DNA of 63,457 bases, the filler included, from Octopus bimaculoides (taxonomy: Eukaryota), in NCBI RefSeq assembly GCF_001194135.2. It is 6 parts of 5 records of this genome, joined end to end, with 100 filler letters (N's around TTAATTAATTAA, not from the genome) between each part and the next. Parts side by side here need not be neighbours in the genome. Positions count along the whole stretch, not along the records: positions 1 to 20,443 come from NC_068985.1; 5 more parts are not named here. One strand, 5' to 3'. The notes under the pieces are model-generated. The model searched no databases. It saw nothing but the letters and a program-made list of their open reading frames with translations, and was not told where the DNA came from. How positions within the stretch are numbered: position 1 is the first letter of the stretch; the number at the start of each line of letters is the position of its first letter. This document shows positions 1 to 63,457 of this stretch, one piece after another. Both the position numbers and the translations under genes were made by a program.

Positions 1-41
<41 letters not shown>
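1..41. repeat. (AT)n microsatellite
   Basis: Direct AT dinucleotide run at the window start. Confidence 0.95.
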
Positions 42-49
<8 letters not shown>

Positions 50-1116
50 AATGTCAATCAATGAGAATGAGTGCTCAACATCGCATTGGTGGATAAAATT
101 TCTTTATTTGTGTATTAAGGCTAGCATTGGTTTCATGTTAAGAAAAATATCCTAATAGTTTTTTAAGCCAATCACATGGAGGAATGGTGTTCATCTCCAT
201 TTTGGATGAAAACTCGAAAAATCTTGGGAATTCACAAAAAATCTCATAAGAAATCGTATGTATGGATGGATGGATGGATACATTTGTACATGTACAGAGA
301 ATGCTTGTTTTCATGCATGTTACAAGATCTTGTCCATTATGATAGTGTCTGTCTAACCAGATCTGAATGCAATTAGGATATGCAATATTCTTTGTCAAGT
401 CAATAAAAATATTAACTGAATTATTGCTACATCAATGTCGTGTGTGTTGAGAAAATCTTTTAGTTCCATGTGTATTTGATAGTGATAATGTTATATTGAA
501 TTATCTGTAATGTTTTCGAGCTAACTTTACAAAATTTTTCTGTGATAAAAGTCTTTTTTAAATGTACTCTATGTGAAGCTGTGATGTTAAAAAGGGAGAT
601 AACAATACTTACTGATTTAATTGTTACTGTTGTTATTAATATTATTGTAATGTATATCTTTGTTGAGTTTTTGTACATGGTATTGTTTTACTGGAAAGTA
701 ATGTTATTTTCAAGAATATAGTTTGATGTGATACCACAAATAGCTTACAAGCCAATAAACAGTGTCCTTGCAATCAACCAATTAGTTTAGAGTTACTGAT
801 CTAATATTAATGTGAACATGATATGTGTGTATGTATATGCTCTATTTCAATAGATCATAGAAGATAAGGACTTTAGTGAGCTACATATTCAGCATTGCCT
901 GCTTTACTAATTGCATAAAGGCAACAATGCAGTGCATATAAAAGAAATACATATGTACTGTATATTCTGATGGTGTGAATATTCAGAAATGCCAAATTCA
1001 AAAATGATCATTTTGATCTTTGTACATGTATCAATGAAGAAGACCAACTGTTCTCAATAATGATGCAATGAAAATAGCAATTGAAAAGGATTTGCACCAA
1101 AGCATCAGGGACTTAT

Positions 1117-1489
1117 GTTGTTGGCACTCCGTCGAGGGTTCCAGTTGATCCGATCAACAGAACAGCCTGCTCATGAAATTAACGTGCAAGTGGCTGAGCA
1201 CTCCACAGACACATGTACCCTTAACGTAGTTCTCGGGGATATTCAGCGTGACACAGTGTGACAAGGCTGGCCTTTAGAAATACAGGCACAACAGAAACAG
1301 GAAGTAAGAGTGAGAGAAAGTTGTGGTGGAAGAGTACAGCAGGGTTCGCCACCATCCCCTGCCGGAGCCTCGTGGAGCTTTAGGTGTTTTCGCTTAATAA
1401 ACACTCACAACGCCCGGTCTGGGAATCGAAACCGCGATCCTATGACCACGAGTCCGCTGCCCTAACCACTGGGCCATTGCGCCTCCACA
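1117..1489 (-). mobile_element. tRNA-derived SINE (octopus OR/OK-like), full length with TSD
   Basis: Minus strand begins GTGGAGGCGCAATGGCCCAGTGGTTAGGG (A box) and has GGTTTCGATTCCC (B box). 13-bp TSD ATCAGGGACTTAT at 1104-1116 and 1490-1502. Near-identical copy at 13059-13430. Confidence 0.9.
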
Positions 1490-1994
1490 ATCAGGGACTT
1501 ATATTGCAGACTTAATAAACCTTGGTCCATTGTGCAAGATCATCTCAAATAGATCGAGAAAGTGTTTAGGGAAGTTGGTACTTAACAAGTTGTTGCCTAA
1601 AAATAAAGCAATGCAGTCAACAAGAATACTCAAGAAGATATAAATTCATTAAGCTGCAAAGATCTACCTCACCTTCTCTACTCACCAGGCTTAGCACCAT
1701 CAGCATTTCACTTATTCAGGTTGCCTGAGTATTTTGCCAGGGGAAAAGCATTCAGAAGCAGGGACAATGTTGAAATGGCACACCAAACAATTTTCTCTTC
1801 CAAAGAACTTGAGGAATCAGGAAACTAGATTTGTGATGGGAAAATGTCATTACTAAAGATCATGATTATATTTTGAATGAATAAATATATTAACGATATG
1901 TTTTATGTTGATGTGAACTCATTACATAAAATGTAACATTATTTTTTGGTACCCCTAATATTTCATTGAGTATTTTGGAAAACAGCTTTATAGG

Positions 1995-2518
1995 TGAAGT
2001 AGTTGTATGCTGTCAACTTAATGTGATAGTCCCCTGAAGGGAATAATACTACTGTTGGTTAGACCTAGGAAGCTGCACTGCTTCCTGTCAGTCTTGACAC
2101 ATTTCCTGTGCCCTTATGTTTAAAAGGGGGGGGGGGAGACAAGCACCTCCACCCAGCTAAGCCTGCATCCAGAGACATGTTTCTGAGTCTTTGCTCGTCA
2201 TCAGTCTGGAGTAGCATGACCTGCTAGTCGAAGATGCCTGACAAGCTCTTGTAAACATATAATAATTCTAGTGAAATACATTCACTGATTTCAAATTTAG
2301 AAATAATACATTTCTAAGTGATACGATGAAGTAGTTGTATGCTGTCCACTTAATGTTGACAGAAACATGTCTCTGGATGCAGGCTTAGCTGGGTGCAGCT
2401 TCCTAGGTCTAACCAACAGTAGTATTATTCCCTTCAGAGGACTGACAGCATACAACTACTTCATCATATCACTACTGCATAAATCTCTCTGAGAGATTTA
2501 GAAATGTATTATTTCTAA
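1995..2518. repeat. Scrambled direct/inverted duplication mosaic
   Basis: Block 1995-2014 recurs directly near 2327-2346 and inverted near 2444-2463. 2028-2078 is inverted at 2393-2443. 2150-2184 is inverted at 2361-2395. 2297-2317 is inverted at 2498-2518. Confidence 0.85.
2168..2210 (-). ncRNA. Minimal type I hammerhead ribozyme-like motif
   Basis: Minus strand reads UCCAGA-CUGAUGA-C-GAG caaaga CUC-A-GAAA-CAUG-UC-UCUGGA: 6-bp stem I, palindromic ACAUGU stem III and a GUC triplet. Extra nucleotides flank stem II. Confidence 0.5.
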
Positions 2519-3954
2519 AAGCTGTATAGGTGTTTTTAGATTTGTTTTGAGCCAAGGTTTAGTCACTCTCTAGTGGTATTTGTAAGTGTTGGGAACAAAA
2601 TAATTTTGCATGATGAACCTAGTTTTACTGGCATTCAAGCTTTGACTAAGACATGTTCTTTTCTGGTATATGATACCCCAAATTACTCTATCCGTTTTAA
2701 GTTGGTAGTTTATTATTTAAAGAAGAGGTAGCTGCTGGCTGTAGCAAACAGAGAAGCCATGTAGAGGATTCTTTATTGGTCCAATGAATTTTAAGTTACA
2801 CACTTGACTATGACACTAATATTCTCCCAAATATCGTTAATGGGAATCTTGTATGCACTTAACATGTCTTGGTTTTCAAGTAACATAGATAATACAAGAT
2901 AGCATCAGAACTTAACTCCTTTTACATGCTAAACAACGCACATACCTCACCAAGCCAACTACAACTCTATATGACATCACCAACTCCACATGCCTGTAAT
3001 TTGCTTCCTACAATTAGTCCATGCTGTGGTCATAAGAAACAACTAAACCATCATCCTTATGTAATCCTATGCTGTGGGAGTGGGTCATTTTTTGTTTTGT
3101 TTTGAGGGCTTATAAAATATACAAGTTGTTTAATTCACAGACCTCAGCACCAACAAAGCTACCAATGTAAGTAATGACGGAGTGAATAATCAGTTTTGAA
3201 TGAATATACAGGCATGCATTCACTCACACACATTTGGTAATCTAAGCCTGAAAAAGATAGGTTTCTGTAAGAGGCCTGCAAAACTTGAAGTCACATGGAG
3301 CCGAATCAAACTATTTTAAATAATACATTTAACTCCGGTGTTGAGTGCATTTTTTTCATTTGTACACTCACTTGTATATATATTCATGCACATACATACA
3401 TATATTCAATAAATGTGGTTGAATTTAATTATAAATTTGAGGCTGAATCTTCAGTCTTCACTCCACTGTCATAATGTATAGGGTATTCAGAAAGTAATTG
3501 CATTTTTTCACCACTATGAAATATGAATCAACCAATCATGTCAGAGCCATGGTCAAATGGGTGGAACTGTCTAAAAATAGTATATCACCCTTTCTATCTG
3601 GTAGTGTGTCTTTCATAGTTATTTCAGTAATAAACTCCATGGAGGACAAGAACTTTATGAAACAACATATTCGCCATTGCTTACTGTATGAGTTTCAAAA
3701 GAAAAGTACTGTTTACAGAAGCAATGGAAAACATTTGTGAAGTGTATCCAGATGCAGTGAAAACTCATACATGTCAGCTGTGGTTTGATAAGTTTAAAGA
3801 TGTGATTGTGACACATCCAACAAGCCTTGCTCTGGAAGATAACCCACTCTGAATGACAACGTTTTGAATGAGACTATTGTATCAGATCCACATCAAAGCA
3901 GCAGATATTTGGCACAATAATTTAATGTGTCATGTTCAACTATCCATAGACATC

Positions 3955-4458
3955 ATCATCGTTTAATGTCTGCTTTCCATGCTAGCATGGGTTGGACAAT
4001 TTGACTGAGGACCGGCAAGCCAAAAGGCTGCACCAGGCTCTAATCTGATCTGGCAGAGTTTCTACAGCTGGATGCCCTTCCTAACGCCAACCACTCCGAG
4101 AATGTAGTGGGTGCTTTTATGTGCCACTGGCACGAGGGCCAGTCACATGGTAGTGGCAATGGCCTTGCTCAAAAGGTGTTTTTTACGTCCCACCTGCACG
4201 AGAGCCAGTCCAGCGGCACTGGCAACGACCTCGCTTGAATGATTTTCTAACGTTCCACCAGCACAAGTGCTAGAAGGCGGTGCTGGTAACGATTACGCTC
4301 AAATGGTGCTATTTACAGGCCACTAGCACGGAAGCCAGACAGCTGCTCTGGCAATGAACACACTCGGACAGTGCTGTTTGTGCTCCACTGGCACAGGTGC
4401 CAGTCAACGAGTATGGTTCAATTTCGATTTCGATTTCACTTGCTCCAACAGGTCTTCG
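3955..4458 (-). mobile_element. RTE LINE 3'-end copy (5'-truncated)
   Basis: (CAT)n tail followed by CGTTTAA...CCATGCTAGCATGG; homologous to the 3' UTR of the RT-bearing element at 31811-33704. Confidence 0.88.
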
Positions 4459-4806
4459 CATCTCAACCAAATTTGGGAAAACATGCAAAGAGGGAATTTG
4501 GGTTCCACAAGAGTTTACGCTTGAGAACTGAACACAATCTGCAGCAATCTTCTACCTAGGAATAACAACCTGTCATTTTTGCAGTGCACTGTTAGAGGTG
4601 ATGAAAAATGGGTTTTGCATCATAACAGAAAACAAAAACGACAATGGTTATCATGAACTGAGAGGCCAGTGCCAACACCAAAACTAGAACTCCATCCATA
4701 GAAATCCTTGCTCTGTGTTTGGTGGGACATGAATAGTATCATCCATTATGAGCTTTTGGAACATGGAAGAACCATCAATGCAGATGCCTATTGCCAACAA
4801 CTTGCT

Positions 4807-5145
4807 CATCATCATCATCGTTTAACGTCAGCCTTCCATGCTAGCATGGGTTGGATGATTTGACTGAGGACTGGTGAACCAGATGGCTACACCAGGTTCC
4901 AATCTGATTTGGCAGAGTTTCTACAGCTGGATGCCCTTCTTAACGCCAACCACTCTGAGAGTGTAGTGGGTGCTTTTACATGCCACCGGCACGAAGGCCA
5001 GTCAGGCGGTACTGGCAACGGCCACGCTCGAAATGGTGTATTTTACGTGCCACCTGCACAGGAGCATTGGCAATGACCTCGCTTGAATGTCTTTACACGT
5101 GCCACCGGCACAAGTGCCAGGAAGGCGACGCTGGGCACAGGTGCC
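4807..5145 (-). mobile_element. RTE LINE 3'-end copy
   Basis: Same tail and 3' UTR; CATCAT duplicated at both junctions inside the mariner ORF. Confidence 0.88.
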
Positions 5146-5771
5146 ATCATGGTAAATCAAAAATTATGTCAAAAGTGGCCAGCTTTGGTAAACAGAAAAG
5201 GTGTTATTCTTCAGCATGACAATGCACAGCCACACTTTTCAAAATAAACCCAAGAAAAAATAAGATTGTTAGGATGGGAAGTTCTTCCACATCATCCTCC
5301 ATGCTCACCTGACTCAGCACCTATGGATTTCCATCTGTTCTGATCACTAGAAGATTTTATAAGTAGCAAAACATTCAGAAACCGAGAGGAAGTTAAAATC
5401 AGTCTTTCAGACTCTTTTTTTCAGGAAAAGAAATAGGTTTCTTTGAACATAGCATAAAAAAGTTACTTTCCTGTTGGGCTGCAGTTCTTGAAAACAATGG
5501 TGATTACGTTCTTGATTAAAACTATTTGATTAAAACTATTTGATTAAAACTATTCAGATAAACATAGTTTATGTTTGTTTTTATATCCTTTCTGGTAAAA
5601 CACAATTACTTTCCAAACACCCTAATATATCTCTGTTGCAATTACATTTGCTGAAAACGTTTGCAATGAAATGTGTTAGCAACTAAAATTTAAGATTATG
5701 AACAATGATGTTTCCTAGTTTCAGCTTCCAATACAAATATATAGAGTATACATGTGTTAATGTGTGTGTAT

Positions 5772-5835
5772 GAGAGAGAGAGAGAGAGGGGGAGAGAGAG
5801 AGAGAGAGAGAAAGAGAGATAGAGAGAGAGAGAAA
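5772..5835. repeat. (GA)n microsatellite
   Basis: Direct GA run. Confidence 0.9.
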
Positions 5836-6045
5836 AGAAATAAGCAGAGAAGATAGACAGAAAATGTGTGAATATTTATAGTTTAATGTGTTAAAATAGT
5901 GTGTAATCTCTTATGTATATATATTAAATTCATACCATGTATTCATGTAAACATCCAGTGGACATGAAGTGCAGAAGGAAATGAAATGCTAAAAGCTTAG
6001 ACCATCCTATTTATCTCCACTTCAAGCTCACAAAGAATTGTTATG

Positions 6046-6062
6046 AGAGAAGAAGAAGAAGA

Positions 6063-6102
<40 letters not shown>

Positions 6103-6120
6103 GACAGAGATAGAGAAAGA
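6046..6120. repeat. (GAA)n/(GA)n compound microsatellite
   Basis: Direct repeat, about 300 bp downstream of the ZNF stop codon. Confidence 0.9.
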
Positions 6121-6423
6121 AAGTGGAATGGATACAATTAATAGTAAATCCCAAAATGAATGAAAAGACAACAAAAAAATCTGATTGAAAATCACAATAA
6201 AATTATACTTAACAAAAAAGGTATAAAATCGTAGTGTATTAACATGTGTGTGTGTTTGCGAGAGAGCATACATATGATGGTAGTTTATTAGTAGGTAGTG
6301 AAGTACAGAGTGAGTTTGTTATTTTAGTGGTAGTAGTCATACGTTATATAAAATATGACATGTCTTATGTTCAGCAGAAACTTCATTTTCGCTACCTGTC
6401 ATATAACATGATTCATTGATAAA

Positions 6424-7611
6424 TTACTGTCTGTGTTCATTGATAAAATGTGAAGTGAAACTATAAACATCATGATAAATGTCACCACATAAATTGCATT
6501 GCCAAGGGTTCTCAGGGTCGTGAAGGCCCATATGCATCACATAAAGTGCATTGTCAAAATAAAGGATGTTACAATGTGGGCATGTAAAACTTCGGCTGTT
6601 GCCAATACATTTGTCTGAAACATTTGAACTAGAAACTGTTGCTGTAGAAGAATGAGAGCTCGTTTCAGCAATGGTACTTGTTACACCAATGTCTTTAATA
6701 AAAGGTGAAGTTCTTGAAGCTGGTGATTGACCACTTTCAAGGGATTGTGGAGGTGTTTGACGAATAGGGAGATGATCTTTTGAAAACAAACTCGATGGTT
6801 GCAGGGGAAAATAAGTAGAAGAAGATTTGGTCAGTCCTGGAACTGATATGTGATCTGAAGCTGTACTACTCTGAGGAGCAGCAGATACAAGAGATCTATT
6901 TGCTTGCTCCTGAAAATCAGAAACAGATTGTTTATTCAATGTTACATTGGAAAGATTCAACATGTTTGTATTAGGAAAGGGCTCTTGAACTGATAAACTT
7001 TCATCAATAATATAACAGTCATCTTCACTAGTCTCAGATTCCATTTTCACAGAAGAAACGTTTTTAGAATATTGGACAGATTCATTAGGATAACTTGTGT
7101 TTGTGGCAGTCAATCGAGATTCATGTTCATTAACTCCATACTGATTAGTTACAAATCGTAAAGAGGAATTATCAATTGATGGTTGGTTGGGGAGTGGTAT
7201 GAATCCAGATTGGAAAACTTTATGTTTGAAATGCATATGTTTTTTTAGATCATATTTTCTTTTTGCAGCATAATCACAAAGATCACAGATGAAGGGACGG
7301 GCATCGGAATGAACAACACAATGACTTACAATTTTACTACGGAATGGAGAAGAAAAAGAACAGCTCTCACAGTGAAATAACCTACGTTTCTCATCATCCA
7401 GTCCACCGACCGGGGTACTATTATTTCCTTTATCAATAGCTGCATCCTCACTTATATCGGACACATTTCCAAGAAATGTTTGTTGTTCGTTATGCACTTG
7501 ACTGAGATGATGTACCAAAGCTGAATGAAACTCTGTAGTGAATGAACACTGATCACACTGAAAATTCTTCTCAACATTTGAGTTTTCCATAGAATTAGCA
7601 GAATCGTTCAT
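6424..7611 (-). CDS. Ikaros/hunchback-family (Pegasus-like) C2H2 zinc-finger transcription factor
   Basis: Intact ORF with five C2H2 fingers: CDQC..HLSQVH, CESC..HCVVH, CDLC..HMHFKH, then a Ser-rich linker and the C-terminal pair CPHCNILYFDNALYVMHMGLH / WQCNLCG..FTSHFINEH typical of hunchback/Ikaros dimerisation fingers. First ATG at 7611; splice acceptor TTTCACAG places the exon start at 7659 with the frame open, so an N-terminal extension is possible. Confidence 0.92.
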   Translation of the reverse strand: MNDSANSMENSNVEKNFQCDQCSFTTEFHSALVHHLSQVHNEQQTFLGNVSDISEDAAIDKGNNSTPVGGLDDEKRRLFHCESCSFSSPFRSKIVSHCVVHSDARPFICDLCDYAAKRKYDLKKHMHFKHKVFQSGFIPLPNQPSIDNSSLRFVTNQYGVNEHESRLTATNTSYPNESVQYSKNVSSVKMESETSEDDCYIIDESLSVQEPFPNTNMLNLSNVTLNKQSVSDFQEQANRSLVSAAPQSSTASDHISVPGLTKSSSTYFPLQPSSLFSKDHLPIRQTPPQSLESGQSPASRTSPFIKDIGVTSTIAETSSHSSTATVSSSNVSDKCIGNSRSFTCPHCNILYFDNALYVMHMGLHDPENPWQCNLCGDIYHDVYSFTSHFINEHRQ

Positions 7612-8235
7612 GATGATAGAATCAACATAAGAAATGGATATCAAACTTGCTCCAGAGACCTGTGAAAATAGAATAACATAAAGATAAATAAATAAAACAA
7701 CAAAAATTCCGGTGAAAATATTTGAAAATAGTTTTAAAGATTTTGTTAATTTGATAAATATTTCTTTAAATGAAACTACTTATGATGGTAAGATACTGCT
7801 CTAATGATCAGAAAATCACAAGTTTTCAGATTATGAAATTATAATTAATGGAGGTATTGGAGATATAACTGGATGTACTTGATGGATAGAATCAACAGTT
7901 GACTTTTGGTACTTGATTGGAAAAGTTTCAAATACCATCTTGATGCTTTTAGGAAAGATATGAAAGATATTAAAATAATTGTCCCATTAACATAAATTTT
8001 GGGAGCTACTAATTAATCTGTTGAAGATGGAAGAAGTTTTTTCTCAAATAAATGCAGGCATCTATTTTGAAAAATGGAATAATGAAGTAATAGTAATATT
8101 TTATAGAATATCAAAACACACACACCCACAAAGATTTTAGCATAGTGAAAATGCAATTAACACTGTAACAGTTTTGCATAATTATTAGAAATGAACAAAA
8201 AAGGAAAAAGCTTTAACTAGAACATTGTCACTTAC

Positions 8236-8388
8236 ATTTGCCGTAAGCACTTATATACATTTGGTAGTATGTTACATCACAAACAGTTCTTGTTAGAACA
8301 GACTGACTTGTTGAGTCCTTTTTTCTGCCATATCTCTTCCATTCATCGAAGCAAGTCATCTGAATAGAGAGCAGTATAAAAGACTAAT
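8236..8388 (-). other. Candidate upstream exon of the ZNF gene
   Basis: Donor AAT|GTAAGT at 8235; acceptors CTTTTTCTAG (exon start 8388) or CTCTCTATTCAG (exon start 8359). Confidence 0.4.
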
Positions 8389-8849
8389 CTAGAAAAAGAC
8401 ACCAGGTAAATAGTGACAACACCTAATAAGAAAAAAGTTGAGAACAGTAATTAAAAAGAACAATAATTTTTCCTATTTGCAAAAGTTAACATTTGTATAT
8501 AACAAAAGCATTTGTAATCAATGAAAATACACAATAAATACTTTATAACTGATTGGTGTTTACCGCTTTGTTTTTATGAGTTGTGTAGTTCCAGGCCAGT
8601 TGCAACTGAGGAAATCTATGACATGAAGAAATATATGGTTTGCATAATTAACTGAACAATTAGGTGTGACTCATATTTGTTATTCTGGATATCATGTCTT
8701 TGCCTAACCATACTATACACGTCAATACACAGTGGTTAATTGCATATGGTGCAATGTTGTAGTCTAGACATTACATACTCTCTCTCCATTGTCCAATTAA
8801 TTTCTGTATGCTTCCAGTTGAAAAGGTTGGTTGGAGTGTGACAATGACT

Positions 8850-9600
8850 CATCTTCATTATCGTATCCATTTAATGCCCATTTTCTATGGGTTCAATGGT
8901 CTGACAGGAGCAGGCAAGCTGGACGACTATGCCAAGCTCAATGTTTGCTTTGACATGCTCACTGTAGCTGGATGCCTGTCCTAACATCAATCATCATCAT
9001 CGTTTAACGTCCGCTTTCCATGCTAGCATGGGTTGGACGATTTGACTGAGGACTGGTGAAACCGGATGGCAACACCAGGCTCCAGTCTGATTTGGCAGAG
9101 TTTCTACAGCTGGATGCCCTTCCTAACGCCAACCACTCAGAGAGTGTAGTGGGTGCTTTTACGTGTCACCCGCACGAAAACGGCCATGCTCGAAATGGTG
9201 TCTTTTATGTGCCACCCGCACAAGCCAGTCCAGGGGCACTGGCAACGATCTCGCTCGAAAATCCTACGGGAGCCAGTCAGGCGGTACTGGCAACGGCCAC
9301 GCTCAAAATGGTGCATCTCATGTGCCACCCGCACAAGAGCCAGTCCAGGGGCACTGGCAACGATCTTACTTGGCTTGCCGGGTCTTCTCACGCACTTTAC
9401 AAAATCTACTGCATGCTTTTTACATGGCCCTAGCACCAGTTGAGGTCACCAAGTAACTTGCAAAATCCCTCAACTGAGGGTATGTAGTATTGAGGAAGGT
9501 GGCTTTATGTCAGGTGATGAGACAAAGTATCATAGAGAGACAGGAATGGGTGTTTTATTGTAGGGGAGATACATTATTGCCTCAGTTGGAAAAGACAGAT
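8850..9600 (-). mobile_element. Older diverged RTE-related 3' fragment, split by a younger copy
   Basis: Degenerate GCTGGATGCC..CCTAAC..ATCA at about 8985 resumes as CACTTTACA..TGCTTTTTACATGG after 9392. Confidence 0.55.
8991..9392 (-). mobile_element. RTE LINE 3'-end copy (young)
   Basis: (CAT)n tail, CCATGCTAGCATGG hairpin and GTGCCACCCGCAC internal repeats. Confidence 0.88.
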
Positions 9601-9715
9601 GATGATGAAAATGTGTCAGAGCATTATCTCACTTAGTTATTGTTCATTTTACATTTTTTTTTTTCATTTTATCTAGTTTCAGCTCATGAGCTGTAGCCAT
9701 GCTGGGGCACCGCCA

Positions 9716-10021
9716 TTTTTTTTTTTTTTTAGATTGGTGTTCAGTTGCATCGAACAGGCTGCCAGCCGATGACTATTCACAGGCGTGATCCCACTACTGC
9801 TCAACACGGAGTCTTTTGCCTGCTGCGTTTCCGCCCTGGGCCGGAGCGACCCTCCTTAGACAACCTGGTCCTGATGAGCTCCCTCTCCAGCACCATATTG
9901 ATGCCGAGCTTAGCGCGGACACCCAATCGCCATAGAAGACCGACTAGCAGAACTCCTATCCTCAAACCAGCCAACCAACCAAGACTCCGAGTAGCTGGAT
10001 TACAGGAGCACACCGCAACTC
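9716..10021 (-). pseudogene. RN7SL: Full-length 7SL (SRP) RNA retrocopy with poly(A) tail
   Basis: Minus strand matches conserved SRP RNA blocks CCTGTAATCCAGCTACTCGG, GGGTGTCCGCGCTAAGCTCGGCATCAATATGGTG, ACCAGGTTGTCTAAGGAGGG, CCCAGGGCGGAAACGCAGCAGG and CAGTAGTGGGATCACGCCTGTGAATAG. It is followed by A15 (9716-9730) rather than a T-run terminator. Confidence 0.9.
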
Positions 10022-10281
10022 AATATTTATCATCAATGACATACATTCCACCACAATATTTGTGGATAATATGTGTGATATTAATGTTGCAGTAATTTCT
10101 GTGTACATGTGTTTTGTATGTTTGTTTCAACTGAATAGGAGAGGATATTGTTTAGGATGTTGTTGTATTTTGGAATATTATAGATTTTAGGGTGGTTGTG
10201 AGTGCAGTGGATAAAAAAGTGTGAGATGTACCTTGCATTAAAAGGGGCTGTTCAGTAGAATTTTAGCATATATTTATAGCC

Positions 10282-10680
10282 CATCATCATCATCATCGTT
10301 TAAGGTCCACTTTCCATGCTAGCATGGGTTGGACGATTTGACTGAGGACTGGTGGACCAGATGGCTACACCAGGCTCCAATCTGATTTGGCAGAGTTTCT
10401 ACAGCTGGATGCCCTTCCTAATGCCAACCACTCTGAGAGTGTAATAGGTGCTTTTACGTGCCACCGGCATGAAGGCCAGTCAGGTGGTACTGGCAACAGC
10501 CACGCTCAAAATGGTGTATTTTACGTGCCACCTGCACAGGAGCCAGTCCAGCGGCACTGACAATGATCTCGCTCGAATGTCTTACACGTGTCACTGGCAC
10601 AAGTGCCAGGAAGGCGACGCTGGGCATAGGTGCCAAGACAGACTGGGTGGTTGGTAAGCAAGCTACTTACCACACAGCCA
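10282..10680 (-). mobile_element. RTE 3'-end copy fused to a tRNA-SINE head (chimera)
   Basis: Minus strand starts GGCTGTGTGGTAAGTAGCTTGCTTACCAACCAC (the SINE head also seen near 20810 and 30850), then joins the RTE 3' UTR and ends in (GAT)n. Confidence 0.75.
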
Positions 10681-10682
10681 TG

Positions 10683-10985
10683 TAAAGGTGTGTGATCTAA
10701 TGGTTAGGGTATTGTACTTACAATCACTAGATCATAGGTTCAATTCCTGGACTGAGCAGCATGTTGTGTTCTAGAGTAAACCACATTATTTCCGGTTGTT
10801 CCAATCTATTCAGCTGTAAATGGGTAACCCCATGATGAAATTACTTTTCAATCAGGGAGAATATTGGCCTGCTCAACTAGCCAGCAGGGGGCCATCATTT
10901 GAAAGCTAAAGCAATGTGAAGCGCATTGTGACAAGTGATGTATAACAACATCCAATAGTCTGGTCAATACCACGATACTGTGACA
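10683..10985 (+). mobile_element. Degenerate tRNA-derived SINE
   Basis: A-box-like TAATGGTTAGGG, B-box-like GGTTCAATTCC and central CAGCTGTAAATGGGTA; boundaries approximate. Confidence 0.6.
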
Positions 10986-11136
10986 AACACACACTCTAAC
11001 ATTGACCCTTTTATTATTGCATTTCTGTTCAAATACACAACCTTTGCTTCAATTAATTTTTGAAATCCCTTTAAAAAAAACAAGCTTATACCACAGGACT
11101 AAGGGCAGTCTTGGGTGGGTTGATTATCAAAAGGAT

Positions 11137-11314
11137 TAAAAGCACCCACTACACTCTTGGAGTGGTTGGCGTTAGGAAGGGCATCCAGCTGTAGAAACTC
11201 TGCCAAATCAGATTGAAGCCTGGTGTGGCCATCTGGTTTCACCAGTCCTCAGTCAAATTGTCTAACCCATGCTAGCATGGAAAGTGGACGTTAAACGATG
11301 ATGATGATGATGAT
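11137..11314 (+). mobile_element. RTE LINE 3'-end copy
   Basis: Same 3' terminus on the plus strand, with GATTAA at both junctions; inverted relative to 10282-10460. Confidence 0.88.
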
Positions 11315-11423
11315 TAAGTTTCAGCCATGTTCTCTAAGTTCAGACTCACTCATTTTTATATACTTTTGTATGCATACATCTGGACCTGAAGATAAAGTCT
11401 AACTTCAAAATTGTCTGTCTTAC

Positions 11424-11978
11424 CTGCTATTAGCACATATTAAATACTGTGTGTTAAAGCAGTCTCCAACTCCTGCAAGAATTGTAGATTACAACACATA
11501 TTCTCTGTCTGTAATAGTTGGCTTCTTATAACCGAGGTCATAATAGAATAACAAGAGGTTTCTTTGATATTGTAAAGAAGCAAGTTGACATCATCAACTC
11601 TTCTGATATTCTTGCTAGATTGGTTCCGCATGTATTTCATCAAGGCAATAAATTCTGACTGGTTAAATATAATACTGGAAAAGTTGTTTCCTGGTGCTAA
11701 TGCTTGAGAGAATTACAGTTGATCTGGGAAGTACTTTTCAATTCCTCCATCATAATACTATATTTCTGATAGTTTTTTTCTTCTTTTTTTGTAGTTTGAT
11801 TCTACTCAAAGAGCCATCGTAATTGAACCGACAGTGCCATATGTGAGCAATACTGCATATGCATTTGATTAACTACAACAGTTTGAAGGTGGTATGCAAA
11901 ACTGGAGAATGGAAACGAACTGTATCACAGGTTTGATGCATCATCAAAGATGTCACTGCTGATTCTTATGGTTCTGAT
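11424..11978 (-). other. Candidate non-coding exon of the ZNF gene
   Basis: Acceptor TTTTGATTACTTTCAG and donor CAG|GTAAG; stops in all three frames. Confidence 0.3.
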
Positions 11979-12060
11979 CTGAAAGTAATCAAAAGGTAGT
12001 ATTACTAACTGCTGAGGGAAGTAAAGTTTTCTTAATAATCTATGTGTGTGCGTGCGAGTG

Positions 12061-12065
<5 letters not shown>

Positions 12066-12117
<52 letters not shown>
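12066..12117. repeat. (TA)n microsatellite
   Basis: Direct run. Confidence 0.95.
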
Positions 12118-12119
<2 letters not shown>

Positions 12120-12404
12120 ATCATCATCATCATCGTTTAACGTCCACCTTCCATGCTAGCATGGGTTGGACGACTTGACTGAGGACTGGCGAACCAGATG
12201 GCAGCACCAGGCTCCAATCTGATCTGGCAGAGTTCCTACAGCTGGATACCCTTCCTAACGCCAACCACTCCGAGAGTGTAGTGGGTGCTTTTTATGTGCC
12301 ACAGGCACGAAGGCCAGTCAGGCGGTACTGGCAACGACCATGCTCAAAATGGTGTCTTTTACATGCCACCTGCACAGGAGCCAGTCCAGGAGCACTGGCA
12401 ATGA
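12120..12404 (-). mobile_element. RTE LINE 3'-end copy
   Basis: (CAT)n tail and the conserved 3' UTR. Confidence 0.88.
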
Positions 12405-12460
12405 CACACACACGCACACACACACACATATATATATATATACACACATGCCTTTATACA

Positions 12461-13030
12461 TATGAGGTGCATTTCAGACGTTTTGAGATTTTTAGGAGAG
12501 GCAATTATAACTGTCCTAGATTATTGTAACTTTAGTATATCTAAAAAAGTGTTCGGCCAACTTCCTTTTATTAAAGATTGAAGGAAACAGCTGTAACAGC
12601 ACTTTGAGCATACTGTACCTAAACACTGCATATCACAGCTGACAAGAAGGCTATTTGGAAGCTCATTGTGAGTTAAAGTTTTGGAGGTTTTGAGAGTGTT
12701 CAGGAAGAGATTTTATCACAAAAGGCCAGAGCACCTGCACCAGTCCACAATTCTATCCTGTTAGCCAAACCACTTGACAAAGATGGGTATTAAAAGTGTC
12801 CCACACCCTTCCTATAGTCCAGACCTTGCACCCTGTGACTTTTGGTTGTTCACCAAGCAGAAGGAGAACCTTTTGAAGACATTGGTAAGATGAAGGAGGC
12901 TTTCACGGACCTTTCACTAAGTGGCTGGAGTCAGAGGATTCTACTTTGAAGGAGATGAGAGTTGTACTCTTTTGAAATTGATAAATGTTTCTCCAGAAAA
13001 AGCCTCAAAACTTCTGGAATGCACCTTCTA
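12461..13030 (+). mobile_element. Internally deleted mariner derivative
   Basis: Approximately 27-bp TIRs (TATGAGGTGCATTTCAGACGTTTTGAG / CTCAAAACTTCTGGAATGCACCTTCTA); transposase relic VPHPSYSPDLAPCDFWLF. Confidence 0.8.
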
Positions 13031-13058
13031 TGTATTTATATCCATGTATTTGAGGACT

Positions 13059-13430
13059 GTGGAGGAGCAATGGCCCAGTGGTTAGGGCAGTGGACTCACG
13101 GTCATAGAATCGCGGTTTCGATTCCCAGACTGGACGTTGTGAGTGTTTATTGAGCGAAAACACCTAAAGCTCCACGAGGCTCCGGCAGGGGATGGTGGCG
13201 AACCCTGCTGTACTCTTTCACCACAACTTTCTCTCACTCTTACTTCCTGTTTCTGTTGTGCCTGTAATTCAAAGGGTCAGCCTTGTCACACTGAATATCC
13301 CCGAGAACTACGTTAAGGGTACACATGTCTGTGGAGTGCTCAGCCACTTGCATGTTAATTTCACGAGCAGGCTGTTCCGTTGATCGGATCAACTGGAACC
13401 CTCGATGTCGTAAGCGATGGAGTGCCAACA
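13059..13430 (+). mobile_element. tRNA-derived SINE (same family as 1117-1489) with TSD
   Basis: A and B boxes present; 11-bp TSD ATTTGAGGACT at 13048-13058 and 13431-13441. Confidence 0.9.
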
Positions 13431-13864
13431 ATTTGAGGACTACTCTTTTGAAGCTCACTGTGTGAAAATTTTGTGTTAAAGACCTAATTGACACCTCTAC
13501 TTCCTTCCCCAAGCAGCAAACCTTAGACCTTGTTTGGCTGGTATTGTTTAAAACAGCACTACATTATCTACCTACCTATAAACCACACAGTTCAATGTGA
13601 CCTGATCAGTTTGGTGCCCTAGTTCTTATTTTGGCCTGCATGGGTCTAGACATTCAGCTGACCTCCTTCCCCATATCCTGTGTGCTGAGTCCTACCCTAT
13701 ACTGTTATAGCTGGCCACCCATGCTATCTCATCTCCTCCACACCCTTAGGCCATCAACCATTTCTTAAGGTGAGTCTCATTGTATTTTGGCTCAGCCTGA
13801 TGATACAATCAGTATGATCAAATGCACTTTGTAAATTGTATTTGCCATTTATCAATCATAAGAA

Positions 13865-14161
13865 AGCGAAATCGTCATGGCACCTGTGCCCAGCATCGCT
13901 TTCCTGGCACTTGTGCCGGATGGCATGTGTAAAGACATTCGAGCGAGATCGTTGCCAGTGCTGCCGAACTGGCTCCTGTGCGGGTGGCACATAAAATACA
14001 CCATTTTGAGCATGGCTGTTGCCAGTACCGCCTGACTGGCCTTCGTGCCGGTGGCACGTAAAAGCACCCACTACACTCTCGGAGTGGTTGACATTAGGAA
14101 GGGCATCCAGCTGTAGAAACTCTGCCAAATCAGATTGAAGCCTGGTGTAGCCATCTAGTTT
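13865..14161 (+). mobile_element. RTE LINE 3'-UTR copy running into an N gap
   Basis: GTGCCGGTGGCACGTAAAAGCACCCACTACACTC...GGCATCCAGCTGTAG motif. Confidence 0.85.
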
Positions 14162-14681
14162 NNNNNNNNNNNNNNNNNNNNNNNNNNNNNNNNNNNNNNN
14201 NNNNNNNNNNNNNNNNNNNNNNNNNNNNNNNNNNNNNNNNNNNNNNNNNNNNNNNNNNNNNNNNNNNNNNNNNNNNNNNNNNNNNNNNNNNNNNNNNNNN
14301 NNNNNNNNNNNNNNNNNNNNNNNNNNNNNNNNNNNNNNNNNNNNNNNNNNNNNNNNNNNNNNNNNNNNNNNNNNNNNNNNNNNNNNNNNNNNNNNNNNNN
14401 NNNNNNNNNNNNNNNNNNNNNNNNNNNNNNNNNNNNNNNNNNNNNNNNNNNNNNNNNNNNNNNNNNNNNNNNNNNNNNNNNNNNNNNNNNNNNNNNNNNN
14501 NNNNNNNNNNNNNNNNNNNNNNNNNNNNNNNNNNNNNNNNNNNNNNNNNNNNNNNNNNNNNNNNNNNNNNNNNNNNNNNNNNNNNNNNNNNNNNNNNNNN
14601 NNNNNNNNNNNNNNNNNNNNNNNNNNNNNNNNNNNNNNNNNNNNNNNNNNNNNNNNNNNNNNNNNNNNNNNNNNNNNNNNN

Positions 14682-14714
<33 letters not shown>

Positions 14715-16589
14715 TGTGTGTGTGTGTGTGGTATAGCAAGTAGTGGAATAAACAAAGTACTCAATATGATGTAATATTTTTCCACTGTTCAATGTTGGTC
14801 TTGTCTTTTTCCATTTATGTAGGGTTTTATATATTCAATGACCAACAAGTTGACATCAGAATGACGACAAAATTATCTTTCAATTTCTGAACACATTTGG
14901 AGAAAGCTGTGGTGTTTCTCTTTTCAGTTCTCTAACATGGGACCACCTTTCAAGTGCCAATAGCATGATAAAATGTACCCAATCCACACTGAGAAGAGAT
15001 TTGTGTTAAGAGGCATCAAACTGTACAGATCACGTAGTAAAGGAAGAAACAAACATAGAGTCAGAGGATCTTTGAATTCTTTCTTGTTGGGGACAGCATC
15101 TCTAGTGTCAATGGCACAATAAAATGCACCCATTCTCTGATGTAAAGTGGTTTGTATCAGGAAGTAAAATGGCCAGACTGCATGGTTGTAACAGAACAAA
15201 AAAGAATTGGGTCTGCATTTGCTAAAGCATCCACTGTACCCCTGCTAGTATGCTAGGGTCAATTTAACATAGACCAAATTAACAAAGAGCACAATGTTGC
15301 AATGCTTTCTGGGAAGTAATTTTATTCAATATGTATGAAGAGAATAAGTAGAAATCTAATATTATATACTCAGTGTAATGAAAGAACAAACAAAAATGCA
15401 GTAAGATTTCTGACAGTGACAAAAAACCAGAGCTTAAAATGGAGTACAGACGAGTTGGTTGTCAGAATACTGAAGAATAGTTAAAATAGAGTACCCGTGA
15501 AATAAGGTCCCTGAATGGCTGAGGTAGTTTAGACATTTTATAATAATTCTGCTTGTCATTGTGTTACTTAACCTGTTAGTAATGCTTTCACGTGATTAGA
15601 GATAAAGAAAAAAGGGAGAGAGAAGCGTCCATGACATGAGGTAGAGGGAATGTAATTGTAATGCTTTCATGGCATTAGTTGAAGGGAAAGAGGGGAGAAA
15701 GAAAAAAGAGAGAGAAAAAGAGAATAAGGCAAAGAGTGAGACATGTTTCAGGTTTTTGGATAAAGTTTTCAGAGATAACCCAATAGGTTTACCATTAATT
15801 CTGTGAAATATTCACGGGTCCCACAAGTAGTTGATAATTTTTGTTAGTCTGGTGATCTAATTAGTCCTGGGAATGGCTTTAATGAAACGACAATTGCTAG
15901 AATAAAGAAAGAGTGAAAATAGTTTAAAGAGATTTTACTTCAGCTGACAACAAAAGAATTCCTCTGTCAATGTACAAAGCAGATTTTATGAAGCATGGAT
16001 AAGAAGTGCAATGCAAAATGTTAGTGAGATATAGGCATAAAAACATGGATGATCTGTGAAGTCTGAAGAGAAATGAGAGAAATACAATTAGTTGCATCCG
16101 TAATGTTAACCTGATGAGTGCAGGAGCAGACCGAAGAAGGAGGCCTGAGGGGCACATGCCCCCTCAAGAAAAGTGCACCCTTCTAAATAATGTAACGTTA
16201 GAGACATCAATTGACATATGCTGAGAGATTTGATGTAAATAAACCTAAGTGCTCAGTGAAATATTGGTGTGTTATGGACGGTAACCAAAGAACAGAAAGA
16301 CTAAAGACATGACCTATTTGATATCAGGATGCTAACCTTGGGCATGAAATGATGAAAAATATGGATAAGTGGTACAATCAACCTGTCTAACCTTTTCTAG
16401 GGGAAAAAGACACTAAAATATTGATGATGATGTTGGTATGTGAGCTGTTGAATTGTCAGATAACAATAATAGAGAAATATATATGCACATAATTTAATAA
16501 AGTAATCAAACAAGTTTGTGTAAATTCTGAAGTTATTTAAAAGAAGAAGAGAAAAAGGAATAGGTTTATGAGATGCTTTTACCTTAGAG

Positions 16590-16720
16590 TAAGACAACTG
16601 CTTTTAGTATTAAGTTCCATATCTGCGTTCAAACCCTACCAGATTCAACTTTGCCTCTCATGCTTCTGAAGTCTGATAAAATAAGTCTCAATCAGGAACT
16701 GGGCTGAAACAATCAACACT
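16590..16720 (+). mobile_element. Degenerate CORE-SINE
   Basis: CAACTTTGCCTCTCATGCTTCTGAAGTCTGATAAAATAAGT resembles the CORE block seen at 20146-20357. Confidence 0.5.
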
Positions 16721-17389
16721 CCTCCTCTTAAAAAAAAATGCTTGTTTTGTGAGAAACCAACATTTAAAGGTAAAAAAAAGCCACAATTTACTTCACTTAG
16801 CTACCAATGTCTAGCAAAAGCAAGAAAGTCAGAATGTGATTATTTCTCCTCCCTTGAAATATTGAACCTGTAGAAATGCACCAGTAGAAACGAATATTTA
16901 ATTTTAAATTTTAATATTTAGTGGGAAAATTTGTACAGGAAGCACATTACTAACAAGTACTCAATGTCAAATTGTGTATAAACAACATAGTATTTGTTAG
17001 TACTTATCAAAACCATAAAATAAACAAACAAAACTGAAATATTACATCAGCTTGATCAAGAGAGTGTCTTTATATTTGACCCAACATAATAATTCATAAC
17101 ACGTGCTACAACAATTTGTGTTATGTATATTATGATGTTAGTGAAACAGTTGTCAAAGGAAATAGATAATAGAATCAAGAATCGACTAATTAGTGCCTGT
17201 TATGTAAATGGGCTAGGGTTTTATTAGTTGCGACATTATAAAAACTACAAACGAATTTATGAAGAGCAACAGAAAAAAAGATTATTATATATTTTTTAAG
17301 AACTACAGCCAAAGAAGTAAATATAAAATAATTGTTCTTCGTTATCAGTTGTTTTGTTGCAGATTAATGGTAAAACCGTTCGTTCCAGC

Positions 17390-17960
17390 GATGACAATCC
17401 TATATTTTCTGACAAGTATCCGAGTTCATATACGATGTGTCTTTTTTAAGATGTTATGGTAGTTTGATGAAAATTTAACTGCTATTTGTAGCCGGTTGAA
17501 CGACCATGTAGAAGCGGGCACGTTTTGTTGTTTAACCCCAAGTCAGCTCTCATCAACCAGGACCTCCACACCTATGATCAAAAAGCATTCTGGATATGAC
17601 CGCCTGTCTTTATTATTATTGCTATTGTTATTTTAGTATATCTTAGGATCATTATTATTCTGTGTCATTTTTGTAAACAAGAGGTTATGTCTTGAGGGAA
17701 ATTTGGTTGCTATTTCTAGCAGGTCGAACGATCACGTACCTATTTCCTCGTTAGCTTGTTTTGTTTTTTACTCCCACTCCAGTCTTGATATAGCAGACCT
17801 ATAATCAAAGGCATTCCAGTCGTGACCATCACATCACATTTTTCATCACGAAGTGGACTACACTACCAAGTATACTTCATTTTGAAAACGATAGGGTGTG
17901 GTTTGAAGTAGATTAGGCTGCTATTTCTAGCGATCGAACGACCACTTAGGCTCACTCGTT
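17390..17960. repeat. Three diverged approximately 220-bp tandem units
   Basis: GCTATTT(C/G)TAGC..G.T(C/T)GAACGA(C/T)CA recurs at about 17480, 17710 and 17920; an inverted related copy lies near 19975. Confidence 0.65.
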
Positions 17961-18226
17961 GGTTTGTGTTGATTGTGCAACAAAAACAGTAATTACTGAA
18001 GATGTTCAAGTTAGAAATTTATTTTTTACTCTATCAAAAAATGACACTACGATTTTGCATTTATGTTTAAAAATTTAACTTATAGCAACCTGAAACAATT
18101 AATAAAATTTCTCTAAAATAACCATTTATATATATATATATATATATAGTTGGGTGATGGTCAATGTTACGAAAATAATTGATAAATTAATCAAAAATAT
18201 AAACTTAAAAGTTTAAAGTAATTTAC

Positions 18227-18370
18227 CTGCAGTGTCCGAAACTAAGAAAACGCTAGATTATAGGAATGTTATCATGAAAAGTAAATAACAAGGAAACGAT
18301 GAGGAACAAATTAGTTTAGCAAATGGGTTCAAAGCAACCGGAAACTGTGCATTGAGGTGTCGCTGTTGTC
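18227..18370 (-). other. Candidate first (non-coding) exon/promoter of the ZNF gene
   Basis: Donor CTGCAG|GTAAAT at 18226; locally CpG-containing, with an ETS-like CCGGAA motif near 18340. The upstream boundary is a guess. Confidence 0.35.
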
Positions 18371-19779
18371 AACAAACGGTATCAGCTGAAAATATGACTC
18401 GAATTAAACATTTTTTAAAATAAAAAAATGCCACACAATAAAACTATAAATCATATGAAAACAGTAATTTTAATACGATCGTTGCAAATATTTGCCAGTA
18501 TTTGTGTTTTCGAGATTTTGAACTTAAAACTCAAACGGGCAAATTTTCTAAATATAGAATATTTTCGCGTCATTGGTAAAATCTTAATTGCCAAGTTACG
18601 ATTTCGTACAAGAGTTTCCCCCCATGAATTGCTCTAATAAAATAATAAACCTATTTTTCTTATTTTGCGGATTTTTTAGCTGTTGGATATGTTGCAATTA
18701 AAAAAAAAATTATATATGTAGAAATGCCAGGATAAAAATCGTACCAAATTTAAGATGAGATATAAAAAAAAGTTGTTTCTTTAAAAAAGTGATTTCTTTA
18801 AAATGTTCGCTATAAATGTGCTTGCAATGAAACATGTTGCGATTTATTTTCTTAACGTATAAAAAAGCATGAAATTGAATAAATCATTATTAAGAAAAAG
18901 AAATTCTACAGTTTCATTTCTGTAATTTTAATGTTTAGTATTAAATTAAAACAATATGATTTTTCAATACATTAAAATCTTTGTAGTGGACGCATTTATT
19001 ATGAACAAATTTGTATTGGTCCCCACCTGGTTCCGTTTTTATAAGATATAAAATAAGTTTACTTCATCATAAACAATTGAAATGTTTTATTTTCATTATA
19101 AATCTAGCTTTAATTACATTTTTAATTTTGAAGAGATTGAACATGAAAAAAAAAGCGTCAAACATTAGTATAAAAAATATCGTTTTAATGAATAATAACA
19201 AGAAACATTTTTTTTTAGTTACTATCCGAAGACATATGATTCCGCCTTCGTAATCACTAAATAGTAACAATAACTGCATATCACGTGAGAATATAATTAA
19301 AGTGGATTAACTGACAGAAATTTGAAAGAAAAAATATTTTATTTTATTGGAATTCTTTCGTTGAAAATTAACCAAGGTTCGAAAAATTTCTCTCAGAAAT
19401 ATCAGGAATCAAAATTTTACGAAAATGGATCAATCTAAAAATTTAGGTTGTTATGTAAAGCGATTAAATAAATTGACCAAATGAGTGCGACCTTGTTTAT
19501 GTTGCGTTGCTTGAATGCATCGAGCAACTGCATGTTTGTGTTTACAAGGAGTTGTCACATAAACAAGCAGACTGCACCTACCATAATTCTGAATATGTAA
19601 ACTGTTGCAAAACTTAGAATTCTGATGTGTTACCATCAAATACTATCTAGTTTGAATTTAATGACGTTTTCAAATCGTGTTTGGCTGCTAAAAAAAGAAA
19701 AACGTCACTCGCTAAAAGAATTCAGTAATTAACGAGACAAAAACTAGTAAATTTTGCCAAGTTGATACGCTAAGACTTG

Positions 19780-19850
19780 CGGTAGCTGTCACGTGACCCG
19801 TTTGTTTACGTAGCAATATTGAATATAAACAAATGCACGTGGTTTGTGAC
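19780..19850. promoter_or_regulatory. Regulatory motif cluster
   Basis: Palindromic GTCACGTGAC E-box, TGTTTAC forkhead-like site and a second CACGTG within about 60 bp. Confidence 0.3.
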
Positions 19851-20093
19851 ATGATAAAGGCGATTTGACATTAGCTTTATGTTACTAAGGGACCTTATCG
19901 TATATGACGATCGAAGACTGAAAATCAAAAACATATTCTTGAACATTTACAAATGAACAGAGTAGGAGTCTCTACGTGATCCAGCGACCTGCTAGAATTA
20001 GCAAGTAAATCTCGGTGCACAAACAAAAATTCGCGAGCTCTGATGAGGTGAGTGCACATATACATGACTTTCAGCATATGTCTGGATATAAAT

Positions 20094-20095
<2 letters not shown>

Positions 20096-20142
<47 letters not shown>
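20096..20142. repeat. (TAA)n microsatellite
   Basis: Direct run. Confidence 0.95.
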
Positions 20143-20143
<1 letters not shown>

Positions 20144-20145
20144 CA

Positions 20146-20357
20146 TTTCTATTATAGGCACAAGGCCTGAAATTTGGGGTAGGGGGATTGTCGATTACAT
20201 CGACCCCAGTGTTTCATTGATACTTAATTTATCGACCCCAAAAGGATGAAAGGCAAAGTCGACCTCGGCGGAATTTGAACTCAGAATTAAAAGACAGACA
20301 AAATGCCGCTAAGCATTTTGCCCGGCGTGCTAACGATTCTGCCAGCTCGCAGCCCTT
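20146..20357 (-). mobile_element. tRNA-derived CORE-SINE
   Basis: Minus strand TGGCAGAATCGTTAGC (A box), GAGTTCAAATTCC (B box), then GGTCGACTTTGCCTTTCATCCTTTTGGGGTCGATAAA (CORE-like). Confidence 0.8.
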
Positions 20358-20487
20358 AACAATAACAACAATAACATTATTATTTTATAGGATTGAGGTA
20401 ACTCCTCCAGTAGGTATACAGAAAGAAAAAAAAAAAAAAAAAANNNNNNNNNNNNNNNNNNNNNNNNNNNNNNNNNNNNNNNNNNNN

Positions 20488-20499
20488 TTAATTAATTAA
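20488..20499. other. Artificial six-frame-stop linker inside an N run (also at 31106, 41344, 50885, 61029)
   Basis: Identical TTAATTAATTAA centred in approximately 100-bp N blocks five times. Confidence 0.9.
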
Positions 20500-20804
20500 N
20501 NNNNNNNNNNNNNNNNNNNNNNNNNNNNNNNNNNNNNNNNNNNTATATAATAACTGAAAGACTCCAGTTTCCAGTACCCGGAGTTGCTTATTTCTGATCA
20601 TCAGCTCGTAGACCGAGATTGGTTTTCTTTCGGAATATCTATTGTTTGAATAATTTTTTTGAAACATGAAATGTTTCGAGAAAACCCTTTCTTTCTTGTT
20701 TGAAAATCATTGTGAAAGACAAATGCAAAGACGGCTGCTTGAAGCTTACATTATAGCATTCATTTCTGGTTTTTGAATTGAGTCCTGTAAGTTATCGCTT
20801 CTGG

Positions 20805-20960
20805 TGGCTGTTGGTAAGAAGCTTACTTCCCAACCGCATGGTTTAGGGTTCAGACCCACTGCATGGCACCTTGGGCAAGTATGTTCTACTATATAGCCTT
20901 AGGCCGACCAAACCCTTGTGAATGGATTTGGTAGACGGAAACTGAAAGAAGCCTGTCGTG
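20805..20960 (+). mobile_element. tRNA-derived SINE 5' part
   Basis: GGCTGTTGGTAAGAAGCTT...GGGTTCAGACCC...GGCCGACCAAA..GGATTTGGTAGACGGAAACTGAAAGAAGCC. Confidence 0.75.
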
Positions 20961-20974
20961 TACATATAATTTTT

Positions 20975-21330
20975 CTATCGTCTTAGCCTAACAGCCCTTA
21001 CCGTTTGTTCTCACTGTTCCGTCTTGTTTTTACTGTCTTGTTCTCACTGTGCTGTTCTTGTTTACACTTTCACCCTCAGCAAAAATTTCCAAATTCTAAT
21101 TAATTTGCTTTGCGGGAAGGACTGCTCCAACGAAGTCGCGTATTGTCCTTGCCTTCGAAACGCAGAGTAGATGGAACAGGGACAACTGAAGAAGGGAAAT
21201 ATTCTTTATGTTGCATGTCTCGTTTCTCTGTTTGTGTCGTTGTTCGAAAAAAAAGTTCGTTTTCTGTCTTCGTCTTTATGTTTTCGTTTCTCATTGTGTT
21301 TAACGTTTTTGTGATGTCCTGTACCCATAT
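20975..21330. repeat. Unclassified interspersed repeat (related copies near 25285-25830, 55860-56200 and 56700-57190)
   Basis: Shared TATCGTCTT..CAA..CCCT.ACCGTTTGTT..CACT..TAATTTGCTTTGCGGGAAGG with 57040-57190. Confidence 0.7.
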
Positions 21331-21414
21331 ATGCTTGTATGTATACATATAGATGTCGGTATGTATATATATGTATGGATATATGCATATAATTATATAT
21401 TCTTTATGTTATTA

Positions 21415-21462
<48 letters not shown>

Positions 21463-21465
<3 letters not shown>

Positions 21466-21903
21466 CAAGTAATGTTCGTTGCCACTTCAGCATGGCTGTT
21501 CCGTTCGAACGGACTTTACTATGATTTTTCAACCCCAAGTGGACATCTCCTCTAGCTAGTTAATGCTGCACACATGCATCCGATATACTGCAAGCAAGGG
21601 AACGAACCTCTACCATCTTCTAGCGGGACCAGCACACTAGTCCGTTTTTGGGCTAGTTTTGCCTCTTTCCAGTACTGGACACCTCGTTTATTCAGTACCA
21701 GACACCGTTACTTGCTGGTATAACTACTGCGATCATCGCTTAGAGAAATTTTAGAACTAGCATTTTGCTTGTTGTAAATATATGGGATGCATCTGGGCAT
21801 CGTTAACTAGATAGAGGAAATGTTCTCTTGGAGTTGAGAAATTGCAGTAAAGTGCATTCGATCGGAACAGCCATGTTGAAGTGGCTACGAACATTACTTG
21901 CTA
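21463..21903. mobile_element. MITE/foldback-like element with approximately 57-bp inverted repeats
   Basis: AGCAAGTAATGTTCGTTGCCACTTCAGCATGGCTGTTCCG at the left is inverted at 21846-21902; TA at both ends. Confidence 0.6.
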
Positions 21904-21948
21904 GTACAACTACTGCGATCATCTCATAGAGAGATTTTAGAACTTGTT

Positions 21949-21980
<32 letters not shown>

Positions 21981-21981
<1 letters not shown>

Positions 21982-23471
21982 CCTTATAAAAAGCAAAGTT
22001 TGTTTGTTTGTACGATGACCGCTGAAAATACTAAATGAAATTGATATTATTTCAATTTTTTGTGTCATTTCAATTTGAATATTCTACAGATGACTGTGCA
22101 CCTATTTTCCGAAATATTTTCTGAATGGTGGTGGGGATCCAAGTTGGTGCATTGTTTCCCATTTCTAACAATCCACGTACTGTCTATTTCACGGTAATAC
22201 TTTTTACAGATTGGGCATACCTACACAAGGGAACCCCCACCGAATTTGTTTCTTCATAATTTTAGAGAGAATGGATATCTTTCAATAACATTTTCTACAA
22301 ACATGCTTCTAATGGTGTAGATTCCAACTATATCGGAATTTGTTGTGCAAACCTTTTTTCGCTCCCATCAAAGCCGAATCGTTCGAATTTTCCGAAACTG
22401 CTCTCTCGATTGCGGAAAATATTTTTCACAGCAAATTCCAATATAATCAGTATCTAAACCATCTGAAACGTTTTTATATAAAATTTCATTAAAAAACATC
22501 CATTTTTGTTTTTGTTCAAAAGCTATACTCCATTTTTACATTTACATTCTCACGTATAAACATAACACACACGTATATTTATATATATTTATATATATCT
22601 ACATACACATTCCTATATTTTTAAACATATAACTCAAATATGTATACTTTTATATATTGCAGTTATACACACATACATACACATATACATACATACATAC
22701 ATACATACATACATACACTCTGGCACCACAACTACTGCCCAACATCAATACCAATAACACCACAACTACAGAGACATCTCCACTACCACCACCAATACTA
22801 ACAGTACTCCTTTTTCAGAAAACCGAGAGGGAGGGGCCATTTGAAATTACAGATAAGCACATCTTAACCGTTTTAATTTATAGACAAACACTCATTGGGT
22901 ATCACGAAGAAATTGTTTTCATACGTTTCTTCTTGTTTTTTCATGAGTTGAGTTCATTGGACAACCGATAGCAGCGTATTTCATGAGTTGAGTTCATTGG
23001 ACAGCCGATAGCAGTGTATTTCATGAGTATGGCCTAATGATAGCCACTAAAAAAATATCCGTCCAGATAAACTAGTGAGAATAGTCTCAAAGACAGAAAC
23101 TAAATATATATGAGGCCAAAAAGGTTTCCACAACAACCGCAATATCTAATGCTACGTCAAATGCCCGATTCAGTTTACCCCAAGACTCATTGTCCAGTCG
23201 CTACAAATTCATCTTCTCCGCAAGACACTTTCACTTTGATCTATTGTTTGAACATCCTTTCTCTGACATGAATTACGATTACGATTGGTTAAGTGAAAAT
23301 TGGTGAATAAATGTTAAAAATAAATGTTAAAAATTGTTATGCAATATTGAAATACCTTTTAACAACTTTTATTTTCAGGAAAATGGGTATTACGATAGAT
23401 GCCAATATGTGCCTTATGAATACATTTCAGCACCATACAGCTTTGGCCGAAGGCCGGGGGGGGGGCGCTAG
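21981..23471 (+). mobile_element. Putative non-autonomous Helitron
   Basis: A|TC 5' end at 21981; GGCCGAAGGCC hairpin followed by CTAG|T at 23468-23471. Confidence 0.45.
22941..23028. repeat. 40-bp tandem duplication (2.2 copies)
   Basis: TCATGAGTTGAGTTCATTGGACA(A/G)CCGATAGCAG(C/T)GTATT repeated. Confidence 0.9.
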
Positions 23472-23789
23472 TGCGTACACACACACACACATATATATAA
23501 TATATATAAGACGGAAGATGTGTGTGTGTATGTGTGTGTGTGTGTATGAGACCGATCATTAGCTTGATCTCGCGTCAAATCAATATTTTTCTTCTGATTT
23601 CGTTCACGCTGGGCAAATACATCACTTATATTCCACAGATGGTTGTACACTCTTTAGACTTTCACTTATGGAGTAATATGGAGTTATGGAGTTTCTATGG
23701 TCAGAAACTCAGAAAATGGTCAGAAGCTGAGAAAACCCTTCTACAGTGGACAAGTAGCAGTCAGAAATTGATTGTCTCCCTTACACCCA

Positions 23790-23792
23790 AAG

Positions 23793-23826
<34 letters not shown>

Positions 23827-25147
23827 TTGACCGACCGTAACTCTTTGCAATGCCCGTTCACTGCAGACCGACCATATTTGCATATTAACACTTCCTGTAA
23901 TTCAAATATAATCTTAAGTAAAATTATTTTTTAATCCCTTCAGAAATTATTCCATATTATACATATGCTCTTACTCATACCAAGCTGTGACATTTATACA
24001 GTTTTTACAATGTCCATTCGCTAAAAACCACTAATATTTGCATGTTTGCACTTCCTTCACGTAACCCTAACAAGTTGTGACAGTTATAAAGTTTTGAACG
24101 TTGACGTCGTTACCGACCTCGATCAGGTTACACATTTCCAACTGAATTTCTCTACTCCCAAGATCCTCCAGGACTCCCTCCCCCCATGAACTTCACTTAA
24201 AAGTCGGTTGCCCTGTCATCCTCCTACGCAATCTATACGCACCCACACTATGCAAAGGAACTCGCCTTGTGGTCAAACAAACAATGGCCCACATCAATGA
24301 AGCCCAAATTATCACGGGACACGGCAAAAACGTTTTCATTCCACAAATTCCGCTCAGTTCCAACAGACTGCCTCTATCCTATGCGGAAACTTCAATTTCT
24401 TCTGAAACTCAGTTTCGCCATGACAACAAAGCACAGGGTCAGTCGCTGAAAGTTGTCGGATTGGACCTTCGAAAATCGTGCTTTTCACATGGACAGTTCC
24501 ACGTCGGTTGTTTCAGGGTTGGCCATCCAGACAACTTATTCATTTATGCTCCTGATGGAAAAACAAAAAAATATCGTATACAAAGCAGCCCTACAGTAGT
24601 TATTCCTCTACTGCATTCTTCACATCTACATCAGACTGTAGCCGTTAGCAATCAGACTTCCTGCAAGCATTTCATTGACGTTTTGCTTCATTTCCCTGAT
24701 TCCTGTTAACAGTACATTACCTTCAATGACCCTTCTTCACGCACGCTGTTCGCTCATAAGCATGCTCTGACATTTATTTTTGTACATGCCATTAATCTAT
24801 TTGCATGTTTGCTTAAATGTTTGCTTTTCTTTATCATACATGACGTCCATTGAAAAAAAGCTTCAATGCGGTTGTGTCAGGTGTTACGAGAAAAATAAGT
24901 ACATGATACAAAACGCTTCAAATAAGATATAGGATCCCTAGTGTCTACTGCAATTGCGACCTCATTCCATGGACTTTCATTTATTACTAAGTGCCATATC
25001 ATAAAACTGCTAACGAAAATGGTAATTATACATTTTACTCTGATAAATTGAAACGACTTCTAACTGTGGGCTAATTCAACTTAAACCGTCCACTGGAGGA
25101 CACCATTATAATAATTACACCGTCCAAAGGACGGGTGCATTTGCTAG
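23790..25147 (+). mobile_element. Helitron relic carrying the PIF1-helicase C-terminus
   Basis: At 24245-24600, frameshifted LCKGTRLVVKQ..EAQIITG..VFIPQIP, LKLSFAMT, NKAQGQSLKVVGLDLRKSCFSHGQ..APDGKTK. 3' end is a CCGTCC-AAA-GGACGG hairpin plus CTAG|T at 25144-25147. The 5' end is uncertain. Confidence 0.8.
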
Positions 25148-27894
25148 TATACACACACACACACACACACACACACAAATATATCGTCTATCTGGATGTT
25201 TTGTTGTCCCTTTTTTATATCACCTCACTGTCTGGATGTTTTAAGTTCTTGTCCCATTTTGTATTTTATATATATATATATATCGCGGCGTACGTACACT
25301 TTGGTCTCTTATATGTGAGTATATATTTATCTAAATCTTGTACGACTCTATTCTTTCTTTTATTCTTCCTTTCTTTCTATCAGCCCTTTCATGCTTACTT
25401 CGTTCATTCCACTCTTCGTTCTTTCGTTCCCCCTCTCCCACATTTCCTTGCCTTCTCTTCGTGCTCACTTTCCCTCCTCTTTTCACTGCACTGTGTCTCT
25501 GTTATATTTTCTCGTCCCTCCTTATTTCTTCTCTCCCTCTCCCTCTACTTCTCTCTCTTCTCTCTCCGCGTGACCGGTGTTCAGCCAAGCCTGATCTTTT
25601 TTCTTGGTTCGGCCGCTGTCCGTGTAACATCTATATTCCTTCCTGTGCCTGTGAAATCTTGTATCCCTGCCGTAAGGCTTTATTTCCACACACGCCAGCT
25701 CAATTTAATTCGTCCTTAGTCGAAAGACACATGTTATGTCCTGTTATTTGCATTTGTGTAACATTCTCCGTTTTTCTCCCGTTCTTGCTTTCGTATACAT
25801 TCGCTGCTTTCTTCCAAGGATTCTAATGCTTTTAGTTTAGTTTTTCCCCCGGGGCTGGCCAGATTGGAGCAATCTCGAGTATAACCAGCCGAAATTGCAA
25901 AAATAATCTGGAACTCGACTGAGGAAAGAAAACTTCGAATGACCCGTCCTTGTTTTCTTTGTATCGTCTATCTGGATGTTTTGTTGTCTCTTTTTTGTAT
26001 CACACCTAACTGTCTGAATNNNNNNNNNNNNNNNNNNNNNNNNNNNNNNNNNNNNNNNNNNNNNNNNNNNNNNNNNNNNNNNNNNNNNNNNNNNNNNNNN
26101 NNNNNNNNNNNNNNNNNNNNNNNNNNNNNNNNNNNNNNNNNNNNNNNNNNNNNNNNNNNNNNNNNNNNNNNNNNNNNNNNNNNNNNNNNNNNNNNNNNNN
26201 NNNNNNNNNNNNNNNNNNNNNNNNNNNNNNNNNNNNNNNNNNNNNNNNNNNNNNNNNNNNNNNNNNNNNNNNNNNNNNNNNNNNNNNNNNNNNNNNNNNN
26301 NNNNNNNNNNNNNNNNNNNNNNNNNNNNNNNNNNNNNNNNNNNNNNNNNNNCTGTAAACTTACATCGCAGACTTTTCAGTTTTTCACGGGTTTTTGCGGC
26401 CGAAAGGTAATTATACTTTTTCAGATTTTAATTATTTCTGCGGTAAAATAAGCATTTTCATGCCTAAAAATTAATAAATCAATAAATAAAAATACGGTGC
26501 AGTGCTGCACCGTATAACACATTGATTAAAATATATCAAAAGAAAATACGTAGCGTACCGTAGCTGCGTAAACAAAGAATCGCACATACTGTATGGAAAA
26601 CGAAACTCGGGAGGTGAGTGTGTGGTGTTGTTTGGCATTTATAATAAAATAAATATATACAAATTATAAAAACAATTAATAAAATATACAGTGCAGCACT
26701 GTTTCTACTTCGCGGATTTTCACCTATCGTGAGGGTGTTTTGGGACATAACACTCTTGATAGTCGAGGGATTACTGTATATATTTCAGGCACGCAGATAT
26801 ATTTTATTCTGAAATTCTGAATTCTTTTATTCGATAATTCGCTGTAATATGTTCCATTTTCTATTTTATTTCACTCACCTCCTGGAATTTTTAACCAAGT
26901 TTGTTGCCGAAGATGCTATATTATTTCTTATTTTCTTCCATTAAATCATTTAACAAGCTTTTTTTATATTTTCTACATGTTTCTCCAGAAATTCCAGTAT
27001 TATTTTCTAATTTTTCATCAATTCCTTGCTTCCTTTCTCCAATCTCTTTATACTTTCCCTTGTTGTATCCAGTTTTGGATCAGTTTTGTCCATTTTTCCA
27101 AACTCCATGATTTTACTTTTTTCTCTACATTTCTCTTCATATTTTTTTCTTCGTTGCTATTCGCATATTTCTACAACGGATTTCATTACTTCTATACATT
27201 TTCATTAAAATCACTTTACAGTCTTTTCGTTTCTGTCTGCCTCTATTGCTATTTTGTTTAGTATTGATCGATTCCAATGTCGGATTCTTCGTTTCTTATT
27301 TGGGTTGTTGCTGTCTAAATGGAATGAATTATATTAGTAAAACATATTTCTTCTTGAATTACAATTACTTTTCGATTCTTTCGCCAATATTTTGTTTTTC
27401 GTGTTCGATATAATTTATAATCCATTATCGAACTGGTATTAAATTTTTTCTCCTTCCAGATTTATTTAAATATTTCTTCATTATAATTCACAGACGAATG
27501 TAATAACATGTTTCTATAGGTATTACCAATGTTTATATTGCTATTAACAGCTGATAATCGAATTTATGTTGGTGCCTTCATTTCCTCTGCTATTGTTGCT
27601 ATCTTCTGTTGGAATATGGTTGGAGCTAGAACATTTCTCCAAATCCCTCAATATTTCAATATTTGCTTTTCTGTTTCTGTCGATTGTACATTATATATAT
27701 ATATATATATATATACATATATAATTATATATAGTTATATATAGTTGTATACATACAAATATACATACATATATATATACATTATTTATTTTTTAGAAGA
27801 GGTCACCACCCTTAAACCAATTCCAATACAATGATAAAGGACTCAATAAATGGATAAATGAATGGTGAATAGGAAGGTAGATACTCCTCTCTCT

Positions 27895-27901
27895 CTTTCC
27901 C

Positions 27902-27974
<73 letters not shown>
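27895..27974. repeat. (TATC)n microsatellite
   Basis: Direct run. Confidence 0.95.
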
Positions 27975-27975
<1 letters not shown>

Positions 27976-28389
27976 CTCACTAAAAAAACAAACAAAAACA
28001 ATATTCTCTTCTAACCCCCCCCCCGCAAAAAAAAAATTATATAAATGAACAAGCTGTTTGTGCACTCACATAATTTTATTTGATAAGTTCTAGAAAAGAA
28101 CGAAAGCGTTAATAATAATGAAGGAATAAAAGGATTTTTTCCCAAAATTCTGATTTTTTCTCAATATTCAATTTTTGCATATCACACCTAACACCACACA
28201 CACACACACATACACATACACACACATTATTTCATTCTTTTATTTGTTACAGCCATGCAGCTGCGGTCATGCTGGAGCACCGCCTTCATTTTGCACTTTT
28301 ACATATCATTCTTCTTTGACTGATTTCTTCAGGGTGTTAGGATTTCATATCATCACACCTATATGCGCTTTTCACTTGATTGCTGGCTA

Positions 28390-28800
28390 ATTTAGTGTAT
28401 GAAGAGGTTAGATATTGCTGCTCCCATTTGTACCACATACTGGGCCGTTGCTTCATCGGGTATCGTGGGAAGGAGAAGTCTAGTCCATGTCCACATTGTG
28501 TAGGTTTCTTAATTTTGTTTGGCATTGAAGCGTTTTACACCTTTAAACCCTAAGCTATTGCAGTATCTGGTCCTGACTTTAGTTGGTCGGATGGTACCTT
28601 TCGTACAATGCAATGGTGTGCAGTTCAGGCATTTGTATAACAGTTGACACCGAAATTAGTACCAGCCCTTCCAGAATTTTCCATATGTAGATTATTATAT
28701 ATTTGTCACATATTCGTGACAGAAATGTAACAATCTATTAATGGGAAATTTTATATAATATATATCTTAACAAAATGTCATCTCTCCTTAGGTTTGGAAA
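28390..28800 (-). mobile_element. Degenerate CR1/L2-like LINE 3' fragment
   Basis: Minus-strand relics YIIIYIWKILEGLV and SLGFKGVKRFNA; many stops. Confidence 0.55.
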
Positions 28801-30840
28801 CATTGCTCTGTATTTCGCATTCCTTATTGAACTTTCTTAAAAAAGACTATTTTGTTTATTTATGGTAAAAATGTTGATTCCATGCATGCAGCCAAATCTT
28901 GTGTGTTTCACGTCAAATTGTTCAATAAACGCTACAAAACGAATGTATTTCTTCTTTGGAGTTAATTTTCCATTCTTTGGTTCTTTCAGAGAATGTGTTG
29001 CCAGTTGAACCTCTCCATAAATCCTAACGCCTGGGAAAGCATCGTGTTTATTGTCTTCTATTATCGCCTATGTTGTTTCTGCATAATATTGATAGCCTAA
29101 TCGTTCTTCAACAGATGATTCAAGGTTATGAAAGGATATCAAGAAAATAGTCTCATTGACTATGGAGGAAATTTATTTGATACCTACTTTGTTGCTGAGA
29201 ACTTAAAAACTACGACTCAAGGCGCAAGATCATTTCCCTTGTTATCAATCTATCTTAATATTATTGACAAAGAAATATGTGATTATCTTTGCAAATATTT
29301 CCTTTGCTTTTATAAAAATAGCTGACTTTTCCTTAGTAGTCTAATTTGATGATGAAAAGATACTTCCTTCAGTTTTTTGGTTGATGACGACAATTCTAAA
29401 TTCAGTCTTTAAAGCTGTCTCAGTTTCTTCTTGAAAGCTTCTTTATATCGAAAAAAAACTAGTGTGTTTAACATTTCCAGTATATATACAAATGTGGATT
29501 GAAACCGGCTTTAATGTTTTGTCTCAGAGAAACTTCTCATAGAGACTTTTGAATAAAAAATACAGGGCTTCGCTCTGAACCCCTAGTGGATCATTAGACA
29601 CGCCGTTTCGACCTGATTCAGTCTCCCCAATAACGAACACACTGCATGTTCTGAACCATGTCAAAAATGCATGTTCCAATACAGAGGTCGGAGAAACAAA
29701 ATATTTACTGATTTTTTTTGTTTAGCTTTTTTGTTTAATTTAGTTTTTTTTGTGCAAAAACTAAATTAATAGGCATATTTGAAACAGCATTTGATTAAAA
29801 TACCGGTTATGAGACCACTTACTGAACAAGAAGTTCCGGGAACTCCATTTTGTGAGGCCTGAGTTTTACGTAAACGTGAATCAATAATACTAAACTAACT
29901 CTCTACTTGGTTGAATGCTGAATTTATGTAATGAGAAAGCAACTCTCATGCTTTTTTTAGTTACTGAACTTCCAGTTTCATGTATAAAAGAACAAGAAGA
30001 ACTAGTGTCTTTCTAATTGGTGAAAATTCTCTTGTAGGTTAGTGTGTCCCAGGCCTGTACTCATATTTAGCTTCTGACTACCATGGACATTTGAAGCAAC
30101 TGATCTTTGTTTAAAATTCTTGAGGAGACAAATTACTGATAAAACTTTCAAGCTTTTGCAAATGATGCGGTTATATTCATTAATTCATTCCCTCTAATCA
30201 ATTTATAGTATCATAGCTTTCATTAGCATCGACTCAATGAAAATTGGAACTGCAGAAAGTTTATTTCTATTGTACATTAAAATATATTTTAGGCGCATGT
30301 TCGAACGTTTACTAACTTCGCTATTCAGTTTGATTATATAATTAGATAGAATTTCCTTTAATGAATACTAAAGTTGAAAATAAACTCATCAAATACTTTA
30401 CAAATTGGAGACAAATATCTTCCTCTGCAGAAGAAGAACAACTCTGATCAGAATTCCAGTATATATGTTTCACTTAATTCTGTTGTCAATTAAATCAGAA
30501 TGTTTGTTTTCATATTTTTTTTTCTGTGTAGCGAAAACAAATTTACCAAAAGCCAGTCATTTCAAGTAGATTTCTCTCCTTTCAGGCACCCGAGAAGAAG
30601 ATCTCTAGAATCTTCATACAACGTACTAAAAATGTCGTCAGTGGTGGCCACGTTTAATTGTGGCCGTGAACTATAAGCAGTTGCCAATAGTGAAAACAAT
30701 TACTGGTATTGTGATCGAGCTAATGGTATGCCATTTGTGATTCAAGAGTAACGAAAACAAACAAATAACAAAAGAAGAATATAGAAACATTGAAAACAAA
30801 AATAGAAAAATAAAAAAAAATAAACGTAAAAAGTTGTGAT

Positions 30841-30983
30841 AGGCGCAGGCGTGGGGCTGTGTGGTAAGAACTTTCCTTCACAACCAGCGGCACCTTCAGC
30901 AGATATCTTCTGCTGTGGCCTCGGGCCGACCAAAGCCTCGTCAGTGGATCTGCTAGGCGGAAACGGAACGAAACCCACCATCG

Positions 30984-30985
<2 letters not shown>
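30841..30985 (+). mobile_element. tRNA-derived SINE 5' part, followed by (TATG)n
   Basis: GGCGCAGGCGTGG..CTGTGTGGTAAG..GGGCCGACCAAAGCC; same family as 20805. Confidence 0.7.
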
Positions 30986-31015
<30 letters not shown>

Positions 31016-31161
31016 TGTATGTATGTATGTATGTATGTATGTATATATATGTATATATATANNNNNNNNNNNNNNNNNNNNNNNNNNNNNNNNNNNNNNN
31101 NNNNNTTAATTAATTAANNNNNNNNNNNNNNNNNNNNNNNNNNNNNNNNNNNNNNNNNNNN

Positions 31162-34100
31162 ATCATGCATGCCAGAAGAACACTACTCTTCAGTAAGGGG
31201 TCTCTTTGGACCAAATGCACCAACCCAGGGGGCTCCTTTGACATGAGGAAATGGGTGCTTTTGACATTGTGGACTTACCTGACCTAGTTGGTTTCTTCAT
31301 CCTAGACATACTAAAAAAGAAATTCCTTTCAACTAGCTTTGGCCTCTACAGGGACAACACACTGGCAATATCAAGCAGGGCTAATGGCCACATGCTAGAT
31401 AGGCACAGAAAGGACTTCACAAGCACTATGAACTCCCTCGGACTGAAGGTAACTATAGAGACCAACCTGATAATGGTAGATTTCCTTGATGTGACCCTGG
31501 ACCTGGAATCAAGTGCCTATAGGCCCTTTAGGAAAGCAAATGAAAAGTTGTCATACATTAACACAGGTTTCTGCCATTCAGCCATAGTGTTCAGGAACCT
31601 AGTTAAGGGCGTCAGCAGGAGAATCTCCAGCTTGTCTTCAAGCAAAGAGATTTTTTATGCTGCTGCCCCTTACTACAACCAGGCTCTGGCTGCCAGTAGT
31701 TTCAAGGGTATTATTGGTTACATAACAGAACCTAATCACACCAAAAGTTTACATCGCCATTCTCTTTAAACGTTAAGACTAGAGTAGGTAAGCTCTTCCA
31801 GATGATGATAGTTACAGAGAGGGTCATAGCCCAACTAATTAGGGAGAGAGTTAGCCTAGATGAGATGTAGTTCGGTTTTATGCCAGGCAGAAGCACCACT
31901 GAGGTTATATTTCTGGTAAGGCAACTGCAGGAGGAATACCTAGCCAAAGATAAACCTTTGTACTTGGCTTTTGTTGACTTGAAGAAAGCCTTTAACAGGG
32001 TACCCCGATCCCTTATCTGGTGGTCAATCCAGAAACTGGGGATAGATGAGTGGCTGGTAAGAGCTGTACAAGCCCCATACAGGGATGCTGTCAGTAAGGT
32101 GAGGGTTGGCAATGAGTATCGTGAAGAATTCCAAGTAGAAGTAGGGGTTCACCAAGGATCAGTCCTCAACCCGCTCTTATTCATTGTAGTCCTCCAGGCA
32201 ATAACAGAAGAATTCAAGACAGGCTGCCCCTGGGAGCTCCTCTATGCCGATGACCTTGCTCTAATAGCCGAATCATTGCCAGAACTGGAATCATTGCAGA
32301 AGTTTAGGGTGTGGAAGCAAGGTTTAGAATCAAAGGGTTTTTAGGTTAACCTAGCAAAAATCAAAGTCTTAGTAAGTAGGAAGGCTGTCAGAACACAACC
32401 ACCTTCAGGTAGTTGGCTCGTCTCGATCTGTAGAAAAGGCGTGAGTAGAAACTCCATACGATGTGTCCGGTGTAAACTATGGACACAAAAGGTGCAGCAA
32501 TATCAAAGGAGGGTTAACCGGGAAAATAGATTTTGTGTGTGGCAGATGCACTGGGACAATAAACACTGAAGATGTACAGAAAACTGATTCCATCACATAC
32601 CAGGGTGAGAAACTAGAAGTAGTTAATAGCTTCTGCTACCTAGGCAACCAAGTTTGTAGTGGGGACGGTTACTCTGAGAGCGTAGCAACTAGAGTAAGAA
32701 TAGCCTGGGCAAAGTTCAGGGAGCTCCTACTTCTGCTGGCAACTAAGGGTCTCTCGCTCAGGGTGAAAGGTAGACTGTATGATGCATGTGTGCGAACTGC
32801 CTTGCTACACGGCAGTGAAACATGGGCCATGAATGCTGAGAACATGCGTAGGCTTGAAAGAAATGAAGCTAGTATGCTCGGCTGGATGTGTAATGTCAGT
32901 GTGCATACATAACAGAGTGTAAGCGCCCTGAGAGAAATGTTGGACATAAGAAGCATCAAATATGGTGTGCAAGAGAAGCGACTGCGCTGGTATGGTCACA
33001 TGTGACATATGAATGAGGAAAGCTGTGTGAGGAAGTGCCACTCTCTAACTGTAGAAGGAACCTGTGGAAGAGGTAGAACCAGGAAGATATGAGATGAGGT
33101 GGTGAAGCATGACCTTCGAACATTGGGCCTCACAGAGGCAATGACAGGAGACCGGGACCTTTAGAGATATGCTGGCAACTAAAGTGAGATCGCAGCCACG
33201 CATGTCCGGCCCTGTTAAGAATACCCTGATGCGTCGGGCAATATGATATGCTTGAGAAGACCTGTTGTGTCAAATAAGACCAATATCGTAGCTGGGGTTG
33301 GTGCCCCTGGATGACTCCCGTGCCGGTGGCACGTAAAAAGCATCATCCGAACATGGTCGATGCCAGGTCTGCCTGATTGGCTCCCAAGCCCGTGGGGCAG
33401 GTAAAAAGCACCAACAGATTGTGACTGATGCCAGTACCCCCAGACTGGCTCCTGTGCCGGTGACACATAAAAAGCACCATCCGAACGTGATCGTTGCCAG
33501 GCCCGCCTGACTGGTTCCTGTGTTGGTGGCATGTAAAAAGCACCCACTACACTCTCGGGGTTGTTGGCGTTAGGAAGGGCATCCAGCTGTATAAACATTG
33601 CCAGATCAGATTGGAGCCTGGTGCAACCGCTGGCTTTCCAGACCTCAGTCAAACCGTCCAACCCATGCCAGCATGGAAAACGGACGTTAAACGATGATGA
33701 TGATGACAGACACTTCCTCCGTACCAATAGATTCAACAAAATATTTAATAGACATACACTGAGATATTATCCTTTAGCTGTCACCTAATGTAAAAAGATT
33801 TTAGTAGGTAGGCCCAGACCCAAGGCTGAAGCAGGATGCTCATGCAGGGGTAACACAATTTGTCCACTAAACAGCCCCATGCAATAAGGAAACAGTTGTT
33901 TATAAGGCAGAAGTAACAGCAACAGGACCCAATGGACAACTGAGCATGTGGAAGTATGTGGAGGCAACGGAAGGCTCCTTCAGAACCCGTTTTAATAACC
34001 ACAAGTCCTCTTTCAACATCCCAGAGAGATGTAATACCACAACCCTAGCCAAGCATGTCTGGGCTTTGAAAGAAAGTGCCACGGAGTACAGCATATAGTG

Positions 34101-34250
34101 GAGGATCCTAGAAAGATGCAAATCATATTTCATTTACAAGTAGTGCAGATTATGCCAGGCTGGGAAGAGAGCAATTTTAAAAGGTACCCAATGCCCAGAT
34201 GTTTACCTGAATAGCAGAAGTGAGATGTTTAATTCTTACCCGTCTGAAAG
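31162..34250 (+). mobile_element. Decayed Penelope-like element (RT + GIY-YIG) interrupted by an RTE LINE
   Basis: Left part: IMHARRTLLF, MGAFD, GLYRDN, VDFLDVTLDL, PFSLNVKTRVGKLF. After the insert: DRHF..KIFNRHT, CSCR..CPL, VVYKAEV, TEGSFRTRFNNH, WRIL, CRLC, LNSRSE. Confidence 0.85.
31811..33704 (+). mobile_element. 5'-truncated RTE LINE (RT + 3' UTR + (GAT)n tail)
   Basis: FVDLKKAFNRV, GVHQGSVLNPLLF, LLYADDLALIA, YLG, LLHGSETWAM. The 3' UTR matches the short copies. GATGATGAT at both junctions. Confidence 0.93.
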
Positions 34251-35271
34251 GAAGTACAGTCTATCGTATCACCATGCTCCACAATGACTGCCTCAGCCTT
34301 CCGCAAACAACCTTCCACCAATGCCCTCGGGCCCAGTAAAAATAGTTTGACCAAAGCACACACTAATGCACCCATGTACACACACACATCCCTATAAGAC
34401 AGATACCCCACAAAATAAACTTCTACTACCCCCAACACATACGCCTTCACACAAATTGTACCCCCACTTATACAGAGACCCCACACACACATTACACACT
34501 GCACGCTAACATAAACCCCTCCCCCGACTTTATCCTTTACAGAAAGAAAACAGACCAAAGAACACAGCTACTAGCGGACTTTGTAGAAACTGATAACTGA
34601 CAACACCAGCTATGAACTGTCCTGGCTTTCTAGGAGGTGTGGATTGTGCTCGGAAAAATCCCTGTCTATTCTACTTACTAGGGAAAGAGTAATTAGTAAA
34701 CTAACGGAACGGAATGCACGATGCTTATACGCTAAGAGAGCGACCTTCACCCACTACAGCCCTGTAAACGCAGCACCCTTACTACCATAACTCACAAAGC
34801 ACTATGAACCCCGTACTAGGATTGCACTGACGGATATATCTGTCTATATCTTTTCTACTATAGGCACAAGGTCCTAGACCATTATATTAGCTGAACCTCT
34901 CGCTTCATGGCCCTCAACCTACCGACGGACCAACCGATTGGTCTATATTCCGTCAATCCTACTTTCCCAGCGACCAATCGACTGGTACATTTGTTTGCAT
35001 TTGCAATTTAATTGGATGCTCTATTTTAATGTTTCGTACAACTCACAATGTCACCGTGACACAGCTTGGAAAACAGGAAATAGATACCTTGAGATAATGA
35101 GAGAGCTTCTACTCTGTGAAATCGATCGATTTGTTAGAAATGGCAATCGAATTTCTCTACTCCCACATCATGCTTCCTCAAAATTAGAAAGACACATTTA
35201 ATACAAATCACTGAATTGAAGCATGGAAATGAAAGGATCTTTTCCGTTTGGCTGCCAGATTGTCAAACAGA

Positions 35272-36057
35272 TTATTACCTCCGCCAAGGAAGGAGGTTAT
35301 GTTTTCATCGGCGTTGGTTTGTCCGTCTGTGTGCAAAATAACTCAAAAAGTTGTCAACAGTATTTAATGAAACTTGCAGGAAAAGTTGGTAACGACAAAA
35401 GGAATAGATGATGAAATTTTGGTAGTGATCCGGGAATTTTTATGGATTCTTGAAGGATTTTTCATTTGTTATATTTACTTTACGTGAAGTATTACAATGT
35501 TACATTCTTTGATTATCTTCCTTGAAAACACATCGTTTCCACGTAACCTGTGGTGGCGTTGCTGTTTAGAGACAGTGTTGCTGATGACGATGGTCGAGAT
35601 AAGTATGAGAGGAGGATAAAATAGTATCGGTGGTTATAATGGCAACAGGAGCGGTGTGATGTGTGATGCTGAGGTGATGGTGGTAATAGTGGTGTTGATG
35701 ATAGTGTTAGTTGTGTGATGGTGGTATTGCAGTGGTTATACTGGTTGTGGTGGTGAAAGTGACTGTCAAGGTAACCGTCATGATAACATTGATGGCGGTG
35801 TATATGGTTGAAGTGGAAGCAATGACAATGCTGCTGGTGATGTTGGTGGTTGTGAACTGCTTCAGATGATTCCTGTTTTTAAAGGGGTTTTTATTTCTTA
35901 AAATCATATGGCTGTGTTATTTTTTTTTACCCGGGCCAATGAGGTTATGTCTTTGCCGGCGTTGGTTTGGGAAAATGGGCGATTTTCAGCATGCGTGTAT
36001 ATGGGTGGAAATGAGCTGCTTAGCGGAGGTCTGCGCTCTCTGAGTGCTTTTCTGGTT
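35272..36057 (+). mobile_element. Helentron/HINE (DINE-like) non-autonomous element
   Basis: Starts TTATTACCTCCGCCAAGGAAGGAGGTTATG; ends CTTAGCGGAGGTCTGCGCTCTCTGAGTGCTTTTCTGGTT (subterminal IR plus 3' hairpin). Confidence 0.7.
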
Positions 36058-36339
36058 TAATAAGTAACTTTTGAGTATTTACAAATTCGTTTGACTTATT
36101 CGGGATACTAAAACCTATTTTTGTATCTTTCCTCGAATTGCTTTGGCTTCTTTATTAATCCTGCAGATATATGAACCTGTTTCATCATAGGTATGCACAA
36201 TTCAGGCTTGTGGGGCTAAACAAATACATCTGTAGTGAAACTAACACCTCGATAGCCATTATATACAAAGAAGCCATCTTCTCTCGCTGTTATAAATATA
36301 TTCAAGTTCAGGCGTAGTAGAAAACATCTTTCCCTGTCA

Positions 36340-36890
36340 TCACATGACTAATTATTATTTGAAGCGGCAACTGCTTCGTACCGTTCCCGCCAGAACGCAA
36401 ACTGACCAATCACAGCTGCTAATAAGGTCACGTGATAGTGTTTTTCTAATACCTCTCTGGAGCCCCTATTTTGCTTTAAATAGCCTAAATTCAGCTGCAA
36501 AATTCGTCTCTTAGAGACCTGTTCCGTGTACCACACAGAGCAGCAGCAGCAGTTCCAGCGACGACATCAACAGCATCTCCAACGACGACTACCAGCATCG
36601 TCGCCGCCAGTCAACACGACACTACGACCACCACTATCGTCGCCGCCAGCGTCAACACCACTTCAACTACGAACTACAAGATTCGCCNNNNNNNNNNNNN
36701 NNNNNNNNNNNGACTTTCCACGTACACCAGCTACCAAACTACCGCGGCACATCTCTCTTCGATTCTGTTTGTGTGATTCATCTTCACCACGATAAATAAC
36801 AGACAAGAACCTAGCCTGCGACGAACATCTGTATTCCAGAACCCGGTTCGGCATGGAAGCCCTAACATCACGACGAGTGATCGCTCTGCC
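36340..36890. repeat. Unclassified LTR-like repeat
   Basis: CpG-rich, with CCAAT and TCACGTGA motifs, internal ACGAC/CAG-rich simple repeats and an AATA-rich signal-like segment; termini not defined. Confidence 0.3.
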
Positions 36891-39275
36891 ACACACGCCT
36901 CAACTTCTTACATACAGACTGTTACTATTGTGTACTCTAAGAACTGGCAAATTCTTATATGTGTTACTGACTCTTTTTTCTATCTGCTGTATCTCACGCA
37001 TACACATACATGTATCACTTACACACTCTTTTCTTTACACGACGGCCTGTCTTTTATTATGTTTTAATATGTCGCATTCACACTCACACACAGACATACA
37101 TTATAAGGCAACAATAAATAATACTGTTATTCATCTTTATCGGTTGTGTTCTATCGTCTTCCTTTACTGGCATTTACGAATTCACGATGTTATCGAAGTA
37201 TAACATATATATATCATCTTTGATATAATTTTGTGTTCGACCGTGTGACGCGTTTAATAAAAGGAGCCCTGTTTTTCCATTCGTCACCATTTCTCCTTTT
37301 TGGGTTCGCACGGTCGTTCTTACACATCAACAGTAACACTTTCTTTCAGTTAACAAATATCATAAAATTACGTCCCTGTTCTGCTGGATCTTACATCTAA
37401 CACGGTGTTAACAGGTACTGATTAGAAATAAAAAATGCTGTTATACGGTACCTTATATATCTTGTGGCCATTCACAACATTTCCTAACAATATAATGATA
37501 AATTATTTATGCGGAAGATAGACTGCTGCTGTTAAGTCATAAACAGAACAATAGTAATTGTAAATGGTCTGAAATTTCGACGAAAATATTTTCATATCTA
37601 CTTGCCTGTTAGCATGAGGTTCAGAGTCTTTACACACACACACACACAGACACACACACCTGTGTATAGATAACAATAATTATTGTTTCATTGTTTCATA
37701 TTCAAAATAGTTTATATTTCTAAAATGTTCATACGTTATGCTATAAACCGAACTGTTAAATTTTGCTTTTATAATGATTGCATATATTTTGAATTTTATA
37801 CAAATTAACAGCCAGGTTCATAGAGCATAATACCTGAATGCTTTAGTACTGTTGTGAAGTTCATTGTTGTGATGGCTGTTTGTTGGTTGTGTGTTGTATT
37901 ATTGGAAACCATCGTAGTGTGGTCTAGCTGGCAGCAGGTATTATAAAAAAGCAAACTCATGAACTTTTAGTTTTATATATTTATTGCTGGACATGATTTA
38001 CTGCATTGGCTCATTACAAAAGAAAGATGTTGATGATATAACCATTAACTGGGAGGGGAGAACCGCGCTGTGTCTATTAGAAACCTAGCTGTTATACATT
38101 GTGTGTCAGTACCCGAAGTTGTTTCTTGCTCAAGGTGGTCTGTCCGAGTACCCGATATGGTTTGGTCTAAGCCTTCTGTGAGTGTCTGAAGTGGTCAACG
38201 CGAGTGTCCAGGGCCGTCAGATCATAACGGTCTCTCGAAGTTGCTTGAGTGAGTAAGGCGCCAAACGGCTTTTATAGGGTGAAAATGGAGTGAATTTTAG
38301 GTAATCTGAGGAGCTGTATCGCGCCACAACTCCATGTTGATTAGTTGGTTTATACATCAATCACGTAAAACTGTGGTGGCTCACTCGTGATCTTTAACTG
38401 AATATCTTGCGGTTGAGGTTCAAATCTCTATGGAATTTAAACTAGATTAAATATAAAACAACAAATTTTCTTTCTTCAATGACATTTGAAACTGCGTTTG
38501 AACTTAAACACTTTTGTTTTTACTTCTTTGTTCGTGAGGGATTTTAATTATGACAGTATCCCAGTAAATATACTGTCTAAATATTCTGTGTGATATATAA
38601 TTGTCTCACAGTTATTGTTAAAGATTCTGGAAGTGTACTTATAGAAAACATGCTCTGAAAGCAAAATATACAAATTATCGTATTTTTCTTAGTATTTGAA
38701 ACCGCATACTAATTTTTTGGAGATCTAATTGTTAAATGAAGAGTTTGAATTACCTTTTTAAATTTCAAAAGAGTCCCTATACAATATCCATGGTCCAATC
38801 ACGTGCCAGGATCTTAAAAGTATCGTTTGCTATATTTGCACAACATATCACAAAATTCCCCAGAGATGTTTCTTCGATGACGCAGTTTAGAGTACATTTG
38901 GTAGAGGTTTGAAACAAGAAGACAAGTCTCTTTTATGTATCTGTTCATCATCGAATTCTAAGTAATTTTAGCATAATCATCAAGACAATATTACAGAAGA
39001 CATATATCAAGCATTGCAGGAGTTAAAAAAAAGGAAACTAACACCTATAGATTACCTTTGTCACGAACAATCAAACACTGATCTTCACTGAAAATAATGT
39101 ACAGTCCATAGCTGTCAAGGGCATTGGATAGTGTGTACTACCAACTATGATTCTCAGTCGAGAGGCTCATTAGGCAACAGCTACTGGAAATCACAAAAAT
39201 AAAATTACCAATAAACAGTTTTAAAAGCTTCACACATCATAGAATAAAAAAAAATTCCCCTTTAGACCTGTATAT

Positions 39276-39530
39276 GGATTAAGAGCACGGGCTACTAACC
39301 CCAAGATTCCGAGTTCGATTCCAGGCAGTGACCTGAATAATAATAATAATAATAATAACATCGAAAAATACCTTAGGAATGAGAACCCAGATTCGAAATT
39401 TCCCCCAAGATGAAGGCTGGAGGATATATCAGCCGAAACTTTGTGTTAACAACAAACAAGATGAGGACAAATATCCGTCAAATGTAAATAATGTACATAA
39501 TTCCTCATCTCTTAAATATAGAACTGTATA
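39276..39530 (+). mobile_element. 5'-truncated tRNA-derived SINE with a degenerate hammerhead-like 3' segment
   Basis: TTAAGAGCACGGGCTACTAACC..GAGTTCGATTCC head, (AAT)n, then GATGA-A-GGCTG gaggatatat CAGCC-GAAAC. Confidence 0.65.
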
Positions 39531-40199
39531 AACTAATGAATGTTCTTACTTTCAGTTGTCGGTTGTCGATCACACGCCGAAGTAGCACCCTTTAATGTCC
39601 ATATAATCGAAGCTACTTTGTTGAAAGTTTGTACCAAAGGAAAAGAGGTTTTCGTTCAACACATTTCTCTAATCAAATATGGCGTTTCAGTTCAAGCGCA
39701 TTTAGTTTCCAATGATGCTGCTTTCCCCCTAAGACTATTAACAAGTCTCAAGGACATTCAGGGTTGCTGAAGTTGAATTGACAATTATGTTTCTTTCCTG
39801 GTTAACTCTGTTATATGTTCACGCGCGTGTGAAGCGGATATCCTTTCATCAGAACGCCAGTCTATAGAATAAGAAAAGTTCTCCACCCCATAACCCTTAC
39901 GGAATAAAACATCAGTTAGAATTGCTTTTGCTTTGTGTTGCATATCAAATTAGAATTACAAGAAAACATACAAAGTTAAATATAAAGAGAATAATTTTGT
40001 AAATCACAAAAATAAAATTATCAATAAACAGTTTTAAAAGCTTCACACATCATAGAATAAAAAAAAAAATTCCTTTTTAAACTTGTATATGGATTACAAC
40101 ATAAAATACAAAATGATCTATATTAAAGCTTGCTATAAACATAACGGAAAAAGAAAACTTGGTACCTGGGCAACGCTCGATGCCTCAATGTGTGAGTGT

Positions 40200-40311
40200 A
40201 GTGACGTCATTTGGCGCCAAAATACAGTCGCCATTACTGCGTTTTCATCCACGCATGCGCAGGGAATAGTTCCGGAAGGAACACAGGAAGAGTCCCATGC
40301 GCATGCGTGGA
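40200..40311. promoter_or_regulatory. Dense housekeeping-type promoter motif cluster
   Basis: TGACGTCA (CRE, 40202), TTTGGCGCCAAA (E2F-like palindrome, 40210), CGCCAT (YY1-like), two NRF1-like GCATGCGC/GCGCATGCG sites (about 40250 and 40298) and TTCCGGAA (ETS, 40270). Confidence 0.6.
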
Positions 40312-42204
40312 ATTCAACATCTAAACGTTCCCGCTCTTTTCATTCTCTTTCTCGGTCGGCCGGCCATGAGCGTGGTCATGCCAAGCTGTCTCTCCAACAT
40401 TCCAACTCTGGGGACAGCTCACAACAACATTCCGGCGTCTCAGCAACCAAGATTAAAGCTGCCTATTTTCACCATAAATAAATATTGTTGTGTTGATAGT
40501 TCAGAGTTCTGCGTTTCGTTGTTCTTTTGAATTTAATATAGGAAAGCAGGTGTACACCTAATGGTGTATAGCCACTTTCCTATATGAGTATGTGTGTGTT
40601 TAAGTGAGGCTTAGTATAGTGTATGAGGTACGACTACTCCAAAGAAAGAAATTTCATCGCACACTATTGTGAATGTTGGAAAGCTTGTTAATTCACAGAA
40701 ACTCGTTGTTTAATTCCGTAAGAGTAATCTGGGATTCTTTCAGTTTTAATTTATTTGCATCTAATGAAGGTAGTCAACTCGTGCAGATTAGTTAAGGATG
40801 AGTTTGGACGAGTGCGCAGAGTATATAATAATACGTGTCTGTTTCTGTGTTAAGAAAAATAATATGTTGATAAATAAAATTTGTAAATCAGAGGGAGGGT
40901 GTGAAAATGGATTAGTATTTTGTTTTCCTTTTATCTATGTGAAAATGAGTGCAAGATACACTGCAGCTCCTGACAGAGAATCTGTCACAGATCTTGGGAC
41001 CCGGTGTATTAGTGTTAAAACGATTTTGTAGTTAGCAGTAACTTGGAGGAATTTGAAATATGAACAATTACAATATTTTAGAATGCTTTTACAAATTCCT
41101 TCGATTCGAATTTCTCTTTCTGCTTCTATTATTTTTGTTCATATAAATTTCAGCTTATGAAAACGATCTCAGTTTTGTCAATCTGAAATTTGAGGTGAAA
41201 AATACGAATTATTTAAATAAATAAATAAATAAATAAATAGAATAGAAATTTTCTTTTAAAAAATGCACAGTATCATTAAGCAATAATTGAAAAGTTAATN
41301 NNNNNNNNNNNNNNNNNNNNNNNNNNNNNNNNNNNNNNNNNNNTTAATTAATTAANNNNNNNNNNNNNNNNNNNNNNNNNNNNNNNNNNNNNNNNNNNNA
41401 TATATATTAAATTATGCTCCCAGTTCAGCATTCTGGCTTTTTTTCATTTTCCTATATATATATATGTATATATGTATGTATTATATATTGATACAGAATG
41501 ATAAACATATGCGTAGATTTATGTGAGTGAGCGTGTATGCATACATGTAAGAGGATGAATATACAAACAGATGAGAACATTTTCAATACATGTAGTAAAG
41601 ATTTAGAGATCAAAGTTGAGGCTTACTCGATCAACTCTCATAATTTTTATTTTAGATTTACATCAGTTGGGTAAATACGTCGATATATATGTGTGTTTTT
41701 GTGCATGTGTGTGTGTGCATATAAGTGTGTGCATGTGTGTATGTCTGTTTATGCTAAGTTTTACGTTAAAACAATTTAATATTAAATTGAAGGATTACTC
41801 AATACGTTGTACTAGAGTACATGTTTATTAAACATTTAGAAGAAAAATAAAAGATGGGAATGACTTCGAAGTTTCGATTTGCTACGTTCGTTTTGCTTTT
41901 ATATAACGTATGATAAATTGTTTTACTGGGATAGGTGGAACGATGTGAAATGATAATTAGGCTTGGTACACTTCGGTATGAGTAGTAGACGTTTAGAAAA
42001 GGGGATAGAAGAGAATAAGTGGTAAGTTTGACAATAGGGTATGGGTTTCGTTTGATGAGAGAATTGTGCTACTGTTTACAGTTGAAGAAAACCTGAAAAT
42101 GACTACGCACATATGTGTGCCCGTTTCAGAAGTGTCCGATGAAGGTCACGAAATTCTTTATATAGAGATTTAATTTTTGATGTTTCATGGTTCATATATG
42201 ATGA

Positions 42205-42242
<38 letters not shown>

Positions 42243-44734
42243 AGCAAAAACCATACGTACTTCTACTGTTTTGATGCTGACTAGATGTGATGCCACATAA
42301 TCTCTCAAGCTCACTCAATCACCAAATCCTGACGTTTCTGTAATTTGCTATATTATTTAGGCTAAACACAGTAAACTAGATCCGACTACTTGAGATTTGT
42401 CTTAGTGAACTATCCACATAAGTTTTCAGCATATTTTTCGACCTTTAATTTCTACATTACTACAACTTATTTAAGCACAAACATAGCTCTTCAAATATTA
42501 CTGGCAGAACCTTACTGTTCTACCCATACAAAAAATAAAAATGTGGACACTCTCTTAACCAAAGCTATTCATCCCAATTTCATCCTGACAAAAATGCTAC
42601 ACATCCCAGTAAAGCGTAAACCACACATTCCAAAGAGCAGGAAAACCCTTTTCCCAATTGGTCCTTTTCTATACGTATTAGGGAAACAGAAGTCTCGCAA
42701 TACAAATTTGGAAATTAAAAAGGACATAACGTTTTATCACAACTTATATATCAATATCAGTACAGCAAAGAGTATTGTATAAAACTTCGACGTTTATGTA
42801 CGTGTTTTGGAAACTGTTGGTAATAGGATCGATTACAAAATATACTTAGTTTGCTTATGGAAGGAACTTATAAACTGGCTACAGACCATAATGGATATAA
42901 AAGATTAATATAAATTACCTTAGAGAATTGATGTTTTTCAGTAATTACATAAGACTTTGCAAGCATAATACCAGTGTTTCTTTCGTATTAAGGTATTAGC
43001 TGAAGACCGAATAAATATGACAAATAGGATCTCGAGCAATAATATGATGACTATGTATAATTAAAGAAAGAGAGCTTGAAAATAATATCTATACACTAAG
43101 ATTTATGTATAATACATTTTATAATTTCTCAGATAACCTTTGCGTTTCGAGTATTCAAACACTCTTAAAATGTTGTGCATAGTGGTTCAGAGTAGTGATT
43201 CCCTACACAACGTAGTAACAAGAATTCTGCCAACAGAATTTAGTTCACTGAATTCTGATAAATTTCTTGTACTGAATTGGTTTGAAGCACAAACTGAAGG
43301 TGGACCTTTCAGATACGTATGTCTCTCTGCAGCAACTGGGTGTACAAGTCAATTTAGTGATGTCGGTTTTATTTCCAAATTTTTACCTTCCTTTTTTAGA
43401 AGACACATTGTAGACATAAAGCAATTATCATCGAGTGAAATTTTCTGGCTGCACATGTAACTGAGAATCTATTGTTTCTGTTATTTAAAAAGTGAAGTTG
43501 GTGATTAGGAATTGTCTAACTAGACATAAGTTGGCTTAATATAATATCTATTTATAATTTAGTACATGTACATAAATATATATCTCTATACACTCAAACA
43601 CACCTACACAGACACACGTATGCGCATCAATATGTATATCTACGTATATATACCTGTATATGTGTATACGCATAGGTAGAGCATGCCCAAGGTTTAAAAA
43701 ATTGCCTTCGCTACAACGGCCTACAGGTTCGATGTACCTGCATACGGAAAATATCGCTCCTAATAGCTTCAGTTCCACCTTTTAAAATTCAGTAGACAGT
43801 AGCTACATATCTGCCGGTTATATGAATTCATAATAATTCAAAATAGCTACCTTTATCTCTCTCCCACTATCTATCCATATGTGTGCGTATATATATAAGA
43901 TCGGAAGAGCGNNNNNNNNNNNNNNNNNNNNNNNNNNNNNNNNNNNNNNNNNNNNNNNNNNNNNNNNNNNNNNNNNNNNNNNNNNNNNNNNNNNNNNNNN
44001 NNNNNNNNNNNNNNNNNNNNNNNNNNNNNNNNNNNNNNNNNNNNNNNNNNNNNNNNNNNNNNNNNNNNNNNNNNNNNNNNNNNNNNNNNNNNNNNNNNNN
44101 NNNNNNNNNNNNNNNNNNNNNNNNNNNNNNNNNNNNNNNNNNNNNNNNNNNNNNNNNNNNNNNNNNNNNNNNNNNNNNNNNNNNNNNNNNNNNNNNNNNN
44201 NNNNNNNNNNNNNNNNNNNNNNNNNNNNNNNNNNNNNNNNNNNNNNNNNNNNNNNNNNNNNNNNNNNNNNNNNNNNNNNNNNNNNNNNNNNNNNNNNNNN
44301 NNNNNNNNNNNNNNNNNNNNNNNNNNNNNNNNNNNNNNNNNNNNNNNNNNNNNNNNNNNNNNNNNNNNNNNNNNNNNNNNNNNNNNNNNNNNNNNNNNNN
44401 NNNNNNNNNNNNNNNNNNNNNNNNNNNNNNNNNNNNNNNNNNNNNNNNNNNNNNNNNNNNNNNNNNNNNNNNNNNNNNNNNNNNNNNNNNNNNNNNNNNN
44501 NNNNNNNNNNNNNNNNNNNNNNNNNNNNNNNNNNNNNNNNNNNNNNNNNNNNNNNNNNNNNNNNNNNNNNNNNNNNNATTCGACGTCATATTACTTCTAA
44601 TGGAAAATAATCCCACCATTGGCATAACGCATATATTTGTTTGTTAGTTCTTATACCCTTGCCACCAGATTAAAAAATATATATATCTTGCTGATATTTA
44701 CCTGTGTTCTACATTCACGTATACGAAAGATTAT

Positions 44735-44737
44735 CAT

Positions 44738-44768
<31 letters not shown>

Positions 44769-44812
44769 CATACATACAAACATACACACACATACATACA
44801 TACATACATACA

Positions 44813-44843
<31 letters not shown>

Positions 44844-44850
44844 GTACATA
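44735..44850. repeat. (CATA)n microsatellite
   Basis: Direct run. Confidence 0.95.
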
Positions 44851-45603
44851 CGTGTGGGGGTGCGGAGGGGGTGGTTTAAACAGCACGAAAGTATGTATAA
44901 AGATTGTTTTACAGTTATTACATTGATTGACTTTACAAATATCACCAGTTTCGATGAGTATTTCCTTCATATCAAATATTAAAAACTGAAAGCAAAAAAT
45001 CCAGGAATAAGAAAAATTGGAAATTAAAAACAGTTTGTTCTCATATTTTGTGCATAGTAAAGAAAATATGAGAATTTTCATTGTAGAATCTCATCTTATA
45101 TATGTTGTTTATGTAAGAGTCTGGAATGCGTCGAGTGTCAGAAATTCTATTCAATCGAAAATCATTCTTTTGAATTGAATAGCAAGGATCTATTCAGAAT
45201 ATGGTAAGGTGTGTGTGTGTTCAGTTTTTTGGGGGTACGCTGTTTTGGGGAAGGAAATACTTTCTTACTTTTCTTTTCAGAAAATGGTTAGCTGTATGTA
45301 TATATTGTGTTAAATGGATTTCAGCGGGAAGTGAAGAAATATTTTGAATTAACAATTAACAAGTTCCTTTTCTACTGCGAATATGGTCAGTCGTGTGTAT
45401 ATATTGTATATATTGTGTTAAATAGATTTCAAGGATGTTCAACAGTAAAATTGAAAGAGTTTCAAGAAATTATTTTTTATCTGCTTTGTGGTTTGTGTGT
45501 GTATCTGTATGTGTCTCTCTGTCTGGCTGTTTGTCTGTGTGTAAGTATTCCTTTGTTAAGTCTTGGCGGTGTGTATGTTTGTTTTTGTTTCTTTGTTTAT
45601 GTA

Positions 45604-45840
45604 TATACAGGGTGCGGTGAATACACTGTCATCTAAATTACGCAAAAATTAAAAGAACATTTTAACAGATATATTTACTAAACTTACATAAAAGAGAAAA
45701 CTTATTCAATAAAACCGCTAATTGGCTTCAACCACGGCTTCCAGACGGCTTCGGAATCTCCTGCAACTCTTCTGGAAGGCCTCCTTTTTTAAATTGGTGA
45801 ATGCTGCTGTTATCCTTGCCTTCAGTTCCTCTTTCGTGAG
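45604..45840 (-). mobile_element. Tc1/mariner (DD37D-like) transposon right end
   Basis: TATACAGGGTG terminus; minus-strand TKEELKARITAAFTNLKKEAFQKSCRRFRSRLEAVVEAN. Confidence 0.7.
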
Positions 45841-46459
45841 AGCTTGGTGTTATTACTTAGCACTTGTAGATTACATTTTTGCCAAGACGGAAATCTCCAA
45901 GAGGGCCGATTTGAAACACTCAACGAGTACAAGTTTTCCTGCTTGCCTTGCGGTTGGAGTTTACTACTGCGAAGGTCAGGTTCCTATCGTCCGTTGTCGG
46001 TGATCGTTATATCATCCATAAAATGGAGATGATTTATCTGACCATAGCCTTTTCTTTTTTTCAAGTCACAAGCCCTTTTGACCCCTCTAATAAAAAACTG
46101 AGCGGTATCCTGACCAATACAAACTGTAATGGAAATAGGTTGTCTTGTTGAAATATACCACGTTTGATGTTCATATTCCCAAGCCTTCGTTTCCCTCCAG
46201 TCAGTTCAGCATTCCAATATTACATTTAATCATTGAGGGTTTTCTCCGTATTTTCTGTCGCTCCAAATATGCTCATTGATTTACTTATGCAGCTGTGTGG
46301 TTGAATCTCATATGCTTTTCTCTAATCCAACTATGCTATATTCAGTTCTGTCATACTGAATCTACAATTTCTAATTCTCATTTCATCATCTAATGCTCTT
46401 CAGTTGCCCTAGATTGCTTCCTACATTCTTTCTCTTACAATGTTGTTAAGGACATTACA

Positions 46460-46642
46460 CTTCATGTATATTTTCTAGATGATATAATAATACTAATGAT
46501 AATAATGATATTAATAATAATAATAATATTAATAAATATAATAATGATAATAATGATAATAATAATGATAATAATATTAATAAATATAATAATGATAATA
46601 ATGATAATAATAATGATAATAATGATGATAATAATAATAATA

Positions 46643-46690
<48 letters not shown>

Positions 46691-46735
46691 TCATCATCAT
46701 CATCGTTGTTATTATTCTCATTATTATTATTATTA

Positions 46736-46769
<34 letters not shown>

Positions 46770-46810
46770 CATTATATTTTTCTATCATTATTATTATTAT
46801 TGTTCTTATC
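46460..46810. repeat. (AAT)n followed by inverted (ATT)n microsatellite
   Basis: Orientation flips at about 46690 across an (ATC)n spacer. Confidence 0.9.
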
Positions 46811-46829
46811 GTTATTGTTGTAGTTGTTT

Positions 46830-47135
46830 CTCTTTCTATCGCATACGTAAATGGCTTGCTCCCTGCAGACTACGGTGCAATGCTATGTATTCTTTTCAAC
46901 TTTTTAATACTGTCCTGATTCTTCTGGCCGTGCCAAGGAGGCAAACCTTTTGTAACAGTTCTACTGAGGCCAATTTCCTTAATATTCTTCTTGATGACTT
47001 CTGATACTGTTTTCAAGGACCCCAACGCCATAACGAATTCCAACGCCATAACGAACTACTGCTACTGCGCGCGAGTTTATTGCCGAAATTATGTTTCTGG
47101 CATTCAGCTTTTTCATCAAAACAGAACACGGAGCA
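46830..47135 (-). mobile_element. R4/Dong-like non-LTR retrotransposon fragment
   Basis: KLNARNIISAINSRAVAVVRYGVGI motif; abuts the (TAA)n tract. Clade assignment tentative. Confidence 0.5.
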
Positions 47136-49324
47136 GTCACAAACCAGATATTATGAAGCACAAATACGCCAAAACTTGTCCCTCGAAGATTAGGAAGAGG
47201 AAATTCTAGATTTCCATCAAGGACATTGATGGAAATCATCACATTCCTGGGCTAAGACATTGATCCTGATGTGGTCTTCGGTGATATATGTGACGAACAT
47301 CATAACTAGAGAAGTCGGCATGATCACACTATGCCATGAAATAATCACAGAGCTGTACCTTGTAGCGAATACTTAGAGGCTTTAATACTCCTCATTTATA
47401 AGAGAAATCTTAACTACTTCTCATTTGATAGTAAATAGTATTTCAGGACTCCCTGCCCAGAAAGTTGAGAAGAAGAAATGGAACAACAATAGAAGCAAAC
47501 TACACAAAACAGATTTCCTTGTTATCCGAGTTGCACCAAATAAAACCGTCAAGTTTTCATTTTATGATTCAGCTATAAGCTCTAGAAACTGTCTCTAACG
47601 ACTAACGGAGAAAATGAGGAGGAGAGTAACAATGAGAGAATGACCCACAGAATAACAAGAAATGGATGTGCCTAAATTTCTATTTACAGCAGCTGCCCCA
47701 CATCCATTTTGGAGGATTAAGGCAAGCAATGTTCTGCGAAAAGCGGTGAGAATCATCATGAAGCATTTCCAAATAGTAATTCAGAGTTCGAGGAGAGTAA
47801 TAATTTACGTGTCCAGTCAGGAGGAAACCATTTTCTATTATATGGCAGGGGAATCTGCAGTGGAGCAGAACTCGTCTCCCATCTATGGAATTAAATTTCA
47901 CAGCCATTCACAAAACCAGTAATTACTTAGCAATGACTCATGTGATGCCTCATGACTTTTGAAATTGAGAACCAAATAAGAAAACAGATTTGATCGAAAA
48001 GCGCCAAAAACAAAATAAAAAAAACACACTTGTTAACGATTAAATCATTTTAGTCAAAGTTTCTATTTAGTCTAGTGAACACAATGCAGATTTTAAAAAC
48101 AATATTTATAATTAGGACTGCAGTATGACATTTTCAATACTGCAGAAAAGAGCCAATTCACTTTTGTGCAGGTTGTGTACTCTTTTGTTAACTAATGTTC
48201 TGTTAGCTATATGTGTCATTATGATCGTTCAATTATTCAATGTATTTGTTTATAAATTTATAGTCTTGTCATAACATCGATCGCAGAACATCTTTACATG
48301 TTTCTATATCTTAGCTATGCTAGGTCATCCCAAAAAACCTAGATTTCTATACATAAATTCGTCCCCACGCTGGAATTTTGGCGAGCTTACCTGCCTGCTT
48401 CCACTTCGACCCTCTCTCTCTCTCTCTACCCACCCTCCTCTTCCAATTGATTTCCGATGTTGTAGGCAGTCACACATTACGATAGCCATTTAACAGCTCT
48501 CTCTCCCAAAATATGTGAGCCTTTTCTATTACTTTCGAAGTTTGCTTAAACTTTCCATATGTATAAATGAAGAATATATGAAATTATTTTCAATATCTAG
48601 AGAAAGAAATTTTCACCACTGTCTACGATGACGGAAGGTCAGTAACGATCGAAGAACTGCCTGACTAGATTTCTTCTTGCTCTATACTAAGTCCAAATTC
48701 TGCCGAGGTTAGCATTCCCTTTTATCACTCCTAGATCGATGGAACATAGTATTAACCAAATAATAGTCTCAATGGTATGGGCCAACCCCTCCCTAAAACT
48801 CGGTCGATATGTGCCTAGAGTAAAAACCATTATTATTATTTGCAATAGTTGTAGGTTTTACCTTGTCTCTCATGGGGGATATTTACTTAAACTACTGGCG
48901 ATATTTTTTCATACCCTGTATATAGAAATAGTCGAAAGAATGCATTGTTTGGGCAAAAACTGTATGAGGGTTCACCTCTAGTATTTGGATCACCCTACGT
49001 TTTATTAAACTCCCAATGATCTAACGGCAAAATTTACAGCATCAAGATTTTAAAACAAGTTAAAAAGATCTGAAATATACAAATATTAACAATTATCTGG
49101 GTATTAACACAAGGTCAGTCTGAATGTTGGGAAGTTACAGCAGTTAATTTTACTCCGGTAGATACTTGAAATAATATGTTTTCGAAAATTGGCAGCAGTA
49201 AATTTTTGATTGAAATATTAGTTCAGCGAACAATGCTTTTTAAAAGTTTTTATTGAGACTAACTTATTAAAGATTTCTTTACTTATAAAGGATAGTGTTC
49301 TTGAGACAGACTCAGGATGTGTAC

Positions 49325-49530
49325 AATGGCTTGTGAACTACAAAGCTGCATTGACTTGTGAAATGTAACTTGAAATGGTTTATGGTGTGTAAGCTACAAT
49401 GGCTTCTGAAATATAAGCTGCAACGGTTTCTGTGCTGTAAGATATAATGGTTTGGCAACTGTAATCTAAAATGGTTTCTGAACTGCAAGTTGTGAAGCTT
49501 GTGACTGTAATTTAAGCTGCACTGGCTTCT
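49325..49530. repeat. Diverged 24-bp minisatellite (about 8-9 units)
   Basis: Units resemble CAATGGCTTCTGAACTGTAAGCTG. Confidence 0.75.
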
Positions 49531-49955
49531 AACACTCACTTCTGCGTCTTTTCATATTTTTCATATTTATGAAACTTGTCAAGTTGGCTGGTTCGTGCAA
49601 GGAAAATGGAAGTGTGATCTTTGTAATACGAAATGATTTGTAGTACTGTGGCAGATAAAAACTTTGCGTACCTGTTCGTCATCGTGTTCATTGCTCTAAA
49701 GTACTTCGTCGACAAAACACTTCTATGTAGCTGGATGCACGAAGTCCTTGGTGAGGAGTGTATTACTCAACACGCCGCGTGATTATTCACAGCCAGTTTC
49801 TAGAGAAGTACGACCCGCAAAATTGGAGGATATCTTTTGAAAGAGCACCGGCCTCAAACATCCAGAACTAATGAGGCAGGGCTCTATGTAAAAGTAAATG
49901 CCTCGAGAGTAAGAAATAAGGTCTACGAATAAATATATTCTGTTAATTCTAAAAT

Positions 49956-49989
<34 letters not shown>

Positions 49990-50157
49990 TGCATGTATGT
50001 ACGTATGAATGTTTCATAATTGACAGGAATATTAGTATCATACAATACAACGTGCTTTGTTTCTTTCCAATATTTATGTTCGATTTCAAATCTTATCGAT
50101 GTCAAATTAGCCTGTCATATGTCAGCGATCAATGAAATACTGATAAATGGTTCCAGA

Positions 50158-50352
50158 TGTTGGCACAAGTCAATTACGTGTGAGAGGGTAAGTCGATTAC
50201 ATCGACCCCAGTACTCAGCTGGTACTTATGTAATCGACCCCGAAAGGATGAAATGACAAAGTCCAACTTGTTGAAATTACAAGGTATAGATGAACCACAT
50301 GCCGCTAAGTATTTAGTCGGGCGTGCTACCAATTCTACCATCTCATCGCCTT
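50158..50352 (-). mobile_element. CORE-SINE copy
   Basis: Homologous to 20146-20357. Confidence 0.75.
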
Positions 50353-50719
50353 CTATTTAGGAATATTATTTCAGCCCCAATATAATTAAATAGACTTAAA
50401 TAAACACAGAACTTAGATTAAAGTCGACTTTCCCAAAATTACGATAGTTGTATTATTCATCGCTAGAGATCGCTATAACAACTGAGTTATTATAGTACTG
50501 TCACATGACCGGAAACTCAATCTTTATCAAACATTCTTGGTAAAATTGTATGTTAATTGCGTGCCTATCATCAATCATTTACGTTCCTCAAGTTTTCCTT
50601 AAAGTGGCTGTAATGTCAGAATGAAAAATATTACAAGATGTGTCAATTGTCTAAATTGATCGGTGAATAGGCGGTCGCGCATACAAACGTATGCATACAT
50701 ACATACATATATACATACA

Positions 50720-50751
<32 letters not shown>

Positions 50752-50940
50752 CGTATGCATGCATGCACACATATATACATATATATATGTATATATACAC
50801 ACACATATATATACACACACATATATATACGTATATATATNNNNNNNNNNNNNNNNNNNNNNNNNNNNNNNNNNNNNNNNNNNNTTAATTAATTAANNNN
50901 NNNNNNNNNNNNNNNNNNNNNNNNNNNNNNNNNNNNNNNN

Positions 50941-51362
50941 GTGTTGCTGTCGCTCAAGGTCGACCCGGGACGGCAGAGTTGCTCCAGAGCAACACGACAC
51001 TCGCGGTCCCATTCATCCTTCCTCGGCCTCTTCTTGATCCACGACTGCAGCTCTGTCATGGAGACGAGCTGCCGGAAAGCGCGTCGCACAAACAGTGACT
51101 ACACCTGTCCACCATCGTCTACGTAGAGCCGGAGATGCAGTCTCAGCGAGTGCCTGCGCATCATCAACCACAAGAAACGGAAGAGGATGCGTTCCAGTTT
51201 GGTGATAGTAGGGTTAGGACAATGCACGACGGTCAGGCGGTAGTAGATGACGGACTCGATGTACGCATTCGCTACCTCCGCCCGACTTTTTAGGGACAGC
51301 TTCCTCTCGGCCCATTTCCGGGAGAGAGTGGCCACGCTACTCATCTCGTCCCAGTTCTTCAC
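50941..51362 (-). mobile_element. L1/Tx1-clade LINE ORF2 fragment
   Basis: KNWDE..LSRKWAERKLSLKSRAEVANAYIESVIYYRL..CP..LERILFRFLW, then ELQSWIKKRPR..ECRVAL. Confidence 0.7.
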
Positions 51363-51374
51363 CGTTCTTCAACT

Positions 51375-52430
51375 GTCTGACAGGTTCCGACATTTGTAAC
51401 AGTTGCAAACCATTACTGTTGGAACTCCCAACCCCATGCTTTCTTAGGACACCCCAAGTCTCCTAATCAGCACCAACGCGAGCATTAAAATCACTCAAAA
51501 TGACAACTTTGTCATCATGGGGAATATTGCGTATAATCTCTGTAAGTGATAGATAGAAGGCAAGTTAATCATCCTCTGATGAATTCATAGTTGAAGCAGA
51601 TGCATTTATGAGTGTTGCAGAGCGATCTTTTCTTAATGGCAGCCTTAAAGACATTAAACGATCCGAATGACCACATGGTAGTTCCTCAAGTTTTGAAGCC
51701 AGAATGGTTTTGATAGCAAATCCCACTCCTGATTCTTTCTTATAGGTCTTCTCTCTACCGCTCCAAAAGAAATGTTATCCAGCAGATTTCTCTGCGAAAT
51801 TCCCCTTTCGATGGATTCATGTTTCGGCTAACGCTACATCCATATCATATCGCTGTAGCTCTTTTGCAACAAGCGCGGGTCTTCTCTCTGGACGAGATTT
51901 CAGACAATCATCGTCTTATAACGTTCGAACATTCCAACATCCTATAGTCATAGGCTTGCATCTTACCTTCAATTTACTCACAGTTGCAGGATGACGATCG
52001 GATCCAGGCTGTGGTACCCTGGGACACATGCTGGGCCAGGAAACAGAACAAAATGTTCCAGAGTCCTTTTTGACATCCATTATCAATATGAACTTACATT
52101 GTTTAGATGTGGTTTTTTAAGCTTCGGCCAGCCATGTACATACAAGATGTGCATTTCTTTTTCCTCTCCAGTAATACCTGTGCTTCACACTTTTTAAACT
52201 GAGGAAATGCTTTGCACAACAACTATTCCCACTCTCTAAATTACATAGCATGATCCAAAAAGAAGAGCAAGTCGACGTCATTGGGTTGATTTTCAGTCGC
52301 AAGCTTTATATCACAGTGTTCTTCTCCCAGTCTTTGCCCAACCAAAGGCTAACTACAAGACAGCAGTCAAGTATTCAAATTCAGAGTTACTTTCTCCTAG
52401 ATAGACTGCCTTCGCCATGGCTTGGGGAAA
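51375..52430 (-). mobile_element. RTE/BovB-like LINE 5' region with APE endonuclease relic
   Basis: TIGCWNVRTL..RPERRPALVAKELQRYDMDVALAET..FFWSG..SGVGFAI..DRLMSLRLPL..VVILSDFNARVG at 51375-51960, with stops. Confidence 0.85.
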
Positions 52431-52574
52431 CATGCAATATATACAATTTAAAATCACAATATACAATATGTACATACACATGCTGAAATGCAGTATTTAC
52501 CATACACACACACACACACACACAGAGCTTAAAATGCAATATATACAATACATACACCCAAACACTTCACAAAC

Positions 52575-52732
52575 ACACCTAGTTGACTACTTTGTAGTTC
52601 CTCCGCCCTTTGATAGGTCTTATTTTTTGTCCCGCTGGGTGTCCAACAAGCATCCAACTCACCAAGCAGACCTGGTGGGGTTGCCAGTTTAGTCGCCGAC
52701 GACCTGACCCTGGAATAGGTTGTACTGGACCA
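52575..52732 (-). mobile_element. Short retroelement terminal fragment (unclassified)
   Basis: GC-rich GGTCGTCGGCGACTAAACTGGCAACCCC...AGGGCGGAGGAACTAC segment; identity tentative. Confidence 0.35.
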
Positions 52733-52899
52733 GTAGCACTGAAGAGTCATAGTAGCACTGAAGAGTACTAGTAGCACTGAAGAGTACTAGTAGCACTGAA
52801 GAGTACTAGTAGCACTGAAGCGTACTAGTAGCACTGAAGAGTACTAGTAGCACTGAAGAGTACTAGTAGCACTGAAGAGTACTAGTAGCACTGAAGAGT
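52733..52899. repeat. 19-bp tandem repeat, 9 copies
   Basis: GTAGCACTGAAGAGTACTA with starts every 19 bp from 52733 to 52885. Confidence 0.95.
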
Positions 52900-54085
52900 G
52901 ACCGGACATACCCATATCACCTTGTTGAGTTTCTGTACTCAGATGATTGTGACCTGTTGGTACATTCCCAGAAAGATATGCAGCACATGCTGAATGCGAT
53001 TTCTGCAGCATGTGCAGCATTGGGTCCAACAATCAACCTAAAAGAAAAACTGTTATAATGTACCAGCCTGCTCCCTCCAAGATGCATGTGGAACCTTTTA
53101 TAACTGTGAATGATCAGAGGTTGGAGACTGTGCCTAGATTTATTTATTTAGGAAGTACCTTGAGCACTGCTGGTCTTGATGATGAAATTTCATACAGAAT
53201 CAGCAGGGCTAGTAGTGCTTTTTGTAGGCTTGATAGGCGTCTGTGGAAACAACGTAATATATCTTCACAAATTAAAGTTAAGATATATAACACATGCGTC
53301 TTTGCTATATGGAAGTGAGGCATGGGTTGTTTACCGTATACATGTATGGCAATTGGAACAATAACATCAATACTGTCTGAGAATAATTTGGGGGATAAAC
53401 TGGAAAATGGCCATTAGTAATGTGGAGGTATTTGAGAGGAGTGGCAGTAGAAGAATAGACTCAAGGATTTTGCAAAGACGTGTGAGGTGGGGGGAGGACA
53501 TTTGGTAAGGATGAGTGATGAGCAACTGTCCAAGCAGTTATTGTATGGTGAACTGGAAGATGGCAGGAGACCAGCGCATAAGCCTAAACTAAGGTTTAAG
53601 GATTGCCTTTAAAATGCTCTAATACAGACAGGAATTGCAGCTGCTAATTTGGTGAGGGAGGTACATGACCGTGATGGATGGAGGAAGATAGTGCATGATG
53701 ATTGTTCAAGGTTTGAGAGGGAGAGAGTGAAGTATGAGAGAATTAGGAGGAGGCTTAGAAGGGGGGACCTGTGGAAAGTGAGAGAGTGTTGCTTTTTATG
53801 TATGTGGTTTATGGGCGGTGTTTGAGTCGCGCAGGCCTGGTGAGCCTTCAAAATTCTCGTAGAAATCGACCCATGATAAACAATGATGTGGCTATTAAAA
53901 TTCATAACAGAACGTGTGTAAAATGTGGAAGGGTGTGTCTCTCAGTTGGAGGTCTAAAAAACACATGTTAAGAGAGTGCATATGGTGGCACCTGTTTCTC
54001 TTGTCAACCAGCACAGTTGTCTAATATGTAATAAAATGTGTAAAAGTTTGGCCGGGCTTAAAAGTCATGTAAGGGCATCACATGG
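52900..54085 (+). mobile_element. RTE/BovB-like LINE RT C-terminal relic
   Basis: EFLYSDDCDLL, FIYLGSTLS, LLYGSEAW, GHLVRMSD..KQLLYGEL and terminal CxxC..GLKSH zinc-finger relics. Confidence 0.88.
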
Positions 54086-54632
54086 CAACAATCATGAATC
54101 ATTTCAGTAAGTCTTTTTGGCAATGGTTTTTCTCGTGTAACGTGGATGCAGCTGTGATGTGCATATGGGCATATGTATATACACACGGTTACTCTATTAA
54201 ATCGCATATCTTNNNNNNNNNNNNNNNNNNNNNNNNNNNNNNNNNNNNNNNNNNNNNNNNNNNNNNNNNNNNNNNNNNNNNNNNNNNNNNNNNNNNNNNN
54301 NNNNNNNNNNNNNNNNNNNNNNNNNNNNNNNNNNNNNNNNNNNNNNNNNNNNNNNNNNNNNNNNNNNNNNNNNNNNNNNNNNNNNNNNNNNNNNNNNNNN
54401 NNNNNNNNNNNNNNNNNNNNNNNNNNNNNNNNNNNNNNNNNNNNNNNNNNNNNNNNNNNNNNNNNNNNNNNNNNNNNNNNNNNNNNNNNNNNNNNNNNNN
54501 NNNNNNNNNNNNNNNNNNNNNNNNNNNNNNNNNNNNNNNNNNNNNNNNNNNNNNNNNNNNNNNNNNNNNNNNNNNNNNNNNNNNNNNNNNNNNNNNNNNN
54601 NNNNNNNNNNNNNNNNNNNNNNNNNNNNNNNN

Positions 54633-54667
<35 letters not shown>

Positions 54668-54796
54668 CGTGTAAAAATATGTGACACTTATTCAGTAGCC
54701 ATCCTACTGAATAAGTGTCACATATTTTTACAGATAAATTCCTCTATTTGCATAATATCGAGGTCTCTTTCTTTCTTTTGTTGCCATTCCTGTCAA

Positions 54797-54853
<57 letters not shown>

Positions 54854-55727
54854 CGCATGTAGGTATCCATGTATACGCGCGTATATATGCATATATATGT
54901 CTATATATGTATGTATGCGTATGTATGTATATACATATGCGTATCTATGTTTATACATGCCTATGTGTGTGTGTATATATATATATGTGTATTTGTGTGT
55001 ATGTGTGTTTATGTGAATACATGCACATATATTTTGCATCAATATGTATATAGTTATTTATACAGGTATATTTATATGTGTGTGTATGCGTTGCATATAT
55101 AAAAATAACCCGTTATTGTTTTCTTAAAATCTACAAACTTTCTCAGCCCATGGATTCAAAATTTATAAAACAAACTTACATTTCTATTAATTAATTATTA
55201 ATTTATTTACCATTAATTAATTTTTTTTTTCCAACTCAAAGCTTTCTTCAATATTATACAATATGATATTTATGTATTTCTTTTTTCTGTTTATATATTT
55301 ACTGTCTCAATTTGCATACTTCTGAAAGACCGTTAGTGAAATTAACCAATCAAATTCAAATGTGTCTCTGACAATTTGAATCCTATCAAAATATACATTA
55401 TATGTACTATCGCAATTTTTAGATCTTTGTGGTCTTTGTCACTGGTAACAATTATCTTTAAAAAATTATTTTAATGCATCAGATAGATGTAATTTTTGAC
55501 GTTGAATCCGAATTTGTTATTGATTTATTCTAGAAAAATTTGGAAAAAATGTTACAGGTATTCAAAGTTTGATCATTTTCAGCCAATCAGAAAACAGTAC
55601 GTTCGCTGCCTCTTCTAGTGTAGTTGCAATCAAATGACCGAGACATGTAAAAGAATAACAGAATAAAAGACTATATATATATATGTATATATATATGCAT
55701 ATATGTGTGTATATATGCATATATATA

Positions 55728-55759
<32 letters not shown>

Positions 55760-56071
55760 NNNNNNNNNNNNNNNNNNNNNNNNNNNNNNNNNNNNNNNNN
55801 NNNNNNNNNNNNNNNNNNNNNNNNNNNNNNNNNNNNNNNNNNNNNNNNNNNNNNNNNNNNTATTTATATTATTATTTGAGTGAACGCTACGCATCCCTTT
55901 CCAAGTAAGTTTATCTTAATATATTTGATGCGACTCTTTCCTTTACTGTTCCCTCTCTCTCTCTCTCTCTCCCTTTCGTTTTCTCTCGCAGCCTTTCTCT
56001 AATTCTTTTTTCTCCCCTTCACCGTTTTCTATCTGTCTCTCTCTCTCTCTCTGTCTCTGTCTCTGTTTCTC

Positions 56072-56115
<44 letters not shown>

Positions 56116-58734
56116 CCTTACTCTCTCTCTCTCCCTCGTCGCCCACACGTGACCATCGACCTTCTTTTGTTTCCATAAGTCTGTGGTGCAGTCCAGACGC
56201 ATTCCTATTTGTCTCCTCTCCTATCTTTTCTGTTATTAAAGATTCGGCTTCCAGCGTTCGCTACCTTACCTCATCTGAGCCTAATCCTTGTTTGTATTTG
56301 TTTCATTTGGTTTGTTGTATGTCCTGTTTTTGTTACCAGCTTTGACCCTCCGCAAATCTCAAATTTTATTTTTATTCGCGGGAGCAAATGCCCTCAAAGT
56401 CTTATCGTGTCGTTCATTGCTCAAAATAAGGAGTAGAAAGGCAGCCGACAACTAATGAAGGGCCGTTTTTTATGTTACATGTCTTGTTTTCCATTTGTTT
56501 CTCTCGTTCTTTGAGTACTCAACGTTATTTTCGTATTTCATGTTGTTTACGTTTTGTGACATTCTGTATCCATGTATGCATACCTACATACATATATACG
56601 TATGCATATACATATGCGTGTGTATATATGCATGTCCTGTACCCATATATGCATGTATATATACATATATATGTAGGTATGTACATATATGTATGGATAA
56701 ATGCATATATTTATATATTATTTATATTATTATATGATCGAGCGCCACTCATCCTTTTCCAAGTAAGTTTTACGATGCGCATTCTTCTACTATCTCTTCT
56801 CTGTCTATCTCTCTCCCTCTCTTGTTCTTCGTTCTTTCTGTTTTTCTCTCCCACCCTTTCCCTATTCTTCTCTCCCTTTCACCGTTCCCTCTCTCTCTCT
56901 CATTCTTCCTCTTTGACCCTCTCGTCGCTGACACATGACGACAGGGGATTTCTCTTTCTGTTCACTGCCTTCTTAAAGAAAAGACGTATTTTTTCTGTCT
57001 CTTCTCTCATGGCTCGTCTACCTAGCGTTCATAATAATTTTTCTATCGTCTTGGCTCAACAACCCTCACCGTTTGTTTTTACTGTCTTGATCTCACTGTC
57101 CTGTTTTTGTTAACACTTTCACCCTCCGCAAAAAATCCCAAATTTGATTTAATTTGCTTTGCGGGAAGGGTTGTTTCAACAAAGTCGCGTNNNNNNNNNN
57201 NNNNNNNNNNNNNNNNNNNNNNNNNNNNNNNNNNNNNNNNNNNNNNNNNNNNNNNNNNNNNNNNNNNNNNNNNNNNNNNNNNNNNNNNNNNNNNNNNNNN
57301 NNNNNNNNNNNNNNNNNNNNNNNNNNNNNNNNNNNNNNNNNNNNNNNNNNNNNNNNNNNNNNNNNNNNNNNNNNNNNNNNNNNNNNNNNNNNNNNNNNNN
57401 NNNNNNNNNNNNNNNNNNNNNNNNNNNNNNNNNNNNNNNNNNNNNNNNNNNNNNNNNNNNNNNNNNNNNNNNNNNNNNNNNNNNNNNNNNNNNNNNNNNN
57501 NNNNNNNNNNNNNNNNNNNNNNNNNNNNNNNNNNNNNNNNNNNNNNNNNNNNNNNNNNNNNNNNNNNNNNNNNNNNNNNNNNNNNNNNNNNNNNNNNNNN
57601 NNNNNNNNNNNNNNNNNNNNNNNNNNNNNNNNNNNNNNNNNNNNNNNNNNNNNNNNNNNNNNNNNNNNNNNNNNNNNNNNNNNNNNNNNNNNNNNNNNNN
57701 NNNNNNNNNNNNNNNNNNNNNNNNNNNNNNNNNNNNNNNNNNNNNNNNNNNNNNNNNNNNNNNNNNNNNNNNNNNNNNNNNNNNNNNNNNNNNNNNNNNN
57801 NNNNNNNNNNNNNNNNNNNNNNNNNNNNNNNNNNNNNNNNNNNNNNNNNNNNNNNNNNNNNNNNNNNNNNNNNNNNNNNNNNNNNNNNNNNNNNNNNNNN
57901 NNNNNNNNNNNNNNNNNNNNNNNNNNNNNNNNNNNNNNNNNNNNNNNNNNNNNNNNNNNNNNNNNNNNNNNNNNNNNNNNNNNNNNNNNNNNNNNNNNNN
58001 NNNNNNNNNNNNNNNNNNNNNNNNNNNNNNNNNNNNNNNNNNNNNNNNNNNNNNNNNNNNNNNNNNNNNNNNNNNNNNNNNNNNNNNNNNNNNNNNNNNN
58101 NNNNNNNNNNNNNNNNNNNNNNNNNNNNNNNNNNNNNNNNNNNNATAGGACATCTAACCCGCTAGAAATAGCAGCAAGACTACATACCACAAAAAGTAGG
58201 GATAATTTCGAAAGGGAATGAAAAATAAAAACATTTACCAATCTATATTCTGTACCATGGTTTCAAGTCAATTTTAGTAAGATAAAAATTATATATCTCA
58301 CAAAGGTCGGACTATCATCGGCAGAATGACCAGACAACATTCGAGATACGAGTCAAGTAGAGAGCATGGTTCGTATTCGAATATCTAATTTTCCAAATTT
58401 ACCGCGTATTTATTTATTCAGATTATTCTAAATTAACCATGCATTATTTCATCGCTTTCAGATTTCGATGATGTGATTACTCACTTTTAAAATAACCTTG
58501 CGAAGTAAGTGTGAGAAGCTTGAATTGCTTAGTTGGAACATGAAATAGGTAGAATAGTTCGGCCTAATAAAGCTTGTTTCAATGCTGCACTTCCTATGCT
58601 AAGACACAGTTCAGAATCACGCACGATACGGACATGGTGCGAGAATACTTCAACTAGAAAAAACGATAAGTATTAAGTCAATGATCCCAAAACACTAAGT
58701 TAGATGGTGTTGTCATCTTGTCCGCGTGCGCAAA

Positions 58735-58950
58735 AACAGATGCTGCACGGTGAAGTGGGGCAAGGAAAACGTCCCCTGTGCAAGCCACTCAAATGCCTCA
58801 AAGATAACCTTAATGACACTCTTTGAAAAATCAGTATTGATACTATCTCTTGGGAAAATCTTGCATCAGACAGGGGCTGTCAAGGAATCTTGTTGCTTCT
58901 GGTTTTAAACAGTACTGGAACAACAGGGTTGCGTCCACTGAGTTGAAACA
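58735..58950 (+). mobile_element. RTE/BovB-like RT C-terminal fragment
   Basis: QMLHGEVGQGKRPLCKPLKCLKDNL..ISWENLASDR. Confidence 0.6.
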
Positions 58951-58992
58951 TGCTGATAAATATATGCTAACAATTATTATTGTCATTATTAC

Positions 58993-59059
<67 letters not shown>
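58993..59059. repeat. (GTA)n microsatellite
   Basis: Direct run. Confidence 0.95.
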
Positions 59060-59060
<1 letters not shown>

Positions 59061-59750
59061 AATTTATAATTATTGTAACTTTCTCTTCCATTCACCCTCT
59101 CAAGTCTGCCTTGAACGCGTGTTGACAATGTGGAGAAGATGTTTTGCTCTTGCAAGGAATCTGACAATTTCTCCGGTGTTGGTGCCATGACAACATACCC
59201 ACCATATTCTCTAACGCGGTGATGTTAAAGTAATTCAGCCATAGAAATTATGGTAAAGATGGAATGTGTGGGCAAGACGTGTCCTCCTGGCATGTCTAGG
59301 GGAGTATTAAAAAGATATTTGAGTTTAACACTTGCCAAGATTAACTGCAATTTCCAAATACTCGTGATCAATGTAATAACTAGTAATATAGAAAGGCTAA
59401 AAGTATTACTTACTCACAGCTATGCCTAGCTTCTGTTGTGTTTATTAATATCTAAAATAAATTTTCTATAACTTATAGCTGCAGATGTAGCTGGAGTCTG
59501 CATTCCAGCTACTTGATTTCCAGTTCACTCCCACTGCATGGCACATTCGACAACTGTTTTCTACTATAGCCTCAAGCTGACCAAAGACTTGTGAATAGAT
59601 TTGAAAGACGGAAAATGAACAGAAACCCGTCGAATATGTACTCACACGCGCGCGCGCACAGAAACACATACACACACTCATAAATAAATATACATATGCA
59701 TATAAATATATACATATATCTATGTGTGTGTGTATATTTGTGTGTGCATA

Positions 59751-59793
<43 letters not shown>

Positions 59794-60089
59794 ATGGAAA
59801 TATATGTATTTGATTCGGATCCATGCATATCAAAGATTCGTCAGCTCGTTGAACAAACCTATATTATCAACCATCTAGAGATATAAAGAGAGATCGATTT
59901 CTGACGTGATACGTTCGTTCTACCAGCCTACGAAACTTTAAGCTGCATGGAGCTGCTTCAAATTCTTATTCAATAATATATGTAACTCCAACAAAATGTG
60001 CTGAGTGCCAATTTCTTTCGTTTATCCACTTACTCAGGTGTGTGTGTGATGCGTGTATGTGTGTTTGTGTGTGTGTGTTTGTATGTGTT

Positions 60090-60140
<51 letters not shown>

Positions 60141-60889
60141 ATATACATGTGTGCATGGATGTGAGTATATGTATCTCTATGTTGCCTTATCTTGACATTG
60201 TGTGATAGTTGTAAATGAGTGCCACTGTCACACAAGCAGTACCATCCGTTTGCTATACTCTACCAAAAAATATTGCAACATTGTCCAAGAAAGTGTTCAG
60301 AGAAGGACTACAGGTGTCATGAAGTATAATAATCACAAATGAATAAGTTGAATGAGTTGAATTATTTAAGTGACTTCGTTTATTCAACATTCAGGTTATG
60401 TGAATCTCTGAAAATTTCAACCCCATCTTCAAAATATTACTTATGCTTATCTTGTGGTACAGTCATTACTGAAGTTGGATCTCTAAAATATATTGATTAC
60501 TTCCCGAATTAACATCGGCAATGTATGGCAATTGTATAAAATGTTTCGGAAGGATCAGAACAATTCAGAGAAAATACAGAAATGGTGCAGACATGACTAT
60601 GAAGTAGTTTCTCGAACACGTGGTTTCAGGTTCGGGACACAATGGGGGCATGTACCTTTTATTGTAGGCCCCGGTCAACAAAAGGTATCATAGGAGTTAC
60701 ATATATTATTATTTATTAATTAACAACAGTTTGATTCCGTTACATGTAACTCGAAGTTTCGTAGGTTCGTCATACGAACCTATCTCGTCAGGATTAGGCG
60801 ACCGAAACCTGTGGCGTATTACGTCCATATGAGGAGCTTACGAAAACTGAAGTTGCATAGAACCGGCTCAAACTGTTATTAATAAATGA

Positions 60890-60908
60890 CATTTATTATT
60901 ATCATTAC

Positions 60909-60984
<76 letters not shown>
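60890..60984. repeat. (ATT)n microsatellite
   Basis: Direct run. Confidence 0.95.
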
Positions 60985-61177
60985 NNNNNNNNNNNNNNNN
61001 NNNNNNNNNNNNNNNNNNNNNNNNNNNNTTAATTAATTAANNNNNNNNNNNNNNNNNNNNNNNNNNNNNNNNNNNNNNNNNNNNTATATATATATATATG
61101 TTGGTTGTATTTAGGGATGGTCATGTTGCCAGTTTAGCCAATAAAAACACACGCACTATATATTTGGTGTTAATCTG

Positions 61178-61217
61178 CCAGAGTTCTTTCGTCACACTTC
61201 TGTGACCTCATCAGTGG
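61178..61217 (-). ncRNA. Minimal hammerhead ribozyme-like motif
   Basis: Minus strand CCA-CUGAUGA-G-GUCACA gaag UGUGAC-GAAA-GAAC-UC-UGG; perfect 6-bp stem II, only 3-bp stem I. Confidence 0.5.
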
Positions 61218-61262
61218 TCCTTTGCTTTCTTCTTTCTTATTTCTTATTACAGTTTATTAATT

Positions 61263-61739
61263 AAGGTTGTTGAAAGGCCAGGTAACCCTATCAAATCCCT
61301 AATCGGTAGAACCTACCCTTTTAGTAGAACCCCCTGTACTGATAGGAACTGTACTGTATGTAGATTTAGCCCACAAACAAACTGTAAAGCCAGAAATGTA
61401 GTCTATAGTATAAGATATACAGAGGGACGATGTAGTAACAAGACAACGACGTACGTAGGGGAAACGGCACGGAGCATAGGAGAGCGGGTAAATAAACATT
61501 GGAGGGAACTTAAGGAAGAGAAGAGCTCATCGGTTCTGTACCAGCACGCCGAGTAGGAACATGGAGGCTCACTCAACAACATAGAAGTTAAAATCTTGTC
61601 CACACATAGAACAGACGCAACGCTTAGACAAATTATAGAAGCTATACACATAATAGAAGATAAACCTAGCCTGAATAGGAAACTGGAATGGAACACTAGC
61701 ACACGCACCACAACATATGACCGAATAAGATCCCCATAA
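61263..61739 (+). mobile_element. Penelope-like element GIY-YIG endonuclease C-terminal fragment
   Basis: KVVERPG..PCTDRNCTVC..CKARNVVYSI..YVGETARSIGERVNKH..LYQHAE*EH..LRQIIEAIHI..PSLNRKLEW; one internal stop at 61554. Confidence 0.88.
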
Positions 61740-62273
61740 ACTGATAACAATATGAACAAAATATAATACAATACACATGGAATGAAATAACTATTTACGT
61801 TAACAAAATTAAATTAAATTAAATACAAAAAAAAAGAAAGAATAGAAAAAGTTTGTATTTGGAGGCTGATATGTTTATCAATGGTATCCATCAATGGGTT
61901 AACGGTGGTGGAAACTGTGATGTTAATGCCCTTTTATACACATGACTGACACAAGCATGTGTAAAAAAATGCTATCGGAAACCTAATCGGAAATCGAAAC
62001 CGGGTTTTCGCGTTCAATTTTCAAAAAAGGTTAGTTCTATTCTCCGCTGATATTGGATCGTTCGGTCGATAATGAAAGTTTCATCTTCATGTTGCGTGTC
62101 TGAGGAAAGTGTGTCATGATTCCTTCTCCAAGCTAGTGAAGGATTTAACTTTAATACACCCGAACCAGTAAGAAAGAGACTCTCTACGCAGTTGTTCCAT
62201 TTGCAAGGAATAGCGGCCAAATCTCTCAACAAAACTACATTGTTAACAAAGAAAGAGAAATACTGGTTTCAAA

Positions 62274-62486
62274 TGTTGGCACAAGGCCTGCAATTTCGTG
62301 GTGGGGAAGGAGTAAGTCGATTACATCGGCCGCCAGTGCTCAGCTGGTACTTATTTTATCGATCCCCAAAAGGATGAAAGGTTAAATCGACCTCGAGGAA
62401 TTTGAGCTCAGAAAGTAAAGACGGATGAACTGTCGCTAAGCATTTTGTCCGGCGTGCTAACGATTCTGCCAGTTCAATGCCTTAAT
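62274..62486 (-). mobile_element. CORE-SINE copy
   Basis: Homologous to 20146-20357. Confidence 0.8.
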
Positions 62487-63457
62487 AGAGAAAGAAATAT
62501 TTTAGATAATGTAGTAATAGACACTCCTAAACTGCTAGGATGGCCACGGTTCTAATCTTTCGCTCATAGCTCTGCTCGTTCCGTTCCTCCTAAGGAACAA
62601 CAACCACAAACAAACACAGTACAGTAAGCTGATGAAACGCCGAGTTAAACAATTTCACTCAGTTAAACAAGTGGATAACTGAGCGTTATGTGTATGAGGA
62701 CACACACACACACACACACACACAACGCGCGCGCGCGCAGAGTCTCTTACAGTGTTGTTCACTCTCTGATTTAGGAAAGAATCTTGTTATTCACAATGGA
62801 CTGCTTTATCAATGAGCAGGTCAGAGACATCTGACGGAAGACATTGATCAAATTAACTTGATGATGGAACGAAATAATGAAATTTGTGGTGTGTGTCTTA
62901 CAAATGAAGTACCTACGTGACTACAAAAGTATAGAAAATCAGACATCAGCACTGTTGTCTGTAATACTAAGTCCGACTTGCTTATATTTAAACCACTTAT
63001 ATTTTCTAACGACGGTTAGTGGGGGACGAGAAATGTGTTATAGCAAGGTGTAAAGGCGATAACAAGACGGTTTGAAATGTTACCATCTTTAGATGCTGTC
63101 TTCAGAATATCATAGATTTGAACATAAAGCATCGAGGGCTGAAGCTAAATACTGAAAGGAATTTTAATGCCCTGCTCTATAGTTTCTGCATTTAGCTAAT
63201 CTTCAAGTATACGTATATATTATATAATATATAAGCTAAGAAGTTATGTAATGTAAGAGCTCTTATGTAATATAATAATGTATATTATAGCATGTTATAC
63301 ATGAAGAGATAAAACCATTACATAATAGTAAAAATAAAACTCAAAAGTTCCAATTGTTTTTAATCAATGATTAATAAACAATATAGTTATTGATTTACAA
63401 TAGTTTGAATGTGTGAAAGACAGACTGCAGATTATATATATATATATATATATATAT

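What the first reader, a model, noticed from the sequence alone, without database searches (positions are those of the whole stretch)
9716..10021. Full-length poly(A)-tailed 7SL retrocopy upstream of the ZNF coding exon, same strand, probably intronic
The SRP RNA identity is strong: the helix 6 GGAG loop and helix 8 GCG-GAAA-CGC with flanking CAGG/AGCAG are retained. An A-tail replaces the Pol III terminator, which indicates retroposition. 7SL-derived SINEs (Alu/B1) are classically associated with Euarchontoglires, so a cephalopod 7SL retro-family would be an independent Alu-like precursor. The A-tail points to L1/Tx1-type machinery, and a Tx1-like relic is present in the window.
Basis: partly seen in the sequence, partly recalled or inferred. 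Interest (0 to 1): 0.7.

Follow-up and report, generated by a model that had tools for sequence, protein, structure and literature searches.

The report
Octopus 7SL retrocopy fused to LINE tail
This is a dead, reverse-transcribed copy of the signal-recognition-particle RNA that entered the Octopus bimaculoides genome after its split from O. vulgaris, welded to the 3' end of a LINE retrotransposon; it is a nice one-off illustration of how SINEs are born, but there is no evidence here of an Alu-like family.

Summary
Window 10018..9731 (minus strand) is a near-full-length metazoan 7SL/SRP RNA sequence (Rfam RF00017, 220 bits, E 1.5e-59). It is followed by a pure A15 (9730..9716) where a Pol III T-run should be, and it lies about 2.1 kb upstream of, and on the same strand as, a single-exon Pegasus/Ikaros-like zinc-finger CDS.

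The orthologous O. vulgaris site is empty, so it is a lineage-specific retrocopy. After the A15 come 50 nt that are the 3' end of an octopus LINE (two hairpins), then its A-rich tail.

The 7SL part lacks its first 5-8 nt. It joins the flank at a GAG microhomology, and no target-site duplication is present.

Best reading: one target-primed reverse transcription event. A LINE with a structured 3' end started on its own tail, then switched template to an oligoadenylated 7SL RNA. That makes it a chimeric retrocopy.

This does not point to L1/Tx1 poly(A) machinery. No Tx1 relic was found among the nine long reading frames screened in this piece. No second copy turned up in the small amount of octopod sequence I could reach, so a SINE family is unproven, about 15% likely. 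7SL SINEs outside Euarchontoglires are already known from hagfish.

The parts
9731..10018 (-). 7SL (SRP) RNA-derived segment, 288 nt, Alu and S domains both present. It begins at about Rfam model position 9 (TTGCGGTG...) and ends ...CACCAATCT.
   Evidence: Rfam RF00017, 220.3 bits. The 5' boundary comes from the O. vulgaris empty site. CpG o/e is 0.70 against 0.37 in the flanks.
10019..10021 (-). GAG at the 5' junction. It is present in the O. vulgaris empty site and also matches 7SL positions 6-8 (GGGAGUUG in a bivalve 7SL), so it is a 3-nt microhomology at the 5' join.
9716..9730 (-). Uninterrupted A15 directly after the 7SL 3' end, standing where the Pol III T-run terminator would be. It is internal to the inserted block.
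   Evidence: A genuine mollusc gene ends ...GAUUCUUU.
9666..9715 (-). Last 50 nt of a LINE 3' UTR: hairpin 1 (9715-9694), hairpin 2 CAGCTC-AT-GAGCTG (9693-9680), then AAACTAGATAAAAT.
   Evidence: 94.5% identity over 55 nt to L001 15776-15722, which directly follows an ORF I take to be a LINE ORF2 C-terminus and its stop. The two-hairpin fold is the same in three tails. Three of five pairs in hairpin 2 show compensatory changes.
9646..9665 (-). A-rich terminal tail of the LINE part (G A11 TGTAAAAT). This is the 3' terminus of the insertion. Positions 9645-9639 (GAACAAT) are ambiguous between tail and mutated target.
   Evidence: The L001 LINE copy ends in (AAAAT/AAAT)n at the same place. The flank alignment to O. 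vulgaris resumes at 9638.
9393..9638 (-). 3' flank, collinear with O. vulgaris L001 5522-5276 at 93.5% identity.
10019..10117 (-). 5' flank, collinear with O. vulgaris L001 5268-5170 at 91.9% identity. Only 7 nt (GAACTGG) lie between the two flanks in O. vulgaris.
6424..7611 (-). Context: single-exon CDS of a Pegasus/Ikaros-like C2H2 zinc-finger protein (395 aa), 2.03 kb downstream of the insertion on the same strand.
   Evidence: P0073 is an exact substring of the window ORF. The ORF is 97% identical to the O. vulgaris protein named Pegasus-like. Pfam finds zinc fingers.

Best explanation
The block is a lineage-specific chimeric retrocopy made in one target-primed reverse transcription event.

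Proposed steps (inferred):
1. A LINE whose RNA ends in two hairpins plus an A-rich tail was nicked into this site and began cDNA synthesis on its own 3' end. The same 3' module is carried by tRNA-derived SINEs in octopus, which marks it as a 'stringent-type' tail.
2. After copying about 70 nt, exactly to the base of the first hairpin, the reverse transcriptase jumped to the 3' end of an oligoadenylated 7SL RNA.
3. It copied the A-run and nearly the whole 7SL RNA.
4. The cDNA end was joined to the upstream DNA at a 3-nt GAG microhomology, losing the first 5-8 nt of 7SL and making no target-site duplication.

Shown directly: the product (7SL, A15, LINE tail) is present in O. bimaculoides and absent from the orthologous O. 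vulgaris site, so it is younger than that split.

I take it to be non-functional: a pseudogene with no terminator, a truncated 5' end and many broken helices. The order of events and the single-event origin are inferred.
For: - Identity of the 7SL part.
- Empty orthologous site. There is no SRP hit in the O. vulgaris or Argonauta loci. Collinear flanks (window 9393-9638 with L001 5522-5276, window 10019-10117 with L001 5268-5170) leave 380 nt in the window against 7 nt in O. vulgaris.
- The stretch after A15 is a LINE 3' end. It is 94.5% identical to the sequence that directly follows a LINE-type ORF2 C-terminus and stop codon in L001. The same module ends tRNA-headed SINE copies.
- The module folds as two hairpins in all three versions tested, with compensatory changes in hairpin 2.
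- Both parts are in the same orientation, and both are absent from the empty site.
- The 7SL+A15 part has no TSD of its own, and the sequence at its 3' side (TGGCGG) is not an A/T-rich L1-type target.
- Pseudogene state: 220 bits and about 14 non-canonical pairs, against 270 bits and about 5 for a genuine mollusc gene that ends in UUU.
- Relative youth: pure A15, and CpG o/e 0.70 against 0.37 in the flanks.
- Literature: template-switch chimeras of LINEs with small RNAs, including 7SL, are documented in primates (bioRxiv 10.1101/2025.02.02.635956) and in Magnaporthe (PMC2104539). Stringent recognition of structured LINE 3' ends is reviewed in PMC3747384. Mono- and oligoadenylation of human small non-coding RNAs, with monoadenylation shown for 7SL, is reported in PMC12811392.
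Against: - There is no TSD bracketing the whole block, so the usual proof of a single event is missing.
- Only one outgroup gives a clean empty site. The O. sinensis locus is rearranged there and Argonauta is not alignable.
- The LINE's clade could not be identified (one search found nothing; one search gave no Pfam hit). 'Stringent-type' therefore rests on the shared SINE/LINE tail and its fold, not on an assay.
- An A15 on 7SL RNA is longer than the stable single A described in human cells.
- A master copy with the same architecture elsewhere in the genome would produce an identical insertion.
Confidence: 0.6

Rival explanations
1. Two independent insertions at the same nucleotide. First came a severely 5'-truncated LINE copy of about 70 nt. 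Later a poly(A)-tailed 7SL retrocopy landed exactly at its 5' edge, made by a poly(A)-recognising (L1/Tx1-type) element.
For: There is no shared TSD to tie the two parts together. L1-Tx1 elements are listed among recently active O. vulgaris LINEs (PMC13282606). The A15 is what a relaxed, poly(A)-dependent machinery would use.
Against: It needs two post-speciation hits at one position, since both parts are absent from O. vulgaris. The 7SL+A15 unit has no TSD of its own. Its would-be target (GAG|TGGCGG) is not T/A-rich as expected for priming on poly(A).
Confidence: 0.15
2. It is one copy of a 7SL-headed SINE family (7SL head, A-rich linker, LINE 3' tail). The family would be transcribed by Pol III from a master copy and mobilised by the LINE through the shared tail. 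That would be an independent, protostome SINE1 lineage.
For: The architecture is that of a SINE: a Pol III-type head plus what I infer to be the recognition module of the partner LINE, which demonstrably carries tRNA-SINEs. A Pol III transcript would read through A15 and the tail to the first T4 at 9611. The LINE part starts exactly at the base of the hairpin module.
Against: - No second copy was found. The antisense-ORF protein search returned only the window's own ORF, one 83% relative of unknown origin and distant mollusc genes.
- There is no further 7SL-like stretch in about 106 kb of octopod DNA held.
- The metagenome scan gave only chance hits.
- A curated O. vulgaris repeat annotation lists tRNA, 5S and U SINEs but no 7SL class.
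- The S domain is retained, whereas every accepted SINE1 has lost it. Kojima uses that deletion to tell a SINE from a chimeric retrocopy (PMC7245038).
- The copy is 5'-truncated.
Confidence: 0.15
3. It is a functional 7SL RNA gene.
For: A high Rfam score and intact helix 6 and helix 8 motifs.
Against: A15 stands in place of the T-run. The first 5-8 nt are missing. It has about 14 broken pairs. It is absent from the orthologous O. vulgaris locus.
Confidence: 0.01

Closest known systems
LINE-mediated chimeric retrocopies: U6/L1, and 7SL, 7SK, Y RNA and tRNA/L1 chimeras in primates (10.1101/2025.02.02.635956); MGL/WEIRD chimeras in Magnaporthe (PMC2104539)
   Same: The 3' part is a 5'-truncated LINE 3' end. 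The 5' part is a near-full-length abundant small RNA. Both are in the same orientation, and the explanation is RT template switching during TPRT.
   Different: Here the LINE part is only the structured 3' module of a non-mammalian LINE that shares its tail with SINEs, not mammalian L1. An A15 sits between the parts. No TSD is present. The host is a cephalopod.
Full-length 7SL retrocopies with poly(A): human 7SL pseudogenes, P7SL_Cpo (guinea pig), P7SL_MD (marsupials), as discussed in PMC7245038
   Same: A near-complete 7SL sequence, S domain included, followed by an A-run instead of the terminator.
   Different: Those end in the poly(A) and are attributed to L1. This one continues into a LINE tail and lacks a TSD.
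SINE1-1_EBu, the hagfish 7SL-derived SINE mobilised by RTE (PMC7245038)
   Same: 7SL-derived 5' part joined to a LINE-derived 3' part, in a genome where L1 is not the obvious driver. Its birth is ascribed to chimera formation.
   Different: The hagfish element is a proven multi-copy family with an internal deletion of the S domain and a uniform five-part structure. Here there is a single copy with the S domain intact.
Alu / B1 (Euarchontoglires SINE1)
   Same: 7SL ancestry and an A-run.
   Different: Alu and B1 lack the S domain, end in poly(A), use L1 and have TSDs. None of that applies here.
De novo SINE birth from a small-RNA head plus a CR1 tail (TguSINE1 in passerines, PMC5729268)
   Same: A small-RNA head fused to the hairpin-plus-repeat 3' end of a stringent LINE. 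It is the proposed first step of SINE genesis.
   Different: That is a tRNA head and an established family.

Membership tests
Metazoan SRP RNA (Rfam RF00017), by homology | Sequence and structure match above the gathering score across the Alu and S domains | tested here: met
   220.3 bits against a gathering score of 70, model 1-299.
Functional 7SL gene | Pol III T-run terminator directly after the 3' end | tested here: not met
   A15 follows ...CAAUCU, and the first T4 is 120 nt downstream. The Potamilus gene ends UUCUUU.
Functional 7SL gene | Complete 5' end and intact helices | tested here: not met
   The first 5-8 nt are replaced by flank shared with O. vulgaris. It has about 14 non-canonical pairs against about 5 in a genuine gene.
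Functional 7SL gene | Conserved at the orthologous position in a close relative | tested here: not met
   Empty site in O. vulgaris.
Retrocopy / processed pseudogene | Precise absence from an orthologous site, with flanks collinear | tested here: met
   Window 9638/10019 correspond to L001 5276/5268.
Retrocopy / processed pseudogene | A-run at the 3' end of the RNA-derived sequence | tested here: met
   A15 at 9730..9716.
Retrocopy / processed pseudogene | Target-site duplication | tested here: not met
   No repeat of 6 nt or more adjoins both junctions. The result is compatible with no duplication or a 7-nt target deletion.
L1/Tx1-type (poly(A)-primed) insertion | Poly(A) is the 3' terminus of the insertion, the target is T/A-rich, and the TSD is 7-20 nt | tested here: not met
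   The A15 is internal and the terminus is a LINE tail. The target is ...TTGAG^GAACTGG. There is no TSD.
LINE template-switch chimeric retrocopy | The 3' part is the 3' end of a LINE, the 5' part is an unrelated cellular RNA, and both have the same orientation | tested here: met
LINE template-switch chimeric retrocopy | Both parts inserted as one unit (single TSD pair, or both absent from the empty site) | tested here: inconclusive
   Both are absent from O. vulgaris, but there is no TSD to prove one event.
SINE1 (7SL-derived SINE) | Many dispersed copies with one uniform structure | tested here: inconclusive
   No other copy was found in about 106 kb of octopod DNA, among ORF-derived proteins or in metagenomes. 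The O. bimaculoides genome itself could not be searched by DNA.
SINE1 (7SL-derived SINE) | Internal deletion of the S domain, shared by all accepted SINE1 and used to separate SINEs from retrocopies (PMC7245038) | tested here: not met
   The S domain, with helices 6 and 8, is fully present.
SINE1 (7SL-derived SINE) | 3' tail shared with a partner LINE, or poly(A) | tested here: met
SINE1 (7SL-derived SINE) | Pol III transcription of at least one copy | not testable with these tools
   This needs small-RNA or Pol III occupancy data.

The most novel reading that the evidence does not exclude
The copy belongs to, or is the founder of, a 7SL-headed SINE family in octopods: full 7SL or a derivative, an A-linker, and the double-hairpin LINE tail that already carries tRNA SINEs. 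That would be the first SINE1 lineage in a protostome and the third independent origin after Euarchontoglires and hagfish. It would be caught at a stage before loss of the S domain.
Probability: 0.15. Interest if true: 0.7.

Novelty: new member of a known kind. Interest (0 to 1): 0.35.

Why it matters
SINEs are thought to arise when a LINE reverse transcriptase, having started on its own 3' end, jumps onto a Pol III RNA. Clear single-locus intermediates of that process are rarely shown outside mammals. This locus shows one, with base-level junctions and an empty ancestral site. It sits in a genome where SINEs make up about a tenth of the DNA.

It also shows how a LINE that appears to need its own structured tail can still copy a cellular RNA. 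If genome-wide searching finds more copies with the same junction, it would be a new, independent 7SL SINE lineage. If not, it is an ordinary, if instructive, chimeric pseudogene with no expected effect beyond adding 373-380 nt upstream of a zinc-finger gene.

Tried and rejected
- Translating the antisense 7SL ORF (9745-10095) and searching 5.8 billion proteins for sister copies. It found only the window's own ORF, one 83% relative (P0006, MetaClust only, not retrievable as DNA) and mollusc or shark 7SL genes at 55-69%.
- A metagenome scan for the 7SL-3'-end/A-run junction gave 3 hits, all chance matches of 20-28 nt.
- The O. sinensis and Argonauta orthologous loci were tried as extra outgroups. 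The site is not alignable in either.
- A search with the LINE C-terminal peptide to name the LINE clade found no candidates. Pfam on that peptide found nothing.
- Rfam at a permissive E-value on the tail gave only noise.
- A search for a TSD found none.
- 'Functional gene' was considered and rejected (no terminator, empty site).
- 'L1/Tx1 poly(A) retrocopy' was considered and rejected because the A-run is internal.

Full report
**1. The observation**

cmscan of the piece (1-20443) against Rfam 15 gives a single hit above gathering score. It is Metazoa_SRP (RF00017), window 10024..9729 on the minus strand, 220.3 bits, E 1.5e-59, model positions 1-299.
- The helix 6 GGAG loop is present, and the helix 8 stretch CCAGGGCGGAAACGCAGCAGGC matches the consensus exactly.
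- Read on the minus strand, the RNA ends ...CACCAATCT and is followed by fifteen uninterrupted A's (9730..9716).
- The nearest T4 on that strand is 120 nt downstream, at 9611.
- A 406-codon ORF at 7644..6424 on the minus strand is a C2H2 zinc-finger protein. It is 97% identical to an O. vulgaris protein named Pegasus-like.
- The database protein P0073 (395 aa) is an exact substring of that ORF, which puts the CDS at 7611..6424.
- P0073 maps to assembly GCA_001194135.2, record CM046605.1. From memory this is Octopus bimaculoides.

**2. It is a retrocopy, shown by an empty site**

The orthologous O. vulgaris locus (L001, OX597818.1) and the Argonauta hians locus (L002) contain no SRP hit.
- blastn of the window against L001 gives a collinear chain. 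Window 9393-9638 pairs with L001 5522-5276 (93.5%), and window 10019-10117 pairs with L001 5268-5170 (91.9%).
- Between these anchors O. vulgaris has 7 nt (GAACTGG), while the window has 380 nt.
- The insertion is therefore younger than the split of the two species. That split is given as 13.3-33.5 My in PMC13282606.
- The pure A15 and a CpG o/e of 0.70, against 0.37 in the flanks, fit a fairly recent event.
- As a yardstick, a genuine bivalve 7SL gene (Potamilus, L009) scores 269.8 bits with about 5 non-canonical pairs and ends ...GAUUCUUU. The window copy has about 14 non-canonical pairs.
- Part of that difference may be lineage divergence. No cephalopod 7SL gene was available for comparison.

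**3.

The 5' flank shared with O. vulgaris runs up to ...ATAAATATTGAG (window 10019), and the insert starts TTGCGGTG at 10018.
- Rfam model positions 1-8 are therefore aligned to flank. The copy lacks its first 5-8 nt.
- The uncertainty comes from GAG, which is both flank and what a mollusc 7SL has at that place (GGGAGUUG in Potamilus). It is a 3-nt microhomology.

Downstream of the A15 the insert continues: TGGCGGTGCCCCAGCATGGCTACAGCTCATGAGCTGAAACTAGATAAAAT, then G-A11-TGTAAAAT (9715..9646).
- The first 55 nt of this piece are 94.5% identical to L001 15776-15722.
- In O. vulgaris that stretch directly follows the stop codon of an ORF fragment ending ...GPQLFNIPPKDLRDL..VDVFKIKLDLFLSGVPDEQ... 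and runs into an (AAAAT/AAAT)n tail.
- I read that ORF as a LINE ORF2 C-terminus. The motif is familiar to me from CR1-group elements of marine invertebrates, but this is a recollection, not a test. Pfam has no model that hits it, and the protein search found nothing.

The same 3' module ends tRNA-headed SINE copies.
- In the form GGCGGTGCTCCAGCATGGCC.CAGTCAAATGACTGAAACAAGTAAAAGAG, it terminates SINE copies in the O. vulgaris and O. sinensis loci.
- One of these is an O. vulgaris-specific insertion that abuts the 99-nt 5' flank block, ending about 100 nt from the empty site.
- All three versions tested fold into the same two adjacent hairpins.
- In a 10-sequence alignment, three of the five pairs of hairpin 2 change on both sides. 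That is modest but consistent evidence for a conserved structure.
- A LINE and SINEs sharing a structured 3' end is the signature of 'stringent' 3'-end recognition (PMC3747384).

**4. Mechanism**

The block reads, 5' to 3': near-full-length 7SL, A15, the last 50 nt of a LINE 3' UTR, then the LINE's own A-rich tail.

In target-primed reverse transcription the cDNA starts at the 3' end of the template. The simplest history is as follows.
- The LINE's RT initiated on LINE RNA and copied the tail and both hairpins.
- It then switched to the 3' end of a 7SL RNA bearing an oligo(A) tail and copied it almost to its 5' end.
- The 5' junction was sealed at a GAG microhomology.

Supporting points:
- There is no TSD. 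Nothing of 6 nt or more adjoins both junctions.
- The target (...TTGAG^GAACTGG...) is not the TT/AAAA type.
- Template-switch chimeras between LINEs and small RNAs, 7SL among them, are documented for primate L1 (10.1101/2025.02.02.635956) and for a fungal LINE (PMC2104539).
- Post-transcriptional mono- and oligoadenylation of small non-coding RNAs is documented in human cells, with stable monoadenylation shown for 7SL (PMC12811392). An A15 is longer than that stable single A, so the source was presumably a minor, oligoadenylated species. This is inference.
- The reading also explains why a LINE that seems to need its own tail could copy 7SL at all: the tail was its entry ticket.

**5. Rivals**

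(a) Two sequential insertions at one nucleotide.
- This cannot be excluded without a TSD.
- It needs two post-speciation hits at the same position.
- The 7SL+A15 unit has neither its own TSD nor an A/T-rich target.

(b) A member of a 7SL-headed SINE family.
- The architecture is exactly SINE-like, and a Pol III transcript would run through A15 and the tail to the T4 at 9611.
- I found no second copy. The antisense-ORF protein trick returned only the window's own ORF, one 83% relative of unknown source and distant 7SL genes.
- About 106 kb of octopod DNA in hand has no further 7SL-like stretch.
- A metagenome scan gave only chance hits.
- A curated O. vulgaris repeat annotation lists tRNA-, 5S- and U-type SINEs but no 7SL class.
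- The S domain is intact, whereas its deletion is what Kojima uses to separate a true SINE1 from a chimeric retrocopy (PMC7245038).
- These are weak negatives, because the O. bimaculoides genome could not be searched by DNA. I leave about 15% for this reading.

(c) A functional gene. This is refuted by the missing terminator, the truncated 5' end and the empty site.

**6.

- 'L1/Tx1-type machinery' is not supported, because the A-run is internal and the terminus is a LINE tail of another kind.
- Of the 42 stop-free frames of 70 aa or more in the piece, I scanned nine against Pfam. None hit an RT or endonuclease domain, and Mos1 HTH_48 at 3498-3737 was the only transposon-related match. This was a partial screen, and a relic broken by stop codons could be missed.
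- 'Probably intronic' cannot be decided. The CDS is a single exon in O. vulgaris, O. sinensis and here. The copy therefore lies either in a 5'-UTR intron or upstream of the gene.
- 7SL SINEs are no longer exclusive to Euarchontoglires (PMC7245038).

**7. Verdict**

This is a real, well-delimited, lineage-specific 7SL retrocopy fused to a LINE 3' end. It is a new example, in a cephalopod and with a non-L1 partner, of a known kind of event. It is interesting mainly as a snapshot of the first step of SINE birth. Interest is 0.35. It would rise to about 0.7 if a genome-wide search finds a family.

Noticed in passing
window 9745-10095 (+); proteins P0005, P0012, P0017, P0019, P0029, P0031: The antisense strand of 7SL is an open frame of more than 100 codons in many animals. 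Public proteomes hold 'proteins' that are antisense translations of 7SL genes. Examples are 'proteasome endopeptidase complex' in Elysia marginata and Plakobranchus ocellatus, and hypothetical proteins in Potamilus, Elysia crispata and a shark. For P0012 I confirmed that the gene model lies on a genuine 7SL gene (L009 2258..1961). These look like annotation artefacts.
   Followed up: partly
window 3951-4288, 4806-5117, 8985-9366, 10282-10606, 11137-11315, 12120-12405, 13907-14161: Seven or more copies of an abundant octopus repeat that ends ...GTCCAACCCATGCTAGCATGGAAAGCGGACGTTAAACGATGATGATGA, a (GAT)n tail when read on the minus strand for most copies. Two copies bracket the 7SL insertion within about 270 nt. 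Its tail differs from the one fused to 7SL.
   Followed up: partly
L001 4753-5169 (O. vulgaris), abutting the 99-nt 5' flank block of the empty site: An O. vulgaris-specific insertion of a tRNA-headed SINE (box A/B-like GGCTGTGTGGT...GGTTCCGGGTTCAGTCCC). It ends in the same double-hairpin module plus (AGTAAAAG)n. So this small region took independent retroposon hits in both lineages after they split.
   Followed up: partly
window 3498-3737 (+); L001 13871-14083: A Mos1/mariner HTH_48 relic (Pfam E 4e-5, right at the gathering score) downstream of the ZNF gene, conserved in position in O. vulgaris. A second mariner-like fragment (...LPHLLYSPGLAPSAFHLF...) at 1607-1825 had no Pfam hit.
   Followed up: partly
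window 14162-14681: An assembly gap (520 N) flanked by (TA/AT)n and repeat copies. ORFs listed across it are artefacts.
   Followed up: no
window 9716-9732 (+): On the + strand the A-tail reads T15 followed by AG, which is a polypyrimidine tract plus AG like the cryptic acceptors of antisense Alu. It is on the strand opposite to the ZNF gene, so it is probably irrelevant here.
   Followed up: no
L006 6600-6900 (O. sinensis): At the position corresponding to the insertion site, the O. sinensis assembly carries a different tRNA-like SINE (GGCCCAGTGGTTAGGGCAGCGGACTTGCGG...) and lacks the flanking sequence seen in O. vulgaris. This is a lineage-specific rearrangement or an assembly difference.
   Followed up: no
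L002 14414-14479 (Argonauta hians): A tRNA-like hit (RF00005, 40.9 bits) 3 kb downstream of the ZNF orthologue. An element with a related tail (AGCGTTGCCCCAGCATGGCC...) begins about 140 nt beyond it, which suggests a tRNA-derived SINE with the same tail type in a distant octopod.
   Followed up: no
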